Shown: positions 1-64,000 of the stretch, in pieces
How positions within the stretch are numbered: position 1 is the first letter of the stretch
Layout of the letters: each line of letters begins with the position of its first letter
NCBI GenBank assembly: GCA_038127095.1
Contig: JAYPGZ010000003.1
Location: 23,812-87,811, forward strand
Direction of reading: 5' to 3'
DNA: 64,000 nt
DNA from: Candidatus Roizmanbacteria bacterium
Lineage (GTDB): Bacteria > Patescibacteriota > Microgenomatia > UBA1406 > HO2-37-13b
Made by a program: the position numbers and the translations under genes
Notes under the pieces: generated by a model
What the model saw: the letters and a program-made list of their open reading frames with translations, nothing else
The model's database searches: none
Told to the model about the DNA's origin: nothing

Positions 1-1185
1 GCATTCACCAGTGAAGATGTTAGTTTTTATATCAAACGGAGCCCCTTCGCTACGCTCAGGATGACGAAGAGAACTTCGCTCAGAATGACTAATCGTTTTT
101 TCATAGGCTTTTTTCATTTCTCCCAAATACTGAATTTGTGAAAATCCCCCACCGAGTGTTATTCCGTAGTAAAACGACAGGATGCTATAGCAAAGTGCGG
201 TACTCGGAAGCAGTGCTCTCTCGTTTAGACCCCGTGCAATAGCGTTTGGATCGAGTGAAATTCGAACATGATTATCGGGTGAAACAAGCTCGTTACCGTT
301 AATCCATAATGGTACTCGCATGTGGTGTTTGTGTTTAATATGCCAGAAAAAATGGGTGCCGTATTCGTGCTCTTTATGCGCACCTGTTATTCCATTGAAG
401 TTTTCAACGTATCGCTCGCGTGCGATTTGATCGAAGAGCATGTTGTGAATCGATGTTTTATTAATTAGATGAACACTCAACAAAAGCTCTCTTACTACAT
501 CCTCGCAACTGACATAAATAAGATTCTTACGTTCTCCAAAGAGTTGATGCCAAATCATATTATTTATTCGGGTAAATTGATCACTCAGAGATTCAAGTTC
601 CCACACCGTTTCATCTTCTAAAAGAGTGTCGAAAAAAATCATCAAATTTTTGCGGGCTTGTTTTGATATGTTCATAAAACGAGCCATTTTTTTGTGGCTC
701 TGTAACTGTCTTTTATTAATTGGTTCATGTCCGTATACTGGTAAATTTCCAGTTTTTCGAGAAACAAATGGCATGCGAATTTCTTTCAAGTTTTTATCGT
801 GAAAAAATATTCCTCGCGGATAAGAAGAATTAGTTAATGAAATACCTGAGCACGCAAATGTAATGGTGGTGTCTTCCCTACTCGATCGTAGTATTGTGTT
901 ATTCGAAAAAAATGGATGACATAAAATTCCATGATGATCGGCACTGCTAACGAATTTGGTAGTAAGTAGAGTTTGGAGTGCGTTGTCGACTGTTATTTCA
1001 TCTAATGATGAGGTGAGTACACTCTTGAATGCATCTACGAGCTCCTGTAAGAGTTGTCCGGAAGCTTTTTCTGGATAATTATTATTTGCGTATTTCATCC
1101 ATGTCTCACTCCCCCATTCATTGTAGAATGTAGCAAAAGTAGGTTTTTTTTCAAAGACAATTTTTTTAGCGTCGGCAAGCTTCAT
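1..1185 (-). CDS. hypothetical protein, C-terminally truncated by window edge (first 395 codons present)
   Basis: Hand translation from ATG at 1185 (MKLADAKKIVFEKKPTFATFYNEWGSETW...) stays open to nt 1. It is absent from the ORF track because it runs off the edge. A TATACT box lies 8 nt upstream. No family recognised. The last visible part (SHSERSSLRHPERSEG) is encoded by GTCAT-type repeat units. Confidence 0.7.
   Translation of the reverse strand, partial: MKLADAKKIVFEKKPTFATFYNEWGSETWMKYANNNYPEKASGQLLQELVDAFKSVLTSSLDEITVDNALQTLLTTKFVSSADHHGILCHPFFSNNTILRSSREDTTITFACSGISLTNSSYPRGIFFHDKNLKEIRMPFVSRKTGNLPVYGHEPINKRQLQSHKKMARFMNISKQARKNLMIFFDTLLEDETVWELESLSDQFTRINNMIWHQLFGERKNLIYVSCEDVVRELLLSVHLINKTSIHNMLFDQIARERYVENFNGITGAHKEHEYGTHFFWHIKHKHHMRVPLWINGNELVSPDNHVRISLDPNAIARGLNERALLPSTALCYSILSFYYGITLGGGFSQIQYLGEMKKAYEKTISHSERSSLRHPERSEGAPFDIKTNIFTGEC
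41..89 (-). repeat. two GTCATYCTGAGCG-type mini-repeat units inside the edge CDS (in frame)
   Basis: Minus strand reads GTCATTCTGAGCGAAGTTCTC-TTC-GTCATCCTGAGCGTAGCGAAGGGGC. The core is the same as in the copies at 12400-12481, 16939-16976 and 25484-25612. Confidence 0.7.
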
Positions 1186-1252
1186 AAGTTTCAAGTATAG
1201 CACGTGATTGTTGAGTTGAAATTATACGGAAAATTCTTTATACTGACGCTCT

Positions 1253-2086
1253 ATGCTACCAGCATTTCTGATCACCTTTCGCGAAGTTATTGAAGCTTCA
1301 CTAATTGTTGCCACGATTTTAGGAATTCTTACTAAATTAAATCAGTCAAAAGGAATTAGAACAGTGTGGTTTGCTACTATTACCGCAGGACTCACCTCTA
1401 TTCTTTTGTTAGTTGCAGGTAGTGTATTTGGATTCCAAATACAAAAAATTTACACAGGGAAAGTTGAAGAGCTTATCGAAGGGATATTAATGGTAACATC
1501 TGCGGTTTTTATAACGTGGGCGGTTTTCTTTTTGCATAAATATTTTTCGCGATACAAAGTGAAATTGTTGCAAAAAGTGCAAGCAATGGTTGAACAAGAA
1601 GAGCAAAAAGGTTTGTTTGTGCTTGCTTTTACGGCAGTTTTTCGGGAAGGAATTGAAATTGTACTCTTCTTAACGACTATTTATTTTTCATCAAGTCCAC
1701 AACAAGTATTTACCGGATTTAGTGCAGGACTTGTAGGTGGACTACTGGTATCACTGGCGCTGTTTGGTGCAACACTGAGGTTGCCGGTGTACTATGCATT
1801 TCGAGTTACGAGTGGATTACTTATTCTGTTTGCGGCAGGACTTTTAGCTCGAGGAGTACATGAATTTGCAGAAGTTGGTTTAATTCCCGAATTTGCATAT
1901 ATCAAGATACCTTTCATGCCTAGTAGCTCATTTATAGCCGACATGGTTAAAGCGATCTTTGGAGTAACGCAGCATATGGATATGCTTCAAATTGCGCTCT
2001 ACATTGCATACATAAGTATTATGGTGTGGTATGTGTATGTAAGGGATAAAGGATTTGCAGGGACAAGCATAAAGAGTGAGGCATAA
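1253..2086 (+). CDS. FTR1/EfeU-family high-affinity iron permease
   Basis: Polytopic membrane protein with two REXXE motifs (FREVIEASL and FREGIEIVLF), typical of FTR1/EfeU. TATACT lies 8 nt upstream of the ATG. Confidence 0.85.
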   Translation: MLPAFLITFREVIEASLIVATILGILTKLNQSKGIRTVWFATITAGLTSILLLVAGSVFGFQIQKIYTGKVEELIEGILMVTSAVFITWAVFFLHKYFSRYKVKLLQKVQAMVEQEEQKGLFVLAFTAVFREGIEIVLFLTTIYFSSSPQQVFTGFSAGLVGGLLVSLALFGATLRLPVYYAFRVTSGLLILFAAGLLARGVHEFAEVGLIPEFAYIKIPFMPSSSFIADMVKAIFGVTQHMDMLQIALYIAYISIMVWYVYVRDKGFAGTSIKSEA

Positions 2087-2109
2087 TTGAGAGAATGTCT
2101 AAAAGCACA

Positions 2110-2131
2110 TTAAGAATATACTTATTCTTAA
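2110..2131. terminator. possible bidirectional hairpin between convergent genes
   Basis: Perfect inverted repeat TTAAGAATA-tact-TATTCTTAA between the FTR1 stop (2086) and the Nudix stop (2162). The stem is AT-only and there is no clear U-tract, so support is weak. Confidence 0.3.
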
Positions 2132-2161
2132 TATTGCATTCTTGGAAAATTGAAACTCGAG

Positions 2162-2578
2162 TCAATATTTACCACGGATGTATTCAAGTACTTCCTGGTC
2201 GTGTTCAGAAATTTTCAGTTCCTTAGGGTAAGGTAATGAAATCCAACGCATGTCTTGTCCTTCGTGTAGCTCAAGTTTTTGCAAACCATCGTACTGCTCC
2301 ATAAACACATACATGACCCTCGCGTTTACTGGTTTTTGAGTTAATACCAGTTTAGGTTTGTTCAGTTTATACCGTAACTCTTCATACGTTTCACGCATTA
2401 CCGTGTCGATTGGTGTTTCATTTTCTTCAATACCTCCTCCAAAAAATGCCCAGTAACCAGGGTTTCGTAAAGCAGTCTCTGAACGATGCTGAAGCAAAAT
2501 TTTCTTTTCAATATCGTACAAAATAATTATTGCAACATCTCTTCTTTTGTTTGTGGGAGAGGTAGATTTGCTTATCAT
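2162..2578 (-). CDS. Nudix hydrolase
   Basis: Nudix box GGGIEENETPIDTVMRETYEELRY matches GX5EX7REUXEEXGU. Confidence 0.9.
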   Translation of the reverse strand: MISKSTSPTNKRRDVAIIILYDIEKKILLQHRSETALRNPGYWAFFGGGIEENETPIDTVMRETYEELRYKLNKPKLVLTQKPVNARVMYVFMEQYDGLQKLELHEGQDMRWISLPYPKELKISEHDQEVLEYIRGKY

Positions 2579-2616
2579 AGAAAGCGTTATTTAATGATGT
2601 TATTTTATTTTAAGGG

Positions 2617-2701
2617 CGGAGAGGGCGAGATTTGAACTCGCGGTATCTTGCGATACGGCGGTTTAGTAAACCGCTGCACTAGACCACTATGCGACCTCTC
2701 C
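2617..2701 (-). tRNA. class II tRNA, Ser-like, anticodon ACU by hand fold (non-canonical)
   Basis: Fold on the minus strand: GGAGAGG-TC-GCA-TAGTGGTCTAG-TGC-A-GCGGT-TTACTAA-ACCGC-CGTATCGCAAGATACC-GCGAG-TTCAAAT-CTCGC-CCTCTCC-G. It has a long variable arm and G73. The anticodon is at plus strand 2665-2667 (AGT). The 3' tail is CCC, so CCA is not encoded. Confidence 0.8.
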
Positions 2702-2760
2702 TTAAGTATTTTGATCTTTTTAGAGCGAAGCCCTTTTTGTCTTTTTGAGCTTTGACGGGC

Positions 2761-2851
<91 letters not shown>

Positions 2852-2898
2852 TTGAGAGCTCTATTTTAACATAAAATAGCTATGGAGGAATTTGAAAT

Positions 2899-3219
2899 CT
2901 AAGCCGCTTTTTGATCAAGTCCATTTGTGGTATCAGCCTGAGGTTCAATAAGTGGATGTTCAAGTTCAATATTCCTCCGTAGCGCAGCTAAAGGTGTTCT
3001 ATTGTGTAATTCAGCATTGGGATTAAATAAATCCTCGTATCCCTCGTCTTGATCGAGGTATTGATCAAGTAATCTATTCACTTCTTCAGGAGTAATATTC
3101 CCAGCAAGCATTTCTTGAATAAGGGGTTGGACAACACGAAGCCTTGCAAGAATGTCAGGTCTATCTTGAAAGATATGTTCTAGATCTGCCGGTCGAGCTC
3201 CCCTTTCTCGTTCGGTCAT
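2899..3219 (-). CDS. hypothetical acidic protein (106 aa)
   Basis: ORF with a TAAAAT box (3226-3231) 6 nt upstream of its ATG. It is visibly GC-richer than its neighbours. No family recognised. Confidence 0.55.
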   Translation of the reverse strand: MTERERGARPADLEHIFQDRPDILARLRVVQPLIQEMLAGNITPEEVNRLLDQYLDQDEGYEDLFNPNAELHNRTPLAALRRNIELEHPLIEPQADTTNGLDQKAA

Positions 3220-3262
3220 ACAGGTATTTTACCTAATTTCTACCCTGTCAACAACCTTTTTC

Positions 3263-3291
3263 TTGACTATTTTCCTAACGTCGTTTAATAT
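3263..3291 (+). promoter_or_regulatory. sigma70-type promoter of the xer gene (leaderless geometry)
   Basis: TTGACT (3263-3268), 17-nt spacer, TAATAT (3286-3291), then 7 nt to the ATG at 3299. Confidence 0.6.
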
Positions 3292-3298
3292 GAATTAT

Positions 3299-4231
3299 AT
3301 GCAGCTTAAAGAAGGTGTTGATCGATTCCTGGAATACTGTGAGCTTGATAAAAATCTTTCCCAAAAAACGGTGCGGATGTATGCGTACTACCTCCACTTT
3401 TTTCAGGATTGGATGCTTAAAGATGGTGCTAACTGGGAAGTGGAAAATATCGATGAAGAAACAATTCGTAAGTTTCGTCTCCATTTGTCTCGTGAATATT
3501 TTAATCCTTTTAAGGGCGAGTTAAAGCGCCAAACCCAAAATTATTTTTTGGTTGCTCTGCGATCTTTTTTCCGCTTTTTAATTAAGAAAAATCACAAAGT
3601 CCTTTCCCCCGAACAAATAGAATTAGGAAAAATGAATGATCGGACAATTAAATTTTTAACAGATGAGCAAGTTGCTAAGCTATTAAACGCTCCCGATGTG
3701 AGTACAATTATGGGCTTACGTGACCGAGCAATTTTGGAAGTTTTATTTTCTACGGGCCTGCGTGTTTCAGAGCTTTCTGGACTTGATCGGACAATGGTAA
3801 ATTTGGCTGAAGGCGAATTTGGAGTTGTTGGAAAAGGTGGACATGCTCGAGTAGTATTTTTGTCGGACAATGCAGTGCGTCGCCTTTCTGATTATTTAGA
3901 TGCACGCGATGATCCGTACAAACCGTTGTTTATTCGATACAGTGGCCCCAAAGCAAGTGATGAACTGACCGATGAAAAATCACGTCTTACTCCTCGCTCG
4001 ATTGAGCGATTGGTCGATAAATATCGACTTATGGCAGGAATTTTGTTTCGCATTGGTCCACATGTTTTGCGACATTCGTTTGCTACTGATTTACTTCAAC
4101 ACGGAGCCGATATTCGTTCGGTACAAGAAATGTTAGGGCATAAAAATATTGCTACCACGCAGATTTATACCCATGTAACTAACTTTGGTTTACGTGAGGT
4201 GCATAAAAAATTTCATTCGGGAAATAAATGA
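3299..4231 (+). CDS. tyrosine site-specific recombinase, XerC/XerD family
   Basis: The C-terminal catalytic region HVLRHSFATDLLQHGADIRSVQEMLGHKNIATTQIYTHV carries HxxR and the Tyr. N-terminal SAM-like domain present. I moved the start from the track's TTG at 3263 to the in-frame ATG at 3299 because of the promoter geometry. Confidence 0.9.
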   Translation: MQLKEGVDRFLEYCELDKNLSQKTVRMYAYYLHFFQDWMLKDGANWEVENIDEETIRKFRLHLSREYFNPFKGELKRQTQNYFLVALRSFFRFLIKKNHKVLSPEQIELGKMNDRTIKFLTDEQVAKLLNAPDVSTIMGLRDRAILEVLFSTGLRVSELSGLDRTMVNLAEGEFGVVGKGGHARVVFLSDNAVRRLSDYLDARDDPYKPLFIRYSGPKASDELTDEKSRLTPRSIERLVDKYRLMAGILFRIGPHVLRHSFATDLLQHGADIRSVQEMLGHKNIATTQIYTHVTNFGLREVHKKFHSGNK

Positions 4232-4246
4232 GTGATATAATGAAGC

Positions 4247-5662
4247 ATGCTCAAAATTATTGCACGACGTAAGTACGAGATTTTACTTGGGATTCTTGTG
4301 GCGATCTACGTTGCTTGGTTTTTGTTTTTTACTCTCCATCGTTTTAACTCACTTCATGCCAACTATTATGATTTGGGAATTATGGATCAAACGGTATATA
4401 ACACTTCGCGGGGTCGTATTTTAGAACTTACCAGTCCAGAAGGGTCTGCAACAATTAAACGCATGGCTATTCACAATGACATTCTACTTGCAGCGTTGGC
4501 CCCACTGTATCTACTTTATTCGGGACCTGAAACGCTCATTGTTACCCAAACAATAGTGTTAGGGCTTGGAGCGATATTTATATATTTGATTGCGCTTGAG
4601 CTTACAAAAAAGAAATATGTTGCTCTTGCCTATTCATTTATGTATCTCATGTACCCAGCGATGCAGTGGTCTAATACGTATGATTTTCACATTGTAACGT
4701 TTGTTACTACACTGTTTTTGGCGCTTTATTATGCTTTAATCAAGGAGCGATTGGGATACGCGATGCTCTGCTTTTTCTTAATTTTGTGTGCAAAGGAACA
4801 AACATCACTTGTAATGGCGATGTTTGGAATGTTGCTTTATTTTAGGTCACGCGTACTTTTCCCAAACGCGAGCAGTGGTGTGTTTAAGAGTCTTGGTATG
4901 ACCATTTTTTTGACGAGTATTATTTGGTTTGGTGCGTCTATTTGGCTGATCATTCCGTATTTTCGACAAGCCCAGCATTTTGCTTTGGAACGATATGCAG
5001 ATATTACAGATCCGGCAAGCGTTATGCGTGCGGTGTTTTCGCCTGCATCGCTTAGTTATGTAATTGCGTTATTCGGTCCCTTGTTGTTTGTGTCACTTCT
5101 TTCACCGCTCGTATTAATTTTGGCACCCGAACTTGCAATTAACCTTTTAAGTAATAATTCAAACATGCAAAGTATTATTTTCCACTACACTGCAGTACTT
5201 ACCCCGGTACTATTTATTGCGGCAATTTATGGAATAAAATACATAACTACAAAGCTTAATACAACATATAAATTCATTATATCCGTTCAACTAATCTTAA
5301 CAGTGCTTTTTAGTTACTATGCAAGTCCACTTCCCTATTCCAAACAATACGATTCGCGAATTTTTTCTGAAATAAAACCGGAAGTTAAAGTAGTAGAAGA
5401 ATGGTCTAAAAAGTTGCAAGACGAAAATATCGCAGTTTCTGCAAGTCTGGGAATTGCACCGAAGTTTACAAATCGGAAAGTTATGATTCCTTTTTCTTAC
5501 AAGTACACTGAGGCGGACTATGTGGTACTATTGAAACAGGAAGTTCTAAATGATTGGTTTGACTTGGAAGAGTCTCGAGAAGCGTATGAAAAACTGATCA
5601 TGGATTCGAACTTTATTCGAATTCATCAATATCAATCGTTTGAGGTTTACAAAAAAAATTAA
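4247..5662 (+). CDS. polytopic membrane protein, DUF2079-like (putative GT-C-type glycosyltransferase)
   Basis: The N-terminal motif HANYYDLGIMDQTVYNTSRG resembles the DLGxxDQ signature I recall for DUF2079. Many TM helices and a C-terminal soluble domain. An extended -10 (TGATATAAT) ends 5 nt before the ATG. Confidence 0.55.
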   Translation: MLKIIARRKYEILLGILVAIYVAWFLFFTLHRFNSLHANYYDLGIMDQTVYNTSRGRILELTSPEGSATIKRMAIHNDILLAALAPLYLLYSGPETLIVTQTIVLGLGAIFIYLIALELTKKKYVALAYSFMYLMYPAMQWSNTYDFHIVTFVTTLFLALYYALIKERLGYAMLCFFLILCAKEQTSLVMAMFGMLLYFRSRVLFPNASSGVFKSLGMTIFLTSIIWFGASIWLIIPYFRQAQHFALERYADITDPASVMRAVFSPASLSYVIALFGPLLFVSLLSPLVLILAPELAINLLSNNSNMQSIIFHYTAVLTPVLFIAAIYGIKYITTKLNTTYKFIISVQLILTVLFSYYASPLPYSKQYDSRIFSEIKPEVKVVEEWSKKLQDENIAVSASLGIAPKFTNRKVMIPFSYKYTEADYVVLLKQEVLNDWFDLEESREAYEKLIMDSNFIRIHQYQSFEVYKKN

Positions 5663-5664
5663 TT

Positions 5665-6563
5665 ATGATTTCGATAGTAATTCCATTTCATAACGAAGAA
5701 GAAAATCTTGAGGAGCTGGTTATTCGTATTAAAGAAACACTTAAAAACAAAGAATTTGAAATTATTTTTGTAGATGATGGGTCGTTTGATAAGTCGGTTG
5801 ATGTAATAAAAACGCTTCAAAAGTCTATTGAAAACATTCGTCTACTTACACATCGGAAAAAGTTTGGAAAAGGTCAAGCGCTCAAAACAGGTATAAAAAA
5901 AGCCAGAGGCGATATTGTTATTTTTATGGATGCGGATTTACAAGATGATCCTGCAGATTTGCCAAAATTTTTAAACAAAATTCATGAAGGGTATGATTTA
6001 GTAAATGGTTGGCGAAAAAAACGTCGTGATGGATTAATCAAAACGCTTCCTTCTAAAATTGGCAACGCAATTATTTTGAAGCATATTTTGCAATCAAAAT
6101 ATCACGATATAAATTGTGGCTATAAAGCAATGAGGGCAACTGTTTTGGAAGAAATTCAATTATATGGAGATAATTTTCGCTTTTTACCAATAGTCGCAGA
6201 GAAGAAAGGATTTAAAACTACCGAAGTAGTCGTTGATCATAATCCTCGTTTACATGGAAGCTCTAAATTTGGATTTTTCAGACGTTTTACTGTTTTTGCC
6301 GATATTTTAACCGCGTATTTTATTTTCCGCTTTTCTGAAAAACCATTACATTTCTTTGGTTTTGTTGGAGGGCTGTTACTGTTGATCGGATCAATCATTT
6401 CGGGATATTTACTTGTCGATCGTATTTTTTTCGGTCACCTTTTATATCGTCGACCAGCGTTTATTTATGGATTGGTATTTGTCATTGTTGGAATTCAGAT
6501 CGTTATGACGGGAATTGTTGCAGAGCTGCTTGTATACTTACAAAAAAATCACGCACGTAACAA

Positions 6564-6567
<4 letters not shown>
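5665..6567 (+). CDS. GT2 polyprenol-phosphate glycosyltransferase (GtrB/ArnC/DPM1-like) with two C-terminal TM helices
   Basis: MISIVIPFHNEEENL...FVDDGSFDKS...DADLQDDP (DxD) followed by a C-terminal membrane anchor, the architecture of GtrB/ArnC enzymes. Confidence 0.85.
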
Positions 6568-8623
<2,056 letters not shown>

Positions 8624-8626
8624 TAT

Positions 8627-9475
8627 ATGTTTGACACAGAAACTGAGGTGCTTGCAAGTCCTCCTGTAGAATTGGAAAATTCTGCCGCTACTATTATCGC
8701 TAGGTGTATTGCTATGCATGAACTCTTTGATAAAGAGTGGGACAAGCCGAGCTATCATAATCAATTTCATGTAATGGCTGCTCTTGAAACAGTCGATGCA
8801 GTGTTTGATTCTTGCAATATCAGTGATCCTCTTGAACTGAAAGCTCAAATGCGAGCGTGGAATGCAGCTAATCCTGAGCATGCAGTTACAGATCTTGCGT
8901 TATTGAAACAAGCATTTCGAATTGCATTTGCATGTCATGATGTAGGAAATATTACGGCTGATGAACCGATTAATAATAATGGAGAAGTTGTATTTGCTGA
9001 TGCGTATCGAAGTAAGGGTGCTGAAGATCGAAGTAAGGTGGTAGCATCTCGATTTATCGATGACGTTGTGGGTGAGCATCCGCATAAAGAAACAATTTCG
9101 AAGCTAGTAGAACATGTTATAGATCAGACCAAATTTGGTATCGGCCAACGCACAGATACTCCTTTTTGGTTGCTTGTCCAAAGCATAGATCAAATTGGTT
9201 CGGCATATTTCTCAACTCGTTCAAATGCGCAGCTTGTGGCTGGGCTCATTCAAGAAGAAAATGGAAATTGGAATATGTCATTGAGGTCCATGATCGAGTT
9301 TACGAACAATCGCATGAATCAACTTTTTGCAGACGAAGAAAAAAGAACTGCTGTGTATGCGCTTTTTGAAGCGAATAGGTATGGTCGAGATCGATCAGCG
9401 TTTATAGTAACATCTACTATCCCACATCCTGAACAAACTGTGAGTATTGATGATGTTCCCCTACTTATTAGCTAA
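8627..9475 (+). CDS. HD-domain-like protein of unknown function
   Basis: Candidate H...HD metal motif (NQFHVMAALE ... FACHDVGN). Starts 4 nt after the tgt stop. GC-richer by eye. Confidence 0.5.
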   Translation: MFDTETEVLASPPVELENSAATIIARCIAMHELFDKEWDKPSYHNQFHVMAALETVDAVFDSCNISDPLELKAQMRAWNAANPEHAVTDLALLKQAFRIAFACHDVGNITADEPINNNGEVVFADAYRSKGAEDRSKVVASRFIDDVVGEHPHKETISKLVEHVIDQTKFGIGQRTDTPFWLLVQSIDQIGSAYFSTRSNAQLVAGLIQEENGNWNMSLRSMIEFTNNRMNQLFADEEKRTAVYALFEANRYGRDRSAFIVTSTIPHPEQTVSIDDVPLLIS

Positions 9476-9492
9476 GCTACAAAATATCTACT

Positions 9493-11490
9493 ATGGAAAG
9501 AAGTCCAGATGGTAAATCAGACGGTTTAAACAATTCTTTTGCCACTGAGAAAAGTGGCAGGATCGATCTTTTTGCGCAGTATTTGAGAGATTTGACCGAC
9601 GCAGTGAATGAAGGTGAACAGACTCGATCGATTTCTAGAATCGATTTGATCCAGCTTAATGAGGCAGAAAAAGCAGTTCAAAGAACATATTTAGCGTTTA
9701 GATCAGTTCCGAGCACAGGTTTATATGGAAATAAAAGGAAAGATGAACAAGATGGCGCCATACAGATTTCAAGTATAGATGATAATGCTCCCACATTGGC
9801 TGCACTATCATTAGGCTCGCGGATATTGTATGGGCGCACTTTGACAGAATGTAATCGTTTGTTTCGGCAAAAAGGTTTTGATGTCGAAAGTACGCGCTAC
9901 TGCGATATACAAAGAGTTCCCGATGTGGCTCTTTTGGAAGCACCATTGGGTGGTGTTCCCATAATTCAAGTGCTGACAAATGAGGCACATTCAGCTGGTG
10001 AATTGCGCGATGCCATGGTTGTGCATATGGAAGCATATAAATTAGCTCTAGCTGAAATTATGTATCGAGACGATGGTTTAAAGAGTCTTATGGATGGCAG
10101 TATATTTGAGGATGAGATATATGCGCCTTTTGTGGCTGGTGTCACTAATAATATTGCCGCTCGATTCCCCATTACCTTGAAAATGTTTGCCAGTGATCTT
10201 ATTGGCGATCTTGTACTTGTGGTAGATGCTGAATCAGACACTCGTTTACTAGAAAAAGTTTCAAAATCACATTATCACGGTGTTGAATCGAAAACGGTTC
10301 AAAAAGCGTTGAACTCAGCAAAAGATGTGGTTAAAAAGGTGAAAGCCACCAGATTGGGCTTATTAGACCTTTTTTTGAATCCTGCAAGTTTAGATGCTAA
10401 TGAATATGGTCTGCTTGATCGAATTGATTTATATCTAAACGATTCGGGTATCGTATCTGATCGATTTTTACATTTATGCATGCTTGATGAACCAGAAAAT
10501 ATAACGAAGATATATCGACTATTAGCTCAATATGTTTCTAATAACCCACAAGCAGATACGCGTTTATTTACGATTCTAGATCGTTTATATACACAAGCTT
10601 CCCAAATAGATGTACCTGTTTTTGACGATGTAGAAGTGATTATTGGTGATAGAGCAAACGATGAAGCGGAAACGACTGAGGATGTTTTTTGGAAATCGCT
10701 TGGCAAACATGCTCGCTCAATAAAAGGCACAGTTAGAACAACTGATTTTGATATTGAAGATGCAGATGTTGACAGAATTACTCAACACCATTTTGTGGCT
10801 CCCAGTTCAATTGCCGTGCACATAGGCAATAATCCTGCGCATTTTACAGTTGCGTTTTTGTATTCAAATGATCAAACAGGAGAAGTTCTTGATCTTGTGT
10901 TTTCATTTGATAGTAAAAATCAAACAATTGATTGGAATGTATTGGAAGACCTTCCCTATGAAATGCGAACAGCAGTTTTAGCCGTTGCAACCAAAACTCT
11001 TGCAAAAACTGAAGAAATTGCCCGTAATCAAAAGCAGCTCAGGCTCGGTAGGTTTTCACAGTCACCATCTGTTGAAAGTCCTCATAAAAAAAGAGAACAT
11101 TACTACGATCCCATATATGGACTTCGGAAAAAAGAAACATCACCATCAGTGAGTACAAGTATTGTGGAACGAGAAGCAACAACGGAAAGACAATCTGGCA
11201 TACGCTATGAGATTATTGTAACGGATGAAGATAGACAGCGCTATTTTGCACATTATTCATTGGAAATACAGGATGCATTAGAAGAAGGAATTGCTCAGTA
11301 TAACAGTGGAAAACGAGGGCGGTTTAGATCGATTGCTACTAGGCGCAATGGAGATAGAATGTGGAGACTGAGAGTTGGTCAACATCGTATTCTTGTAAAA
11401 CAAGAAGAATCAAGTGTTGGCAATATGCGCTTTGGCATAGTGGATGTCTGTTCAAAAAAAGAAAATTATCCTCGTAGAATTGGTATTTAA
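9493..11490 (+). CDS. large hypothetical protein with C-terminal RelE/ParE-like toxin-fold domain
   Basis: The last ~96 aa (nt 11200-11487), IRYEIIVTDEDRQRYF...GDRMWRLRVGQHRILVKQEESS...FGIVDVCSKKENY, match the RelE/ParE pattern (wRlRvGdyRiiy...i.hRkdvY). I do not recognise the first ~570 aa. No TM helix or signal peptide. Confidence 0.6.
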   Translation: MERSPDGKSDGLNNSFATEKSGRIDLFAQYLRDLTDAVNEGEQTRSISRIDLIQLNEAEKAVQRTYLAFRSVPSTGLYGNKRKDEQDGAIQISSIDDNAPTLAALSLGSRILYGRTLTECNRLFRQKGFDVESTRYCDIQRVPDVALLEAPLGGVPIIQVLTNEAHSAGELRDAMVVHMEAYKLALAEIMYRDDGLKSLMDGSIFEDEIYAPFVAGVTNNIAARFPITLKMFASDLIGDLVLVVDAESDTRLLEKVSKSHYHGVESKTVQKALNSAKDVVKKVKATRLGLLDLFLNPASLDANEYGLLDRIDLYLNDSGIVSDRFLHLCMLDEPENITKIYRLLAQYVSNNPQADTRLFTILDRLYTQASQIDVPVFDDVEVIIGDRANDEAETTEDVFWKSLGKHARSIKGTVRTTDFDIEDADVDRITQHHFVAPSSIAVHIGNNPAHFTVAFLYSNDQTGEVLDLVFSFDSKNQTIDWNVLEDLPYEMRTAVLAVATKTLAKTEEIARNQKQLRLGRFSQSPSVESPHKKREHYYDPIYGLRKKETSPSVSTSIVEREATTERQSGIRYEIIVTDEDRQRYFAHYSLEIQDALEEGIAQYNSGKRGRFRSIATRRNGDRMWRLRVGQHRILVKQEESSVGNMRFGIVDVCSKKENYPRRIGI

Positions 11491-11496
11491 TTTTTT

Positions 11497-11570
11497 TGGA
11501 GCGGGATACGGGAGTCGAACCCGTCTTTCCTCCTTGGAAGGGAGGTGTTGAACCGCTCAACTAATCCCGC
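11497..11570 (-). tRNA. tRNA-Gly(UCC), CCA encoded
   Basis: Fold on the minus strand: GCGGGAT-TA-GTTG-AGCGGTT-CAAC-A-CCTCC-CTTCCAA-GGAGG-AAAG-ACGGG-TTCGACT-CCCGT-ATCCCGC-T-CCA. Confidence 0.92.
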
Positions 11571-11592
11571 GGTGTCAACAATTTTACCATAC

Positions 11593-11790
11593 TTAGTTCA
11601 GAATTTGAACCATGTAATGCTTGTGGGGTAAAATACTTCCCTTTCCCACCTGTGGTGTTACCGCAACATATGGCGAGACTTTCTTTGACTTTTCGTACAG
11701 TTCTTTCTCGATGGCATGTGCTACTTGTGGATTTGAAAGTAATTTAACCGCCCGGTATGTATTTTGGATTGTAAAAATAAATTTTTTCAT
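11593..11790 (-). CDS. small hypothetical protein (65 aa) translationally coupled to lexA
   Basis: The ATG at 11790 lies 1 nt after the lexA stop (TAA-T-ATG). Sequence MKKFIFTIQNTYRAVKLLSNPQVAHAIEKELYEK... No family recognised. Confidence 0.4.
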   Translation of the reverse strand: MKKFIFTIQNTYRAVKLLSNPQVAHAIEKELYEKSKKVSPYVAVTPQVGKGSILPHKHYMVQILN

Positions 11791-11791
11791 A

Positions 11792-12370
11792 TTAATGATA
11801 TGTGTATTTTCTAATAACCGAAACAACAATGCCGGCAATTTCTAAGTTGTTTTGCGGATAAATAGGTGGGTAATTTTTATTTGCCGGATTTAGCCACACG
11901 CTATTTCCCTTTTTCTGATAATACTTTAATGTCCACTCCCCATCGACACATGCGACTACAATTTGATCATTTTTTGCGCTTTCTGTTCGTTCTACAAGTA
12001 CAATATCACCTGGATGAATGCCCGCATCGATCATAGAGTCTCCTGAAACGGTTAGCATAAAAGTTCGTTCAGGTTTTGTGACCAAATATTCATCGATCGA
12101 TACTAAGTCGTTCAATTCTTCGGTTGCCGCGGAAGGAAATCCGGCTTTTACAATGCCAGTGTTTGGAAGTGGTGCAAATAGCCGTTTAGGAATTAATTTT
12201 CCGGCAGAATCTTTTTCTAAAAACCCCTCATCAATTAATTTTTGCGCAAGTTTAAAAGCCGCATTTTTTGATGCAAATCCGAATAGTGTTGCCATTTCTT
12301 GATACGATGGCAATCGCTTGTTTACCCGGAAAAATTTTCGCATTTTTTGTACTAATTCTTGAGTATTCAT
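11792..12370 (-). CDS. lexA: LexA repressor (S24 peptidase)
   Basis: N-terminal winged-helix region; cleavage and catalytic region VKAGFPSAA...LTVSGDSMIDAGIHPGDIVLVE...VVACVDGEWTLKYY (Ser-Lys dyad context). The start is ATG at 12370; a GTG at 12397 is an alternative. Confidence 0.9.
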   Translation of the reverse strand: MNTQELVQKMRKFFRVNKRLPSYQEMATLFGFASKNAAFKLAQKLIDEGFLEKDSAGKLIPKRLFAPLPNTGIVKAGFPSAATEELNDLVSIDEYLVTKPERTFMLTVSGDSMIDAGIHPGDIVLVERTESAKNDQIVVACVDGEWTLKYYQKKGNSVWLNPANKNYPPIYPQNNLEIAGIVVSVIRKYTYH

Positions 12371-12399
12371 ATGTTTGTGCTGAGAATGAAAAATCACCC

Positions 12400-12481
12400 G
12401 AGATTTCTCGTCCTCGCGTACGCTCGTCCTCGAAATGACAGAGCTGAGATTTCTTGGTCGTTGTTACTCTCTCGGAATGAC
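12400..12481 (-). repeat. two tandem GTCATTYCGAG...GAAATCTC mini-repeat units in the lexA 5' leader
   Basis: Minus strand: GTCATTCCGAGAGAGTAACAACGACCAAGAAATCTC (12446-12481) and GTCATTTCGAGGACGAGCGTACGCGAGGACGAGAAATCTC (12400-12439). Confidence 0.75.
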
Positions 12482-12512
12482 AAACGTCGTGCCCCTTTTA
12501 TCGAACAAAATC

Positions 12513-12541
12513 AGTATAGTGAACGATTGTTCACTTGTCAA
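12513..12541 (-). promoter_or_regulatory. lexA promoter: TTGACA-17-TATACT
   Basis: On the minus strand, TTGACA (12541-12536), an exact 17-nt spacer, then TATACT (12518-12513). Confidence 0.75.
12518..12535. promoter_or_regulatory. SOS (Cheo-type) box, GAAC-N4-GTTC palindrome, inside the lexA promoter spacer
   Basis: AGTGAAC-GATT-GTTCACT is a perfect 7+7 inverted repeat. It matches the Gram-positive LexA operator core GAAC-N4-GTTC. Confidence 0.75.
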
Positions 12542-12561
12542 GTGAGGAAATTTTTATAGGA

Positions 12562-13011
12562 TTAAATATTCTTTTCGAGTAGAATTCGATTTTCAGCAGG
12601 ATTAGGATCTGGTGTTACTTCCAAAAAGAAGTATCCGGATTTAATTAAATAGTGCAAAATGTTCATTCGCTTGTTTCGTGTTTTAATTTTGACCGATTTG
12701 TATCCTTGCTTGCGAGCCCATCGTTGGGCATACATCATGAGTGCGTGAAATATTCTACGCTTGCCATGCTCGCTCCATACACCCGAAAGCCAACAATAAA
12801 AAGACCCATCCTTAAATCGATCAAAACCGATTAAATAACCAACTGGTTTAGTGCCATCGTCGATGTAGGCGGCAATGATCAGTGGATTCTTACCTTTGTA
12901 GCGTTTTTCAAAGTCTTCCTTCCGATACGTTTCTCCAAATTCTGCTGAAGTCTGCCGAGAAAGCACAGCGTCGTCGATGGTGGTTTCCTTTATGGCTATA
13001 CTGGGGCGCAT
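12562..13011 (-). CDS. GNAT-family N-acetyltransferase (149 aa)
   Basis: Only the last 149 codons of the 409-aa track ORF look real (MRPSIAIKETTIDD...YLIGF...SGVWSEHGKRRIFHALMMYAQRWARKQGYKSV). TTGCAT-16-TACAAT lies 6 nt upstream of the ATG at 13011. Confidence 0.8.
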   Translation of the reverse strand: MRPSIAIKETTIDDAVLSRQTSAEFGETYRKEDFEKRYKGKNPLIIAAYIDDGTKPVGYLIGFDRFKDGSFYCWLSGVWSEHGKRRIFHALMMYAQRWARKQGYKSVKIKTRNKRMNILHYLIKSGYFFLEVTPDPNPAENRILLEKNI

Positions 13012-13017
13012 ATCACT

Positions 13018-13045
13018 ATTGTATACCCGAATAAAATATATGCAA
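13018..13045 (-). promoter_or_regulatory. promoter of GNAT gene (leaderless geometry)
   Basis: On the minus strand, TTGCAT (13045-13040), 16-nt spacer, TACAAT (13023-13018), then 6 nt to the ATG. Confidence 0.55.
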
Positions 13046-13057
13046 GCCACAAAGTGC

Positions 13058-13086
13058 TTGACAATAGTTTTGTAATAGTTCAATAT
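13058..13086 (+). promoter_or_regulatory. promoter of 13094 gene (leaderless geometry)
   Basis: TTGACA (13058-13063), 17-nt spacer, CAATAT (13081-13086), then 7 nt to the ATG. A TATAAT at 13084-13089 is an alternative -10. Confidence 0.5.
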
Positions 13087-13093
13087 AATAGAC

Positions 13094-14395
13094 ATGGATA
13101 CTAACATACCGCAAGCTCCGTCTATTACACCTCCTATTTCACCCCCGCCAACTCCACAGCCTACCACGCCTCCTGCCCAGCCGGTTTTAAATACGTCGCC
13201 ATCTGAATCATCTGCTCCTGTATCAGATCCGGTAATGGGTCCGTCTGTGACACCGCCAGCTACTCCGCCTTCATCAAACCCATTTCCGCTTAAATGGGCT
13301 CTTCTCGGAATTGGTATTGTAGTGGTACTCGCAGGGAGTATTTTGGGAATTTTAGGTGCAAATAAAGCCAGAAATAGTGCGCAAACAACAGCAACACGTG
13401 CTGCTGTTTCCACAAATGCGACAGTTGAAAATGCTGTTGTTAAGTGGCCGTATGGATCGCTTCCAAATGTAATGATCGAGAAAAATACGCTTCGCGTGCA
13501 ACAAGACGAAGATACGGGAACCTTAAGTATCCATGGAAATATTATTTTTGCAAAAACGCTTAATAGCGGCAGTGAACTGTGGACCGTATGGGCTTCAACT
13601 GATACCAAAGGAAAGAAAATCGTGGGAACGACGTTTCCAAAAGGAAATGCACAATTGTACCCTCCGGAACCGCCATTCAAAAATCCAGGATTATTTACTG
13701 CCGATGCTTCAGGTTCGTATCCGGCTTCTGGTGAACGAAAGTCTGCACCTGCTCCCCATGAAAATGAAGGAGTCTTAACGAACTCGAGCAAAACGGTTCA
13801 GCCTCATTATTTTGACATATATAATGTTAAGGTTGCCAAAGGTATCTGTAAAATTTATTTGAATTATCGAAGTAATCGTCAGGGTGGTAATTCCGGCCCA
13901 TCTTCATCACCTGTTTTTTTTGAAGTTACCGTGCCGGGTTGTCCGCCTATTGTAACGCCTAAGGTTACACAAGTCCCCCCACCCGGATGTCAGGTATTAA
14001 ACACATACACCGAAGCCGGAGAAAATAACTTTAGTAAATGCACGGAATTGTGTGGTCAATATAAAGATTCCACATCGTGTGTTTCAGGGGACGTACGTGC
14101 TCGAACGAAAGAATCATGCATGATTCAGTCGTGTCGGTCTGCTGTTTCAAATCCTCAAAAATTACGAGACGGAACATGGTTTTGCTGCAAGCGAGGAGCA
14201 GATTGTAAGAAGTCTTGCCAGACCGATAAAGACTGTTCTGGTGGCCTTATGTGTGTTGATGGAGCATGTGGTGATAGACCAAATTGTACAAAGAGTACCT
14301 GTTTTTGTAGTCCCGATCCTGATGAGTTGGCTGCAACACCAACCGTAACTCCTTCCCCTACTTCCGCAATTCGCATTCCTACGCCAAATCGATAA
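13094..14395 (+). CDS. membrane-anchored protein: Pro-rich N-terminus, one TM helix, Cys-rich ectodomain
   Basis: N-terminal PxxP-rich ~70 aa, TM helix WALLGIGIVVVLAGSILGILGA, and 18 Cys by my count in the last ~190 aa (e.g. CQTDKDCSGGLMCVDGACG), with a PT-rich tail. No family recognised. Confidence 0.7.
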   Translation: MDTNIPQAPSITPPISPPPTPQPTTPPAQPVLNTSPSESSAPVSDPVMGPSVTPPATPPSSNPFPLKWALLGIGIVVVLAGSILGILGANKARNSAQTTATRAAVSTNATVENAVVKWPYGSLPNVMIEKNTLRVQQDEDTGTLSIHGNIIFAKTLNSGSELWTVWASTDTKGKKIVGTTFPKGNAQLYPPEPPFKNPGLFTADASGSYPASGERKSAPAPHENEGVLTNSSKTVQPHYFDIYNVKVAKGICKIYLNYRSNRQGGNSGPSSSPVFFEVTVPGCPPIVTPKVTQVPPPGCQVLNTYTEAGENNFSKCTELCGQYKDSTSCVSGDVRARTKESCMIQSCRSAVSNPQKLRDGTWFCCKRGADCKKSCQTDKDCSGGLMCVDGACGDRPNCTKSTCFCSPDPDELAATPTVTPSPTSAIRIPTPNR

Positions 14396-14411
14396 CTGAT
14401 ATACTATAAAT

Positions 14412-15341
14412 ATGGATTCCTCAGTACTTACTGTTTCTCATTTAGTTAAAGATTACGGATCTTTTCGTGCGGTCAATAATATTTCTTTCACAATTCCCAA
14501 GGGTAAAATTGTGGGGTTTTTAGGACCAAACGGCGCCGGAAAAACAACTACAATTCAGATTTTGTTGGGAATAACTACTGCAACAAGCGGGAAGATTGAA
14601 TATTTTGGGAAAGATTTTGCAAAACACCGGAGCGCAATATTACAACGCATAAACTTTACATCTGCTTTTAACACGCTTCTTACCCGCATTTCTGTTTTTG
14701 AGAACATGATGGTTTTTGCGTATTTATATGGTCTGAAGAACCCAAAGGATAAAATTAATGAACTTCTTAACTTTTTTGAAATTGCGCATATTGCTAATGT
14801 TCGGTATCAAGACATTTCAACCGGCCAAAAAACACGGGTAAATTTTGCAAAATCCCTATTGAACGACCCGGAAATATTACTGATGGATGAGCCTACCGCA
14901 TCGCTTGATCCTGATATTGCAGATAAAACGCTTGCGTTAATCGAGTATTTACGTGAAAGTCGAAATATTTCAATACTGTATACCAGCCACGACATGAACG
15001 AAATTACTCGTATATGTGATGAAGTAATTATCATTGATAAAGGGGTCATTGTGGCTCATGATACCCCACTTGGATTGACTAAAATGATTCCTAATGCACA
15101 GGTGCGATTCGTTTTTGACAATAATAAGACAGCGATAAAAAAATATCTTGATGACCACGAATTTGAATATGATTTTGAGAAAAACAACGTAGTTCTTATT
15201 AATGCTCAAGAAAAACAGATTCCGAAACTTATTTTTGGCATTAGTAAAACTGACATTCTTATTACCGATATCGATGTTATTAAACCGTCATTAGAAGACG
15301 TATTTTTACTTTTTGCACGCAAAAAACATGAATTTTCTTAG
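14412..15341 (+). CDS. ABC transporter ATP-binding protein (ABC-2 exporter type)
   Basis: Walker A GPNGAGKTT, signature ISTGQKTRV, Walker B LLMDEPTASLD, H-loop SHDM. Confidence 0.92.
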   Translation: MDSSVLTVSHLVKDYGSFRAVNNISFTIPKGKIVGFLGPNGAGKTTTIQILLGITTATSGKIEYFGKDFAKHRSAILQRINFTSAFNTLLTRISVFENMMVFAYLYGLKNPKDKINELLNFFEIAHIANVRYQDISTGQKTRVNFAKSLLNDPEILLMDEPTASLDPDIADKTLALIEYLRESRNISILYTSHDMNEITRICDEVIIIDKGVIVAHDTPLGLTKMIPNAQVRFVFDNNKTAIKKYLDDHEFEYDFEKNNVVLINAQEKQIPKLIFGISKTDILITDIDVIKPSLEDVFLLFARKKHEFS

Positions 15342-16116
15342 AATAAAAGCCATAATTGCCCAGGAATTTTACATGTCATATCGGGCGATTGAGATATTAA
15401 TGGATTTGGTTGTATTTCCAGTAATGTCAATTGTTGTTTTTGGTTTTTTATCGAAATACTTAACGGGAATTAATACGCCAGCTGTCGGTAGGAGTGTGCT
15501 CATGGGAATGTTATTGTGGCAGTTTATTTGGATAACTCAATATACTGTATCGTTCGGGAGCTTGTGGAATATATGGTCACGAAATTTGAGCAATCTTTTT
15601 GTTACACCACTAACAGTTAAAGAATATTTATTCGCACAAACAATGTCTGGGGTTATGAAAGGATTGTTTATCTTGTTTTTAAGTTCACTTTTGTCAGTTT
15701 ACATATTTGATTTTAACTTGCTCGATATTGGTTTGGTTAATTTAGTACTTATAATTATTAATTTATCATTGTTTGCATTTAGTTTAGGAGTTGGTATTTT
15801 GGGGTTAATTTTTCGCTTTGGGACACGAATTCAAGCATTTGCATGGGGATTTTTGCCCTTTTTTCAGCCGATAACAGCCGCCTTTTATCCGGTACATGTG
15901 TTGCCGACGTTTCTGCAGCCTGTCGCCTATATGTTGCCGCCAACTTACATGTTCGAAGTAGCTCGGCAAATTTTAGGAGGCGATCCTATTGACTATGGAT
16001 ATTTTGTCATGGCATTTACAATAAATATTGTCTATTTAACGCTTGCCGTGTCGTTCTTTCATTATCTCTATAATAAATCTAAAGAATCCGGACAGTTTGC
16101 TCGAAATGAGGGCTAA
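15328..16116 (+). CDS. ABC-2 family transporter permease
   Basis: Six-TM protein directly coupled to the ATPase, with a 14-nt overlap from the ATG at 15328 (MNFLRIKAII...). Confidence 0.8.
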   Translation: MNFLRIKAIIAQEFYMSYRAIEILMDLVVFPVMSIVVFGFLSKYLTGINTPAVGRSVLMGMLLWQFIWITQYTVSFGSLWNIWSRNLSNLFVTPLTVKEYLFAQTMSGVMKGLFILFLSSLLSVYIFDFNLLDIGLVNLVLIIINLSLFAFSLGVGILGLIFRFGTRIQAFAWGFLPFFQPITAAFYPVHVLPTFLQPVAYMLPPTYMFEVARQILGGDPIDYGYFVMAFTINIVYLTLAVSFFHYLYNKSKESGQFARNEG

Positions 16117-16145
16117 CTACAATTTTTCTGCTAGAATTCTTCTTC

Positions 16146-16910
16146 ATGCATCGAGAAATAGATTATCAGCAGGCTCTAATAAATGAAGTTGTTGCAGCGA
16201 ACGGGATTCGTGCGTTCTTGTTTGATTTGGATGATACTCTTCTAGATACAAACGCGATTTTTAAAGATCGCATGAGAATATTTTCTGAAGACGCTGCTCG
16301 TATGTCGGGCGCTGATGCTACGGCAACACGAAATATGTTACGTCACGCTCTTGATGGGCTGCGTGATCATTTGGGACTAGACCATGATCTTATGGCGGTC
16401 GCTGCACATAATACGCTGCGTACTGTGGGTTTAGATCCTGATAATCCCCATGCGAAGAGGATTGTTGAAGAGCTGCTTGAAATTTATTCAGGTAAAGGCT
16501 ATCAAAGATTTCATGGTGCTGAAGAAACACTTAATGTGTTGCATGGTACGAGCGCAGATACATACATTGTTACGCATGCAAGCGCTGCGAGTACACAAGG
16601 TAAATTACGAACTACAAGACTCAATGGACATTTTAAAGGTGTATTTTGTATTGACCCGAAGGGTAAAAAAGATGAACAAGCATGGAGTTCAGTTATAAGT
16701 GATCGACTTCAGTTAATGCCAGAACAGGTATTTGTAACCGGCGACAGTTGGACGAGTGATATTGCACCTGCTGTTGCAGTGGGAGTACCGCGTGCTCAAA
16801 TATTACGAATTCGTACAGAACACAACTATTCGAATAATGGGGTTGTCGAAGGAGTGCAAGAAGTAGATTCGGTGCGAGAATTACCGGAATATTTATTAAG
16901 TTTTTTGTGA
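16146..16910 (+). CDS. HAD-superfamily hydrolase
   Basis: Motif I FLFDLDDTLLDT; motif II VTHAS; motif III/IV K...VTGDSWTSDI. TGCTAGAAT lies 8 nt upstream of the ATG. Confidence 0.8.
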   Translation: MHREIDYQQALINEVVAANGIRAFLFDLDDTLLDTNAIFKDRMRIFSEDAARMSGADATATRNMLRHALDGLRDHLGLDHDLMAVAAHNTLRTVGLDPDNPHAKRIVEELLEIYSGKGYQRFHGAEETLNVLHGTSADTYIVTHASAASTQGKLRTTRLNGHFKGVFCIDPKGKKDEQAWSSVISDRLQLMPEQVFVTGDSWTSDIAPAVAVGVPRAQILRIRTEHNYSNNGVVEGVQEVDSVRELPEYLLSFL

Positions 16911-16938
16911 AAAGATGCTAGAAGTAATCTGTGCGACT

Positions 16939-16976
16939 GAGATTTCTCACTTCACTAACACTCCGTTTGAAATGAC
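16939..16976 (-). repeat. single GTCATTTC...GAAATCTC mini-repeat unit between convergent genes
   Basis: Minus strand: GTCATTTCAAACGGAGTGTTAGTGAAGTGAGAAATCTC. Confidence 0.7.
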
Positions 16977-16998
16977 AAAGGTGTTTTTAAGATGAGAC

Positions 16999-17553
16999 TC
17001 AAATCGGTTTTGCTTTCACAACCAACCGTTTCGTATCAGCAAATCCTGTACAGGTATAGAGTGTGAGTTCTTCCCTTCCTACTGATTTGATGACTTCTAT
17101 TTTATCGGGAGTAACCGTATCGATTTTGTATACCGAGTACGAATAAATCTTTCCATCGCGACTTTTTAATGTAATAGGATATCCAATCTTTATTTCAGTA
17201 AGCGGTCCAAAGAGCGACGATTTATTATGGGCATAAATAACGGTATTTCCATTGTTTTTAAGAGGTGCAGATGAGGTTAAGAATGAAGCGCCAGTTTCAT
17301 TTATTTCCCAATTATTACCTTCCACACGAGCAGGAGCGACGGGTAAGGTAATTGAAAGTGGAATTATTTCAATACTAACAGGAGATTGAGGCGTATTTGG
17401 GTGCGTGGTCGCCAGAGGAGCTTTCGTGAATGAAAGACGTTGTGTTTTGTGAACACGATACCCTACAAACATGCTCAAGCACACTATTCCTCCTATTAAG
17501 AGTAGTAATGCACGTGCGTGCGATACGGTGCCCTTTTTAGCTTTTTTTGACAT
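16999..17553 (-). CDS. sortase (class E-like)
   Basis: N-terminal TM anchor, catalytic His context VIYAHN, the TLYTCT (TLxTC) motif, and a downstream Arg (DTKRLVV). Confidence 0.85.
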   Translation of the reverse strand: MSKKAKKGTVSHARALLLLIGGIVCLSMFVGYRVHKTQRLSFTKAPLATTHPNTPQSPVSIEIIPLSITLPVAPARVEGNNWEINETGASFLTSSAPLKNNGNTVIYAHNKSSLFGPLTEIKIGYPITLKSRDGKIYSYSVYKIDTVTPDKIEVIKSVGREELTLYTCTGFADTKRLVVKAKPI

Positions 17554-18235
17554 ACATCATTGCTGAAAGTCCGCTTAAAGCAACTCCAGCAAGTCCGACC
17601 ATGTTCATGAACATGTCTTCAAAAACACCGGTTGCGGCAAGCGTTGTTGTGGCGCCCTGCACACTACCATTATTGTTTGAAGAACTTGAGTTAGATGAGC
17701 TTGATGAGCTTGATCCGCTATCAGAATTTCCCCCAGTTCCTGTCTGTGAACTCGTTGGAGCAGGAGTGCTGGTTGGTGTTACCGTAGCCGTAGGTGTTGC
17801 TGTAGGTGTAGCACTTGGGCATCGATGTAACACGCATGGATCGTAAATATTTCCATTATCATCAGTCCCGGTAGGAGCTACGGTTGGAGTAGCTGTAGGC
17901 GTGGCTGTTGGGCTCGGATAACATTCTCCATCACATTCTACAGGTGTAGTTGGTGTTGGAGTGGGATTTGTCCCGCCCGGACAAGCTACTTCTCCTTGAA
18001 AAAGAAGATCGAGCTCATGCCCGGCTTTTGGAGTTCCAGGATTTTCAAAGTGGCCTCCAATTGCATTTTCAGAAACGATGTTTTGAGTATAGGGATTAGT
18101 TGTACTGCTGGTTGCATGACAAATAGTGACTTTGCCGTTATTATTTACTGCTTGCACGAAGTTACGGGTGGCAAGCATAAAAAAGACACTCATAACGAAT
18201 ACCGAAAGGGTTACCAAACTTTTTTGTTTTATCAT
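17537..18235 (-). CDS. cell-wall-anchored surface protein with LAATG sorting signal
   Basis: Signal peptide (MIKQKSLVTLSVFVMSVFFMLA). PT- and Ser-rich linkers. The C-terminus has LAATG, a hydrophobic helix and KKS. The start is set at ATG 18235 because the track's upstream Met lies inside the promoter. Confidence 0.85.
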   Translation of the reverse strand: MIKQKSLVTLSVFVMSVFFMLATRNFVQAVNNNGKVTICHATSSTTNPYTQNIVSENAIGGHFENPGTPKAGHELDLLFQGEVACPGGTNPTPTPTTPVECDGECYPSPTATPTATPTVAPTGTDDNGNIYDPCVLHRCPSATPTATPTATVTPTSTPAPTSSQTGTGGNSDSGSSSSSSSNSSSSNNNGSVQGATTTLAATGVFEDMFMNMVGLAGVALSGLSAMMYVKKS

Positions 18236-18245
18236 AATGTCCCGT

Positions 18246-18274
18246 AGTATAGCATAAAACTGCGAAAATGTCAA
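18246..18274 (-). promoter_or_regulatory. consensus promoter of the LAATG-protein/sortase operon
   Basis: On the minus strand, TTGACA (18274-18269), 17-nt spacer ending in TGC, TATACT (18251-18246), then 10 nt to the ATG at 18235. Confidence 0.7.
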
Positions 18275-18405
18275 TTATGACAGTCTAAATATATTATTCA
18301 GAAAACCGAGAGAATAGTACGCAGTCTCATAGATGGTGAAAAAAAGCCTTGCAGTATTGCGAAAGTACTTGCAATTTAATTTTACAAGTATTATTATGGG
18401 TAACC

Positions 18406-18993
18406 ATGGAAGAATCAAGCTCACGAAAGAAATGGATTATCATTATCATTGTTGCCTTGCTTTTAGGAGCAGGGCTTGCGGGTTTCTTTTTCATGCGAAG
18501 TTCAAGTAGTCAAACTGCAACCGTCACCCCTACTTTTGCACCTATCGAGCAGGAACCACTTCCAACAGAAGAGCCAACAGTAAATAAAGAAGACTTAAAA
18601 ATTAAAGTTTTAAATGGAAGCGGTGTAGTTGGCGAAGCGGGTAAAGTGCAAAAAATTCTTGAAGGGGCCGACTTTGTGGTAGACTCAACCGCAAATGCCG
18701 ATAAATATGATTATAAAACTACTGAAATCCAGGCAAAATCATCGGTTCCATCGTCGGTAACCGATGAGCTGACTGAGTTGTTAGGAGAAGACTATTCTGC
18801 GGATACGTCTTCTTTGGACGATTCTGAGGATGTGGATATTGTTATTATTGTGGGTGCTCGCAAAAATGCTCCTTCAGATGCTCCAAAACCAACAAGCTCA
18901 TCTGAAACGAGCGTAACAACAAAACCAACAACAGCAGCAACAACGCCAACTTCAGCAATCACATCATCTCCTACACCAACCCGTGAACCATAA
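18406..18993 (+). CDS. LytR_C (LytR/CpsA/Psr C-terminal) domain membrane protein
   Basis: TM anchor followed by LKIKVLNGSGVVGEAGKVQKILEGADFVVDSTANADKYDYKTTEIQAK, typical of the LytR_C domain, with a PT-rich tail. The start is ATG at 18406 (MEESSSRKKW). Confidence 0.65.
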   Translation: MEESSSRKKWIIIIIVALLLGAGLAGFFFMRSSSSQTATVTPTFAPIEQEPLPTEEPTVNKEDLKIKVLNGSGVVGEAGKVQKILEGADFVVDSTANADKYDYKTTEIQAKSSVPSSVTDELTELLGEDYSADTSSLDDSEDVDIVIIVGARKNAPSDAPKPTSSSETSVTTKPTTAATTPTSAITSSPTPTREP

Positions 18994-18998
18994 TCCTT

Positions 18999-19286
18999 TT
19001 AGAGATATCTTAAAAGAAAAAATCCTGCTGCGACGAAAAAAATACTGAGAATAAAAAATACAATGCCTCCAATTTGTCCTTGACGCACAAATGGTTTGAG
19101 TGGATCGGAAACTACCGGACTGGAAGGAATTTTGGTTATGTCTACGCCAAAAAACATCGCATAACGTTTTAAGAATGAAAGATATCGATTTTTGTCGATA
19201 AATACATATGCAAATCCTAAAAGAATTGCTGCACAAAAAAATAGTATAAGAATTGCAAGTAAAATCATGATTGGCTCGATAAACAA
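18999..19286 (-). CDS. small membrane protein (95 aa, 2 TM)
   Basis: Two clear hydrophobic helices. No family recognised. Confidence 0.5.
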   Translation of the reverse strand: MFIEPIMILLAILILFFCAAILLGFAYVFIDKNRYLSFLKRYAMFFGVDITKIPSSPVVSDPLKPFVRQGQIGGIVFFILSIFFVAAGFFLLRYL

Positions 19287-19317
19287 TTCATATTCCTACA
19301 TCCTAATAGTACTACAT

Positions 19318-20379
19318 CTATTGGGCAAGAATTACAGCTAATTGCTCTGTAACTAGTTGTATATCACGTGAATCCAGTCGATGATCTCGTTGTTCAAAAG
19401 AGATTGGGTATCGTTCTGGATCTAAGAGTCCCTCATGGGTTGGAAGACCTCGGTTGCAATATTCATCGATAAATGGGCTTTTAACAATTGTGGCACCTGG
19501 AATAGCCCAAACTGCAGGATCAGCTACTGTATAAAGTACGACTGCATCGTGAGGTTGTAGTATGCCTTGTCGGTCAGGTCGCATTACACGCGATCCAGTG
19601 CCAAGCCATGCATAGAAGCTATCGGTTGCAACAATAGTGTTGGCTGCATATAAATAGCTACTCAAAATGTTTGGATCTGCAGATTGTACAACAGACCCAA
19701 AATCTGTATCTTGTGTGTGAATATCGTTGAAATTGGTTGGAAATGGAGGTGGGGTTCCATAATCGTGTCTCAATTGATCAGAAACAACAATTACCTTTGC
19801 ATAGGGATCCATATCAAGAACCGCATGTCCTATTTCGCGAATATCTTGAGAGCCAAATTTTTTCTGTGGCCGGGAACCACCTTGAGTAATGCAAACAATT
19901 CTTGAATGATCTTGAAAGCTCGAACGAATTTTTGTACCCTGTGCAATGACACTATTTTGATCAAATTGAGCCAGCGCAGTTTGAGGCATTTTCAATGGCT
20001 GTGGTATATGCTGCAAAAAATCGGGTTCAAGAGTTAATCCGAGTGCATCTGCTAATAAACCTGAATGATAACCAAAAAAAGTTCTCGTTACTTGTTTCCT
20101 TTTTTTAATCGGTACGAGCTGATGTAGGTCACGCAGGATTCTAAATTGAGTGTCTTGATGCGTTGCTGCAAGACGAATAGTTGGATTTTGTATGGCGCGC
20201 ATAGCAGCATAGCGCTGTAATACTTGTTGAACTTCCCACGTTCCGATCATCATGCCGCCTGCCTGACCAGTATGTCGTAGATAAAAGGTTTTATCGAGCA
20301 TCCTTTTGTTTTCTAATCTACGAAGTATATTGCTGCGAAACGCATGTAATGCCATTTCGTGTTGAAGTCGTTCAAACAT
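19318..20379 (-). CDS. hypothetical protein, weakly GT-B/GT9 (heptosyltransferase)-like C-terminal half
   Basis: VCITQGGSRPQKKFG...VIVVSDQ...ANTIVATDSFYAWLGTGS resembles the GT9 pattern (pGas..K.w...vg.DSG.mHlA), but only loosely. TGCTATAAT lies 5 nt upstream of the ATG. GC-richer by eye. Confidence 0.4.
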   Translation of the reverse strand: MFERLQHEMALHAFRSNILRRLENKRMLDKTFYLRHTGQAGGMMIGTWEVQQVLQRYAAMRAIQNPTIRLAATHQDTQFRILRDLHQLVPIKKRKQVTRTFFGYHSGLLADALGLTLEPDFLQHIPQPLKMPQTALAQFDQNSVIAQGTKIRSSFQDHSRIVCITQGGSRPQKKFGSQDIREIGHAVLDMDPYAKVIVVSDQLRHDYGTPPPFPTNFNDIHTQDTDFGSVVQSADPNILSSYLYAANTIVATDSFYAWLGTGSRVMRPDRQGILQPHDAVVLYTVADPAVWAIPGATIVKSPFIDEYCNRGLPTHEGLLDPERYPISFEQRDHRLDSRDIQLVTEQLAVILAQ

Positions 20380-20559
20380 GCTGTATTATAGCATGATAGA
20401 GCCTGGTAGTAGTCTAATGTAGAGTGGTATACTCAGGAGTCTTTTACTCAAGGAGGTTGGTAACAGATATATCCAGCAAAACAAATACAACATTCGATAA
20501 ATCCTGTAGGGACTATATGATAGTTGGAAGATGATAAGCATGAATTGAAAATATGTTTA

Positions 20560-21273
20560 TTAGGTTTTTTTCGTTCCCCAAATATTCCAATTTGGCCGCA
20601 GATTTCCACTTACGGTACTACGAGTCATTACGTTTTTGCATGCTTTTACAGCAAGTCCATTTATGGAAAATGCTCCCTCGAGTTCGTCTTGATTAAAATG
20701 GTGGCAAATGTACCTGACGGATCCATCTTGTCTGAGAACTCGTACACTTCCTTCTTCTCCTGTTGCTAATGCATCCACTTGATAAACATGTTGCCAGTTT
20801 TTCCCATCTGAAGTAAGGGTATTAGGGTCGATGATTCTTGCAAATTCAGCAACATATACAATTCCACCTGGTTTTATGCAGCGGACAGTCTCTTTCAGAA
20901 TTGCGCTTCTTTGCTCCTTTCCCACTGCTCCTAATGTTGCCAACATAACTGCCCCGTCAAATGAGTTATCGGCAAAAGGTAATCTTTCACCAAATGCCTG
21001 GGTATAATGAGTGTCCGGATTATTTTGAGTACCCAATCTAAGTTCGTTCAGGTTTGGATCGATGCCAACCAATTGGGCGCCTTTGTCTATAAATTCTTGC
21101 GTGATCCTACCTGAACAACAACCGACATCTAAAAATATGTTTCCCTTTTGAATTTGCTCTAAAAAATCTGGATGCAAACTGGTTGAAGTAATAGTCTGTC
21201 CAGCTTCAGCGGCAGTCCACATAGTTGTTTCAGTTGTAAAACCAGTTGTAGTTGTACTTAATTGCTCGTCCAT
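20560..21273 (-). CDS. class I SAM-dependent methyltransferase
   Basis: Motif I FLDVGCCSGRIT, motif II LVGIDPN, post-I/III FDGAVM...IKPGGIVYV. Confidence 0.85.
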   Translation of the reverse strand: MDEQLSTTTTGFTTETTMWTAAEAGQTITSTSLHPDFLEQIQKGNIFLDVGCCSGRITQEFIDKGAQLVGIDPNLNELRLGTQNNPDTHYTQAFGERLPFADNSFDGAVMLATLGAVGKEQRSAILKETVRCIKPGGIVYVAEFARIIDPNTLTSDGKNWQHVYQVDALATGEEGSVRVLRQDGSVRYICHHFNQDELEGAFSINGLAVKACKNVMTRSTVSGNLRPNWNIWGTKKT

Positions 21274-21389
21274 ATATGTATTATATACAAGATATTGTAA
21301 TTCTCAGAAGTTTTTCTAAGCTACTAACACTTTTGTTTGATTTTTTGGACTGGTCAGGATTGTTGGGGAATTAATTGTATCTGCATGAT

Positions 21390-21920
21390 TCAGTAGTTGT
21401 TCTGTATCGATTTCGTTAGAATGTGGATATAATTCAAAACTTCTTGCGAATGCAATTCTGTATCTATTTTGGTATAAACTTTCGCAATTTCCCCCTTTGG
21501 ATTTATGAGATAGGTAATTCGATGGGTGCCCTGAAAATAGCGACCCATAAAATATCTTTCTCCCCAAACGCCATATGCATGCAAAACGGTCTTTTCAGGG
21601 TCTGCAAGCAGAGGAAATGGTAATGAGAATTTTTGAGCAAACCGTGCGTGCGATGTTACTGGATCTTTTGATATGCCAAAAACGCGGATATTTTCTTTTT
21701 TGAATGTGGAATACGAATCGCGAAAGCTACATGCTTCTTTTGTGCATCCGGGAGTATCGTCGGCTGGGTAAAAAAACAGCACTATCCAGTGCCCGGCGTT
21801 CTCTGAGAGAGAATGAAATTTATTCTCTTGATCCGGAAGTTTAAAATCCGGAGCCCTATCCCCTACTTTGAGAAGTTTCAATTTGGAAGCAAGCTTTTGT
21901 TGGATGGTTTTGGTAATCAT
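21390..21920 (-). CDS. bcp: peroxiredoxin, Bcp type
   Basis: VGDRAPDFKLPDQ...WIVLFFYPADDTPGCTKEACSFRD contains the peroxidatic Cys motif PxxxTxxC. Confidence 0.9.
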   Translation of the reverse strand: MITKTIQQKLASKLKLLKVGDRAPDFKLPDQENKFHSLSENAGHWIVLFFYPADDTPGCTKEACSFRDSYSTFKKENIRVFGISKDPVTSHARFAQKFSLPFPLLADPEKTVLHAYGVWGERYFMGRYFQGTHRITYLINPKGEIAKVYTKIDTELHSQEVLNYIHILTKSIQNNY

Positions 21921-22038
21921 AGGAGCTTATAGGAGTTATTGTAGCTGTATTACAGGCATATTAGTCAACATAAAATCATGAGGTGGCTGGAACAAGTTTC
22001 ATTGATGCTGTCCAAGAGACAATCTCAGTTCAATTATG

Positions 22039-22109
22039 CGGGGGTGGGAAGAATCGAACTTCCGTCAAAGGTTTTGGAGACCTCTATTCTACCACTAAAC
22101 TACACCCCC
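22039..22109 (-). tRNA. tRNA-Trp(CCA)
   Basis: Fold on the minus strand: GGGGGTG-TA-GTTT-AGTGGTA-GAAT-A-GAGGT-CTCCAAA-ACCTT-TGAC-GGAAG-TTCGATT-CTTCC-CACCCCC-G. CCA is not encoded. Confidence 0.88.
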
Positions 22110-22114
22110 AATAC

Positions 22115-22318
22115 TTATGCAGCGTGTGCATCGTCTACGTCTGATTGTGTATTTATGATCATTATTGGAGCTCTTGGATGTTCCACTTCTTGCACGGCAC
22201 GAGCGAAGTCGGGTGAAATAAGCCCTTCACGCTTGTCGACTTCATGTGCGCTTGGATTACTTGATCCGGTTATGCCAGTGATACGCTCCCACATATGCTC
22301 TCTTTCACTGTTTGACAT
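22115..22318 (-). CDS. small hypothetical protein (67 aa) between tRNA-Arg and tRNA-Trp
   Basis: This is the part of the track ORF downstream of tRNA-Arg (MSNSEREHMWERITGITGSS...). It is a GC-rich stretch with no family recognised and could instead be non-coding. Confidence 0.35.
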   Translation of the reverse strand: MSNSEREHMWERITGITGSSNPSAHEVDKREGLISPDFARAVQEVEHPRAPIMIINTQSDVDDAHAA

Positions 22319-22343
22319 ATATAGTTTTAACTTATAACTGCAG

Positions 22344-22417
22344 TGTCCTTGGAGGGACTTGAACCCCCGACCTTCAGATCCGCAATCTGACGCTCTATCC
22401 AACTGAGCTACAAGGAC
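22344..22417 (-). tRNA. tRNA-Arg(GCG) by hand fold
   Basis: Fold on the minus strand: GTCCTTG-TA-GCTC-AGTTGGATA-GAGC-G-TCAGA-TTGCGGA-TCTGA-AGGTC-GGGGG-TTCAAGT-CCCTC-CAAGGAC-A. A20 is present. The anticodon is at plus strand 22381-22383. Confidence 0.88.
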
Positions 22418-22478
22418 TAATTGATAGGTATAGTATATCGTATGGTGCCCAAAATAGGAAGCTGGAGCGCTTCTGAAT

Positions 22479-23750
22479 TTATGTAAGAGAAGCATATTCT
22501 CGTTTAACTGAGAATATGGTATATGCCCCCACGATTCCCATCGCAATTCCCATTGCAATTGCTGGTCCGTATACCCCGAATATAGGAATTAATAGATAGT
22601 TTCCAACCGCCATAATGCTCAGAAATATAAGATTGATGACTAGAATGTAGACAGGTTTTCTGATGGTATATAAGAAAAATAAGAGCGGAATGTTTAAAAT
22701 AGTATAGAAAATATAAATTCCGCTTAATGCGCGGGTTATTCCAATTGCATGTGTCCATTTTTCAGAAAGTACGAGTGTGTACACAAAATCTGGCGTTATT
22801 ACTGCAGCTGCAAAAACTCCAGCGGGAAGCAAAATATAGGTAAGCGAATGTTTTAGTAGCTGAGTTATGTCTTGTCGACTTTTTACTTTTGCAAACTGGG
22901 GAGAAACAACCTGTGTAATACTATTTACCGTTGTAATAATGTTCAAAATAATCTTTTGGGCAATGCTGTACTCCCCTACCCGTTCAAGAGGCAAGTAGTG
23001 GGCAATCATAAATAAATCGAGTCGTGAAGCCAGTGTGAAGGCTTGTGTGGCGATAAAATAGGTTCCCATGTAGCGCAACTTAATATCGGCACGGTTTATG
23101 GGTGCGCGAATAAAATCGGTTACGAGTGATCGCTGTTTTATCAGAATGCATATAATAAAAAGTACTTGTCCAAACACACCGAGCACGATAATGGTATTTG
23201 TCACCGTTAACAAATTGAAGTACATAAGGAGCAATACGAGTGCTATTTTTGAAACATTAGCAATTGTTTGCGCAATATTTGCGTACAGAAATTGTTCTCG
23301 AGCAAAAAGTGTATTAAGGATTGTATTTTGCCACATAAAGAAGAATACCGAAACAAATGTCCAGAAATAGTTGTCGTAGGTGGTGTTTAAATTGAGTAAG
23401 TTTGTGTTTATTATTGGAATGAATAGCCATAAGATCGATAGTGCAACAAAAGCAATCCCTGTTTGGAAAATCAGGTTGCTTTTCACAAATTCCATGGTTT
23501 GTGCCCGATTATGTACAAAATGCGGTACAGAAGCGTAAATACTTGCATTGACTCCTAAATCAAAGAAATTTGCAAGTACGTTTGCAATTGCAAAAAGTAC
23601 ACTGTATATGGCCATTTCAGGTTTTGAAAAATAGCGCGCAAGAGCAAGGAAATATATTACCGTAGTAAAAACACCAATATAGGTACCAACGGTGTTGATA
23701 AGGATGTTAAGTGAAGTCTTTGTTTTTGCTAATGAAATGAGTTTGTGCAT
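22479..23750 (-). CDS. MOP-superfamily polysaccharide flippase (Wzx-like)
   Basis: 423-aa protein with ~12 TM helices. Its N-terminal pattern and size are typical of the polysaccharide biosynthesis protein family. Confidence 0.6.
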   Translation of the reverse strand: MHKLISLAKTKTSLNILINTVGTYIGVFTTVIYFLALARYFSKPEMAIYSVLFAIANVLANFFDLGVNASIYASVPHFVHNRAQTMEFVKSNLIFQTGIAFVALSILWLFIPIINTNLLNLNTTYDNYFWTFVSVFFFMWQNTILNTLFAREQFLYANIAQTIANVSKIALVLLLMYFNLLTVTNTIIVLGVFGQVLFIICILIKQRSLVTDFIRAPINRADIKLRYMGTYFIATQAFTLASRLDLFMIAHYLPLERVGEYSIAQKIILNIITTVNSITQVVSPQFAKVKSRQDITQLLKHSLTYILLPAGVFAAAVITPDFVYTLVLSEKWTHAIGITRALSGIYIFYTILNIPLLFFLYTIRKPVYILVINLIFLSIMAVGNYLLIPIFGVYGPAIAMGIAMGIVGAYTIFSVKREYASLT

Positions 23751-23760
23751 ATTGTATCTG

Positions 23761-23846
23761 CTCGCGGAGGCCCGTCATGACCTTGTCCCACCGTTTTGGC
23801 AAAGCCAAAGCCGGCGTGACTCCCTCCGGTCATGCCACCCGCTCGC
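23761..23846. repeat. GC-rich structured intergenic element, degenerate GTCAT-type
   Basis: An island of high GC in an AT-rich spacer. It contains the palindrome GTCATGAC, a second GGTCATGCC, and the hairpin TTGGC-AAA-GCCAA. Confidence 0.5.
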
Positions 23847-23931
23847 ACATCATCAAAATGTCTGAAAGGACATATTACTTTATACGTTCATTATAAACTA
23901 TTGTTTTTTACAAAAGATCCTAGTATAGTAA

Positions 23932-24918
<987 letters not shown>

Positions 24919-25012
24919 CTATCGACTTGTATGGTTTTATATAGTTAGTCCTCTTGACTTTTATTCTAGGAAAATTTACCCTGAGTATAGTTATAAGTTA
25001 AATAAATGCACT

Positions 25013-25132
25013 ATGATGAATCTATATGGATGGGCATGGAATTGGTGTGCTCCAGTTGTAAACTGGTGTGCTCCAGTTGTTGATCGATGCGCACAATGGG
25101 TTTCCTGTTGGGGAAACATGGTTTGCCGATAA
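25013..25132 (+). CDS. candidate micro-ORF (39 aa), Trp/Cys-rich: MMNLYGWAWNWCAPVVNWCAPVVDRCAQWVSCWGNMVCR
   Basis: Hand-translated and below the track's size cutoff. It has 6 Trp and 5 Cys, and the 21-nt direct repeat is in frame (NWCAPVV x2). No convincing SD or adjacent -10; TATAGT lies 21 nt upstream. Confidence 0.3.
   Translation: MMNLYGWAWNWCAPVVNWCAPVVDRCAQWVSCWGNMVCR
25043..25080 (+). repeat. 21-nt-period tandem direct repeat (TGGTGTGCTCCAGTTGT x2)
   Basis: Identical 17-mers at 25043-25059 and 25064-25080. Confidence 0.9.
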
Positions 25133-25178
25133 GATCGAAAGATGGGCTAAAAGGCAATACATTTCGATGAAGATCACT

Positions 25179-26105
25179 CTAAACGGCATGCCATGTAATG
25201 GCAGAGTTGGTTTTCATAAAGGTGTATTGCCTTTTAGCGTATTGGATTTCTGCAGTAATCCACAGAGCGATCATTTCTTCTTCTGAAATTTCTTTACTTA
25301 GGAATTGAATAATTTGCTTATACCCAATGGTTTGTAGGCCTGGATCTTCTCGTTTATACCCCATCGACAGAAGGTTGCGAGTTTCTTCAATAGCTCCTGC
25401 TGCAAGTCGTGCACGTACCCTTTTCTCAATGGTAGCACGGAGTTTTTCATCATCTGCAAAACGGAGACCGATAATCTCTGTATGAGATTCCGAAATAAAT
25501 TCGGGATGACGAGTAAGGTTGTCATCCTGAGGGATCCGCCGGCTGGCGGAGACCGAAGGATCTCGGTGTGGAGTTTGAGATTCTTTTCCGCCAGCAGGTA
25601 GTTTAGAATGACTCAATATTTCAATCCTCCTAATAAGTCTTCTTGGATTATTTTTATCCGAATTGTTCATACTATTAAATACGTCATAATCTATATCCAT
25701 AAGTCGCTTTTGCAAAACCTCCAGAGGTGCCTTATTTAGCTCCTTACGTAAATTCCAGTCAGGCCCGATTAATTCTGTTTCAAAACCATATAGAAGATTT
25801 TTGATATATAAATATGTGCCCCCGACAATAATGGGTGTTTTGCCACGAGTGAAAAGCTCCTTAATAACAGTCCGTGCATAATGTGCGTACTCGCTTGAAG
25901 AAAAGGGTGTATTGGGCTCTACAACGTCATACAGCCATACGGGAATATCGATTAGTCTTTCTTTGCCCGTTACCACATCGAGATGTTTATATATTTGGCG
26001 AGAATCGGCATTTATAAGTTCCCCGTTATGTTCAAGTGCAAGCTTGCGGGCATAAGAAGTTTTCCCTGTTGCTGTTTGGCCAGTTATAACAATGAGTTTA
26101 TTCAT
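25179..26105 (-). CDS. miaA: tRNA dimethylallyltransferase (i6A37 synthase) with 43-codon repeat-derived insertion
   Basis: P-loop MNKLIVITGQTATGKTS, INADSRQIYKHLDVVTGK, and PIIVGGTYLYIK. An internal segment (SHSKLPAGGKESQTPHRDPSVSASRRIPQDDNLTRHPEFISES) is encoded by three mini-repeat units. Confidence 0.92.
   Translation of the reverse strand: MNKLIVITGQTATGKTSYARKLALEHNGELINADSRQIYKHLDVVTGKERLIDIPVWLYDVVEPNTPFSSSEYAHYARTVIKELFTRGKTPIIVGGTYLYIKNLLYGFETELIGPDWNLRKELNKAPLEVLQKRLMDIDYDVFNSMNNSDKNNPRRLIRRIEILSHSKLPAGGKESQTPHRDPSVSASRRIPQDDNLTRHPEFISESHTEIIGLRFADDEKLRATIEKRVRARLAAGAIEETRNLLSMGYKREDPGLQTIGYKQIIQFLSKEISEEEMIALWITAEIQYAKRQYTFMKTNSAITWHAV
25484..25612 (-). repeat. three GTCAT-type mini-repeat units (direct, inverted, direct) inserted in frame in miaA; 129 nt
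   Basis: On the miaA sense strand: GTCATTCTAAACTACCTGCTGGCGGAAAAGAATCTC (25612-25577), inverted unit GAGATCCTTCGGTCTCCGCCAGCCGGCGGATCCCTCAGGATGAC (25564-25521), and GTCATCCCGAATTTATTTCGGAATCTC (25510-25484). Confidence 0.8.
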
Positions 26106-26122
26106 TGATATATTCTACATTA

Positions 26123-26878
26123 TTAGTTTTTCTGGAAGTATAAAGTTACTACTGAAGAGATTGTTTGCGTTCCGGGCTCAATGGCTGGACCTCCTGCCCC
26201 ACCCCCAATGGGAAGCGATTTCATTAAATCTGGTATTGGACCTCCATCTACTCCTGTTGATTCAACAATATTTGTGACTTTCCCAAGCTTTATCCCTAAA
26301 TCTCCCGCAAGTGTCTTGGCTTGTTCTTTAGCATTGGTAATTGCTTTATTTCGAGCTTGTGCGCGATAGTTTTCTGGTTTTTCAATGCCAAATCGAGCAC
26401 CTTGCACTTGATTAGCTCCTGCTGCTGTTGCTACCTGAATAATTGTTGGGACTAGATCTGTTTTAGACGTTTTAACAGTTATTGTTGCGTTTCCGTTATA
26501 ACCATTAATTTGATCGCGGCCACCAGTGTATACATAATTTGGATTTATTGAGTAATTTGTGGTTTTAACGTTTCCTTTTTGAATTCCTAATTTTTGAACT
26601 GCGGCAATGACTGCATTATTAACTGAATCAACCTTATTTTGTGCTTCCTGTACGCTTGCGACCCCGTTTACATTAATTCCTAGATCTACATAGGCAACGT
26701 CGGGAACTATATCAACTTTTCCTTCTCCAACGACAGCAAGTTCTCCACTTTGTGCACTCGTAGTTACCGAAACAGGAAGTCGGATATTAAAGAAGTTCAT
26801 TACGAGTACCGCAAGGAATGCTAACACAACGGCTCCGCCAATAGTATCTGAGTGATTTTTTGTTTTGGAATTATCCAT
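26123..26878 (-). CDS. SIMPL/DUF541-family secreted protein
   Basis: N-terminal TM or signal sequence. The pattern VVGEGKVDIVPDVAYVDLGINV...VKTTNYSINPNY...GYNGNATITVK is typical of SIMPL (26 kDa periplasmic immunogenic protein) family members. Confidence 0.65.
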   Translation of the reverse strand: MDNSKTKNHSDTIGGAVVLAFLAVLVMNFFNIRLPVSVTTSAQSGELAVVGEGKVDIVPDVAYVDLGINVNGVASVQEAQNKVDSVNNAVIAAVQKLGIQKGNVKTTNYSINPNYVYTGGRDQINGYNGNATITVKTSKTDLVPTIIQVATAAGANQVQGARFGIEKPENYRAQARNKAITNAKEQAKTLAGDLGIKLGKVTNIVESTGVDGGPIPDLMKSLPIGGGAGGPAIEPGTQTISSVVTLYFQKN

Positions 26879-26971
26879 GCTTTTAGAATATCATATCGGG
26901 AGCATATTGCAAGCAGAAATTAAGTATCAGCGCGCTTTCAAATGAGTTTGAGATAGTAGACAATAATGAGA

Positions 26972-27310
26972 TTATATTACTGAACTTCCGTTTGGAGTAG
27001 ACTCAGGCATTTGGAGTGGAATTGGTTTTTCAGCAGAATCAGCAGCCAAAAACATTCCATTTGAAACTCGACCCATCATTTTTCGAGGTTCCAGATTAAC
27101 AATAAATACGTATTTATTATTTACAAAGTCGCTCGGTTCATAGTAGGCTTGTAGACCCGTTAAAATTTCAACCGTTCCCCAATCCTCACCAAAATCGACA
27201 GTTAATGCAATTAGTTTTTCGGATCCTTCTACTTTTTCCGCAGTCATAACCTGCCCTACGCGCAGATCGGCTTTTGCAAAATCATCAAAACTACAGATTG
27301 GTTTTTTCAT
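26972..27310 (-). CDS. tRNA-binding domain protein (CsaA/EMAP-II-like OB fold)
   Basis: FAKADLRVGQVMTAEKVEGSEKLIALTVDFGE...NLEPRKMMGRVSNGMFLAA. Confidence 0.85.
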   Translation of the reverse strand: MKKPICSFDDFAKADLRVGQVMTAEKVEGSEKLIALTVDFGEDWGTVEILTGLQAYYEPSDFVNNKYVFIVNLEPRKMMGRVSNGMFLAADSAEKPIPLQMPESTPNGSSVI

Positions 27311-27333
27311 GCATACTATTGTATCATAGGATT

Positions 27334-28344
27334 ATGAAAAAAATTCTTATCACTGGGGCCGGAGGTTACATTGGATCAGTTGCGTGTTCTCTATTTTTAG
27401 ATAACGGATATGAAGTGGTTGGTGTAGATAATTACGTTAGAGGTTATAAGGGCCCCCTTGAATCGCTTCAGGAAAAACACGGTGAAAGTAAACTACGTTT
27501 CTACAATGTCGATATTAGAAATGGTATTTCTGATGTACTTACTAAGGAATCGGACGTTGATACGGTCATTCATTATGCCGCTTTTTGCAATGTTGGTGAA
27601 TCTGAACTGCATCCTGAATTATATTTTGGAAATAACATTGCTACAACAGTTGCTTTACTTGAATCAATGAAGGAATATGATCTAAAAAAAATTGTCTTTT
27701 CATCTACTTGCGCAATTTACGGGGAACCTCAAGCTGAATTTTTTGACGAATCGCACCCAATTAGTCCACAATCACATCCATATAGTGAATCGAAGTATAT
27801 GAGTGAACGAGTAATTGATTGGTACTACAAAATATATGGTATCAATTATATTTTTCTGCGGTATTTTAATGTGTGCGGAGCAACAGACGATGGAAGTATT
27901 GGAGATTCTAAAAAACCATCATTTCATTTAATGCAAAATGCTGTACGGGGTGCTTTGGGAATTGCTGAATTTAAACTTACGTGCCCTAAGGTGAATACTC
28001 CCGATGGCACACCAATTAGAGATTATGTGAATGTGGTCGATTTAAATAATGCACATATTAAAGCAGTTGAATATTTAGCATCACGTACCGAGCCTGATGT
28101 GTTTAATTTAGGTACAGGCGTTGGAAATTCTGTTCTTGAAATAGTGCAGGCGGTAAAAAAAATAACCGGCAAGGAATTTGAAGTTGGTAGTGGTGAGCTC
28201 CGAAAAGGCGACGTATCGCGTGCAGTGGCTTCAAATAAAAAAATTACTTCAGTACTAGGGTGGCAACCAACACATTCACTTGAAGACAGTGTTAAATCGC
28301 TTGTTACTTGGTACACCAATCATCCGCAAGGTTGGGAAAAATAA
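27334..28344 (+). CDS. galE: UDP-glucose 4-epimerase
   Basis: MKKILITGAGGYIGS, SSTCAIYG, YSESKYMSE (YxxxK), LRYFNVCGA. The start is ATG at 27334, not the track's upstream start, which overlaps the divergent gene. Confidence 0.85.
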   Translation: MKKILITGAGGYIGSVACSLFLDNGYEVVGVDNYVRGYKGPLESLQEKHGESKLRFYNVDIRNGISDVLTKESDVDTVIHYAAFCNVGESELHPELYFGNNIATTVALLESMKEYDLKKIVFSSTCAIYGEPQAEFFDESHPISPQSHPYSESKYMSERVIDWYYKIYGINYIFLRYFNVCGATDDGSIGDSKKPSFHLMQNAVRGALGIAEFKLTCPKVNTPDGTPIRDYVNVVDLNNAHIKAVEYLASRTEPDVFNLGTGVGNSVLEIVQAVKKITGKEFEVGSGELRKGDVSRAVASNKKITSVLGWQPTHSLEDSVKSLVTWYTNHPQGWEK

Positions 28345-29187
28345 TTACTTACTTTTCTTTCCTGAAAATATTCGGGAAAGTAACCCGATCATCATGCCGG
28401 TATCGTAGTGAAGGTGAAATGGTATTGCGCGTGGTTCTTTTTTCTTAACCATGAGAACGACACCTTTAAGTACCGATGAAACAAGGTTTGCTCGAATAAA
28501 CGCTATTATATCTCCAAGTACACCGAACTTGTACGTTCGTCTTCCAATCCATGTTGCTTGGTGAAGTACTTCTTCGTATGATTCAGGGTTATAGTGGTAA
28601 TACTGTGCCCCTTTGGCATTGGTTGGCGGATATCCAAGTTTTTTTGCTAAACTCCATGTATCGGTATATCCAGTATTGTCAAAACCACCTACCCGGTTGA
28701 ATTCAGATGCTAGAATTGCTCTGAAATCTTCACCAGTGTTGCCTTTTTGCGATACTCGATATCTATCAGGTAACTGAGGATTATTAACCCAATTCCATAA
28801 TCGAGCCAGAGGTTTATCCCAATTTTTTACATATTCGAGTTTTGAGTATGTACCTTTTGATTCACCTTTATTAATAGGTAGTACAAGCTTGCTTATGAAA
28901 TTCGTTTCAAACGTCATATCGGCATCAAGAAATACAAGAATTTCGCCTTTTGCTATGGCAGCGGCCTTGTTGCGACTTTTTGCAGTTCCTAGGTGGTCAT
29001 TTTTTATTATTTTAATTGGAAATTTCTTCGCAATCGAAACAGTGGTGTCATGTGAACCATCATCGGTGAGGATAATTTCATATAATCCATAGTCCTGCTT
29101 TTGTAATGATGAAAGGCACTCCCCTATCCGCAAAGCTTCATTATATGCCGCAATGATAATACTTACTTTTTTATTTTTCTGTGACAT
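28345..29187 (-). CDS. GT2 glycosyltransferase
   Basis: KVSIIIAAYNEALRIGECLSSLQKQDY..EIILTDDGSHDTT...FLDADM. Confidence 0.88.
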   Translation of the reverse strand: MSQKNKKVSIIIAAYNEALRIGECLSSLQKQDYGLYEIILTDDGSHDTTVSIAKKFPIKIIKNDHLGTAKSRNKAAAIAKGEILVFLDADMTFETNFISKLVLPINKGESKGTYSKLEYVKNWDKPLARLWNWVNNPQLPDRYRVSQKGNTGEDFRAILASEFNRVGGFDNTGYTDTWSLAKKLGYPPTNAKGAQYYHYNPESYEEVLHQATWIGRRTYKFGVLGDIIAFIRANLVSSVLKGVVLMVKKKEPRAIPFHLHYDTGMMIGLLSRIFSGKKSK

Positions 29188-30634
29188 AAATAGTTATTGA
29201 ACCTGACTTATATTTCTTTGCTTGTGTTAAAAATTCTGTTCCAAATTCACGTGATTCCCATGTACTTAGTTTCTTTATATCATATTCTGGTTTTTCGCTA
29301 AATATTAAGAGTTTTTGCGAAGTCTTGTAAGTGAATTCCGAATCGGGTTTAAAGCCATTTTTTTGTAAATAGAATCGATATTCAAAGCCATTGGGCGAAA
29401 GTAAATCGGGTTGCGTAACTTGAATAACATTAAAGCTTTCCCCCGGCTGAAGTAGTTTATGCTCACGTACATAATCGACGGCCTGCTCATATGTCTGATA
29501 TTTACGCCACGAATTGTCATATATTTCTTTTGGAATATTAGCAAGTTCAATTGCAAGGAAAATGACGAGCATAATGTGCCATTTTTGTTTAAGAAAAATA
29601 ACGATAGTAGTAAAAAGTAGTAATAATATTGTGGCAAATAAATAATGATAAATAAATTGAAAGCGCATAAAAAGTGCCATGAAAATAAGTGACAAAAGAC
29701 TGCTCAAAAGCAATAATCTATCTTTTCCGGTAAATCGTTTTAAAACATGGTTTACTCCTGCAATAGTAAAAAGTGCAAGCGGATTCACTGCAGTAAACTT
29801 CTGCATTGCGCTGCTAATGAAGATAAAGTTTTCAAGTGGATTTTTTTTACCCGTAATACCACCAGGAATGTTGCTATTCTTAATCCATAGTAGATATGAT
29901 TTATCGATAAATGTATTTTTTAACATTACAAAATTGTGTTTTAATTCAAACAGTATGAGGGGAAAAAAAGCCAGAGGAATTCCTAGAAAATACCAAAATA
30001 CGGTGCGTTTTTTCTTAAGATCGTTAAGTAAAAGCAGTGCTGAAAATACAATGACACTCCCTACTACCAGATGAAATGTTATTAGTATTCCAGCCAGAAA
30101 ACCCAATAGAAGAAGTTGTTTAGTATTTGTAATCTTATAAAAGTATAAAATTACTAACAATAGTAAAAGCAACGGAATGTAGGTGAAAGCATTACTGGGA
30201 TTACGGGACGCTATTAAGTAATACGGAGAAAATAATAGTACTAGCACTCCGAGCATACTTTCATAAAGAGAAAATCTTTTGGCGAGTTCGTAAGAAAAGT
30301 ACCCAAGGCCAAAAGCAAAAAGCGCGGTATTAAAATATAAAAGAGCGTTAATTGAGTATTGTGTAATAGCAAAAACCGGAAGCAATAGATAGTAGTAATA
30401 CGGGCCTGAATATATGCCTCCAAAGGTAAGCTTAGGACCAACAAGCATAATTTTTCCCTGTGAAATGCGTGTTATGTCAAAAACATCACGAGCAAAGTCA
30501 GGATGAAAAATGAATGAAGAAGGTAGTTTATATGAAAGTATAAAAAATGAAAAGCATGTTATAGTAAGTGGAAAAATGTATTTTCGACCAGATGTGTTTT
30601 TATAGAAGTAATACAATCTCGACAGTACGTTCAT
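29171..30634 (-). CDS. GT-C-like polytopic membrane glycosyltransferase (ArnT/PMT-like)
   Basis: 487 aa with more than 10 TM helices by eye and a C-terminal soluble domain. It is embedded between GT2 genes with overlapping stops and starts. No catalytic motif verified. Confidence 0.55.
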   Translation of the reverse strand: MNVLSRLYYFYKNTSGRKYIFPLTITCFSFFILSYKLPSSFIFHPDFARDVFDITRISQGKIMLVGPKLTFGGIYSGPYYYYLLLPVFAITQYSINALLYFNTALFAFGLGYFSYELAKRFSLYESMLGVLVLLFSPYYLIASRNPSNAFTYIPLLLLLLVILYFYKITNTKQLLLLGFLAGILITFHLVVGSVIVFSALLLLNDLKKKRTVFWYFLGIPLAFFPLILFELKHNFVMLKNTFIDKSYLLWIKNSNIPGGITGKKNPLENFIFISSAMQKFTAVNPLALFTIAGVNHVLKRFTGKDRLLLLSSLLSLIFMALFMRFQFIYHYLFATILLLLFTTIVIFLKQKWHIMLVIFLAIELANIPKEIYDNSWRKYQTYEQAVDYVREHKLLQPGESFNVIQVTQPDLLSPNGFEYRFYLQKNGFKPDSEFTYKTSQKLLIFSEKPEYDIKKLSTWESREFGTEFLTQAKKYKSGSITIYVTEK

Positions 30635-31419
30635 ACAAATAATTTAAAAATATTGTTTACTAACAATACGAATTTTCCACGATGTTTTTTAATATAAGCA
30701 CTTCGAGCACCTGTATAGTGCTCATTCTTTTCATAAAGATTCTGATCGGCACTTTTACCACCAAGGTGAGTAATAGTTATAGACGGAACATAAAGAATAG
30801 AGATTTTTTCTTTGAATAATCGATAACAAAAATCAATATCTTCAAAGTACATAAAAAAACTGTCTTCATCTAATAGGCCCACTTTTTCGAAGACAGACTT
30901 ATTAATTAAAAGCGCTGCGCCTGTAGCAAAATCGACACGTGCATTTATTCGTGATGAAATATGAGCGAAGCGCGGGCGTGCTAATAGCCAGTTAATGATT
31001 CCTTTGTGTGGGGTATCAAAAAAACCCACCGACTCCTGAATGCTTTTATCACCATTTATAAGTTGCGGAGCTCCAACGAGTGCATGTGCCAATTCACACT
31101 CAGTAACCAGATTAAGTATATCTTTGGCCGAAGTTATTGTGTCGCTATTTAATAATAATACCCACTCCCCTTTTGCTCGTTTAATTCCAATGTTATTTGC
31201 ACCTGAAAAACCGAGATTATGATCTTGAGGTACGTATATAAGTGATTTAAATGTTGGAAGTTTTTTTTCAATAGACCTTGTAGAACTATTATCAATAAGT
31301 ATAATCTCGATTTGAGAATTCTCTCCAATTCTTTCAATGAGATCTAACACCAGTTGGTCAGTATGAAAGTTTACGATAACAACTGAGACTTTTGGAGTTT
31401 TCGTTTGTAATATTGCCAT
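30631..31419 (-). CDS. GT2 glycosyltransferase
   Basis: KVSVVIVNFHTDQLVLD...IILIDNSS...LLNSDT...FMYFEDIDFCYR. Confidence 0.88.
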   Translation of the reverse strand: MAILQTKTPKVSVVIVNFHTDQLVLDLIERIGENSQIEIILIDNSSTRSIEKKLPTFKSLIYVPQDHNLGFSGANNIGIKRAKGEWVLLLNSDTITSAKDILNLVTECELAHALVGAPQLINGDKSIQESVGFFDTPHKGIINWLLARPRFAHISSRINARVDFATGAALLINKSVFEKVGLLDEDSFFMYFEDIDFCYRLFKEKISILYVPSITITHLGGKSADQNLYEKNEHYTGARSAYIKKHRGKFVLLVNNIFKLFV

Positions 31420-32651
31420 AGTAATTCATTACCAATGATACCAGAAAAAATAAGCGCGGTTAGGCCCCAAACAATTCCTTGTAGTGGACCCAGTTGCGAA
31501 CTAATTAAATTTCCAATCCCAAACCCCATCACCATAGACCCAACATTAATAGTTCCAACAAGGTATCTTTTTTTGAGCGCCACCAATGGTTGCATAAAAA
31601 TAGCATTTACGCCCCAGCCGATTGATGGGATTACAAAGAGCGGAATTAATGAGCTCGTTACTTGAGCGTCATGCTTTGTGAATTGACCCCCAACAAAAAC
31701 TAATGAAACGATGATAGGAGCAATAAAGACTATAATTACTGTGATTGCAATTGAAATAAGTATGGCCCCGATTTTTGCTTTTCTAACGGTAGAAAACGCT
31801 TTATTGAGTTCCTGTTTGTTAAAGTACTCTACCAAATGTGGTAAAAGCATAACTTGCACTCCTATAGTTGCAACACTAGTCGCGAGTGAAAATATTTTTG
31901 TCACTAAGTTTAGATAAACTAAATAACCACTTGGTAAATCTGCTCCTATTGACCGAATTAGTATTGCATCAGAGCGCATAGCAAAATTTCCAACGATTAA
32001 TGGAAACCACGTTAAAAGCAATGCGATAGGATTGGAAAATAATGGCGTGGTTGAAAGTAGCTCTTTTGGAATAACGAACGCAATTTGTATAAGAATGTTG
32101 ACTACAAAAGCACTAATAAGCGCCCATGTACCAAATAGAGGAGCAAGTACAACTATTATGAGAATATTTACCAAACTTCCGACTAGCTGAGCAATAGGAA
32201 ATCTCACAAAATCTTTTCTTTCATAAAAATAGCTCCCTAAAATTGTTGCACTTACTGCAAGTGGAATACTTAAAAATAAAAATCGCATTTGAAAAGAGAC
32301 TTGTGCTACGAATTCTGCCCCGCGTGGAGCGTACAAAAGCAAGCTAATAGGATCTGAAAAAAAGCTTAGCATTGCTGATGCGAAAAAAGATATTCCTGTT
32401 AGGCTGAGTAAATTTCCTAATAGATATTCTTCTTTCTCACCATGTTCTTTCGAAGCAAGTTCGGGTAGAAATGTATCATTTAAAGTCGCATAGATGATGG
32501 TTACTATGACGGTTGGAATAGCGACTGCAGCTAAAAAAATGTCAAGTGAAAGGGATGCGCCATATACACGTGTAACAACTATTTGGCTAACCAATTGTAC
32601 AAAAGTGCTTAGAGCAAAGATTATTGTTGTAGTGAATCCTTTTTTTATCAT
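31371..32651 (-). CDS. MOP-superfamily flippase, MurJ/MviN-like
   Basis: 426 aa with ~12 TM helices. The N-terminus VSQIVVTRVYGASLSLDIFLAAVAIPTVI resembles the MurJ signature (G..R....A..fG....DaF..A..iP). Confidence 0.5.
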   Translation of the reverse strand: MIKKGFTTTIIFALSTFVQLVSQIVVTRVYGASLSLDIFLAAVAIPTVIVTIIYATLNDTFLPELASKEHGEKEEYLLGNLLSLTGISFFASAMLSFFSDPISLLLYAPRGAEFVAQVSFQMRFLFLSIPLAVSATILGSYFYERKDFVRFPIAQLVGSLVNILIIVVLAPLFGTWALISAFVVNILIQIAFVIPKELLSTTPLFSNPIALLLTWFPLIVGNFAMRSDAILIRSIGADLPSGYLVYLNLVTKIFSLATSVATIGVQVMLLPHLVEYFNKQELNKAFSTVRKAKIGAILISIAITVIIVFIAPIIVSLVFVGGQFTKHDAQVTSSLIPLFVIPSIGWGVNAIFMQPLVALKKRYLVGTINVGSMVMGFGIGNLISSQLGPLQGIVWGLTALIFSGIIGNELLWQYYKRKLQKSQLLS

Positions 32652-34141
32652 AGTCCCCAGCTATATATGCTAATTCCCCATCTGTCTGCTTCATTATACG
32701 GTAAATTCTGCACATCAAACTCATGTTTTAAAGTGTTTCGAATGTGCTGTTGTAAATCATATGGAGTTAAGCTTTCCCAATTTTCTACAATTACAACTCC
32801 TGATTGGTATCTTTTTTTTACACCCTCAAAACCACTAATGGTGCCAATCATAGGTTCGTTGAAAGTTGGATCAATGCTTTTTTCATTTTTCACTAAGAAT
32901 ATATATTTTTTTCCTGGTAAGTACCATGGGATACGATCATTCCATGCATCCATTAATATGAGTGACTTTTTTCCTTCTATTAGCACCGAAATTTTTTCAA
33001 ATGCTTTTTGATAATCTAGAATTGGATTCTCGCGCATGTCCCCATTTATGGTGTAAAAAAAGCGCGCAGACATAAGAATTTTGTCTTTTTTTATTGGAAT
33101 AAATAGAAAAAGCCCGGAGAAAAAGAAAAAGAATAGAATATAAAATCGTTTTTTAGTTAGGTACTTTGCAGAGTATGTGCTCAGTCCGTCCATTCCCACA
33201 CTGAATAATATGTATAGTAATGGGAATGCAGGTAAGCAATATCGAACATATGAAGCATTAATTTTAAATATCGATAATACTAATATCATTCCAATAAAAC
33301 CAGTCAATGCAATGGTAACTCTCTTTTGGATGGTGTACAAATACAGAGTCCCAAATCCAGCCCCTAAAAGAAGCCAATCGTAATTTGCACGTAAGAAAAC
33401 TCGATAGTGAAGTGTGTTGGTGTTTACTTTAAAAACGAATGCAAGTAAATCTGCCATATTGCGGCCAATTGCAAAATATATTAAGAAGAACGTAACAAAT
33501 CCAAGTGGAATAATGGAAAGTAAGTACCACCATTTTTTGGCGATCAAGCTTTTATAAGAAAAAATACAGAATAGAAAAATTATGTTGAAGAATCCAATGG
33601 GGTGAAATAAGTAAGAAATCGCTGCGAGTGTTGCTGCGATTAGGAAATGCCTATCAAAAATTATCTCTTTTTTCTCGAGCGACTTGATGCCAAGATAAAA
33701 GACTAATAGCGAAAAAAGCTCAAGCCAAATGTAGGGTCGTAATTGAGTTGACCATGCAAGTTGAATTTGTGAAAAAGCCATTATGAAACTGGCCAAAATC
33801 GCTGGCAATTCTTTTCGAGTAATACTTTTCGTTACTAAGTATATTACTGCTATAAGGATTGTCCCTACCAACACTGACGGTATTCGACCTGCTGTTTGAG
33901 AAATCCCCAGAAGTTTGAAACTAGCGCCTGTTACATAATATAAACCAATTTGGTATATGCCCCGTCCTCGTCCATCTGTGTCGTGAGGAAGTCCTGTTTG
34001 AGAAACTCCTCGGGAATATATTGCGGCATGGGATTCATCATTCCAGTACGAAAGATTTTTTTGTATACCAACAACCCGAAAGTAAAATCCTATCAATACG
34101 AGAAGTAGTACGATAAAAGCTGAGATTTTTTTAGTATCCAT
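32648..34141 (-). CDS. GT-C-like membrane glycosyltransferase (GT39/GT83-like)
   Basis: 497 aa and polytopic. The first-loop acidic motif YWNDESHAAIYSRG is typical of ArnT/PMT-type enzymes. C-terminal soluble domain present. Confidence 0.6.
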   Translation of the reverse strand: MDTKKISAFIVLLLVLIGFYFRVVGIQKNLSYWNDESHAAIYSRGVSQTGLPHDTDGRGRGIYQIGLYYVTGASFKLLGISQTAGRIPSVLVGTILIAVIYLVTKSITRKELPAILASFIMAFSQIQLAWSTQLRPYIWLELFSLLVFYLGIKSLEKKEIIFDRHFLIAATLAAISYLFHPIGFFNIIFLFCIFSYKSLIAKKWWYLLSIIPLGFVTFFLIYFAIGRNMADLLAFVFKVNTNTLHYRVFLRANYDWLLLGAGFGTLYLYTIQKRVTIALTGFIGMILVLSIFKINASYVRYCLPAFPLLYILFSVGMDGLSTYSAKYLTKKRFYILFFFFFSGLFLFIPIKKDKILMSARFFYTINGDMRENPILDYQKAFEKISVLIEGKKSLILMDAWNDRIPWYLPGKKYIFLVKNEKSIDPTFNEPMIGTISGFEGVKKRYQSGVVIVENWESLTPYDLQQHIRNTLKHEFDVQNLPYNEADRWGISIYSWGL

Positions 34142-37100
34142 TTATTCTTCTTGTTTCAGGGTCAAGGTCCTTTAATTGTTTAAAAAATTCATCATCTATG
34201 GGAGTGAATTCTGTACCCCGAGGTATTAGTAGAATTTTGAAAATTTTGCTGGTGGCATAAATATGGCGCCCCTCGTAGTTACTCGGCTTTACAATTCTAA
34301 ATTGCATAGGACCTGTTGGCCACGATAAAGGTGCTTCAAAGATTATTTTGTTGTTTGTCCATACTTCAGTTTGTACTTCACCATATTGGTTTTGTAAAAT
34401 TGAGCCATCTTGTTCTTTCCATCCAAAATTATCGCCCCAAATGATAACTTTAGTGGATGGATATATAATTGATGGTTCAACCTTTTTTATAACAGGATCA
34501 AATGAAAAACGATTAATCTTGCTATCGATCTTTTTAAATATAAAAAAGCAAATGCTTAATAATACGACAGTAATTGCGATTTTAATCCATAGTACTATCC
34601 AATCTCGAGGCGTTTTATTTTTCATTCCGTAAATTCGAATAATCCAATAGCGGGTTTTTTCAAGCGTGCCATGTAAGAACCATAGTGATTTGGAAAGAAT
34701 GGTGTTGTGGTGTTTTTCAAAGTATGCAATATCTTGATTTACCTTTTTGGAAAACATTTCAAATGTGTCGGTTCGTTCAACTTCAATGTAGTCGTACACA
34801 AGAGAATAAATACCAATGAATGCAATAAACATGATCGTCCATACACCAAGTTTGTCTGCTAAATAAATAAATGATGCAAGTCTATTAACAATAATTAAGA
34901 AAAGAAAAAATGCAGCCATATACATGTTGATCTTTGGATTAAGTTTATACGCGATGCTTGTAATCAGCCAAAAAAACGCGAATGCAACAATATACAGATC
35001 GTGATATGCACGTGGATCGATAAAGTCAAAAATTATCATCAAGAGGGTTATTACTAAAAATAGCAATCGATACTCTATTTTGATTTTTCCAAACTGTTTT
35101 GGTTTGAACCGCATAAAAAGCGATGCAACGATGCGATGAGGTGATAACATATTGGGTTGATTATCAAACGAGCTTGAAGGTGTACGAGCTCGCGTCAACC
35201 ACAATCCCCAAATAAGCAAAAGTACTAAAATCGATATGTACACTATCTTCATTTGCTCATACAACAATTGTGGCGAATATCTTAAGTAAAGCGTTGGGTA
35301 CTTGCGTACTTCATCCTGTGGGAAAATCCATAAATTAGCAAAACAATTTGATTTTTGATGATTGTGTTGTATCGTTACGGGTCGAGCAAAAATGCTCCTC
35401 GAATCATACCAAGACCATCCGGTATTAAATGTTTCTGCTAAAAACAATGCGGTATTGGAACTTGAATTTACATCAAAGTCAACTCGATACTCGGTGTTAC
35501 CGAGTCTGGTAATTTTTGGCTTTGAAGTTGCAACGTCTCCTGCAAGCGAGGATACGTTTTGATGAATGTACGCACTTTTAGAAAAATCCGATTTTTTGTG
35601 TTTTTTGAAAAAAACCGAACAATCAGAAGGTCCTGAATATATTTCGTTCACCACCCGTAGTCGCTCAAGCACATCGGATTTTTTAACAGCAAAAATATTT
35701 ACTCCATCAAAATTCAATTCGCTACTCATATCGAGAATGTTATCTACGGTGTTGCTTCCGACTAAGACCTGATTATCTTGATCTGCTACATCAAGCTTGT
35801 CTAAAACATATTCGACTGAGGCCATTTTTGCCAGCTGTGGTGTAAGATTTTTTAAAAAGTTCTGAGTAATGTATTTATCTTCTTCGCTATTATATTGACT
35901 GTTTATAATATCTCCATAAATGTAGTAGTCATCTGGGTATCCGATAAAATAAAAAGGTCTCCAGTCTTGAATAATGGTTCCTCCATCGTCTATGCGAGCA
36001 GGTACTACGAGTACTCGCTTATCTTGCGTATTTTGTTTGGTCCATTGCTGAATGGTATTCCAGTAAGGAGGGACATTTGCATCACTTATTTTCCAAGAAA
36101 TATTACGGTGATCTATTACAAGGCCAAGGGCAAGTGGAATAAGTTGAAATATAAAAAGAAATGTTAGTAGGTAGAGTACGATTTTTTTTGTTCGCTCGTA
36201 TGTTGTGGTATATAAATATACAATACTAATATATATTGCAAACATGAAATTAACAATGAATTTTGCCCACGGTTCACGAAATACCCGAAGCAAACTAATG
36301 TTTTGATATGCTTTTTCAAACAATGCTCCAAAAGGCATTGCGCCACCTTTTACAAAAAATAATAGAAGCAGGGTGAGCGCGATCAGTTTATTTCTCAGTG
36401 ATATATTTTCTCTTTTTTGCTCGACAATAAGAAACAAAAATAAGGCAAAAGGAATGTAGGAAATAATAATACCGGGAAATGAATGGTAATACGGACCGAT
36501 ATGATTATAAAGAAGTCCACCGCTTCCGGCATAGTCCCACCATGCGCCAAAAAAACGCATAATTTCATAGGCTACCGCTTTTGTTGCACTAAAAACTTCT
36601 TTAAAAACATCATATGAGAATACTTGTGCGCTATAACGAATCACGATTGAATTTAATGCGAATACCAGCAGCACATTTAATACAAAGGGAGTAAGGAAAA
36701 GAATGATGTAGGGAATATTTTTCCGCTGCAAATTAAAAAACGCGATGTATATAAATATAAATGCATATGCCCCTACCATTTGTGGTGGATTGATACCAAT
36801 ACCCAAAAACAAGCCGAGTAGCATTGTATTTAAAATAAAATAAATCAATTTTTTAGTGTCTATAAACTGCAACCAGAAATAGAGCGTCATGGGTAGTATG
36901 ATGACTTGCAACATTTTTGGAGTGGTAGTAATAGTTGCATAGTAATTATATGTCGTTACATAAACCAAGCTCATCATTATAGATAAACCTCTTTCTCCAG
37001 AGATTTTTTTAAATGCTAAGTAACTGAACAAAATCGTTGTAAAAATAATGGTGTAGTAAAAGAACATTTCTGCATGCAGATTTGAAAGTCCAAAATACGA

Positions 37101-37343
37101 AGTGATTTTCCAAAATGTTCCGGTGGTAAAAATATTAAAATGATTTGATGTTATTGCGCCAAAATTTTTTGTAGTTTCCCATATCGTTTCATAACGATAA
37201 TTTACAAAGTCATAGTTCAAAAATCCTCGTTCTTCTCCATAGAACTGGTAGCCTTTATCAAAAAGTCGATAAACAAAGAACAGCGGGAATAATAGGATAA
37301 TAAGGGCTGGATAAATCTTTATCAGAAAATTCTTCATGACCAT
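34131..37343 (-). CDS. giant (1070 aa) GT-C-like membrane protein with central ectodomain, second TM block and C-terminal IPT/TIG-like domain
   Basis: Layout: ~13 N-terminal TM helices, a ~300-aa soluble region, ~7 more TM helices, then VIKKVEPSIIYPSTKVIIWGDNFGW...VQTEVWTNNKIIFEAPLSWPTGPMQFRIV (IPT/TIG pattern). It resembles AftD/DUF3367-type arabinofuranosyltransferase architecture; this is from memory and unverified. Confidence 0.55.
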   Translation of the reverse strand: MVMKNFLIKIYPALIILLFPLFFVYRLFDKGYQFYGEERGFLNYDFVNYRYETIWETTKNFGAITSNHFNIFTTGTFWKITSYFGLSNLHAEMFFYYTIIFTTILFSYLAFKKISGERGLSIMMSLVYVTTYNYYATITTTPKMLQVIILPMTLYFWLQFIDTKKLIYFILNTMLLGLFLGIGINPPQMVGAYAFIFIYIAFFNLQRKNIPYIILFLTPFVLNVLLVFALNSIVIRYSAQVFSYDVFKEVFSATKAVAYEIMRFFGAWWDYAGSGGLLYNHIGPYYHSFPGIIISYIPFALFLFLIVEQKRENISLRNKLIALTLLLLFFVKGGAMPFGALFEKAYQNISLLRVFREPWAKFIVNFMFAIYISIVYLYTTTYERTKKIVLYLLTFLFIFQLIPLALGLVIDHRNISWKISDANVPPYWNTIQQWTKQNTQDKRVLVVPARIDDGGTIIQDWRPFYFIGYPDDYYIYGDIINSQYNSEEDKYITQNFLKNLTPQLAKMASVEYVLDKLDVADQDNQVLVGSNTVDNILDMSSELNFDGVNIFAVKKSDVLERLRVVNEIYSGPSDCSVFFKKHKKSDFSKSAYIHQNVSSLAGDVATSKPKITRLGNTEYRVDFDVNSSSNTALFLAETFNTGWSWYDSRSIFARPVTIQHNHQKSNCFANLWIFPQDEVRKYPTLYLRYSPQLLYEQMKIVYISILVLLLIWGLWLTRARTPSSSFDNQPNMLSPHRIVASLFMRFKPKQFGKIKIEYRLLFLVITLLMIIFDFIDPRAYHDLYIVAFAFFWLITSIAYKLNPKINMYMAAFFLFLIIVNRLASFIYLADKLGVWTIMFIAFIGIYSLVYDYIEVERTDTFEMFSKKVNQDIAYFEKHHNTILSKSLWFLHGTLEKTRYWIIRIYGMKNKTPRDWIVLWIKIAITVVLLSICFFIFKKIDSKINRFSFDPVIKKVEPSIIYPSTKVIIWGDNFGWKEQDGSILQNQYGEVQTEVWTNNKIIFEAPLSWPTGPMQFRIVKPSNYEGRHIYATSKIFKILLIPRGTEFTPIDDEFFKQLKDLDPETRRINGY

Positions 37344-38353
37344 TATTGATTCATTTTTGGGATACCATATGCAATAAGTGATGCAAATTTAGAAATGCGT
37401 CGATCTACGCGTTTATAAATTTCCTCGTCACTTACTTTTCGCATCTTTTGAACTTTTGCTCGTTCCCGTAGTGAATCAACTAAATTCAGTATATTCCAAA
37501 CTATTGCATTATGCAAAGCCAAAAAACCCGCAATATTGCCTTTAAGTAAGTATAAAAAGCCTTCCCCCGAGGCTAGAACCACCGATCCGGGCAGTTGCCA
37601 GATCAGATTCTTTAATTCAGCATTTTTTATTAGTGTTCGTAAATTATTTTTTTGCGCATCGTAGCGACGTCGCAGCGAAGTTGCATACGTTCCCTCTTTG
37701 ACTTGAGTGGAAACAGAAGTCCCCCCTGCGTAATGGTACACATATATTTTAGGTAAAAAATATACTGTATTTCCAAGCAAGCGAGCTCGCCAAGCTAAGT
37801 CTAGATCCTCAAGATAGATATAAAAGCGATCATCAAATCCCCCGATTTTGAAAAATAAATCTTTCCTAATAATCATTGCTGCTGCATCGGCATAAAACGG
37901 ATTTTCATCTTTTCCCGACCATATGGGATATCCAAATCGATCTATTTGAAATGTGCACGCTTCCCCTTTCAAATTTGTTTTATCGTAACGACGTATATCA
38001 AGTTGTGCAATTTTGTATCGGGGGTTTTTTTTAAGTACCCGTGCCAACTGTAAAAGTGTATTTTTTTCCAGGTAGGTATCGGCATTCAGAATGAATAGAT
38101 ACTCGCCCCGTGCCGACATTGCTCCTAAATTGTTTGCGCGTGCGAAACCTGCATTTGCGATGCTGTTTACAAATACACATTCGGGAAATTCATTTTGTGC
38201 ATACTCAAATGATTTGTCTGTTGATCCATCATTAACAAATATTATTTCGTAATCCGTAAATTTTTGTTCTCGGATTGATCCGATACATTTATCAAGCCAT
38301 CGCTTTGCATTGAAATTTGTAATTATTATTGATATTAGGGGCTGTTTCTTCAT
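37343..38353 (-). CDS. GT2 glycosyltransferase
   Basis: LISIIITNFNAKRWLDKCIGSIREQKFTDYEIIFVNDGSTDKS...ILNADT...YLEDLDLAWR. Confidence 0.88.
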   Translation of the reverse strand: MKKQPLISIIITNFNAKRWLDKCIGSIREQKFTDYEIIFVNDGSTDKSFEYAQNEFPECVFVNSIANAGFARANNLGAMSARGEYLFILNADTYLEKNTLLQLARVLKKNPRYKIAQLDIRRYDKTNLKGEACTFQIDRFGYPIWSGKDENPFYADAAAMIIRKDLFFKIGGFDDRFYIYLEDLDLAWRARLLGNTVYFLPKIYVYHYAGGTSVSTQVKEGTYATSLRRRYDAQKNNLRTLIKNAELKNLIWQLPGSVVLASGEGFLYLLKGNIAGFLALHNAIVWNILNLVDSLRERAKVQKMRKVSDEEIYKRVDRRISKFASLIAYGIPKMNQ

Positions 38354-39282
38354 ACAAGAGTTTTATAGTACTGTATTACCCGATTGATCCCCTCTTTTGG
38401 GGAAATCGATGGTTTCCATCCAGTTTTTTGTAACTTTGCTGTATTTGCAACAAAATTGCGTACTCCTACATGCTTATGGAAAGTGGGTGGATCAATTTCT
38501 TTAACTTTCGATTTGTTGCCGGTGCCCTTGAGCATGTATTCTATAAGTTGTTTAAAGTAAACGGGTTTGCCATAACCAATTAAGTATGTGTCGTTCGATT
38601 TTGAATTAAGAGAAATTACGGCTTTTGCAACGTCATCTACGTGGATATAATCTCGATAAAAGTTACCCCCTTTGTAAATTGGTAATTCGTTTCCCATAAC
38701 CGCCTGCATTATCAGCCAATTGAGTGCTCCTTTTTTCTTGTTATTAAAGTCTTCAGTTTCACCATATACATTGGTGAGCCGAACAATTAAATATGGAATG
38801 TCATAAATTGCATGATAGCTTTTTATAATACTTTCCGTACATAGTTTGGTTGCTGGATAAATTGCCAGAGGATTTGTTGCAGAAGTTTCGGATATTTTCT
38901 TATTTGTGTTTTCATACGTATTGCCATATACAAAGAATGTCGAAAAATAAACAATTTTCGGTTTTTTCTTAAGTTCTTTACACAATTCTAAAAGATGAAT
39001 GGTGCCAGTAATATTTGTCTCGACATCGATATAAGGATCTGTAAGAATGTTATAGTTATCAACAGTACTTGCGCAGTGGTAAATTATGTCAACATCCTTA
39101 ATATCTTCAACAGATAATTTTTGAATAGGTTTAAGAATAACGTTGAATTTGTTTGTGTCAATTCGATGGATGTGTTTTCTTGAACGGCTTACCAACGTTA
39201 CATTGCCTTTGAGTTGTTTGGCAAGTGTCGATCCAATAAGACCAAAACCACCGGTAATAAGATATTGCTTGTGAGCGCGCAT
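38350..39282 (-). CDS. NAD-dependent epimerase/dehydratase (extended SDR)
   Basis: ITGGFGLIGSTL Rossmann motif and YPATKLCTE (YxxxK). Confidence 0.85.
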   Translation of the reverse strand: MRAHKQYLITGGFGLIGSTLAKQLKGNVTLVSRSRKHIHRIDTNKFNVILKPIQKLSVEDIKDVDIIYHCASTVDNYNILTDPYIDVETNITGTIHLLELCKELKKKPKIVYFSTFFVYGNTYENTNKKISETSATNPLAIYPATKLCTESIIKSYHAIYDIPYLIVRLTNVYGETEDFNNKKKGALNWLIMQAVMGNELPIYKGGNFYRDYIHVDDVAKAVISLNSKSNDTYLIGYGKPVYFKQLIEYMLKGTGNKSKVKEIDPPTFHKHVGVRNFVANTAKLQKTGWKPSISPKEGINRVIQYYKTLV

Positions 39283-40325
39283 TATTTTTTTGAAGGTTCA
39301 GCTAATGCTAAATCCAAATTTTTAGTTAGTTGAATTTTTTCTAAAAACGCGACCAATCTTCTGTGACCAAGAAATGTGCGAATAGGACGTAATGCCCCAA
39401 GTATTTGTTTTGGAGCTATCAAAGCTCCAATTACATTTAGCCAAAATGTTTTTTCAAAAATATATTCAGGTCGATGCTTAACAATTGCATACGCCATGCC
39501 TTTAATATTTTCGTTTGATGTATAGTATTTGATACCCGGAAATGTTCCCACTACTACATCGAGGCGATTTTTTAAAAACTTTTGGAATCGAGCTGGGTCT
39601 TTATCAAATTCTCTATAAATGTCGAAAAGTAAATCCATGTAAAAACTGCCATTCTTGTTAATATCAAGCCAGGCAATGAGACCGGTGGTACTCGTTCGAG
39701 CGACAATAAAATGTTTACCGAAATAAACGGCGCCATGATCTTTGATCGCATTGTACGCAGCTTTTAAAAATGGCCACCAAATGTCTGTATTATGGAAGTC
39801 GCGATCAATATTAATATAATCTTTTCTAAAAACGTTACCCGACATAAAGCCATAGTGCCAATTTGAAGTTTTGTAGAAAATTTCAGGTGTTGGTTTTTCA
39901 AAAATCAATTTAGTTGCAACATGATCTATGACAGATGGTTTGTAATGATCTTTGTCATAATAAACTAACCCTGTTTGTGCATAGCCTGCATTGGTTTTAT
40001 CCATCACCTGTGCGATTTCACCAAAAAGAGTCGTATTCATAATCATGTCATCATCGGAAATCATGAAAATATATTTTCCTTGCGCCATATTAAAACCTTT
40101 TTTAATGTTTGCGGCGTATCCCATGTTTTTTTTGTTTTTAATATAGATGATTCTTTTATCTTTAAATCCCAAAACAACTTCTTCAGTATTGTCGGTAGAT
40201 GCATCATCAAGAACAAGAATTTCGAAATTCTTGAACTTTTGATTCAGGATTGAACGTAGTGAAAGAACTATATAGTCAGGACGGTTATATGTGGGAAGTA
40301 CAACGCTTATCTTTGGTTTACTCAT
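39282..40325 (-). CDS. GT2 glycosyltransferase
   Basis: MSKPKISVVLPTYNRPDYIVLSLRSILNQKFKNFEILVLDDASTDNT...ISDDDM. The start is taken at ATG 40325. Confidence 0.85.
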   Translation of the reverse strand: MSKPKISVVLPTYNRPDYIVLSLRSILNQKFKNFEILVLDDASTDNTEEVVLGFKDKRIIYIKNKKNMGYAANIKKGFNMAQGKYIFMISDDDMIMNTTLFGEIAQVMDKTNAGYAQTGLVYYDKDHYKPSVIDHVATKLIFEKPTPEIFYKTSNWHYGFMSGNVFRKDYINIDRDFHNTDIWWPFLKAAYNAIKDHGAVYFGKHFIVARTSTTGLIAWLDINKNGSFYMDLLFDIYREFDKDPARFQKFLKNRLDVVVGTFPGIKYYTSNENIKGMAYAIVKHRPEYIFEKTFWLNVIGALIAPKQILGALRPIRTFLGHRRLVAFLEKIQLTKNLDLALAEPSKK

Positions 40326-40360
40326 AATGTTTTGATTGTTGGCATAGTATAATACACCAC

Positions 40361-41500
40361 ATGTATTTTGCAAAGGCTTTTGTAGTCACGCATATTGTTT
40401 ATCGAAATAGTGAACCATTTGATCCATTGGAAGGACCATATTCTTCGGTGTGTAATGGGCTTACTAATGCAGGATTGTATGTTGATACGGTCCAAATTCC
40501 TTTGGAAGACTACGATAAACCTATACTAGTAGGAAAATGGAAAAAAGAAAGAAAACTTCGAGTCCCTACATTTTTAGGTAAGATTGCACCAATAAAATAT
40601 GTTATCGATACACTTATTGTTTTTTATATTGCTCGAAATTATTTATCTAAAAACAAGAAAAATAAAGTTGTTTACATTGGGATTGATCCTCTTTCTACAC
40701 TTGCATTAGTAGTACTGAAAAAGTTTATGCTGTTTGAGCTTGCCTTTTATGCTGTTGATTTTAATCAAAATCGGTTTAAAAATAAGTTTATGCAGTTTAT
40801 GTATGAAAAGGCTGACGAACTGGCAAGCACTCAAGCTCACTATGTATGGGCTGTATGTGAAGGATTGGTGGACTATAAAAAAAAGTTTTTGCAGGTAGAT
40901 GCAGATTACATTCCGAACTCAAATCAATATGATGCTCGTTTATATAAGAAAGGTAAAAATAAACGAACGGGTAATAAGCTTTGTTGGACAGGAAGTTGCA
41001 TAACCCCTCGTCAATTTACAATTCTATTTTCAGTACTAAAAAAAATACAAGAGGTCCGCCCGAGTATGGAATTTCATTTTGCTCCGGTAGGTAATCATGA
41101 AGCATTTGAAGAAAATTGTAAAAAGTATGGTTTGAAAAAATGGACAGTACACCGCATGCATTCACGTCGGGAATTTCAAGAGTTTGCTACAACATGTGAT
41201 GTTGGAGTTGCAGTGTACGATGATAAATTTGGCTCAACAAAATTCATTGAACCGTTAAAAATATGGGACTTTTTACTATGTGGGTTACCCTTTATTATTT
41301 CATGTGAGCCGTCATTGGGTAAAGCTGTTAAAGAATCAGGAGCTGCATATTTACTAAAACCTCATAATAAAATCCCTGACGATAATTCATTAAAGAAGTT
41401 TCTTGATAAAAAGAATTTGGAAAGCCTTCAAACAACCTGCTTACAACTAGCCAAAGAGTTTGATATTGCGGTACAAATGAAGAAGTCGCTAAAGGGTTAA
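40361..41500 (+). CDS. GT-B-fold (GT4-like) glycosyltransferase, tentative
   Basis: The C-terminal half CDVGVAVYDDKFGSTKFIEPLKIWDFLLCGLPFIISCEPSLGKAVKESGAAYLL resembles the GT1/GT4 EX7E-region pattern. TATAAT lies 7 nt upstream of the ATG. Confidence 0.5.
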   Translation: MYFAKAFVVTHIVYRNSEPFDPLEGPYSSVCNGLTNAGLYVDTVQIPLEDYDKPILVGKWKKERKLRVPTFLGKIAPIKYVIDTLIVFYIARNYLSKNKKNKVVYIGIDPLSTLALVVLKKFMLFELAFYAVDFNQNRFKNKFMQFMYEKADELASTQAHYVWAVCEGLVDYKKKFLQVDADYIPNSNQYDARLYKKGKNKRTGNKLCWTGSCITPRQFTILFSVLKKIQEVRPSMEFHFAPVGNHEAFEENCKKYGLKKWTVHRMHSRREFQEFATTCDVGVAVYDDKFGSTKFIEPLKIWDFLLCGLPFIISCEPSLGKAVKESGAAYLLKPHNKIPDDNSLKKFLDKKNLESLQTTCLQLAKEFDIAVQMKKSLKG

Positions 41501-42672
41501 CGACGCGCATGACTCCGCATCCAACCATGTCTCTGCCCAATAGGTTCTTGACCTACCTCTTCTGCTTTATTTCGTAGCATGTCTTCTATGCTTGCTCGAG
41601 GATCATCCGGAAGCTTTCCTTCAGGCCATAATGCTTGTAACATAGTTTCTTCTCGGGAAACGGATGCAAGCTCTGCTCGAATGCCGTCTTCTATCTCTTT
41701 CTGTCGGGAAGGATCATCAACAAAATCTCTAACATGATCGCCTAAAATTGCAAGATATTCTCGCACATTAACAAATCGGGCTGTCCATTCAGCAGGATTC
41801 AAATTACCTTGTCTTCCATTTAGGCCAACAGTAGCTTTGAACGTATCAGTAAGTAGCTGATAATCATGATCTAGCATATCGGGATGTAGCTCTGAAATAC
41901 CTAATGAAGTTGTTGTTGCATTAGGTGTAAATAGAGTACCTCCTCTTGTTTCGATTTCTTTCTTAACAGCATCTTTCATCTGTAAAGGCGTCTCAAATGC
42001 TCCAACTCCGTATGTTTCGTCAGATAGTAGCACTGCTCCCATTTGCTTGGCAATAATAGGAAGTTTTGGATGCGGGAATGTAGCTGGTCTTAGATCAAGA
42101 GCGCGATCGGTAACTTCTCTCATTACTTCTTTGGTCATTGCATGGTTGGTACTTCCTATGTCGTAAGGCATGCCAAGAGCTTTTGACCAATGAATATTGA
42201 ATCGCAATTCTGTTTGTAGTAATGCTGCATGGTGTGTCAAATAATCCAATCCACTTCTTCTGAGATTAAGATGAACTTCTTCTCCTTCATGTTCTTTCAT
42301 TCTTTGCTCTACAAGTCTGGCTGTTAGTGAAAATTCCTCTGGATACATGGTTGCTGCCATGATTACTCTATCGCCATCTTGATATTGGATAATATTGTCA
42401 TCACGTTCATCTGCAACACGTACTGCTTCTCGAAATGCAATTAAGTGATCGTTTTCAACAAATCTTTTTTCAAGCGGCTCGATAGCATTTGCTGCCTCTT
42501 TTCCAATGATAATTACTCCAAATTGCTCCAATCGACTAATAACTCGTTGGTCAGTTGTACCAGTAACACGTACAACCCATTTATCGTAATGTTCATGCAC
42601 TTTTTTTGCGGCGGCAGCAATATTGTTGAACAAAGATCCGTCGATGTCATGTAAAGTAGATACTAAAATCAT
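41497..42672 (-). CDS. uncharacterised cytoplasmic protein, paralog A (391 aa)
   Basis: Alignable with the next gene in conserved blocks: MILxSTLHD, ENDHL, DGDRVxMAA, THHAxLxQTEL, DIGSTxHxMT, PHPxxxIIAKxMGA, FETPxQ, PxEWxxRF. No family recognised. Confidence 0.7.
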   Translation of the reverse strand: MILVSTLHDIDGSLFNNIAAAAKKVHEHYDKWVVRVTGTTDQRVISRLEQFGVIIIGKEAANAIEPLEKRFVENDHLIAFREAVRVADERDDNIIQYQDGDRVIMAATMYPEEFSLTARLVEQRMKEHEGEEVHLNLRRSGLDYLTHHAALLQTELRFNIHWSKALGMPYDIGSTNHAMTKEVMREVTDRALDLRPATFPHPKLPIIAKQMGAVLLSDETYGVGAFETPLQMKDAVKKEIETRGGTLFTPNATTTSLGISELHPDMLDHDYQLLTDTFKATVGLNGRQGNLNPAEWTARFVNVREYLAILGDHVRDFVDDPSRQKEIEDGIRAELASVSREETMLQALWPEGKLPDDPRASIEDMLRNKAEEVGQEPIGQRHGWMRSHARR

Positions 42673-42693
42673 AGAGCGTGATTATAGCACGTT

Positions 42694-43737
42694 CTATTGC
42701 CCCATCGCAACGCGAAGTCGTGCTCGAATTTGATCTTCAGGAGTTGAAAGTGTTTTGATTATTGCTTCTTTTTGTGCAGTCATAGTTTTTATTTTTTCAT
42801 CGATTTCTTTTTCAAAAAAAGCAACTTTTGTTTTTGATGAAACAATATCATTTAGATATTTCTTCAAAACCTGTAAATAACTTTTTTCCAAATCAAATCG
42901 CCTACCCCATTCTTCAGGTGACGTAGCGCTCAGTGGTCCTTTTATTCCCAGTGTTGTCATATACTCATCTTGTAATACCGCATATTGGATATGTGGGTCT
43001 TTGTAGGTTTGTGATTCGTCGTGCTTACCTAGCTTTAGTAAACGCTCATTTATTTCAGTACGATATTGCTCTGGTGTTTCAAAGGTAAGTACTTTTTCAA
43101 CTGCACGTGTATCAATAGTTGCGCCCATTTTTTTTGCAATAATAAGCCACAATGGATGTGGGTAGGTAACACGCTCCATATGTGGGGATTGCTCTAGAAT
43201 GCTCCTCGCTACGTCTAAAGTCATTACATGTCCTGTACTTCCAATATCAATGGGTTTAAGAAATATGTCGTTATACAAAGCAGAAAATCCAAGTTCAGTT
43301 TGTACTAAAGGTGCATGATGGGTAAAAAAATCTTCGGTACTTCGCGCAAGATTTAGATAATACTTTTCTTTAAAAGTAATCTTATTTACCATGTCTGCCA
43401 TTTTCTTGAATTCATCTTTGAAATATTTTGCAGCCATTACGACTCGATCACCATCAATATATATAAGCGCAAGTGAGTTAGTTGATATAGAATGCTCATA
43501 TCCTTGTGAAAGCGCTACAAGATGATCGTTTTCGATTGTGTTATCTGGAATTATTATGTGCTCATCATTGATTACGGATACACCAAGTTTCATTAATTCT
43601 TCAATTACTTCTTTATTGGTAATCGAAGATGTTCTTACCACCCACTCATCAAAATTTTTAAGAATTACCTTTGAGGCTGAAGTCAAATCATCTAGAAGTC
43701 TGTTTTCTGGATCATGAAGGGTCGAACACAGTATCAT
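42694..43737 (-). CDS. uncharacterised cytoplasmic protein, paralog B (347 aa)
   Basis: Same conserved blocks as 41497-42672, with roughly one third identity by eye. Confidence 0.7.
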   Translation of the reverse strand: MILCSTLHDPENRLLDDLTSASKVILKNFDEWVVRTSSITNKEVIEELMKLGVSVINDEHIIIPDNTIENDHLVALSQGYEHSISTNSLALIYIDGDRVVMAAKYFKDEFKKMADMVNKITFKEKYYLNLARSTEDFFTHHAPLVQTELGFSALYNDIFLKPIDIGSTGHVMTLDVARSILEQSPHMERVTYPHPLWLIIAKKMGATIDTRAVEKVLTFETPEQYRTEINERLLKLGKHDESQTYKDPHIQYAVLQDEYMTTLGIKGPLSATSPEEWGRRFDLEKSYLQVLKKYLNDIVSSKTKVAFFEKEIDEKIKTMTAQKEAIIKTLSTPEDQIRARLRVAMGQ

Positions 43738-43754
43738 TAAATCAGTATATCAGA

Positions 43755-45083
43755 CTATTGCTTTTTCAAGAAGTCTGAAATACTTTGAGCAATGTAATCA
43801 ATTTGCTCATCTCCGTTTCCTGGGTAGGTTCCAACAAAAAGTGTGTTATGTAACACGCGTGTTGAATTGTTTAGGTTACCGACTTGGCGGTAATTTACCC
43901 GAGTTTTTGCATATGCATGCTGTTTCGTAATATTGCCTGCAAACAGTGGACGTGTTTGGATCATCCGTTCCTCTAAAAAGAGGGTCAATTTATGTCGAGT
44001 GAATTTCACATCATCGCGAATAGTTAATGGAAATGAAAACCAGCAAGGTTTTGCTTTTGGAAGAGAAGTCGGAAGGTAAAAGTATTGTTCCCATTCCTTT
44101 GCATATTTAAATAATCGTTTGAAATTATGCTCTCTTTTTTTAATAAATTGGGGCATGCGTTTTAGCTGCTCAAGTCCCATTGCGGCCTGTGCTTCAATTG
44201 GTTTCAAGTTATAACCAATTTGGTTAAACATGTATTTATGATCGTACATTTTTCCATCGATACGATAATTAAATCGAGCTTGGCAAGTTCCCCATGTTCT
44301 TTTTTCATCACCCCTGCACCAACATGATCGTCCCCAATCGCGAAGTGATCGAGTAATTCTTTCAAATCGTAAATCGTTATAGTGAATTGCCCCTCCTTCT
44401 CCCATTGTCATGTGGTGAGGTGGATAGAATGATTGGGTTCCCAGAATTCCAAATCCTCCAGTTCGTTTTCCATCGTATTCCGATCCGAGTCCATCACAAT
44501 TATCTTCCAGCAAAAACAAATCATGTGCCTTGCAAAACTCAAGAACCTTATCGACTTCAAATGGATTACCCAAAGTGTGAGCCAACATAACAGCGCGTGT
44601 TTTTTTTGAGAGTGCTTTTTCCAAATCTTCAACATTGATGTTTAGAGTATCAGGATTGATATCAATAAAGACTGGTTTTAATTGATTTTGAATCAATGGA
44701 TTAACGGTAGTTGGAAATCCACACGCTGCAGTAATAACTTCATCACCAGGGTTCAGGTGATTGGGAAAAAAATATGATAGTAGCGATGTTACAGCAAGTA
44801 GATTTGCGCTCGAACCTGAATTTGTGAGAATTGATCCTTTGGCACCAACAAACTTTGCCATTCTTTCTTCAAATAATTCACCCTTTGCTCCTAAACCAAA
44901 CCATCCATCAATCAGTGAGCTTGTAGCGGCATTGATTTCTTTATGATCAAAAACTCCTCCTCCATACTGAATCCACGTTTTACCGGGGATAAATTTTTTC
45001 TGTTTTTGACGAAGTGAGAAAATTTTTTCAATTCGTGTCTCAATTTCTGCTCGAAGTTTTGCTTCTGGATCAACTGTTTTCAT
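43755..45083 (-). CDS. rfbH: RfbH/DdhC (E1)-type NDP-4-keto-6-deoxyhexose 3-dehydrase (DegT/DnrJ/EryC1 superfamily)
   Basis: FIPGKTWIQYGGGVFDHKEINAATSSLIDGWFGLGAKGELFEERMAKFVGAKGSILTNSGSSANLLA, plus the Cys cluster SCWCRGDEKRTWGTC typical of the Fe-S-binding E1 enzymes. The start is probably ATG 45083 (MKTVDPE); the track start is 45137. Confidence 0.75.
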   Translation of the reverse strand: MKTVDPEAKLRAEIETRIEKIFSLRQKQKKFIPGKTWIQYGGGVFDHKEINAATSSLIDGWFGLGAKGELFEERMAKFVGAKGSILTNSGSSANLLAVTSLLSYFFPNHLNPGDEVITAACGFPTTVNPLIQNQLKPVFIDINPDTLNINVEDLEKALSKKTRAVMLAHTLGNPFEVDKVLEFCKAHDLFLLEDNCDGLGSEYDGKRTGGFGILGTQSFYPPHHMTMGEGGAIHYNDLRFERITRSLRDWGRSCWCRGDEKRTWGTCQARFNYRIDGKMYDHKYMFNQIGYNLKPIEAQAAMGLEQLKRMPQFIKKREHNFKRLFKYAKEWEQYFYLPTSLPKAKPCWFSFPLTIRDDVKFTRHKLTLFLEERMIQTRPLFAGNITKQHAYAKTRVNYRQVGNLNNSTRVLHNTLFVGTYPGNGDEQIDYIAQSISDFLKKQ

Positions 45084-45996
45084 CGCTATCATGATAGTTG
45101 TTTTTACTAAAAAAATCAACGGATTTTTTGATACCATCGTCTAAACTGATTTTTGGTTCCCACTTGAGTATTTTTTTAGCGCGCGAAATACTGAGTTTTT
45201 GATATGGTGCTTCCCCTACCCGATCGGGAAATGCATGGAGCACAATTTTTGATTTACTTTGAGAATGTTTGACTACTTTTTTTACAAAAGTATATAGTGA
45301 AACAGCTTTTTTGCCTCCTATATTGATGATTTCATTTTCTGTGATTTTTGTTTTAATTGCCTTTTCAATTGCATTAACTGCATCGTCGATATAAATGTAA
45401 TCGCGTTTCAGTTGTCCCGAATTCAGTAATATACTCTTATTGGTAAGTGCAGATCGTATAATTTGTGTGAGAAAACGATCAGGTTGACTTCCCGGACCAA
45501 AAAAAGTTCCAAATCGCAGTGAAATAAATGAAAATCCGTGTAATACGCTGTAATAATGAAGTAGGTGTTCTCCAGCAACTTTACTTATTGAATACATTGA
45601 TGGTGGCTTAGGATTTTGATTCTCTTTATAGGGGGTCTTATTGTTACCATATACTTCTTCTGTGCTCGTGAAAATAACTTTCTTAATGCCAATATTTTTT
45701 GTTGCCTCAAGCAAATTGAGTGTCGAAATAATGTTGGCATCAATACAATTACGAGCGGTTTCAAAATCTCGAGTTAAATTAACAAGTGCTGCAAAGTGTA
45801 ATATTGTGTCTGGTTTAGTTTTCTGCAGCAAAGCACGTGTTTTTTTATAGTCGAGTAAATCGAGGCGTATGATTTGTTCTTTTTTATTCCCTGTTCGCGA
45901 AGTTTTTATGAGGTCAAACTGATTGCTTTTTTCAAGATGCGAAGTGACAGATTTTCCCAGAAAGCTTGTGGCCCCGGTAATTAAAATAGTTTTCAT
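45070..45996 (-). CDS. NAD-dependent epimerase/dehydratase (extended SDR)
   Basis: ILITGATSFLGKS and YSISKVAGE (YxxxK). Confidence 0.85.
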   Translation of the reverse strand: MKTILITGATSFLGKSVTSHLEKSNQFDLIKTSRTGNKKEQIIRLDLLDYKKTRALLQKTKPDTILHFAALVNLTRDFETARNCIDANIISTLNLLEATKNIGIKKVIFTSTEEVYGNNKTPYKENQNPKPPSMYSISKVAGEHLLHYYSVLHGFSFISLRFGTFFGPGSQPDRFLTQIIRSALTNKSILLNSGQLKRDYIYIDDAVNAIEKAIKTKITENEIINIGGKKAVSLYTFVKKVVKHSQSKSKIVLHAFPDRVGEAPYQKLSISRAKKILKWEPKISLDDGIKKSVDFFSKNNYHDSDENS

Positions 45997-47096
45997 GAAA
46001 AAAAGGAGTTGATATGATGACCGATCTGTTTTATTTCTTTTTTTGTCAAACCTGGATATATCGGTAAGCTTAAAATGTGTTTAGCTACTTTCTCAGCCAC
46101 GGGGAATTGCCCTCTTTTGTATCCTAAGTGGCTATACGTTTTTTGCAAATGGATCGGTATCGGATAGTGGATGAGTGTTCCAATATTATTTTTTTCCAGA
46201 TATTTTTGGAGCTGATCGCGTTTTTTAGTTTCAATAACGAATAGATGGTAATTTGATTCACCTTTAGGAAGAATTTGTTGGATTTTTACAGAAGTCAGGA
46301 CATCTGCGTATTGTTGAGCAACTTCTCTACGAAGTTTATTCCACTCGTCGATATATTTAAGCTTAACGCGTAATGCTGCTGCTTGTAATTCATCGAGTCT
46401 GCTATTTCTACCAAATGTTACGTGATGATATTTTTTTGTTTGTCCGTAGTTGCGCCAAAATTTTGCTCGCTCATATAATTTTTTACTATTAGTTGCTACA
46501 GCACCAGCATCGCCGTAAGCTCCTAAATTTTTCCCCGGATAGAAACTAAAAGCATTTATGTCGCCAAATGAACCCATTTTTTTACCCTTAAGAGTGGTAC
46601 CGACTGCTTGAGCAACATCTTCGACGACAAAAATCTTGTGTTTTTTTGCAATCTTCATGATGGTATCTATTTCACATGGTGCGCCGTATAAATGAACAGG
46701 AAGAATGGCCTTAGTTTTTTTGGTAATTTTTTTTTCAATTTCCTTAACATCAACCTGATATGTGTTTGGGTCGCAATCAACCAAAACAGGTTTTGCTCCA
46801 ACATACGAAATCGCGAGTGATGTTGCAATATAACTATTTGCAGGAGTGATAACTTCATCACCGGGACCGATTTCTAGTGCACGTAAACAGAATTCAAGGG
46901 CGTCGGTACCAGAATTTAGTCCAACTACATATTTGACTCCTAAATATTTTGCAAACTCCTGCTCAAACGCTTCAAGTTCTGGGCCCAAAATAAACCATTG
47001 TCGATTAAAAACACGGGCAATTGCTTTCTGTACTTCCTTTGCGAGCGTTCCGTATTGTCGTTCAAAGTCAAGGAATTTTATATCCATATTATTCAA
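45993..47096 (-). CDS. DegT/DnrJ/EryC1-family sugar aminotransferase (FdtB/QdtB-like)
   Basis: FLDFERQY...WFILGPELEAFEQEFAKYLGVKYVVGLNSGTDALEFCLRAL...FSFYPGKNLGAYGDAG (PLP-Lys context). Confidence 0.88.
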   Translation of the reverse strand: MNNMDIKFLDFERQYGTLAKEVQKAIARVFNRQWFILGPELEAFEQEFAKYLGVKYVVGLNSGTDALEFCLRALEIGPGDEVITPANSYIATSLAISYVGAKPVLVDCDPNTYQVDVKEIEKKITKKTKAILPVHLYGAPCEIDTIMKIAKKHKIFVVEDVAQAVGTTLKGKKMGSFGDINAFSFYPGKNLGAYGDAGAVATNSKKLYERAKFWRNYGQTKKYHHVTFGRNSRLDELQAAALRVKLKYIDEWNKLRREVAQQYADVLTSVKIQQILPKGESNYHLFVIETKKRDQLQKYLEKNNIGTLIHYPIPIHLQKTYSHLGYKRGQFPVAEKVAKHILSLPIYPGLTKKEIKQIGHHINSFFS

Positions 47097-48096
47097 CCAT
47101 CTTTTGCCATGAAGGAGGCAAATTTTCGTAAATTTCTATGTTTTTAAATTTACTTGTTTGTAATGGCCCTATTTCTTTTGCCCATGCAACCATTCGCTTT
47201 ATTCCGGTTTGCAAATCGACAGTATTTTGAATGTTGAATGCGTGTGCGACTTTAGAATGATCGGAATAAGCATGTAATACTTCTTTACGAGCGGCTAGAT
47301 GTTTTATAACGGGTTTTACTCCTAATGCATCTGCCATAACCTGCGCCAATTCATTCACTGTGTATGGTTTGTCTGCTCCAATGTTATAAATTTCATTAAT
47401 GGTTTCTTTTCTTTCTACGCAGTTTGCGATATAAGGGGCAACATCGTCGATGTAAGAAAATGCTCGTGTTTGAGTACCATCGCCAAAAATCGTCATTGGT
47501 TTCCCGAGCATCATATTGTTTATGAAAATTCCTAGTACGTTTCGATATGGGTCACCGTGATTTTGTCGTTCACCATACACGTTGTGGGGTCTAAAAATGG
47601 TGTATTCGAGTCCGTGCATGTGGTACGCAGCTTTTAGATCAAGTTCAACAGCGTACTTTGCAACACCGTATGGATCTTCAGGTTGAGGTTGCATGTCTTC
47701 GCGCATCGGTGTTTGATTTGCTCCATATACGGCAATACTCGAGGTAAACACAAACCGCTTTACTTTATACAGAATACTTCGATTGATTAAATTCACTGAG
47801 CCAATTAGATTGTTATCGTAGTTAAAATGTCGAATAAAATGACTTAATCCTTCGGCTGCATAGGCTGCTAAGTGATATACATAGTCGAACTGACAGATAT
47901 CAAATAGCTGATCAAGGAGTTTTTCGTCTAAAATGCTGCCGGTAACAAATACTGCACCTTTTGGAACATTTCTGGTGAATCCTCCACTCAAGTCATCAAG
48001 AACAACTACGTTGTGACCCATTGCAAGCAAATGATCTACAACATGGCTCCCAATAAATCCTGCACCACCTGTTACTAAACTTGTCGGTTTCTTCAT
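47089..48096 (-). CDS. NAD-dependent epimerase/dehydratase (extended SDR; possible 4,6-dehydratase or 4-epimerase)
   Basis: LVTGGAGFIGSHVVDHLL and YGVAKYAVE (YxxxK). Confidence 0.8.
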   Translation of the reverse strand: MKKPTSLVTGGAGFIGSHVVDHLLAMGHNVVVLDDLSGGFTRNVPKGAVFVTGSILDEKLLDQLFDICQFDYVYHLAAYAAEGLSHFIRHFNYDNNLIGSVNLINRSILYKVKRFVFTSSIAVYGANQTPMREDMQPQPEDPYGVAKYAVELDLKAAYHMHGLEYTIFRPHNVYGERQNHGDPYRNVLGIFINNMMLGKPMTIFGDGTQTRAFSYIDDVAPYIANCVERKETINEIYNIGADKPYTVNELAQVMADALGVKPVIKHLAARKEVLHAYSDHSKVAHAFNIQNTVDLQTGIKRMVAWAKEIGPLQTSKFKNIEIYENLPPSWQKMVE

Positions 48097-48656
48097 AATT
48101 CTTGTACTATCGTTGAAGAGTTCTTTTTACCATATTTTCGTCCACAATAACAGGTGTATTTATCTTGTTCAAACAGCATTTTTTTGGTACAAACACATAT
48201 AAAACCATGCAGCGTTGCTGGGTTTCCATAAACTAATCCGTAATCTGGAACAGATTTTGTAACGACAGATCCGGCACCTATGAGTGCATGTGACCCAACG
48301 GTAATACCTGCAATTATGGTTGCATTTGCTCCTATGCTACAGCCATTTTTAAGAATCGTTTTTTCAAGTGTGTAGTTTGTATTCTTACTCCGATGATATT
48401 TATCATTTGTAAAAACAGCTGCCGGGCCAATCATAACATTATCTTCAACAGTTACTCCGTCCCACAGGTATACTCCACATTTAACGGTCACGTTATTTCC
48501 AAGAATTACATCGTTTTCTATAAAACAAAAATCGCATATATTTGCATTGTCGCCTATTTTTGCTCCTGGTAAGATGTGGGTATACGCCCAAATACGAGAA
48601 TTTTTTCCAATATTTTCTGTTTCAACAAGTGCGGTTTTGTGGGTAAAGTAATCCAT
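48093..48656 (-). CDS. hexapeptide-repeat (LbH) sugar N-acetyltransferase (FdtC/QdtC-like)
   Basis: Left-handed beta-helix hexapeptide periodicity (IGDNANI, ILGNNVTV, IGPAAVF, IGANATI, VGSHALIGAGSVV) plus a Cys-rich tail. Confidence 0.8.
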   Translation of the reverse strand: MDYFTHKTALVETENIGKNSRIWAYTHILPGAKIGDNANICDFCFIENDVILGNNVTVKCGVYLWDGVTVEDNVMIGPAAVFTNDKYHRSKNTNYTLEKTILKNGCSIGANATIIAGITVGSHALIGAGSVVTKSVPDYGLVYGNPATLHGFICVCTKKMLFEQDKYTCYCGRKYGKKNSSTIVQEL

Positions 48657-48658
48657 AA

Positions 48659-49060
48659 TTAATCAATTTCATATCGAATACTGTCGTCAGAACTCCACTC
48701 GCCGTCCGCATAATTGAGTAAAGCTGCATATTTAGACATACTTTCAATTTTATGAGCTATTCCAGGTCCGATTTCAAGTCGTGTGTATTGGTCTTTTTTC
48801 GCGTCGAGGATAAATACTTTTCTTTTTTTTGTTTTTACGTCTTCAAGTGTTACTCTAACTTTTCCCGCTACAATTCCAAACCATTCATGCCACACATTAT
48901 GGTAATGATTACCTCGAACTATACCTTTTTGTGTAAATGTCACAAAATATATTTGACCGAAAGTTTTATACGCGTCTGCTAAATCCCCTCGTTGCAAAAA
49001 GACAATCAGATCTCCTCGTTTATCACTAAATTTCCTAAATTTTTTTAATGTAAAATCCAT
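48659..49060 (-). CDS. WxcM/FdtA-like cupin (NDP-4-keto-6-deoxyhexose 3,4-ketoisomerase)
   Basis: FSDKRGDLIVF...FGQIYFVTFTQKGIVRGNHYHNVWHEWFGIVAGKVRV, the FdtA/QdtA-type cupin pattern. Confidence 0.7.
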   Translation of the reverse strand: MDFTLKKFRKFSDKRGDLIVFLQRGDLADAYKTFGQIYFVTFTQKGIVRGNHYHNVWHEWFGIVAGKVRVTLEDVKTKKRKVFILDAKKDQYTRLEIGPGIAHKIESMSKYAALLNYADGEWSSDDSIRYEID

Positions 49061-49064
49061 AAGA

Positions 49065-50066
49065 TTATTGACGGTTTAATCGTGATTGCTTTTTAATAGT
49101 ATATACCAAAAACTCAATCATACTCGCATATGCACTTAGGAATGCCGCAATTGGGTGAAACAACCACACGGCATTTCGGTCTCGAAAAAGTCCTAGTATT
49201 GAAATTACAATTGGACCGATGATACTAAAAGCATACATCGGCCAAAGTTTCATGCGCAAACGATTTTTTGCAGGAAGAAAGTTGGTTCGATATGAAATAC
49301 CGTAGTTTATTTTAGTGAGCGCATTGTGAGTTGCCCATCGTTGCTTTCGAATAAAGTGTTCCATACTTCGTGTTGTATGATGCATAACAGAAACTGCGTG
49401 CACATACGCTATTTTCTTCTTGTTTTTTATGAGCTTGATTATAGGGGAAATATCATCGAATGCATCTGACTTACTTCGTCGGTACGAGCCTCGAACCGTA
49501 ATTCCCTGAGCAAATGCAATCATGGGTGGCATTGGATTGGAATTATAGTCGTATACATCGTAAATTTCATTGCTGTATAGGGTTTTATACACTCTATGGA
49601 ATGTTCGACCATTTGCACTATCGCCATATACAAAATGGTTAAATGGATCAGTAAAAGTATTGTGGTACTTTGTAAACATGTTATCGCTTTTGTTACTGTC
49701 GTGTTTTGGAAATGCGGCAAAAATGCTTGGATCATTAAATACACTGACAATCATTTCAAAAGCACGTTTATTTTCGTAGATATTGTCTACCGCCAAAATC
49801 ATCATTAAGTCCCCTTTTGCATTTTCCATACCCAAGTTAACACCTGGTTCAGCTAGAACATCTTTGTTGTGAATAACTTTAGCTCCATATTTTTTTGCAA
49901 TTTTCACTGTTTTATCCTGAGAACCCCCGTCTATTACTAGGAGTTCAATACATTTTTGTGGATAGGTTTGGGAAGTGATTGACTTCATGAGCGTTGGCAT
50001 ATCGCGTTCATTGTTGAGTGTGGGGATAATTATAGAAAGAAGTGGAGTGAGTTTTTTTTGATTCAT
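49065..50066 (-). CDS. GT2 glycosyltransferase with C-terminal TM helices
   Basis: MNQKKLTPLLSIIIPTLNNERDMPTLMKSITSQTYPQKCIELLVIDGGSQDKT. The start is taken at ATG 50066. Confidence 0.85.
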   Translation of the reverse strand: MNQKKLTPLLSIIIPTLNNERDMPTLMKSITSQTYPQKCIELLVIDGGSQDKTVKIAKKYGAKVIHNKDVLAEPGVNLGMENAKGDLMMILAVDNIYENKRAFEMIVSVFNDPSIFAAFPKHDSNKSDNMFTKYHNTFTDPFNHFVYGDSANGRTFHRVYKTLYSNEIYDVYDYNSNPMPPMIAFAQGITVRGSYRRSKSDAFDDISPIIKLIKNKKKIAYVHAVSVMHHTTRSMEHFIRKQRWATHNALTKINYGISYRTNFLPAKNRLRMKLWPMYAFSIIGPIVISILGLFRDRNAVWLFHPIAAFLSAYASMIEFLVYTIKKQSRLNRQ

Positions 50067-50111
50067 AGCTTTACAAAGATGTATTGTAGCAAAATATTTA
50101 GTAAAATGATT

Positions 50112-51698
50112 ATGTTGAATATGTTTACTGTGTATCAAAAAAAATGGCTTACAGAACATTGGACCCGATTATTTTTTTTGTTTTTCTTAGTGATTGGATG
50201 TTATGTGTTAACGTTACGTCACGCATTTTTATCAGATGACATTGCGGTAATTCAAAACAATCCATTTGTAGGTGATTTTGGCTATGCGTTCGAGCGACCA
50301 CAAACAGCACTCCGATCGCTCCTTTATGCTTCTATTTATACAATGACAGGTGCAGATCCGGCTTTATTTAGGTTGTCAAATATTCTTTTTCATGCGGGCT
50401 CGGTTCTTCTTTTATACGCAATACTATCTACGTTCGGATATGAGCTTTTGGCGTTTTTTGCTGCGAGTATATTTGCGGTTCATCCGCTCGTTACTGAATC
50501 GGTTACCTGGATTTCAGGAGGTACTTATGCTCAGTATGGCTTTTTCTTTTTTGCAGCTTTTTTTATGTATCTAGTAAGTCGCAGAAGCATTGTTAGATTG
50601 ATTATGTCATTGTTTTTTTTCGTATTAGCGCTTTGGACGTCGGAAAAAGCAGCTGTATTTCCGCTGGTTCTTGTATGGTACGAAGTGTGCATAGGATCAA
50701 TCAAGAATAACTACAAGAAATTAGCACCCTATTTTGTATTTGCTGGTGCGCTGGCACTATTTTATGTTAGTCAAATTGGGCAGCGTATTGAATCGCTTCA
50801 AACTAATTTTTATCAGCAAAGCGGTGTAATGAATCCGTTGTATCAAGTTCCAATCGCACTTTCATCATATCTAATACTTTTTTTCGCACCGCTTTCGCTT
50901 ACTTTCTATCATTCAGAATTGGTTTTTTCGAAGTTTGAATTCTTCTTGAGATGTTCGTTGGTTGGCGTCTATTTCGTGATTGTTGCAATTACTTTTAAAC
51001 GGCAAAAATTTCTTGCATTTTGGCTTGGTGTCTTTACTATTGTTCTCTTGCCTACGCTTACTCCCCTTCCCATTGCATGGGTTGTTGCAGAACGGTATGT
51101 GTATGTTGGTATAGCCGCATTAAGTGTGGTGATTGCCTGGGGCCTTGTACAATTGGTTTTTAGTGAAAGCACAAAATATATTGGGTATGGTTTATTTGCA
51201 GGTATTATCTTATTATTGGTTCCTCGAACACTTGCTCGAAATATGGATTGGAGGAATCAGGATGTGCTGTGGCTTGCAACGGGAAAAACATCTCCGAGTA
51301 GTCCTCAAAATCATAATAACTTAGGAGATTATTACGCCAGAAAAGGAGACTTTGATACAGCTGTTGCAGAATTTAAACGCGCGATTGAGCTGAATCCTGG
51401 TTATGGCGATGCTTATCATAATTTGGCAAATACGTATCATCAGAAAAAAGAATATGACCAAGCGATTGTTTATTATCAAAAGGCGCTCATCGTAAATCCA
51501 AATTTATGGCAATCATACGTAGGTATGGGGTTTGCTTTGTTTAATCAGAACAAATATTCTGAAGCTGAGCAGGCTTTGCGGCAAGCACTAAGTATTGCTC
51601 CTCAGGAAGTGAGTATTCGCAAGAATCTAGCAATTGTGCTATTGAAGCTCCATAAAGACGCAGAGGCAAAGGAAATTATGCGACCGATTAGCCGGTAG
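50112..51698 (+). CDS. GT-C-like membrane protein with C-terminal TPR repeats (TMTC/PMT_2-like)
   Basis: ~11 TM helices followed by at least three TPR units (NNLGDYYARKGDFDTAVAEFKRAIELNPGYGDAYHNLANTYHQKKEYDQAIVYYQKALIVNPN...). The start is uncertain: track 50058, ATGs at 50079, 50106, 50112 and 50121. Confidence 0.7.
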   Translation: MLNMFTVYQKKWLTEHWTRLFFLFFLVIGCYVLTLRHAFLSDDIAVIQNNPFVGDFGYAFERPQTALRSLLYASIYTMTGADPALFRLSNILFHAGSVLLLYAILSTFGYELLAFFAASIFAVHPLVTESVTWISGGTYAQYGFFFFAAFFMYLVSRRSIVRLIMSLFFFVLALWTSEKAAVFPLVLVWYEVCIGSIKNNYKKLAPYFVFAGALALFYVSQIGQRIESLQTNFYQQSGVMNPLYQVPIALSSYLILFFAPLSLTFYHSELVFSKFEFFLRCSLVGVYFVIVAITFKRQKFLAFWLGVFTIVLLPTLTPLPIAWVVAERYVYVGIAALSVVIAWGLVQLVFSESTKYIGYGLFAGIILLLVPRTLARNMDWRNQDVLWLATGKTSPSSPQNHNNLGDYYARKGDFDTAVAEFKRAIELNPGYGDAYHNLANTYHQKKEYDQAIVYYQKALIVNPNLWQSYVGMGFALFNQNKYSEAEQALRQALSIAPQEVSIRKNLAIVLLKLHKDAEAKEIMRPISR

Positions 51699-51778
51699 CA
51701 TTTTCAAGTCACTTGATTTATTTGTTGTATAATATTCGTAACTTTTAAGGAAGAGTATATAATAAATTCTATTAAGCT

Positions 51779-52759
51779 ATGTCTCAACTCGAATCTAAAG
51801 CGCCAACACCACAGCTAGAAATTGGAGCTAATCTTGGATCATTTTTACCGTGGGTCATGGCAAATCAGGTTGCGGGAATAACCACGCGCCTCCAACAGGA
51901 AGGATTTGATTTCGTCAGCTTGTTACCTATGAGAAACACTGATCGTCCATCTGCTTTGCCTGTTTGGTTTTTGGAGAGAGCTTGGAATCCTACACCTCGT
52001 GCAGGATTAGGCGGACTTTTAGACGTGTTGCAAGGTGGCATGAGACACGATCCACAAGCGCCACACTTGCAAGATTGGATTGCATTTCCCAATGCTGATA
52101 CTGCCCAAAAGTTATTCGAGAAACAAATGGCCCAATATGGTGGCCAAGCGCATATTGTTAAGCACCGGCTTGATGATTCTTATTTTTCACATGAAACTGG
52201 AAATGTTAGATTGCGTTCCTTACTCGAGGTTAATCCTGGCATGACTGAATCGCGCGATGGATCTGTTGTGCCTTTAACGCTTGATAGACTCGTAGAGCAT
52301 TTGGAACGTGCAAGGGAAAGCTTGGCGACTGGTCAACCTCCTGAATTTGACGGGTGGATCAGAGATCAACTTTCAGGCGTCGTATTTGATACAAAACATA
52401 CACGTCGTAGTATTCGAGAAGATGAGGTGCCGAGAATTAGTAGGCCAGGTATGCCAACCCGAGAAAATTTAGGAGGATATAAACGGGTATTAAAGGCACT
52501 AGCTCCACATATACGATTAATTGATTTTCAGGGATTGAATCCTGAAGAACTACGTGCTACTCTCAGTAATCAAAGTACAGAGCTTGCGGATATGATCGGT
52601 GAATTAATGGAAAGGTTGCCTGGAGTGCCTATTCGATTGGAGATTCAACTGAGTCCTGTGGAGCATTTGGTTCCTGGGGCTGTAATGACTCAAATGTTAG
52701 AAGCGGCGGACTTTGTGCGAGAAGTGCACGGACAAATTTATCCGGAAAATAGCGCATAA
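51779..52759 (+). CDS. hypothetical cytoplasmic protein (326 aa)
   Basis: A long ORF with no competing frame. GC-rich (27/60 in the one line I counted). No family recognised. Confidence 0.6.
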   Translation: MSQLESKAPTPQLEIGANLGSFLPWVMANQVAGITTRLQQEGFDFVSLLPMRNTDRPSALPVWFLERAWNPTPRAGLGGLLDVLQGGMRHDPQAPHLQDWIAFPNADTAQKLFEKQMAQYGGQAHIVKHRLDDSYFSHETGNVRLRSLLEVNPGMTESRDGSVVPLTLDRLVEHLERARESLATGQPPEFDGWIRDQLSGVVFDTKHTRRSIREDEVPRISRPGMPTRENLGGYKRVLKALAPHIRLIDFQGLNPEELRATLSNQSTELADMIGELMERLPGVPIRLEIQLSPVEHLVPGAVMTQMLEAADFVREVHGQIYPENSA

Positions 52760-52929
52760 TTGATTGCTGAAAAACATGAAACTCGATTTGTTTCGAATCT
52801 TATTCTGCTGAGTGAGTGATTCAGGTATCGAAAATGTATTACAGTCACAATGTGCTGTCATACTATACAATTGATCATTTTTTTGTTCATGGATCTTTTA
52901 AGTTTCAAAGCGAATTTTCTTCAAAAACT

Positions 52930-54657
52930 CTATAGATTTACAGCAGAATCAACCAAGCGAATGGCGCTTTTTTCGGCGTCAACAGATGTCTTTGGCGCAA
53001 AGAAGTGCGAACTGAGTTTTCCAATAGCGTTTTTCCAGAACTTTGGTGAAACATAGCTAACTTTTGTTTGATTTGGATCAAAATCAAGCAAATGACCAAT
53101 GAGTTTTTTACCCATGTAGAATAGGTACATAAAATCATGTGGGCTTCGAATGCTTAAGATTTTTCGAGTAATATATTGTGGTGTCATGAAAGCTGAATAT
53201 AAATCTTGCTCGAGTTCGAGTATTTTTTTATGGGGGAATGGTAATTTCATGACTGGCTGACGCATATCGTAATCATCATAGTCTTCGGTAAGTAGCCATC
53301 CATTTTTTTTGCATTCTTTCCATAAAGGCGTTGCTGGATATGGAATTACAATGGTTGCCTGCATTGTTTCATAATATCCTTTTTTAAAAGCATACTTTGC
53401 AATTTCTATTGTACGTTTGGCATCTTTATATGTTTCCCATGGATACCCAAGCATGATTGTGATGTGTGGATCAAGACCAGCCTTTCGAGCCATCATGGGT
53501 CCTACAATTGCATCTGCTTCTTTTGTTCCTTTATCAAGTCGATCAAGCGTCTTTTGATTCCCCGATTCCATTCCGTATAGAATAAATCGGAAACCGGCTT
53601 TTCCCATTAAGTCATAATATTCCTGGTTTAGCGCGTTAAATCGCATATTGCATCCGTAACGGACCTTTTTGTTATAGCCGCTCTTTATGAGAAGTTCGCA
53701 AAATTTTTTCAATTTAGGACCAATGAACAATGTACCAGCGTCATCAAAAATTTCTTTTACACCGTATTTATCAACTACATGTTTTACTTCTGCAAACAGA
53801 CGTTCAGGAGAAAAGCTTCGATAGGAACCAATAGGATTTAAGGTATGGTCCCAAACACAGAATGTGCACCGATTCCACCAGCAGTCACGTCCTGAATACA
53901 TGTATGTTGCAGGTGTATATTTATAATTTCCATTTTCATAGGCGTACAATTCCCATTTCGTGAGTGTACGATCTACAAAAGGTAGATCGTCAAGCGTGTG
54001 TCGAATATTTGCTCCTTCTAACGTACATGCTACTCCCCCATTTTTTAGGTGAGTTTTAATTTTAGCGCGCGCTTTTATATCTTTGTCTCCTTGTCGCCAG
54101 TACACACCTGGCTCCAATTTTTCTCCGAGGTAGATGTGTTTCAGTAAATTTACTACAACAAAGTCGTAGTCTCCTCCGGTTATTAAGTAATCAACATTGC
54201 TATTTTCCATGGTTTCAATGGGGAACGCAGTAATGTGATCGCCGACCCAAATGAGTTTTAAATACGGGAGCTTCTTTTTTATGTCGTTAATTTGTTTCCA
54301 ATGTGTTTTCACAATGGGTGATTTAGTTTCTACAAGTAAGTAGTCTGCACCGGTGGCTGTCAGTTCATCAATCCAGGCGTCATATTTTTTTCGTTCTGAA
54401 ATGCCGTCCATCCAATAAACCTTAAATCCGTGTTTTTTTAAATTTGAAGCAGCATATGCGGGAACCATCGGATAAATGTATGTAGGAGCATTGAAATATT
54501 GAAACTGGCGATTTTGTGAAAGAAGCGGTGTTCCCTTTTTTGACTCAATTGGTGGATATCCAACAACTACAACAATATCCTTAAGTTTTTTAATCGCATC
54601 CCCCCGTGTGTTAGTTGTTTTGGTGAGTTTGGATTGTATTGTAGCTTTAGAAGGCAT
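52930..54657 (-). CDS. B12-binding-domain radical SAM enzyme (class B rSAM)
   Basis: N-terminal Rossmann-like cobalamin-binding domain (DYLLVETKSPIV...LIWVGDHITAFP...DYLITGGDYD) and the radical SAM cluster motif CWWNRCTFC (CxxxCxxC). The start is ATG 54657 or a TTG at 54699 abutting the ferredoxin stop. Confidence 0.85.
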   Translation of the reverse strand: MPSKATIQSKLTKTTNTRGDAIKKLKDIVVVVGYPPIESKKGTPLLSQNRQFQYFNAPTYIYPMVPAYAASNLKKHGFKVYWMDGISERKKYDAWIDELTATGADYLLVETKSPIVKTHWKQINDIKKKLPYLKLIWVGDHITAFPIETMENSNVDYLITGGDYDFVVVNLLKHIYLGEKLEPGVYWRQGDKDIKARAKIKTHLKNGGVACTLEGANIRHTLDDLPFVDRTLTKWELYAYENGNYKYTPATYMYSGRDCWWNRCTFCVWDHTLNPIGSYRSFSPERLFAEVKHVVDKYGVKEIFDDAGTLFIGPKLKKFCELLIKSGYNKKVRYGCNMRFNALNQEYYDLMGKAGFRFILYGMESGNQKTLDRLDKGTKEADAIVGPMMARKAGLDPHITIMLGYPWETYKDAKRTIEIAKYAFKKGYYETMQATIVIPYPATPLWKECKKNGWLLTEDYDDYDMRQPVMKLPFPHKKILELEQDLYSAFMTPQYITRKILSIRSPHDFMYLFYMGKKLIGHLLDFDPNQTKVSYVSPKFWKNAIGKLSSHFFAPKTSVDAEKSAIRLVDSAVNL

Positions 54658-54699
54658 ATGTATAAGTATGTCATGGGCTCGGACCGATGTCAAGACCAA

Positions 54700-54945
54700 T
54701 TACTTTGGGTAAATTTTTTTTCCTTTTTGCAAAACTTCAATTGCCAGTACCGGACACGACTGTGCCGCTGCAATTATTTTTTCCATTTTATCCCATTCAC
54801 CATCTTTAATAATTGCGATGTTTTCTTCGTCAAGGTCAAATGTGTTTGGTGCATATACAACACATGTTGCTGCAGAAATGCATGTTGGGCGTTTAATTCG
54901 GATCTCTACATCGCCTTTTTTTATGATTTGTACATCAGTTGCCAT
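54700..54945 (-). CDS. small ferredoxin (single-cluster Fer4_13/15-like)
   Basis: PTCISAATCVVYAPNTFDLDEENIAIIKDGEWD...AAAQSCPVLAIEV (C-x5-C ... CP). The start is probably ATG 54945 (MATDVQ); the track start is 54984. Confidence 0.75.
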   Translation of the reverse strand: MATDVQIIKKGDVEIRIKRPTCISAATCVVYAPNTFDLDEENIAIIKDGEWDKMEKIIAAAQSCPVLAIEVLQKGKKIYPK

Positions 54946-55969
54946 ATATTTTATCTTTTTTTGTAGTTCCGACATACAGGCCAATTAGAAATTGTATGCC
55001 GTACACTACATGTGTTAAAAATAAGACTATAGCTGATAGGATGGATATTTTCAAGCTCTTTGTGTTTTTGAAAGCATTTCCAAAGATAAAAATTAATAAA
55101 GCGAGGTAAATGAGCGCGGGAAATACGCCAACATAAAACCATAACGATGCATGTTTTGCTTGAAGCAGTAGCGCAATGCTGGCAATAGTCATGATTGTCA
55201 CATATGCTAAAAACAATGATGGGATCATGTATGTTATTCTGCGAGAGTTTTTATCGCCATGAGCAAAGAAGGCACCTCGGTGAAATCCATAGTTTCCGTG
55301 TTGTCGTAAATACCCTATCAAATCACCTCGTCGATGGTGGTAAATGGTCACAGAAGGATCGTAATATATTTTTTCTCCTAATTTATAGACAACATCTTCA
55401 CATAATTTACTATCTTCTCCAGGCCAAAATTCATTATTAAATCCACCGAGAGAATTAAATATGTCTTTTTTTATTATGAAATTCATAGATGGATAATCAT
55501 CTACATACCGGGCGGGTTGTTTAACAAAGCGATACGCAAATCCTCCACTTCCCACTTTAGTTTTAAGCACTTCATCAAAAACTCTTTCCCATAATGGAGC
55601 ATTTCTTGGAATAATGCCAGGTCCGCACACAACAGCAACGTGTTTTTTATTAAAAATATGAACTGCTTTTTTCAGCCAGTCTCCTTGTGGATACGCGTCA
55701 TCATCAATAAATGCTAAAATATCTCCCCGTGCGTTTTTGGCTCCTATATCACGTTTTAAAGCAGGTCTAGTTATTTTTTTAGTAGGAATTATTTTTAAGA
55801 ATGAATATTGTTTTAATAATTGAGTATCAAGTTTTGAAGATTCATTTGGTAATACGAGCACTTCAAAATCTTTAAATGTTTGAAGTTGGAACGCGGGCAA
55901 GCTTTCATGAATAAATGTATCAGATAGGTGAAGGAGCGGAATAATTACCGAAACCACAGGTTTTTTCAT
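54935..55969 (-). CDS. GT2 glycosyltransferase with C-terminal 4-TM domain
   Basis: VVSVIIPLLHLSD...FEVLVLPNES...FIDDDAYPQGDW...WPGEDSKLC. Confidence 0.85.
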   Translation of the reverse strand: MKKPVVSVIIPLLHLSDTFIHESLPAFQLQTFKDFEVLVLPNESSKLDTQLLKQYSFLKIIPTKKITRPALKRDIGAKNARGDILAFIDDDAYPQGDWLKKAVHIFNKKHVAVVCGPGIIPRNAPLWERVFDEVLKTKVGSGGFAYRFVKQPARYVDDYPSMNFIIKKDIFNSLGGFNNEFWPGEDSKLCEDVVYKLGEKIYYDPSVTIYHHRRGDLIGYLRQHGNYGFHRGAFFAHGDKNSRRITYMIPSLFLAYVTIMTIASIALLLQAKHASLWFYVGVFPALIYLALLIFIFGNAFKNTKSLKISILSAIVLFLTHVVYGIQFLIGLYVGTTKKDKIYGN

Positions 55970-56733
55970 ACGACAGTCCTTTTCCTTTTAGGAGAGTAAT
56001 AACGTAAAATATGGGCTCGGTAAAACAAAGCTAATGTGTCTACAAAAATACCGATTATAGAATGAACAGTTGCTGCGGAAGTTAGTGGGCTAATTGAATA
56101 ATCCAATTTTATTGGGGCTTCATAAATCCTTGTAAATCCCATACCTCGGGCCGCTATAAGCATTTCCAAATCCCCTGCAAATTTTTTTTCAAGGAGTCGT
56201 GGAAGAATTTTTTCTAGAACTGGTTTCCTAAATATTTTAATTCCGGCCTGTGTGTCTTGAACTTTTACTCCAAATAAACTTTTAACGAGCAAATAGTATC
56301 CATAGCTTAATATTCTTCGATTGAGAGGATAATGAACTTGTGATGCGGCATGTCGTTTTGATCCTACGATAATATCGGCGTTATACCATTCCATATGTTC
56401 CAATAACATAGATATTCCGTTTGGGTCAATTTCGAGCCCTGAATCAATAAACATCGCATAATCCCCTTTTGCATTTGCAAGACCTAGTCGGAGAGCCCAT
56501 GCTTTGCCCTGATTTTTTTTGTATGCGATAGTTTTTACTTTCGGGATATGTGCTGCTTTTATTTTTTTATACGACTCGTCTACCAACCCATCAATAACGG
56601 CAATTATTTCATGATCGTATCGAATTGCTTCAAGTACCCGAGAGATTTCTTTTAGATTTGCTACGATTGTTTTTTCTTGGCGATAAACAGGAACTATGAG
56701 GCTGAGAAAGTGAGTATTTTTTTTAGCATCCAT
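55966..56733 (-). CDS. GT2 glycosyltransferase (DPM1/polyprenol-phosphate GT-like, soluble)
   Basis: FLSLIVPVYRQEKTIVANLKEI...IIAVIDGLVDES...FIDSGLEIDP. TAAAAT lies 6 nt upstream of the ATG. Confidence 0.85.
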   Translation of the reverse strand: MDAKKNTHFLSLIVPVYRQEKTIVANLKEISRVLEAIRYDHEIIAVIDGLVDESYKKIKAAHIPKVKTIAYKKNQGKAWALRLGLANAKGDYAMFIDSGLEIDPNGISMLLEHMEWYNADIIVGSKRHAASQVHYPLNRRILSYGYYLLVKSLFGVKVQDTQAGIKIFRKPVLEKILPRLLEKKFAGDLEMLIAARGMGFTRIYEAPIKLDYSISPLTSAATVHSIIGIFVDTLALFYRAHILRYYSPKRKRTVV

Positions 56734-56889
56734 GCGAGTATTTTATACCTAATTTGGAAAAAAATCTACGTGTATGTTGTTGAAAAGCTCTGGAGTACAT
56801 TTTATATGTAGATGCAATGGGAAACCGATTGATTTGCACATGTCGTACTATGTGCTTTACATTGTAAATAAATGGTGATACAGTAAAGT

Positions 56890-57300
56890 ATGGTTTCACG
56901 GAAAATAGCTATTTTTACACTTACACTCGCTCTTGTTTTACTTTCCTTTGTTTCTGTGACAGGTGTTCATGCTGCTAAAAAAACTCCCAAAAAAACCTCT
57001 GTTATTGCAAGCGCTTCCGTTGCACGCAATAGACAATTTGTAACACTGTACATGGCTAATCTGCAAAAAACAAAGAGTGTTCAGTATGAATTAAGTTATA
57101 CAACTAATGGAAAACCTGAGGGAGCAGGAGGAACGATTGCTTCAAAAGGTAAATATAGTTTGAGTAGAAAATTGCTTTTCGGAACGTGTTCGAATAAAGT
57201 TTGTCGGTATCATACGAAAATTAAGAATGCGGTCCTTACAGTAATATTTACTTTTCAAGATGGAACAACTCTTACAAAAACGTTCAAGCTTCGCGTTTGA
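56890..57300 (+). CDS. small secreted protein (136 aa)
   Basis: Signal peptide MVSRKIAIFTLTLALVLLSFVSVTGVHA/AKK. TGATACAGT lies 5 nt upstream of the ATG. No family recognised. Confidence 0.6.
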   Translation: MVSRKIAIFTLTLALVLLSFVSVTGVHAAKKTPKKTSVIASASVARNRQFVTLYMANLQKTKSVQYELSYTTNGKPEGAGGTIASKGKYSLSRKLLFGTCSNKVCRYHTKIKNAVLTVIFTFQDGTTLTKTFKLRV

Positions 57301-58570
57301 TTGAATGTGAATAGATAAGAATATACGTAAAAGTTAAAGCTGCAGCAAAATATACGTTAAGAGCAAATATTGATTCTATTGAGTTTCGATAGAAAAACAA
57401 TAGTCCTATGTACGCAGGAATAGCAATTGGTAACAAAAGTGAGTACCTACTCATCTTTGCCAAGAAATAATTGTTGATAAAAAAAATTGTTGCATATAAT
57501 GATCCAAATAAACTTGCTGTCCCTAAGTACGGAACTACTGGTAAGAATCGATTTCCAAATAAAAGCGGAATAATTATATGTCCTGCATACGAATATGCTA
57601 CGTAGCTTGATAGTGCCACAATGAGCATTAAAACTATAAAACCCATCATGGTTTTTTGCTGATTTTTTTCTTCCTGACGGTTGGAAAAAAATACAAATGA
57701 TACTGATATTAGTGGAGTAAGAATATAGAGAATGATTTTTGCAAACAGTGACCACGACGCATACAAGCCGGCATCTGCATACGAGAAAAATTTCTTTACA
57801 AAAATAATATCAATATTATTAAAAGCAGTAATCGCAAGTAGCGAGAATAACGTGATTAGAAATTCGTGCGAAAATAAGATGGTGCGAACTTTTTTTTCAA
57901 ATAAGCTATTTTTTATTGTTGAAAGATGAAGCTTTTTGATGAAGTAGTAACGAGAAAGCAAAAAAGTAATTAGTAGCGAAAGAAGTAAAAATACGTAAAT
58001 CCCCAAAAGTTTAATAGTAAAAAAAGGAACAGTAAATATACCTAAGAATTTTACTATGACCCCTATGACACTGATTACAGAGAAAGTGACAAATAATTTT
58101 ACACTTTGTAAGAGTGCAGAATATAACAGTGAAATAAGCGTTAATAAAATGAAAGGGATAATAAAAGCAGCAGTTGTTAGTGATAGATTAGTAAGTCGCG
58201 GTATAAGTGGAATTGTTATGAATGAAATTACAATTAACGGAAATGCCCGTTTTGCTTGATGTATGAAAAATTGTTCGATTTGAATTGCTTTGCTAAATTT
58301 GTCTTCTTGTGCAGCGCCTATTTTTTGAATGACCAACATGCTCAAAACTACCATAGGAACTGAAGCAATGCTGGTATATGAAAACAATGCTGCAATTTCT
58401 CCAAGTCCCGATGGTCCGAGCGAATGTGCTACGGCACTCTGAAAAAGGTAATTGATTACATTCACGACCATTGATGCTCCGGTAACTACAATACCACCTT
58501 GAATAAATTCGTTTCCAAGTAATTTAGAAATCTTCTTACGCATAGATCTATTATATAGACTTGTCAGCAT
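57284..58570 (-). CDS. MOP-superfamily polysaccharide flippase (Wzx-like)
   Basis: 428 aa with ~12-14 TM helices. Confidence 0.6.
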   Translation of the reverse strand: MLTSLYNRSMRKKISKLLGNEFIQGGIVVTGASMVVNVINYLFQSAVAHSLGPSGLGEIAALFSYTSIASVPMVVLSMLVIQKIGAAQEDKFSKAIQIEQFFIHQAKRAFPLIVISFITIPLIPRLTNLSLTTAAFIIPFILLTLISLLYSALLQSVKLFVTFSVISVIGVIVKFLGIFTVPFFTIKLLGIYVFLLLSLLITFLLSRYYFIKKLHLSTIKNSLFEKKVRTILFSHEFLITLFSLLAITAFNNIDIIFVKKFFSYADAGLYASWSLFAKIILYILTPLISVSFVFFSNRQEEKNQQKTMMGFIVLMLIVALSSYVAYSYAGHIIIPLLFGNRFLPVVPYLGTASLFGSLYATIFFINNYFLAKMSRYSLLLPIAIPAYIGLLFFYRNSIESIFALNVYFAAALTFTYILIYSHSIKREA

Positions 58571-58583
58571 ATATAATGAGAAT

Positions 58584-60275
58584 ATGAAGCGACTGATTAT
58601 TGCTATTGTAATAGGTACTGCACTATACTCACGATTGGTCGGAGTTTCGTGGGGACTCCCCTATCCGATGCATCCAGATGAGCGAAACATGGCAGTTGCT
58701 GTACAATCACTTAAATTATCAGAAAATCTAAACCCCCACTTTTTTGCGTACGGTCAATTACCCCTTTATATTGCATATGTTTTTATTCAAATCTCAAATG
58801 TAGTGCTTTTCGGGAAATTTGCTAATACAATTTCATTTGAATCTGCAACGATTGCACTGCGATATATTTCGGTACTTTCTTCCTGGGCAAGTCTTTGGAT
58901 AATTTATCGCATTTTACGAGACTTTTTTTCAGATTATATAGATCGGAAATTTTTACCTTTCATACTAATACCATTTATATTTTCGCCTTATGCAATACAG
59001 TTTGCACATTTTGGTACTACAGAATCATTACTTACTAGCATGTATTTGGGAATTTTATATGTGTCATTGCGTATTGGCATTACGAAGGTAATTACAACTC
59101 GATCGGTGTTGTTACTTGGCATCATTGGCGGACTTTCAATTGGGACTAAAATTTCATCTGCTACATTTTTGGGACTGCCGATTGTGGTTATAGTTTGGGT
59201 ATTGCTTAAAACGCGAAAAAAAATGAGTGATTTTATGATGTATTTTGCTAAAACGCTAATGATTCTTTCGATTACTAGCATGCTATTTTCGCTAATTGCT
59301 TCACCTCACATGCTGCTTTCGCCAGTTGATTTTTTGTCGAGCATAACATATGAATCGAAAATTGCATCGGGTGCAATTCAGGTATTTTATACACGACAAT
59401 TTTTGTATTCAATTCCTATTGTTTATCAGCTTGTATATATATTTCCTGTAGCATTAGGAATGGGAGTTTATCTACTTTTTTTTGGAGGTTTTTTCTTGCT
59501 ATCGTGGAAAGATAGTAGATTTTTAATTCTTCGCTCAGGATTCTTGCTATATTTTATTCCTTCATCGTTATTGTTTGTAAAATGGACAAGGTTTGAGGCT
59601 CCAGTACTGCCTATTGCGGCAATTGTTGGAATTTTATTTTTATGTAAAATACTTTTCAAAATTCATAAATCAAAAGTCAGATTTGCACTTTTGGTAATTG
59701 CATTGTTACTAATTTCTATCCACGGCTTTGCATATTTATCTGTGTACAGAAATGTTGATGTTCGATTTCAAGCGTCTGAGTGGATGTTTAAAAATATTCC
59801 AGAACAAGCTCGTGTTTTTTCAGAAGCCGGAAATGTAATTAATATTCCCGTACCCGTAGGTGCGTTTATTCAAAATTCTCCAAATCTTTCTGTTGTGAAT
59901 TTTGATTTTTACCAAGTTGATTATGATAATTTGCTACAAAAAGATCTTACACGTGCAATGCAGGAATCTAATTATATTGTTGTTCCTTCTCGTCGAATAA
60001 TGGGATCCGTAACATGCTCCCTCCCAAATACAAGGAACAGCATTGGTTATGCATCAAAGCGTTGTTCTGAGCTAATGCGTTTGTTCCCCGTTACGAACGA
60101 ATATTATGATAAACTACTATCGGGTGAACTGGGATACTCTGAAATTAAACGATTTACTGCATATCCAAAAATTGAGGTATTTGGAAAAACACTCATCGAG
60201 TTTCCTGATGAACAGTACGACGAAACATGGAGTGTTTTTGACCACCCGGTAATACGTATATATAAACGCACATGA
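58584..60275 (+). CDS. GT-C-like membrane glycosyltransferase (GT39/ArnT-like)
   Basis: First-loop motif GLPYPMHPDERNMAV, ~12 TM helices and a C-terminal soluble domain. Confidence 0.6.
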   Translation: MKRLIIAIVIGTALYSRLVGVSWGLPYPMHPDERNMAVAVQSLKLSENLNPHFFAYGQLPLYIAYVFIQISNVVLFGKFANTISFESATIALRYISVLSSWASLWIIYRILRDFFSDYIDRKFLPFILIPFIFSPYAIQFAHFGTTESLLTSMYLGILYVSLRIGITKVITTRSVLLLGIIGGLSIGTKISSATFLGLPIVVIVWVLLKTRKKMSDFMMYFAKTLMILSITSMLFSLIASPHMLLSPVDFLSSITYESKIASGAIQVFYTRQFLYSIPIVYQLVYIFPVALGMGVYLLFFGGFFLLSWKDSRFLILRSGFLLYFIPSSLLFVKWTRFEAPVLPIAAIVGILFLCKILFKIHKSKVRFALLVIALLLISIHGFAYLSVYRNVDVRFQASEWMFKNIPEQARVFSEAGNVINIPVPVGAFIQNSPNLSVVNFDFYQVDYDNLLQKDLTRAMQESNYIVVPSRRIMGSVTCSLPNTRNSIGYASKRCSELMRLFPVTNEYYDKLLSGELGYSEIKRFTAYPKIEVFGKTLIEFPDEQYDETWSVFDHPVIRIYKRT

Positions 60276-61984
60276 ATATTCGAAACTTTGCAATTATTGC
60301 CCATATAGATCACGGAAAATCTACACTTGCTGATAGGCTGTTAGAGCTTACTGGCACAGTAGATAAAGACCGACACGAGGCTCAAATGCTTGACGCAAAT
60401 CCTATATCTCGTGAACGTGGTATTACGATTAAACTAGCTCCGGTAAAAATGGAGTTTCAGAATGCAGTTCTTAATTTGATCGATACTCCGGGTCACGTAG
60501 ATTTTTCGTATGAAGTTGAACGAACACTAGCCTGTGTTGAAGGTGCAATTTTACTGGTTGATGCCACTCAGGGAATTCAGGCGCAAACAATTGCACATAC
60601 ATATAAGGCTCTCGAACAAAATATTGTCCTTATACCTGCTGTTAATAAAATCGACATGCCTGCTGCTCGTGTTGCCGAAACAAAGGCGGAAATTTCTCAA
60701 TTCCTTGGTGTTAACGAAAATGAAATATTTGAAATTTCTGCAAAAACAGGTCAAGGAGTCAGTGAATTATTGCAGGCTGTTATTAGCAAAGTCCCCCCTG
60801 CTCCCCTTGCAGAATCAGAGAGTGTTAAAGCGCTTATTTTCGATTCTTACTACGATCAATATCGAGGAGTTATTGCATTTGTTCGTATTGTAGATGGAAT
60901 TCTTAAGAAAGGAATGAAAGTACACTTGCATGCAACCAATCTAACGTTTGAAGGAACGGAAGTAGGAATTTTTAAGCCTGCATTAGTTCCGACTGAAACG
61001 TTGGGAGCTGGTGAGATTGGATATATTGTTACCAATCTTAAAGATATTCACCAAGTGCAGGTTGGCGATACAATAACGCTTGCGAGTTCTCCTTCAGCGG
61101 CTCTGCCGGGGTATCGTAAAGTTCAACCGATGGTATTTTCATCGATGTTCCCAACGGATCCTGATGAGTACGTAAGTTTAATAGATGCAATGGAAAAGTT
61201 AACGCTCAATGACTCTGCGCTTACATTCGAACCTATTTATAGTAAGGCGCTTGGATCTGGTTTGAGAGTGGGATTTTTAGGGCTGTTGCATGCCGATGTA
61301 GTGCGTCAACGTCTTGAACGAGAATTTAATGCTAATATTGTACTTACTTCTCCTACCGTTGATTATCATGAATCGATTGAGCATGGAAAAAAAGTATTTG
61401 ATGAGCCAATTGCATCGGTTGATATTGTTACCCCACAGGAATATGTGGGAGCAGTTATGCGACTTGCTGAAGAAGCTCGAGCAACATTCTTGCATATGGA
61501 TAACAAGTCGCATGTGTACTTGTCGTATGAAATTCCGATGGCGGAACTTATGGGAAGTTTTTTTGATCGACTTAAGACAATTACTTCAGGATACGCATCG
61601 CTCCAATGGGAATTTAAAGAATATCGTCGAGTAGATGCAGATAAATTAGTTATTATGTTAAATCTGGAACCAGTCGATGAATTTTCTGAATACATTGTTG
61701 CAGAAAAGGCATATGAACGTGGTTCTGTACTTACATCAAAACTGAAAGAGCTTATTCCTCGCCAACAATATGAGGTAAAAATTCAAGCACAATATAAAGG
61801 AAAAATCATCGCGTCAAATCGAATTGCGCCGTTTAGAAAAGACGTTACTTCGGGGCTTTATGGAGGAGACAGAAGTCGAAAAGATAAATTGTTAAAAAAA
61901 CAAAAAGCTGGAAAAAAATTAATGAAAAACATTGGCTCAGTAGAGATTCCCAAAGAAGTTTTTATGGAGTTATTTAAGAACTAA
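60272..61984 (+). CDS. lepA: translation elongation factor 4
   Basis: NIRNFAIIAHIDHGKSTLADRLL, DTPGHVDF, NKID, and the LepA C-terminal domain (...RQQYEVKIQAQYKGKIIASNRIAPFRKDV). Confidence 0.95.
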   Translation: MNIRNFAIIAHIDHGKSTLADRLLELTGTVDKDRHEAQMLDANPISRERGITIKLAPVKMEFQNAVLNLIDTPGHVDFSYEVERTLACVEGAILLVDATQGIQAQTIAHTYKALEQNIVLIPAVNKIDMPAARVAETKAEISQFLGVNENEIFEISAKTGQGVSELLQAVISKVPPAPLAESESVKALIFDSYYDQYRGVIAFVRIVDGILKKGMKVHLHATNLTFEGTEVGIFKPALVPTETLGAGEIGYIVTNLKDIHQVQVGDTITLASSPSAALPGYRKVQPMVFSSMFPTDPDEYVSLIDAMEKLTLNDSALTFEPIYSKALGSGLRVGFLGLLHADVVRQRLEREFNANIVLTSPTVDYHESIEHGKKVFDEPIASVDIVTPQEYVGAVMRLAEEARATFLHMDNKSHVYLSYEIPMAELMGSFFDRLKTITSGYASLQWEFKEYRRVDADKLVIMLNLEPVDEFSEYIVAEKAYERGSVLTSKLKELIPRQQYEVKIQAQYKGKIIASNRIAPFRKDVTSGLYGGDRSRKDKLLKKQKAGKKLMKNIGSVEIPKEVFMELFKN

Positions 61985-63317
61985 TTTGTATAGTGAATAC
62001 CTTGTAGCTTTACTAAGTTGAAATTGTTTGGAATATCGGGACTCATGCGCATTGCAACATTGTCAAGTTTTATTCCATCTGTCGAACGTGACCCGTATGT
62101 AATAAATGAAGAGGGTTGCTCGACCGCATTACCTAGTGGAACTATACCACCAGTATGGTGAAAATCACCTTGTTTATAAAGTGTAAGCCAGTCTCCTACA
62201 GCATCATGATTGCTATTTGAAACCTGTAATTGTTCCACCTCTCCTATACTAAACGGCGTTAGGCAACCTGCAGAATGACTATCACGTACTGTTATTTTCC
62301 CCGATGGTGTTATATTATCTGTTTCAGATAGTGTGAATGCAAATGCAAATGCACTATCATACGCGTGGCATTGGATGAGAGAGGCATTTTGTACTCCTTG
62401 CAAATCATACGCTTGACGGGCTGTTTTGATTTGCCAATTGTTCAATTCAACATGTAAAGCGCTCGATATATATGTTCCATCTGAAGTAAAGTATTCCCCC
62501 CTACAATTTCGTGACGAAACAGTATCGCACCAGGTTGACGTAAAAAGGACATCTAGTTTACTTCCTTGTGAATCGTGAAATTGGGCATCGTGAATATTTT
62601 GCATAACTACACCACCAGATTCTGAATTATAAAACCTGCTATTTACAACTTCTGCTTTACCGTTTCTTTTGCCAGCTTGATCCATTGCTGGGGAGTATTT
62701 ATCTCCATCACCTTTCCCGACTATAAGAACGAGTGAATCCCAAGGGCTTTTGGCAGCAGTATGATCACGTCGCTGTTGAGCTCTAGGGGATGAACCATCA
62801 AATTCTACACCCTCAATTCCTAAATGTCCTTCCATATCACGAAAATATAAAATACTACTTTTTGCAAACGATCCCCATTCTTTTGAAATTTCAGAAAGCG
62901 CAGGAGTAAGTTTTAAACGACTTCCTTTTTCATGACCTTTTAGTTTAATCCTTGCTCCGTCTGGGACAGTGCAGATGATGGTGTTGTCGATAAGAATCTC
63001 ACCTTCGGGAAGTTCAATGAGAGTTTCTTGACCTGTTTCCAAAGACTGTTGAATTGCTCGATCAATGGTTGTCTGAACTCTTTCAGTTGTCCAATCGATT
63101 GCGGGTTGTAATTCGGTTGCTGGAGTTATTCCCGCAAAAGTGGAACTTCAAGAGGTGGGCTAGTTTGGGGTTCGGCATCCATAGAATCGGAGTATCTTTC
63201 AAGAAGTACAGCACTACCTGCACCTAGTCCAGTAGCAACAGCAAGGCTTCTGATGAATTTTCTTCTGTCTATTGTATGTGGAGAAGGTCGACTTTCTTTA
63301 TCAGTAGAATCAGTCAT
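61981..63317 (-). pseudogene. Tat-signal-bearing right-handed beta-helix-like exported protein, split by a 1-nt frameshift
   Basis: ORF 63126-63317 encodes only a twin-arginine signal (TIDRRKFIRSLAVATGLGAGSAVLL). The frame of ORF 61981-63042 stays open upstream to 63147 and has no start codon before a TTG at 63042. Adding one T to the T4 run (plus-strand A run 63136-63139) fuses both into ~445 codons. Confidence 0.6.
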
Positions 63318-63322
63318 GTTAT

Positions 63323-64000
63323 TTAAGAACTAAACTTTGCTTTTTGTATTTTTGCAGATTCAACTAGGTTACTCATTAAATATGCAATCTCAAGGGGACC
63401 AATACCTCCGGGGGTAGGAGTATAAAAGCTTGCAATATCCTTTATCTCATCTGTTTCATAATCACCTTTTGATTTGCCACCTTCACGTCTAAATCCTACA
63501 TTGAGTAAGATTACACCTGGTTTTATCATGGCAGGTGTCACGACCTTTTTTCCTGTAGCGGTAATTATAATGTCAGCATCTGCATAAAATTCACTCTCTG
63601 GTGATGTTTTGCTGTGCGTATTGATGTAGTTTATTCGGAGGGCACTCAGGATTTTTCCAATTGGTTTACCGCCGGTTTCGCCTCTACCCATAAGTACGAT
63701 TTTTTTGCGACGCAAGACACTTTTAAAGAATGTCATATCTTTTTTTATATCGACAATGAGATTGCTTGTATTTTCTTTACTAGCTGGATCAAATATATAT
63801 TTAATAATTGTTAATACTCCCAGACCAAGTGGAGGAAGAAATGGTGATTTGGCCTTATGACCTTCTATTTCTTTAACGATGGGGACATAGTTAAAAACTG
63901 TCTCGGTTGATAATTGTGAAGGAAGAGGTCGTTGAATGATTAGTCCGCTTGTTTGTGGACTATCTGCTTTTGTTCTGAGTACGTTTGCAAATTCTTCAAA
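63323..64000 (-). CDS. folD: methylenetetrahydrofolate dehydrogenase/cyclohydrolase, N-terminus off-window
   Basis: By hand translation the frame is open to nt 64000: ...GLIIQRPLPSQLS...FLPPLGLGVLTIIKY...KKIVLMGRGETGGKPI...ADIIITATGK...TPTPGGIGPLEIAYL. The track shows only the part after an internal Met. Confidence 0.85.
   Translation of the reverse strand, partial: FEEFANVLRTKADSPQTSGLIIQRPLPSQLSTETVFNYVPIVKEIEGHKAKSPFLPPLGLGVLTIIKYIFDPASKENTSNLIVDIKKDMTFFKSVLRRKKIVLMGRGETGGKPIGKILSALRINYINTHSKTSPESEFYADADIIITATGKKVVTPAMIKPGVILLNVGFRREGGKSKGDYETDEIKDIASFYTPTPGGIGPLEIAYLMSNLVESAKIQKAKFSS

What the first reader, a model, noticed from the sequence alone, without database searches (positions are those of the whole stretch)
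25484..25612. GTCAT...GAAATCTC mini-repeat family, inserted in frame into miaA and into the edge ORF
A short repeat with the core GTCATYYYGAG, usually ending in GAAATCTC or GAATCTC (unit 27-44 nt, relatively GC-rich), occurs at five loci:
- 41-89, two units
- 12400-12481, two units
- 16939-16976, one unit
- 25484-25612, three units, the middle one inverted
- a degenerate GC-rich relative at 23761-23846

Two loci lie inside protein-coding genes. In miaA the block is exactly 129 nt (43 codons). It adds SHSKLPAGGKESQTPHRDPSVSASRRIPQDDNLTRHPEFISES between otherwise ordinary MiaA sequence and introduces no stop. In the edge ORF the units read SHSERSSLRHPERSEG.

In both proteins the core is read in the same frame (xGT-CAT-YCN-GAR, giving H-P/S-E). 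That suggests either frame-selected survival of insertions or an element built to be translatable. The unit ends are complementary (ATTTC/GAAAT) and the inverted unit contains CCGCC-GGCT-GGCGG, so the elements are REP- or MITE-like and hairpin-forming. No transposase is nearby.
Basis: seen in the sequence. Interest (0 to 1): 0.6.

Follow-up and report, generated by a model that had tools for sequence, protein, structure and literature searches.

The report
REP-type hairpin repeats inside miaA
The block in miaA is a cluster of three short hairpin repeats of an already described, very widespread bacterial repeat family (the CGTC/TGTC-tagged REPs), inserted in frame into a disordered surface loop of a tRNA-modifying enzyme of a tiny-genome (CPR) bacterium; this is a known kind of selfish DNA in a new host, with an odd all-or-none pattern of conservation.

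Summary
The repeat is real. GTCATYYYGAG occurs 5 times against 0.28 expected, and the full unit pattern 6 times against 0.08. There are eight units at four loci; the fifth locus (23761-23846) is a different GC-rich palindrome.

Unit anatomy: an unpaired (T/C)GTC head, a 5-bp stem AT-YYY:RRR-AT that covaries, a GA/GA internal loop, a variable mini-hairpin (often with a GNA triloop), and an unpaired CTC(A/G)G tail.

In MiaA the cluster lies in a loop that solved MiaA structures lack. AlphaFold2 gives it pLDDT below 50, and its length ranges 19-57 aa among 98 CPR homologs. Close relatives carry 0, 1, 2 or 3 units there. A second protein (the edge ORF), GatB and a membrane protein of other low-GC (CPR-like) contigs also carry in-frame units.

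The same element occurs in more than 15 phyla, with no conserved neighbouring gene and no Rfam family. It matches the CGTC-tagged REP superfamily (Di Nocera 2013), which includes Neisseria dRS3 and the intragenic Rickettsia RPE-4 and RPE-6 and has no known transposase.

One result is odd. Units 2-3 are almost identical between lineages whose miaA differs by about 19%, yet the interior of unit 2 is wholly replaced in other lineages.

Verdict: new member of a known kind; moderate interest.

The parts
25577..25612 (-). Unit 1 in miaA, forward relative to the gene: GTCATTCTAAACTACCTGCTGGCGGAAAAGAATCTC, read as SHSKLPAGGKESQ. It is tail-to-tail with unit 2.
   Evidence: Present in the window and L001, present with a different interior in L006, and absent from L003, L004, L005 and L007.
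25521..25570 (+). Unit 2 in miaA, inverted relative to the gene, including its tail: GTCATCCTGA-GGGATCCGCCGGCTGGCGGAGACC-GAAGGATCTC-GGTGTG. Read on the gene strand as HRDPSVSASRRIPQDD.
   Evidence: DNA fold -11.1 kcal/mol, z = -2.74. The tail is defined by 41 metagenome matches. It shows 0/50 differences from L001 while the flanks differ by 19%.
25484..25510 (-). Unit 3 in miaA, forward: (C)GTC-ATCCCGAA-TTTAT-TTCGGAAT-CTC, read as RHPEFISES. It is head-to-head with unit 2.
   Evidence: In L001 and L003 the orthologous copy is a perfect cGTC / 8-bp stem / 5-nt loop / CCC tail unit. Absent from L004, L005, L006 and L007.
25179..26105 (-). Host gene miaA (tRNA dimethylallyltransferase), 308 aa. 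The repeat cluster encodes residues about 165-207.
   Evidence: Pfam IPPT 1.8e-53. The AF2 model has mean pLDDT 84.9, with 169-199 below 50, between helix 154-167 and strand 209-215. Alignments to PDB MiaA break across about 166-202.
12400..12439 (-). Intergenic unit GTCATTTCGAGGACGAGCGTACGCGAGGACGAGAAATCTC. It is the promoter-distal member of a direct pair upstream of a LexA-like gene.
   Evidence: The flanking gene is Peptidase_S24. It folds no better than shuffles.
12446..12481 (-). Intergenic unit GTCATTCCGAGAGAGTAACAACGACCAAGAAATCTC (decayed stem).
16939..16976 (-). Intergenic unit GTCATTTCAAACGGAGTGTTAGTGAAGTGAGAAATCTC, between the convergent HAD hydrolase and sortase genes.
   Evidence: DNA fold z = -1.56.
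66..89 (-). Truncated unit in the edge ORF: GTCATTCTGAGCGAAGTTCTCTTC, read as SHSERSSL.
39..65 (-). Degenerate unit in the edge ORF: GTCATCCTGAGCGTAGCGAAGGGGCTC, read as RHPERSEGA.
1..1185 (-). Edge ORF: a conserved CPR hypothetical protein, about 465 aa in full-length homologs, cut by the start of the window. The units lie in a variable site between YLGEMKKAYEKT and DIKTNIFTGE.
   Evidence: No Pfam match. 101 homologs. In alignment A2 distant homologs lack the segment and close ones carry different repeat peptides.

Best explanation
The block is a cluster of three REP-type short palindromic DNA repeats. They belong to, or are close variants of, the CGTC/TGTC-tagged REP superfamily.

**Unit anatomy**
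- an unpaired (T/C)GTC head
- a stem that opens with A-T and T-A pairs followed by three covarying pairs
- a GA/GA internal loop
- a variable mini-hairpin
- an unpaired CTC(A/G)G tail

**How it most likely works**
- The units are non-coding, non-autonomous DNA elements.
- They are spread, lost and overwritten by an activity encoded elsewhere. This activity most likely acts on the hairpin extruded from single-stranded DNA.
- Units land in intergenic spacers and in structurally permissive loops of proteins.
- Inside genes only in-frame, stop-free copies survive. These are translated into a disordered surface loop, here about 27 extra residues between a helix and a strand of MiaA.
- The same MiaA loop has been hit repeatedly in many Microgenomates lineages.
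- Turnover at a site proceeds by gain, loss or replacement of whole units rather than by point mutation.

**Shown:** the family exists, the stems covary, units are present or absent among close relatives, the insert sits in a loop, and the reading frames are intact.

**Inferred:** the single-stranded DNA mechanism, the trans-acting enzyme, that the loop is really translated, and that it is neutral for MiaA function.
For: **Family and structure**
- Motif excess in the window.
- Stem covariation: C-G 71, T-A 54, T-G 2, C-A 1 at the position the search pattern left free.
- 100 of 203 unselected units are fully complementary against 13.8 expected; maximum 25 in 1000 shuffles.
- The base before GTC is T in 96 and C in 25 of 128 units.
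- Interiors form stems far more often than their shuffles, with GAA, GCA and GGA triloops dominant. These are the d(GCGNAGC) mini-hairpin motifs known to be very stable in DNA (PMC13037366).

**Insertion and tolerance**
- Orthologous miaA sites carry 0 to 3 units.
- An intergenic spacer carries 0, 1 or 3 units, or a remnant.
- Loop length is 19-57 aa in 98 homologs, and at least 19 carry repeat-signature peptides.
- The insert is disordered in the model and absent from solved MiaA structures.
- In-frame units also occur in GatB and in a membrane protein of other low-GC (CPR-like) contigs.

**Dispersal without a linked gene**
- 41 metagenome stretches with 37-72% GC carry the unit-2 subtype.
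- No gene family is enriched within 400 bp of the units.

**Known family**
- Di Nocera et al. 2013 describe CGTC (often TGTC) heads, stems opening with AT, 8-9 bp stems, 4-5 nt loops, short unpaired tails, intragenic copies and no dedicated transposase.
- Units that fit this definition exactly occur in the fetched loci. One of them is the L001/L003 ortholog of miaA unit 3.
Against: - Most units here differ from the published definition. Their stems are interrupted by GA/GA, their loops are often 3 nt, and their tails are CTC rather than CCA.
- Tail-to-tail pairs dominate (69, against 22 head-to-head), whereas the paper reports head-to-head dimers. The naming conventions could not be compared because figures are not held.
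- No mobilising enzyme was identified, and no target-site signature could be resolved.
- Only 3 of the 8 window units fold better than shuffles.
- Units 2-3 are far more conserved than their coding flanks. This is not what a neutral selfish insert predicts, and it leaves room for a host function.
- Translation of the loop is inferred only from the intact frames.
Confidence: 0.8

Rival explanations
1. The units are functional structured RNA elements, for example mRNA-stabilising or processing hairpins or protein-binding sites in transcripts. On this view they are kept in miaA mRNA because of that role.
For: - Strong stem covariation and conserved unpaired ends.
- The unit 2-3 block is among the five most conserved stretches in a 12-kb comparison with L001, and it is the longest at 89 nt.
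- Di Nocera 2013 notes that many REPs lie downstream of genes and are plausibly transcribed.
Against: - Both orientations occur within the one miaA mRNA, and neighbouring units are mostly inverted pairs.
- There is no excess of G-U-type pairs on either strand: T-G 2 against C-A 1, and 28 against 35.
- The loops are GNA triloops, a DNA-specific stability motif.
- No Rfam family matches at gathering or permissive thresholds.
- The interior of the same unit is wholly different in L003, L005 and L006.
Confidence: 0.08
2. The units are domesticated DNA-level sites used by the host. Candidates include binding sites for a nucleoid, topoisomerase or recombination protein, or a DNA-uptake or recognition tag. 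On this view they are kept by selection rather than by mobility.
For: - Nucleotide-level conservation above that of the coding flanks in three lineages.
- The ends are conserved across phyla while the interiors vary.
- No linked transposase (PMC3733652).
Against: - Presence, absence and copy number vary between close relatives at every site examined.
- L007 has none in 15 kb.
- Many window copies are decayed.
- The same sequence in more than 15 phyla argues against a species-specific uptake tag.
- No binding protein is known.
Confidence: 0.08
3. [quoted passage not shown]
For: They are short, dispersed, multi-copy and show insertion polymorphism.
Against: - Units are 27-44 nt long. Their two ends (GTCAT... 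and ...ATCTC) are not terminal inverted repeats beyond the 5-bp stem.
- No target-site duplication was seen.
- No transposase-like neighbour in 120 loci.
- Interiors vary freely, unlike copies of one parent insertion sequence.
Confidence: 0.03
4. The 43-aa segment is ancestral MiaA sequence, and its resemblance to the other loci is chance.
For: None beyond the intact reading frame.
Against: - The segment is absent from L007 and most homologs and from solved MiaA structures.
- Motif excess over shuffles.
- The same DNA units occur in intergenic DNA and in unrelated phyla.
Confidence: 0.01

Closest known systems
CGTC-tagged REPs (Di Nocera, De Gregorio & Rocco 2013, PMC3733652), which include Neisseria dRS3 and Rickettsia conorii RPE-4 and RPE-6
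   Same: - Unpaired CGTC/TGTC head, a stem that opens with A-T and T-A pairs, a short unpaired 3' tail, and 20-40 nt size.
- Clustered in inverted pairs, present in several phyla, with copies inside genes.
- No flanking dedicated transposase (compared).
- Units that fit the definition exactly occur in the fetched loci, including the miaA unit 3 ortholog.
   Different: - Most units here have the stem interrupted by GA/GA, a variable mini-hairpin often with a 3-nt loop, and a CTC(A/G)G tail instead of CCA.
- Tail-to-tail pairs dominate.
- The host is a CPR/Microgenomates bacterium and the range exceeds 15 phyla, against the 5 reported.
- The subfamily cannot be assigned because the paper's Figure 2 is not held.
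Rickettsia palindromic elements (RPE-1 type): selfish DNA in protein-coding genes
   Same: - Palindromic repeats inserted in frame into housekeeping genes of a reduced genome.
- They are translated as extra surface segments.
[quoted passage not shown]
   Different: - From my own knowledge, RPE-1 is about 100-150 bp and restricted to Rickettsia.
- The units here are 27-44 nt, pan-bacterial, and turn over between close relatives.
GTAG-tagged REPs and REPINs with their RAYT (TnpA-REP, a Y1 HUH transposase)
   Same: - Short hairpin with a conserved unpaired 5' tetranucleotide.
- Inverted doublets.
- A proposed mechanism based on a hairpin in single-stranded DNA (PMC6006769).
   Different: - The head is (T/C)GTC, not GTAG.
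- No RAYT gene was found flanked by these units (the paper says the same for CGTC REPs).
- REP sequences are usually species-specific, whereas this one is shared across phyla.
MITEs such as the Neisseria Correia element (review PMC10969869)
   Same: Small, non-autonomous, dispersed elements that can sit inside genes.
   Different: No terminal inverted repeats or target-site duplications were seen. The units are far shorter and their interiors are not conserved.

Membership tests
CGTC-tagged REP superfamily (PMC3733652) | Short (20-40 bp) palindromic repeat present in many copies | tested here: met
   Units are 24-44 nt, with 8 in 64 kb. Excess over shuffles. Hundreds of copies in 1.27 Mb of fetched loci.
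CGTC-tagged REP superfamily (PMC3733652) | Unpaired 5' tag CGTC, often changed to TGTC | tested here: met
   The base before GTC is T in 96, C in 25, A in 5 and G in 2 of 128 units. In the window the tags are AGTC, TGTC and CGTC.
CGTC-tagged REP superfamily (PMC3733652) | [quoted passage not shown] | tested here: met
   All units read GTC-AT...AT-CTC. The three following pairs covary.
CGTC-tagged REP superfamily (PMC3733652) | Uninterrupted 8-9 bp stem with a 4-5 nt loop | tested here: inconclusive
   Met by 16 units in the fetched loci, including the miaA unit 3 orthologs of L001 and L003 (8 bp stem, 5 nt loop). Most units have 5 bp, then GA/GA, then a 1-9 bp stem with loops mostly of 3 nt.
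CGTC-tagged REP superfamily (PMC3733652) | Short unpaired 3' tail, consensus CCA | tested here: not met
   A tail is present but reads CTC in 256 of 358 paired units, followed by AG or GG (partly fixed by the search patterns). CCA tails occur only on the perfect-stem units (7 of 16).
CGTC-tagged REP superfamily (PMC3733652) | No dedicated transposase gene flanked by the units | tested here: met
   No gene family is shared by the neighbourhoods of 132 units in 120 loci apart from chance ABC ATPases. Nothing transposase-like was found among the 10 window proteins scanned near the units.
Rickettsia palindromic elements | In-frame, stop-free insertion into conserved protein-coding genes, absent from orthologs | tested here: met
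   MiaA, the edge ORF and GatB.
Rickettsia palindromic elements | Sequence membership in RPE-1 to RPE-8 of Rickettsia | not tested
   No RPE sequences were available. The link rests on the paper's statement that RPE-4 and RPE-6 are CGTC elements.
GTAG REP / REPIN-RAYT system | GTAG head and a cognate RAYT gene flanked by the repeats | tested here: not met
   The head is (T/C)GTC. No conserved neighbouring gene. Whole genomes could not be searched.
MITE | Terminal inverted repeats and target-site duplication | tested here: not met
   Comparison of filled and empty sites shows neither. The ends GTCAT and ATCTC are complementary only over the 5-bp stem.
Any Rfam RNA family | Match to a curated covariance model | tested here: not met
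   Only tRNAs and one Flavo-1 elsewhere at gathering thresholds. Nothing credible at E up to 10 over 12350-12520.

The most novel reading that the evidence does not exclude
The units are not dead insertions. On this reading a host-encoded activity shared by most bacterial phyla acts on hairpins in single-stranded DNA, without any dedicated transposase, and actively overwrites the units by cassette-like replacement between their conserved ends. In CPR bacteria this would make surface loops of housekeeping proteins such as MiaA and GatB evolve by swapping whole units. It would also explain why units 2-3 are nearly identical between lineages whose miaA differs by 19%, while other lineages have a wholly different interior in unit 2. 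Because CPR genomes hold only about 1000 genes, the responsible enzyme could be found by phylogenetic profiling.
Probability: 0.15. Interest if true: 0.7.

Novelty: new member of a known kind. Interest (0 to 1): 0.42.

Why it matters
CGTC-tagged REPs were described in 2013 in five phyla, and what mobilises them was left open. This case contributes four things:

- **Wider range.** The family extends to the Candidate Phyla Radiation and, in this scan, to more than 15 phyla. The ends are almost unchanged over genomes of 37-72% GC.
- **Natural comparisons.** Closely related genomes carry 0, 1, 2 or 3 units at the same codon of the same gene.
- **Whole-unit turnover.** Units turn over as wholes, and some are held more constant than the gene around them.
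- **A route to the enzyme.** CPR genomes are so small that comparing repeat-rich lineages with repeat-free ones (for example L007) could make the search for the responsible activity tractable.

It is also a practical warning for annotation. Peptides such as SHSE.., RHPE.., ..QDD, VIL.. and ..GMT in CPR proteins are repeat-derived loops, not domains.

Tried and rejected
- **Rfam.** A window-wide scan, 16 loci from other phyla and a permissive local scan found no family covering the units.
- **Literature by sequence.** Searching for the sequence strings returned only primers and unrelated hits. No held paper links REPs with CPR or Patescibacteria.
- **Neighbour genes.** Clustering ORFs within 400 bp of 132 units in 120 loci showed no GIY-YIG, Y1 transposase or other recurrent family. 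I had recalled a possible GIY-YIG association; it was not supported.
- **Loose scan.** A scan for GTCAT-N3...revcomp(N3)-AT alone is not specific: 13 hits against 9.6 in controls. It was dropped in favour of stricter patterns.
- **Orientation against local GC skew.** No bias, 119 against 121. The test is uninformative because units mostly come as inverted pairs.
- **Thermodynamic folding.** Only 3 of the 8 window units fold better than shuffles. The folding model has no bonus for GA tandems or GNA triloops, and several copies are decayed.
- **Target site or duplication.** Filled and empty miaA and intergenic sites are too diverged and rearranged to resolve one.
- **Locus 23761-23846.** Rejected as a family member.
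- **Viral contigs.** One match only, so there is no sign of a phage vector.
- **The repeat finder.** The default settings did not recover the family, because the interiors differ.
Full report
**Observation**

The sequence at 25484-25612 is as described. On the miaA sense strand there are three elements:
- a forward unit, GTCATTCTAAACTACCTGCTGGCGGAAAAGAATCTC
- an inverted unit, GAGATCCTTC...TCAGGATGAC
- a second forward unit, GTCATCCCGAATTTATTTCGGAATCTC

Further units lie at 12400-12439, 12446-12481 and 16939-16976, all on the minus strand. Two degenerate or truncated units lie at 39-65 and 66-89.

The motif is far above chance. GTCATYYYGAG matches 5 times against 0.28 expected. GTCAT-YYY...RRR-ATCTC matches 6 times against 0.08 in 300 Markov controls.

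It is an unrelated 86-nt GC-rich palindrome in a spacer where relatives carry other inserts.

**Anatomy**

I pooled the window with seven loci from close relatives and with 1.1 Mb fetched by pattern scans. The unit consists of:
- an unpaired head, (T/C)GTC
- a stem AT-YYY pairing with RRR-AT
- GA on each side of the stem
- a variable interior of 5-30 nt
- an unpaired tail, CTC(A/G)G. A subfamily extends the tail to CTCGGTGTG, which shows that the CACACC next to unit 2 in miaA belongs to the element.

The stem covaries.
- In 128 distinct units the one position my search pattern left free is C-G in 71, T-A in 54, T-G in 2 and C-A in 1.
- Among 203 candidate units not selected by my patterns, 100 are complementary at all three positions. 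Shuffling partners gives 13.8 expected, with a maximum of 25 in 1000 shuffles. Nine different triplets are involved.

The interiors are themselves small hairpins far more often than their shuffles. The dominant loops are GAA, GCA and GGA. The commonest interior, GCGAAGC, is the d(GCGNAGC) mini-hairpin described as extraordinarily stable in DNA (PMC13037366). Neighbouring units are mostly inverted pairs: 69 tail-to-tail, 22 head-to-head and 6 direct.

In the window itself several copies are decayed. Only 3 of the 8 fold better than shuffles as DNA.

**Host genes**

miaA (25179..26105, minus strand, 308 aa) is a clear IPP transferase. Its homologs are named Microgenomates, Roizmanbacteria or Patescibacteria, so the window comes from a CPR bacterium.

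Several results place the repeat cluster in a permissive loop.
- The cluster falls where alignments to solved MiaA structures break, at query residues about 166-202 against about 8 residues in 3d3q.
- An AlphaFold2 model has mean pLDDT 84.9, but residues 169-199 are below 50. They form a loop between helix 154-167 and strand 209-215.
- Among 98 CPR homologs this loop is 19-57 aa long. At least 19 carry peptides typical of translated units in various frames, such as RHPELDSGS, FRNKFGMT, VIPAKAVIQ, SFLRKQESR and DPRIREDD. The loop has therefore been hit repeatedly.

The edge ORF (1-1185, minus strand) is a conserved CPR protein of about 465 aa with no Pfam domain. Its units lie in a variable site that distant homologs lack and that close homologs fill with different repeat peptides.

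Other low-GC (CPR-like) contigs carry in-frame units in GatB and in a multi-pass membrane protein. There the units are read in a different frame, VIL....

The shared H-S/P-E frame in this window therefore reflects survival of tolerable translations, not a built-in frame. Read directly from the sequence, a canonical unit is open in four or five of its six frames.

**Dynamics**

At the DNA level the miaA site differs among six relatives whose miaA sequences are about equally distant from each other, 15-22%:

| Source | Units at the miaA site |
|---|---|
| Window, L001 | 1, 2 and 3 |
| L003 | 2 and 3 |
| L004 | 2, plus a remnant |
| L005 | 2 |
| L006 | 1 and 2, both with different interiors |
| L007 (outgroup) | none |

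Unit 2 keeps its ends in all six relatives, but its interior occurs in four unrelated versions. Three of these are small hairpins:
- CCGCC-AGCC-GGCGG
- CCTCC-AAA-GGAGG
- TCGCCCA-AT-GGGCGA

The interior of the window version recurs at other loci of other low-GC contigs, once with the loop flipped.

An intergenic spacer between the tRNA_bind and SIMPL genes holds 0, 1 or 3 units, or a remnant.

Where unit 2 is shared it is almost invariant.
- It shows 0/50 differences between the window and L001, and 1/50 against L004. The rest of miaA differs by 19-21%, and by 35-43% at third codon positions.
- In a 12-kb alignment with L001, only 0.6% of 50-nt windows have one difference or none. These fall in five blocks, and the longest (89 nt) covers units 2 and 3.

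This all-or-none pattern does not fit neutral decay. It fits overwriting from other copies, or selection at the nucleotide level. I could not separate these two.

**Distribution**

The pattern GTCATTYCGA-N5-30-GAGRAATCTCAG has about 7 chance matches expected by my own estimate.

- The unit-2 subtype occurs in 41 metagenome stretches of 37-72% GC.
- Viral contigs gave one match.
- No gene family recurs next to the units.
- No Rfam family covers them.

**Comparison with what is known**

Di Nocera, De Gregorio and Rocco (2013, PMC3733652) defined two REP superfamilies by their unpaired tag, GTAG or CGTC. Their description of CGTC elements is:
- the tag is often TGTC
- stems of 8-9 bp almost invariably open with complementary A and T residues
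- loops are 4-5 nt
- the unpaired tails are mostly CCA
- they occur in five phyla
- they include Neisseria dRS3 and Rickettsia conorii RPE-4 and RPE-6
- they occur inside genes, most often in R. conorii
- they have no dedicated transposase

The head and the stem-opening rule are met here. Units that fit every criterion occur in the fetched loci, including the L001 and L003 orthologs of miaA unit 3: cGTC ATCCCGAA tttat TTCGGGAT CCC.

Most units deviate in three ways: the stem is interrupted by GA/GA, the loops are 3 nt, and the tail is CTC. I could not see the paper's figure, so I cannot say whether this subtype was already catalogued.

I therefore file the finding as a new member of a known kind, with possibly a variant architecture. 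It works like the Rickettsia palindromic elements, that is, by in-frame insertion into housekeeping genes of a reduced genome.

**Mechanism and rivals**

Best supported (0.8): these are non-autonomous REP-type DNA elements, spread and overwritten in trans. The activity probably acts on a hairpin in single-stranded DNA, which the DNA-type loops and the absence of a G-U excess suggest. Inside genes only in-frame copies in permissive loops survive.

| Rival | Confidence | Main objection |
|---|---|---|
| Functional RNA hairpin | 0.08 | Both orientations occur in one mRNA, there is no wobble signal, and interiors are replaceable |
| Domesticated DNA site for a host protein | 0.08 | Favoured only by the unusual conservation; disfavoured by presence/absence variation |
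| MITE | 0.03 | No terminal inverted repeats, no target-site duplication, units too short |
| Ancestral MiaA sequence | 0.01 | Refuted |

**Limits**

- Only 64 kb of this genome was available, with flanks of 20 kb or less from relatives. No genome-wide census, orientation analysis or search for a transposase elsewhere in the genome was possible.
- The two collection scans used patterns that fix parts of the unit. The covariation statistics were therefore taken only from positions or units that the patterns did not constrain.
- Translation of the loop is inferred from intact frames in seven independent assemblies, not observed.

Noticed in passing
window 12521-12532, with the gene at 11792-12371 (-): GAACGATTGTTC is a GAAC-N4-GTTC palindrome resembling a Gram-positive-type LexA (Cheo) box. 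It lies about 150 nt upstream of a LexA-like Peptidase_S24 gene. The two repeat units at 12400-12481 sit between the box and the start codon, so they may lie in the 5' leader of the SOS repressor gene.
   Followed up: partly
window 23761-23846: An 86-nt GC-rich imperfect palindrome (GCTCGCGGAGGCCCGTCATGACC...GGTCATGCCACCCGCTCGC) sits in an AT-rich spacer upstream of the GDP-mannose-dehydratase-like gene 23938..24918. It is not a member of the repeat family. Relatives carry unrelated GC-rich inserts (L001, L004) or a canonical unit (L005 at 12151) in the same spacer.
   Followed up: partly
window 25486-25574 compared with L001: Units 2 and 3 of the miaA cluster form the longest of only five near-identical blocks in a 12-kb alignment whose mean divergence is 11.7 differences per 50 nt. 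The other blocks are 27247-27312, 24928-24979, 24313-24362 and 23936-23990, and they were not examined.
   Followed up: partly
L140/L144 (GatB) and L130 (489-aa membrane protein): Other low-GC (CPR-like) contigs carry in-frame units of the same family, read in a different frame. GatB has VILIRQPAEKDLG and also a glycine/glutamate-rich low-complexity insert. A multi-pass membrane protein with no Pfam hit has SVILERSDRIS followed by VILNRRLAVKDLG.
   Followed up: partly
MiaA homologs P0015-P0115 (alignment A1, columns 58-157): Roizmanbacteria-type MiaA proteins have a second hypervariable site just after the TGKD motif, with inserts of up to about 90 aa. Some contain repeat-like peptides such as DLPAGRQET, which resembles KLPAGGKES of window unit 1. 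The window protein has no insert there.
   Followed up: no
L003 / L043 (contig CAYPSA010000002.1): The public record is titled 'uncultured Gammaproteobacteria bacterium', yet the contig carries the same CPR-type gene order around miaA as the window and an 81% identical MiaA. The label is probably a binning or taxonomy error.
   Followed up: no
L127 (Chryseobacterium sp. PMSZPI chromosome), positions 603, 1081 and 1558: Three identical units with identical flanks are spaced 477-478 nt apart, which suggests a tandem repeat of about 478 bp that includes a unit.
   Followed up: no
L147 7928-9542 and upstream: A low-GC contig holds a dense array of different CGTC-type units: perfect 8-bp stems with CCA or CTA tails, alongside GA-interrupted ones. 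Translated, they give VILEERSDDRIPLSFPRRRESIQMDPRSGSGMTNLRSRMTNSVIPNINSVILNGVKDLG in front of a large ORF. Several subfamilies therefore coexist in one genome.
   Followed up: no
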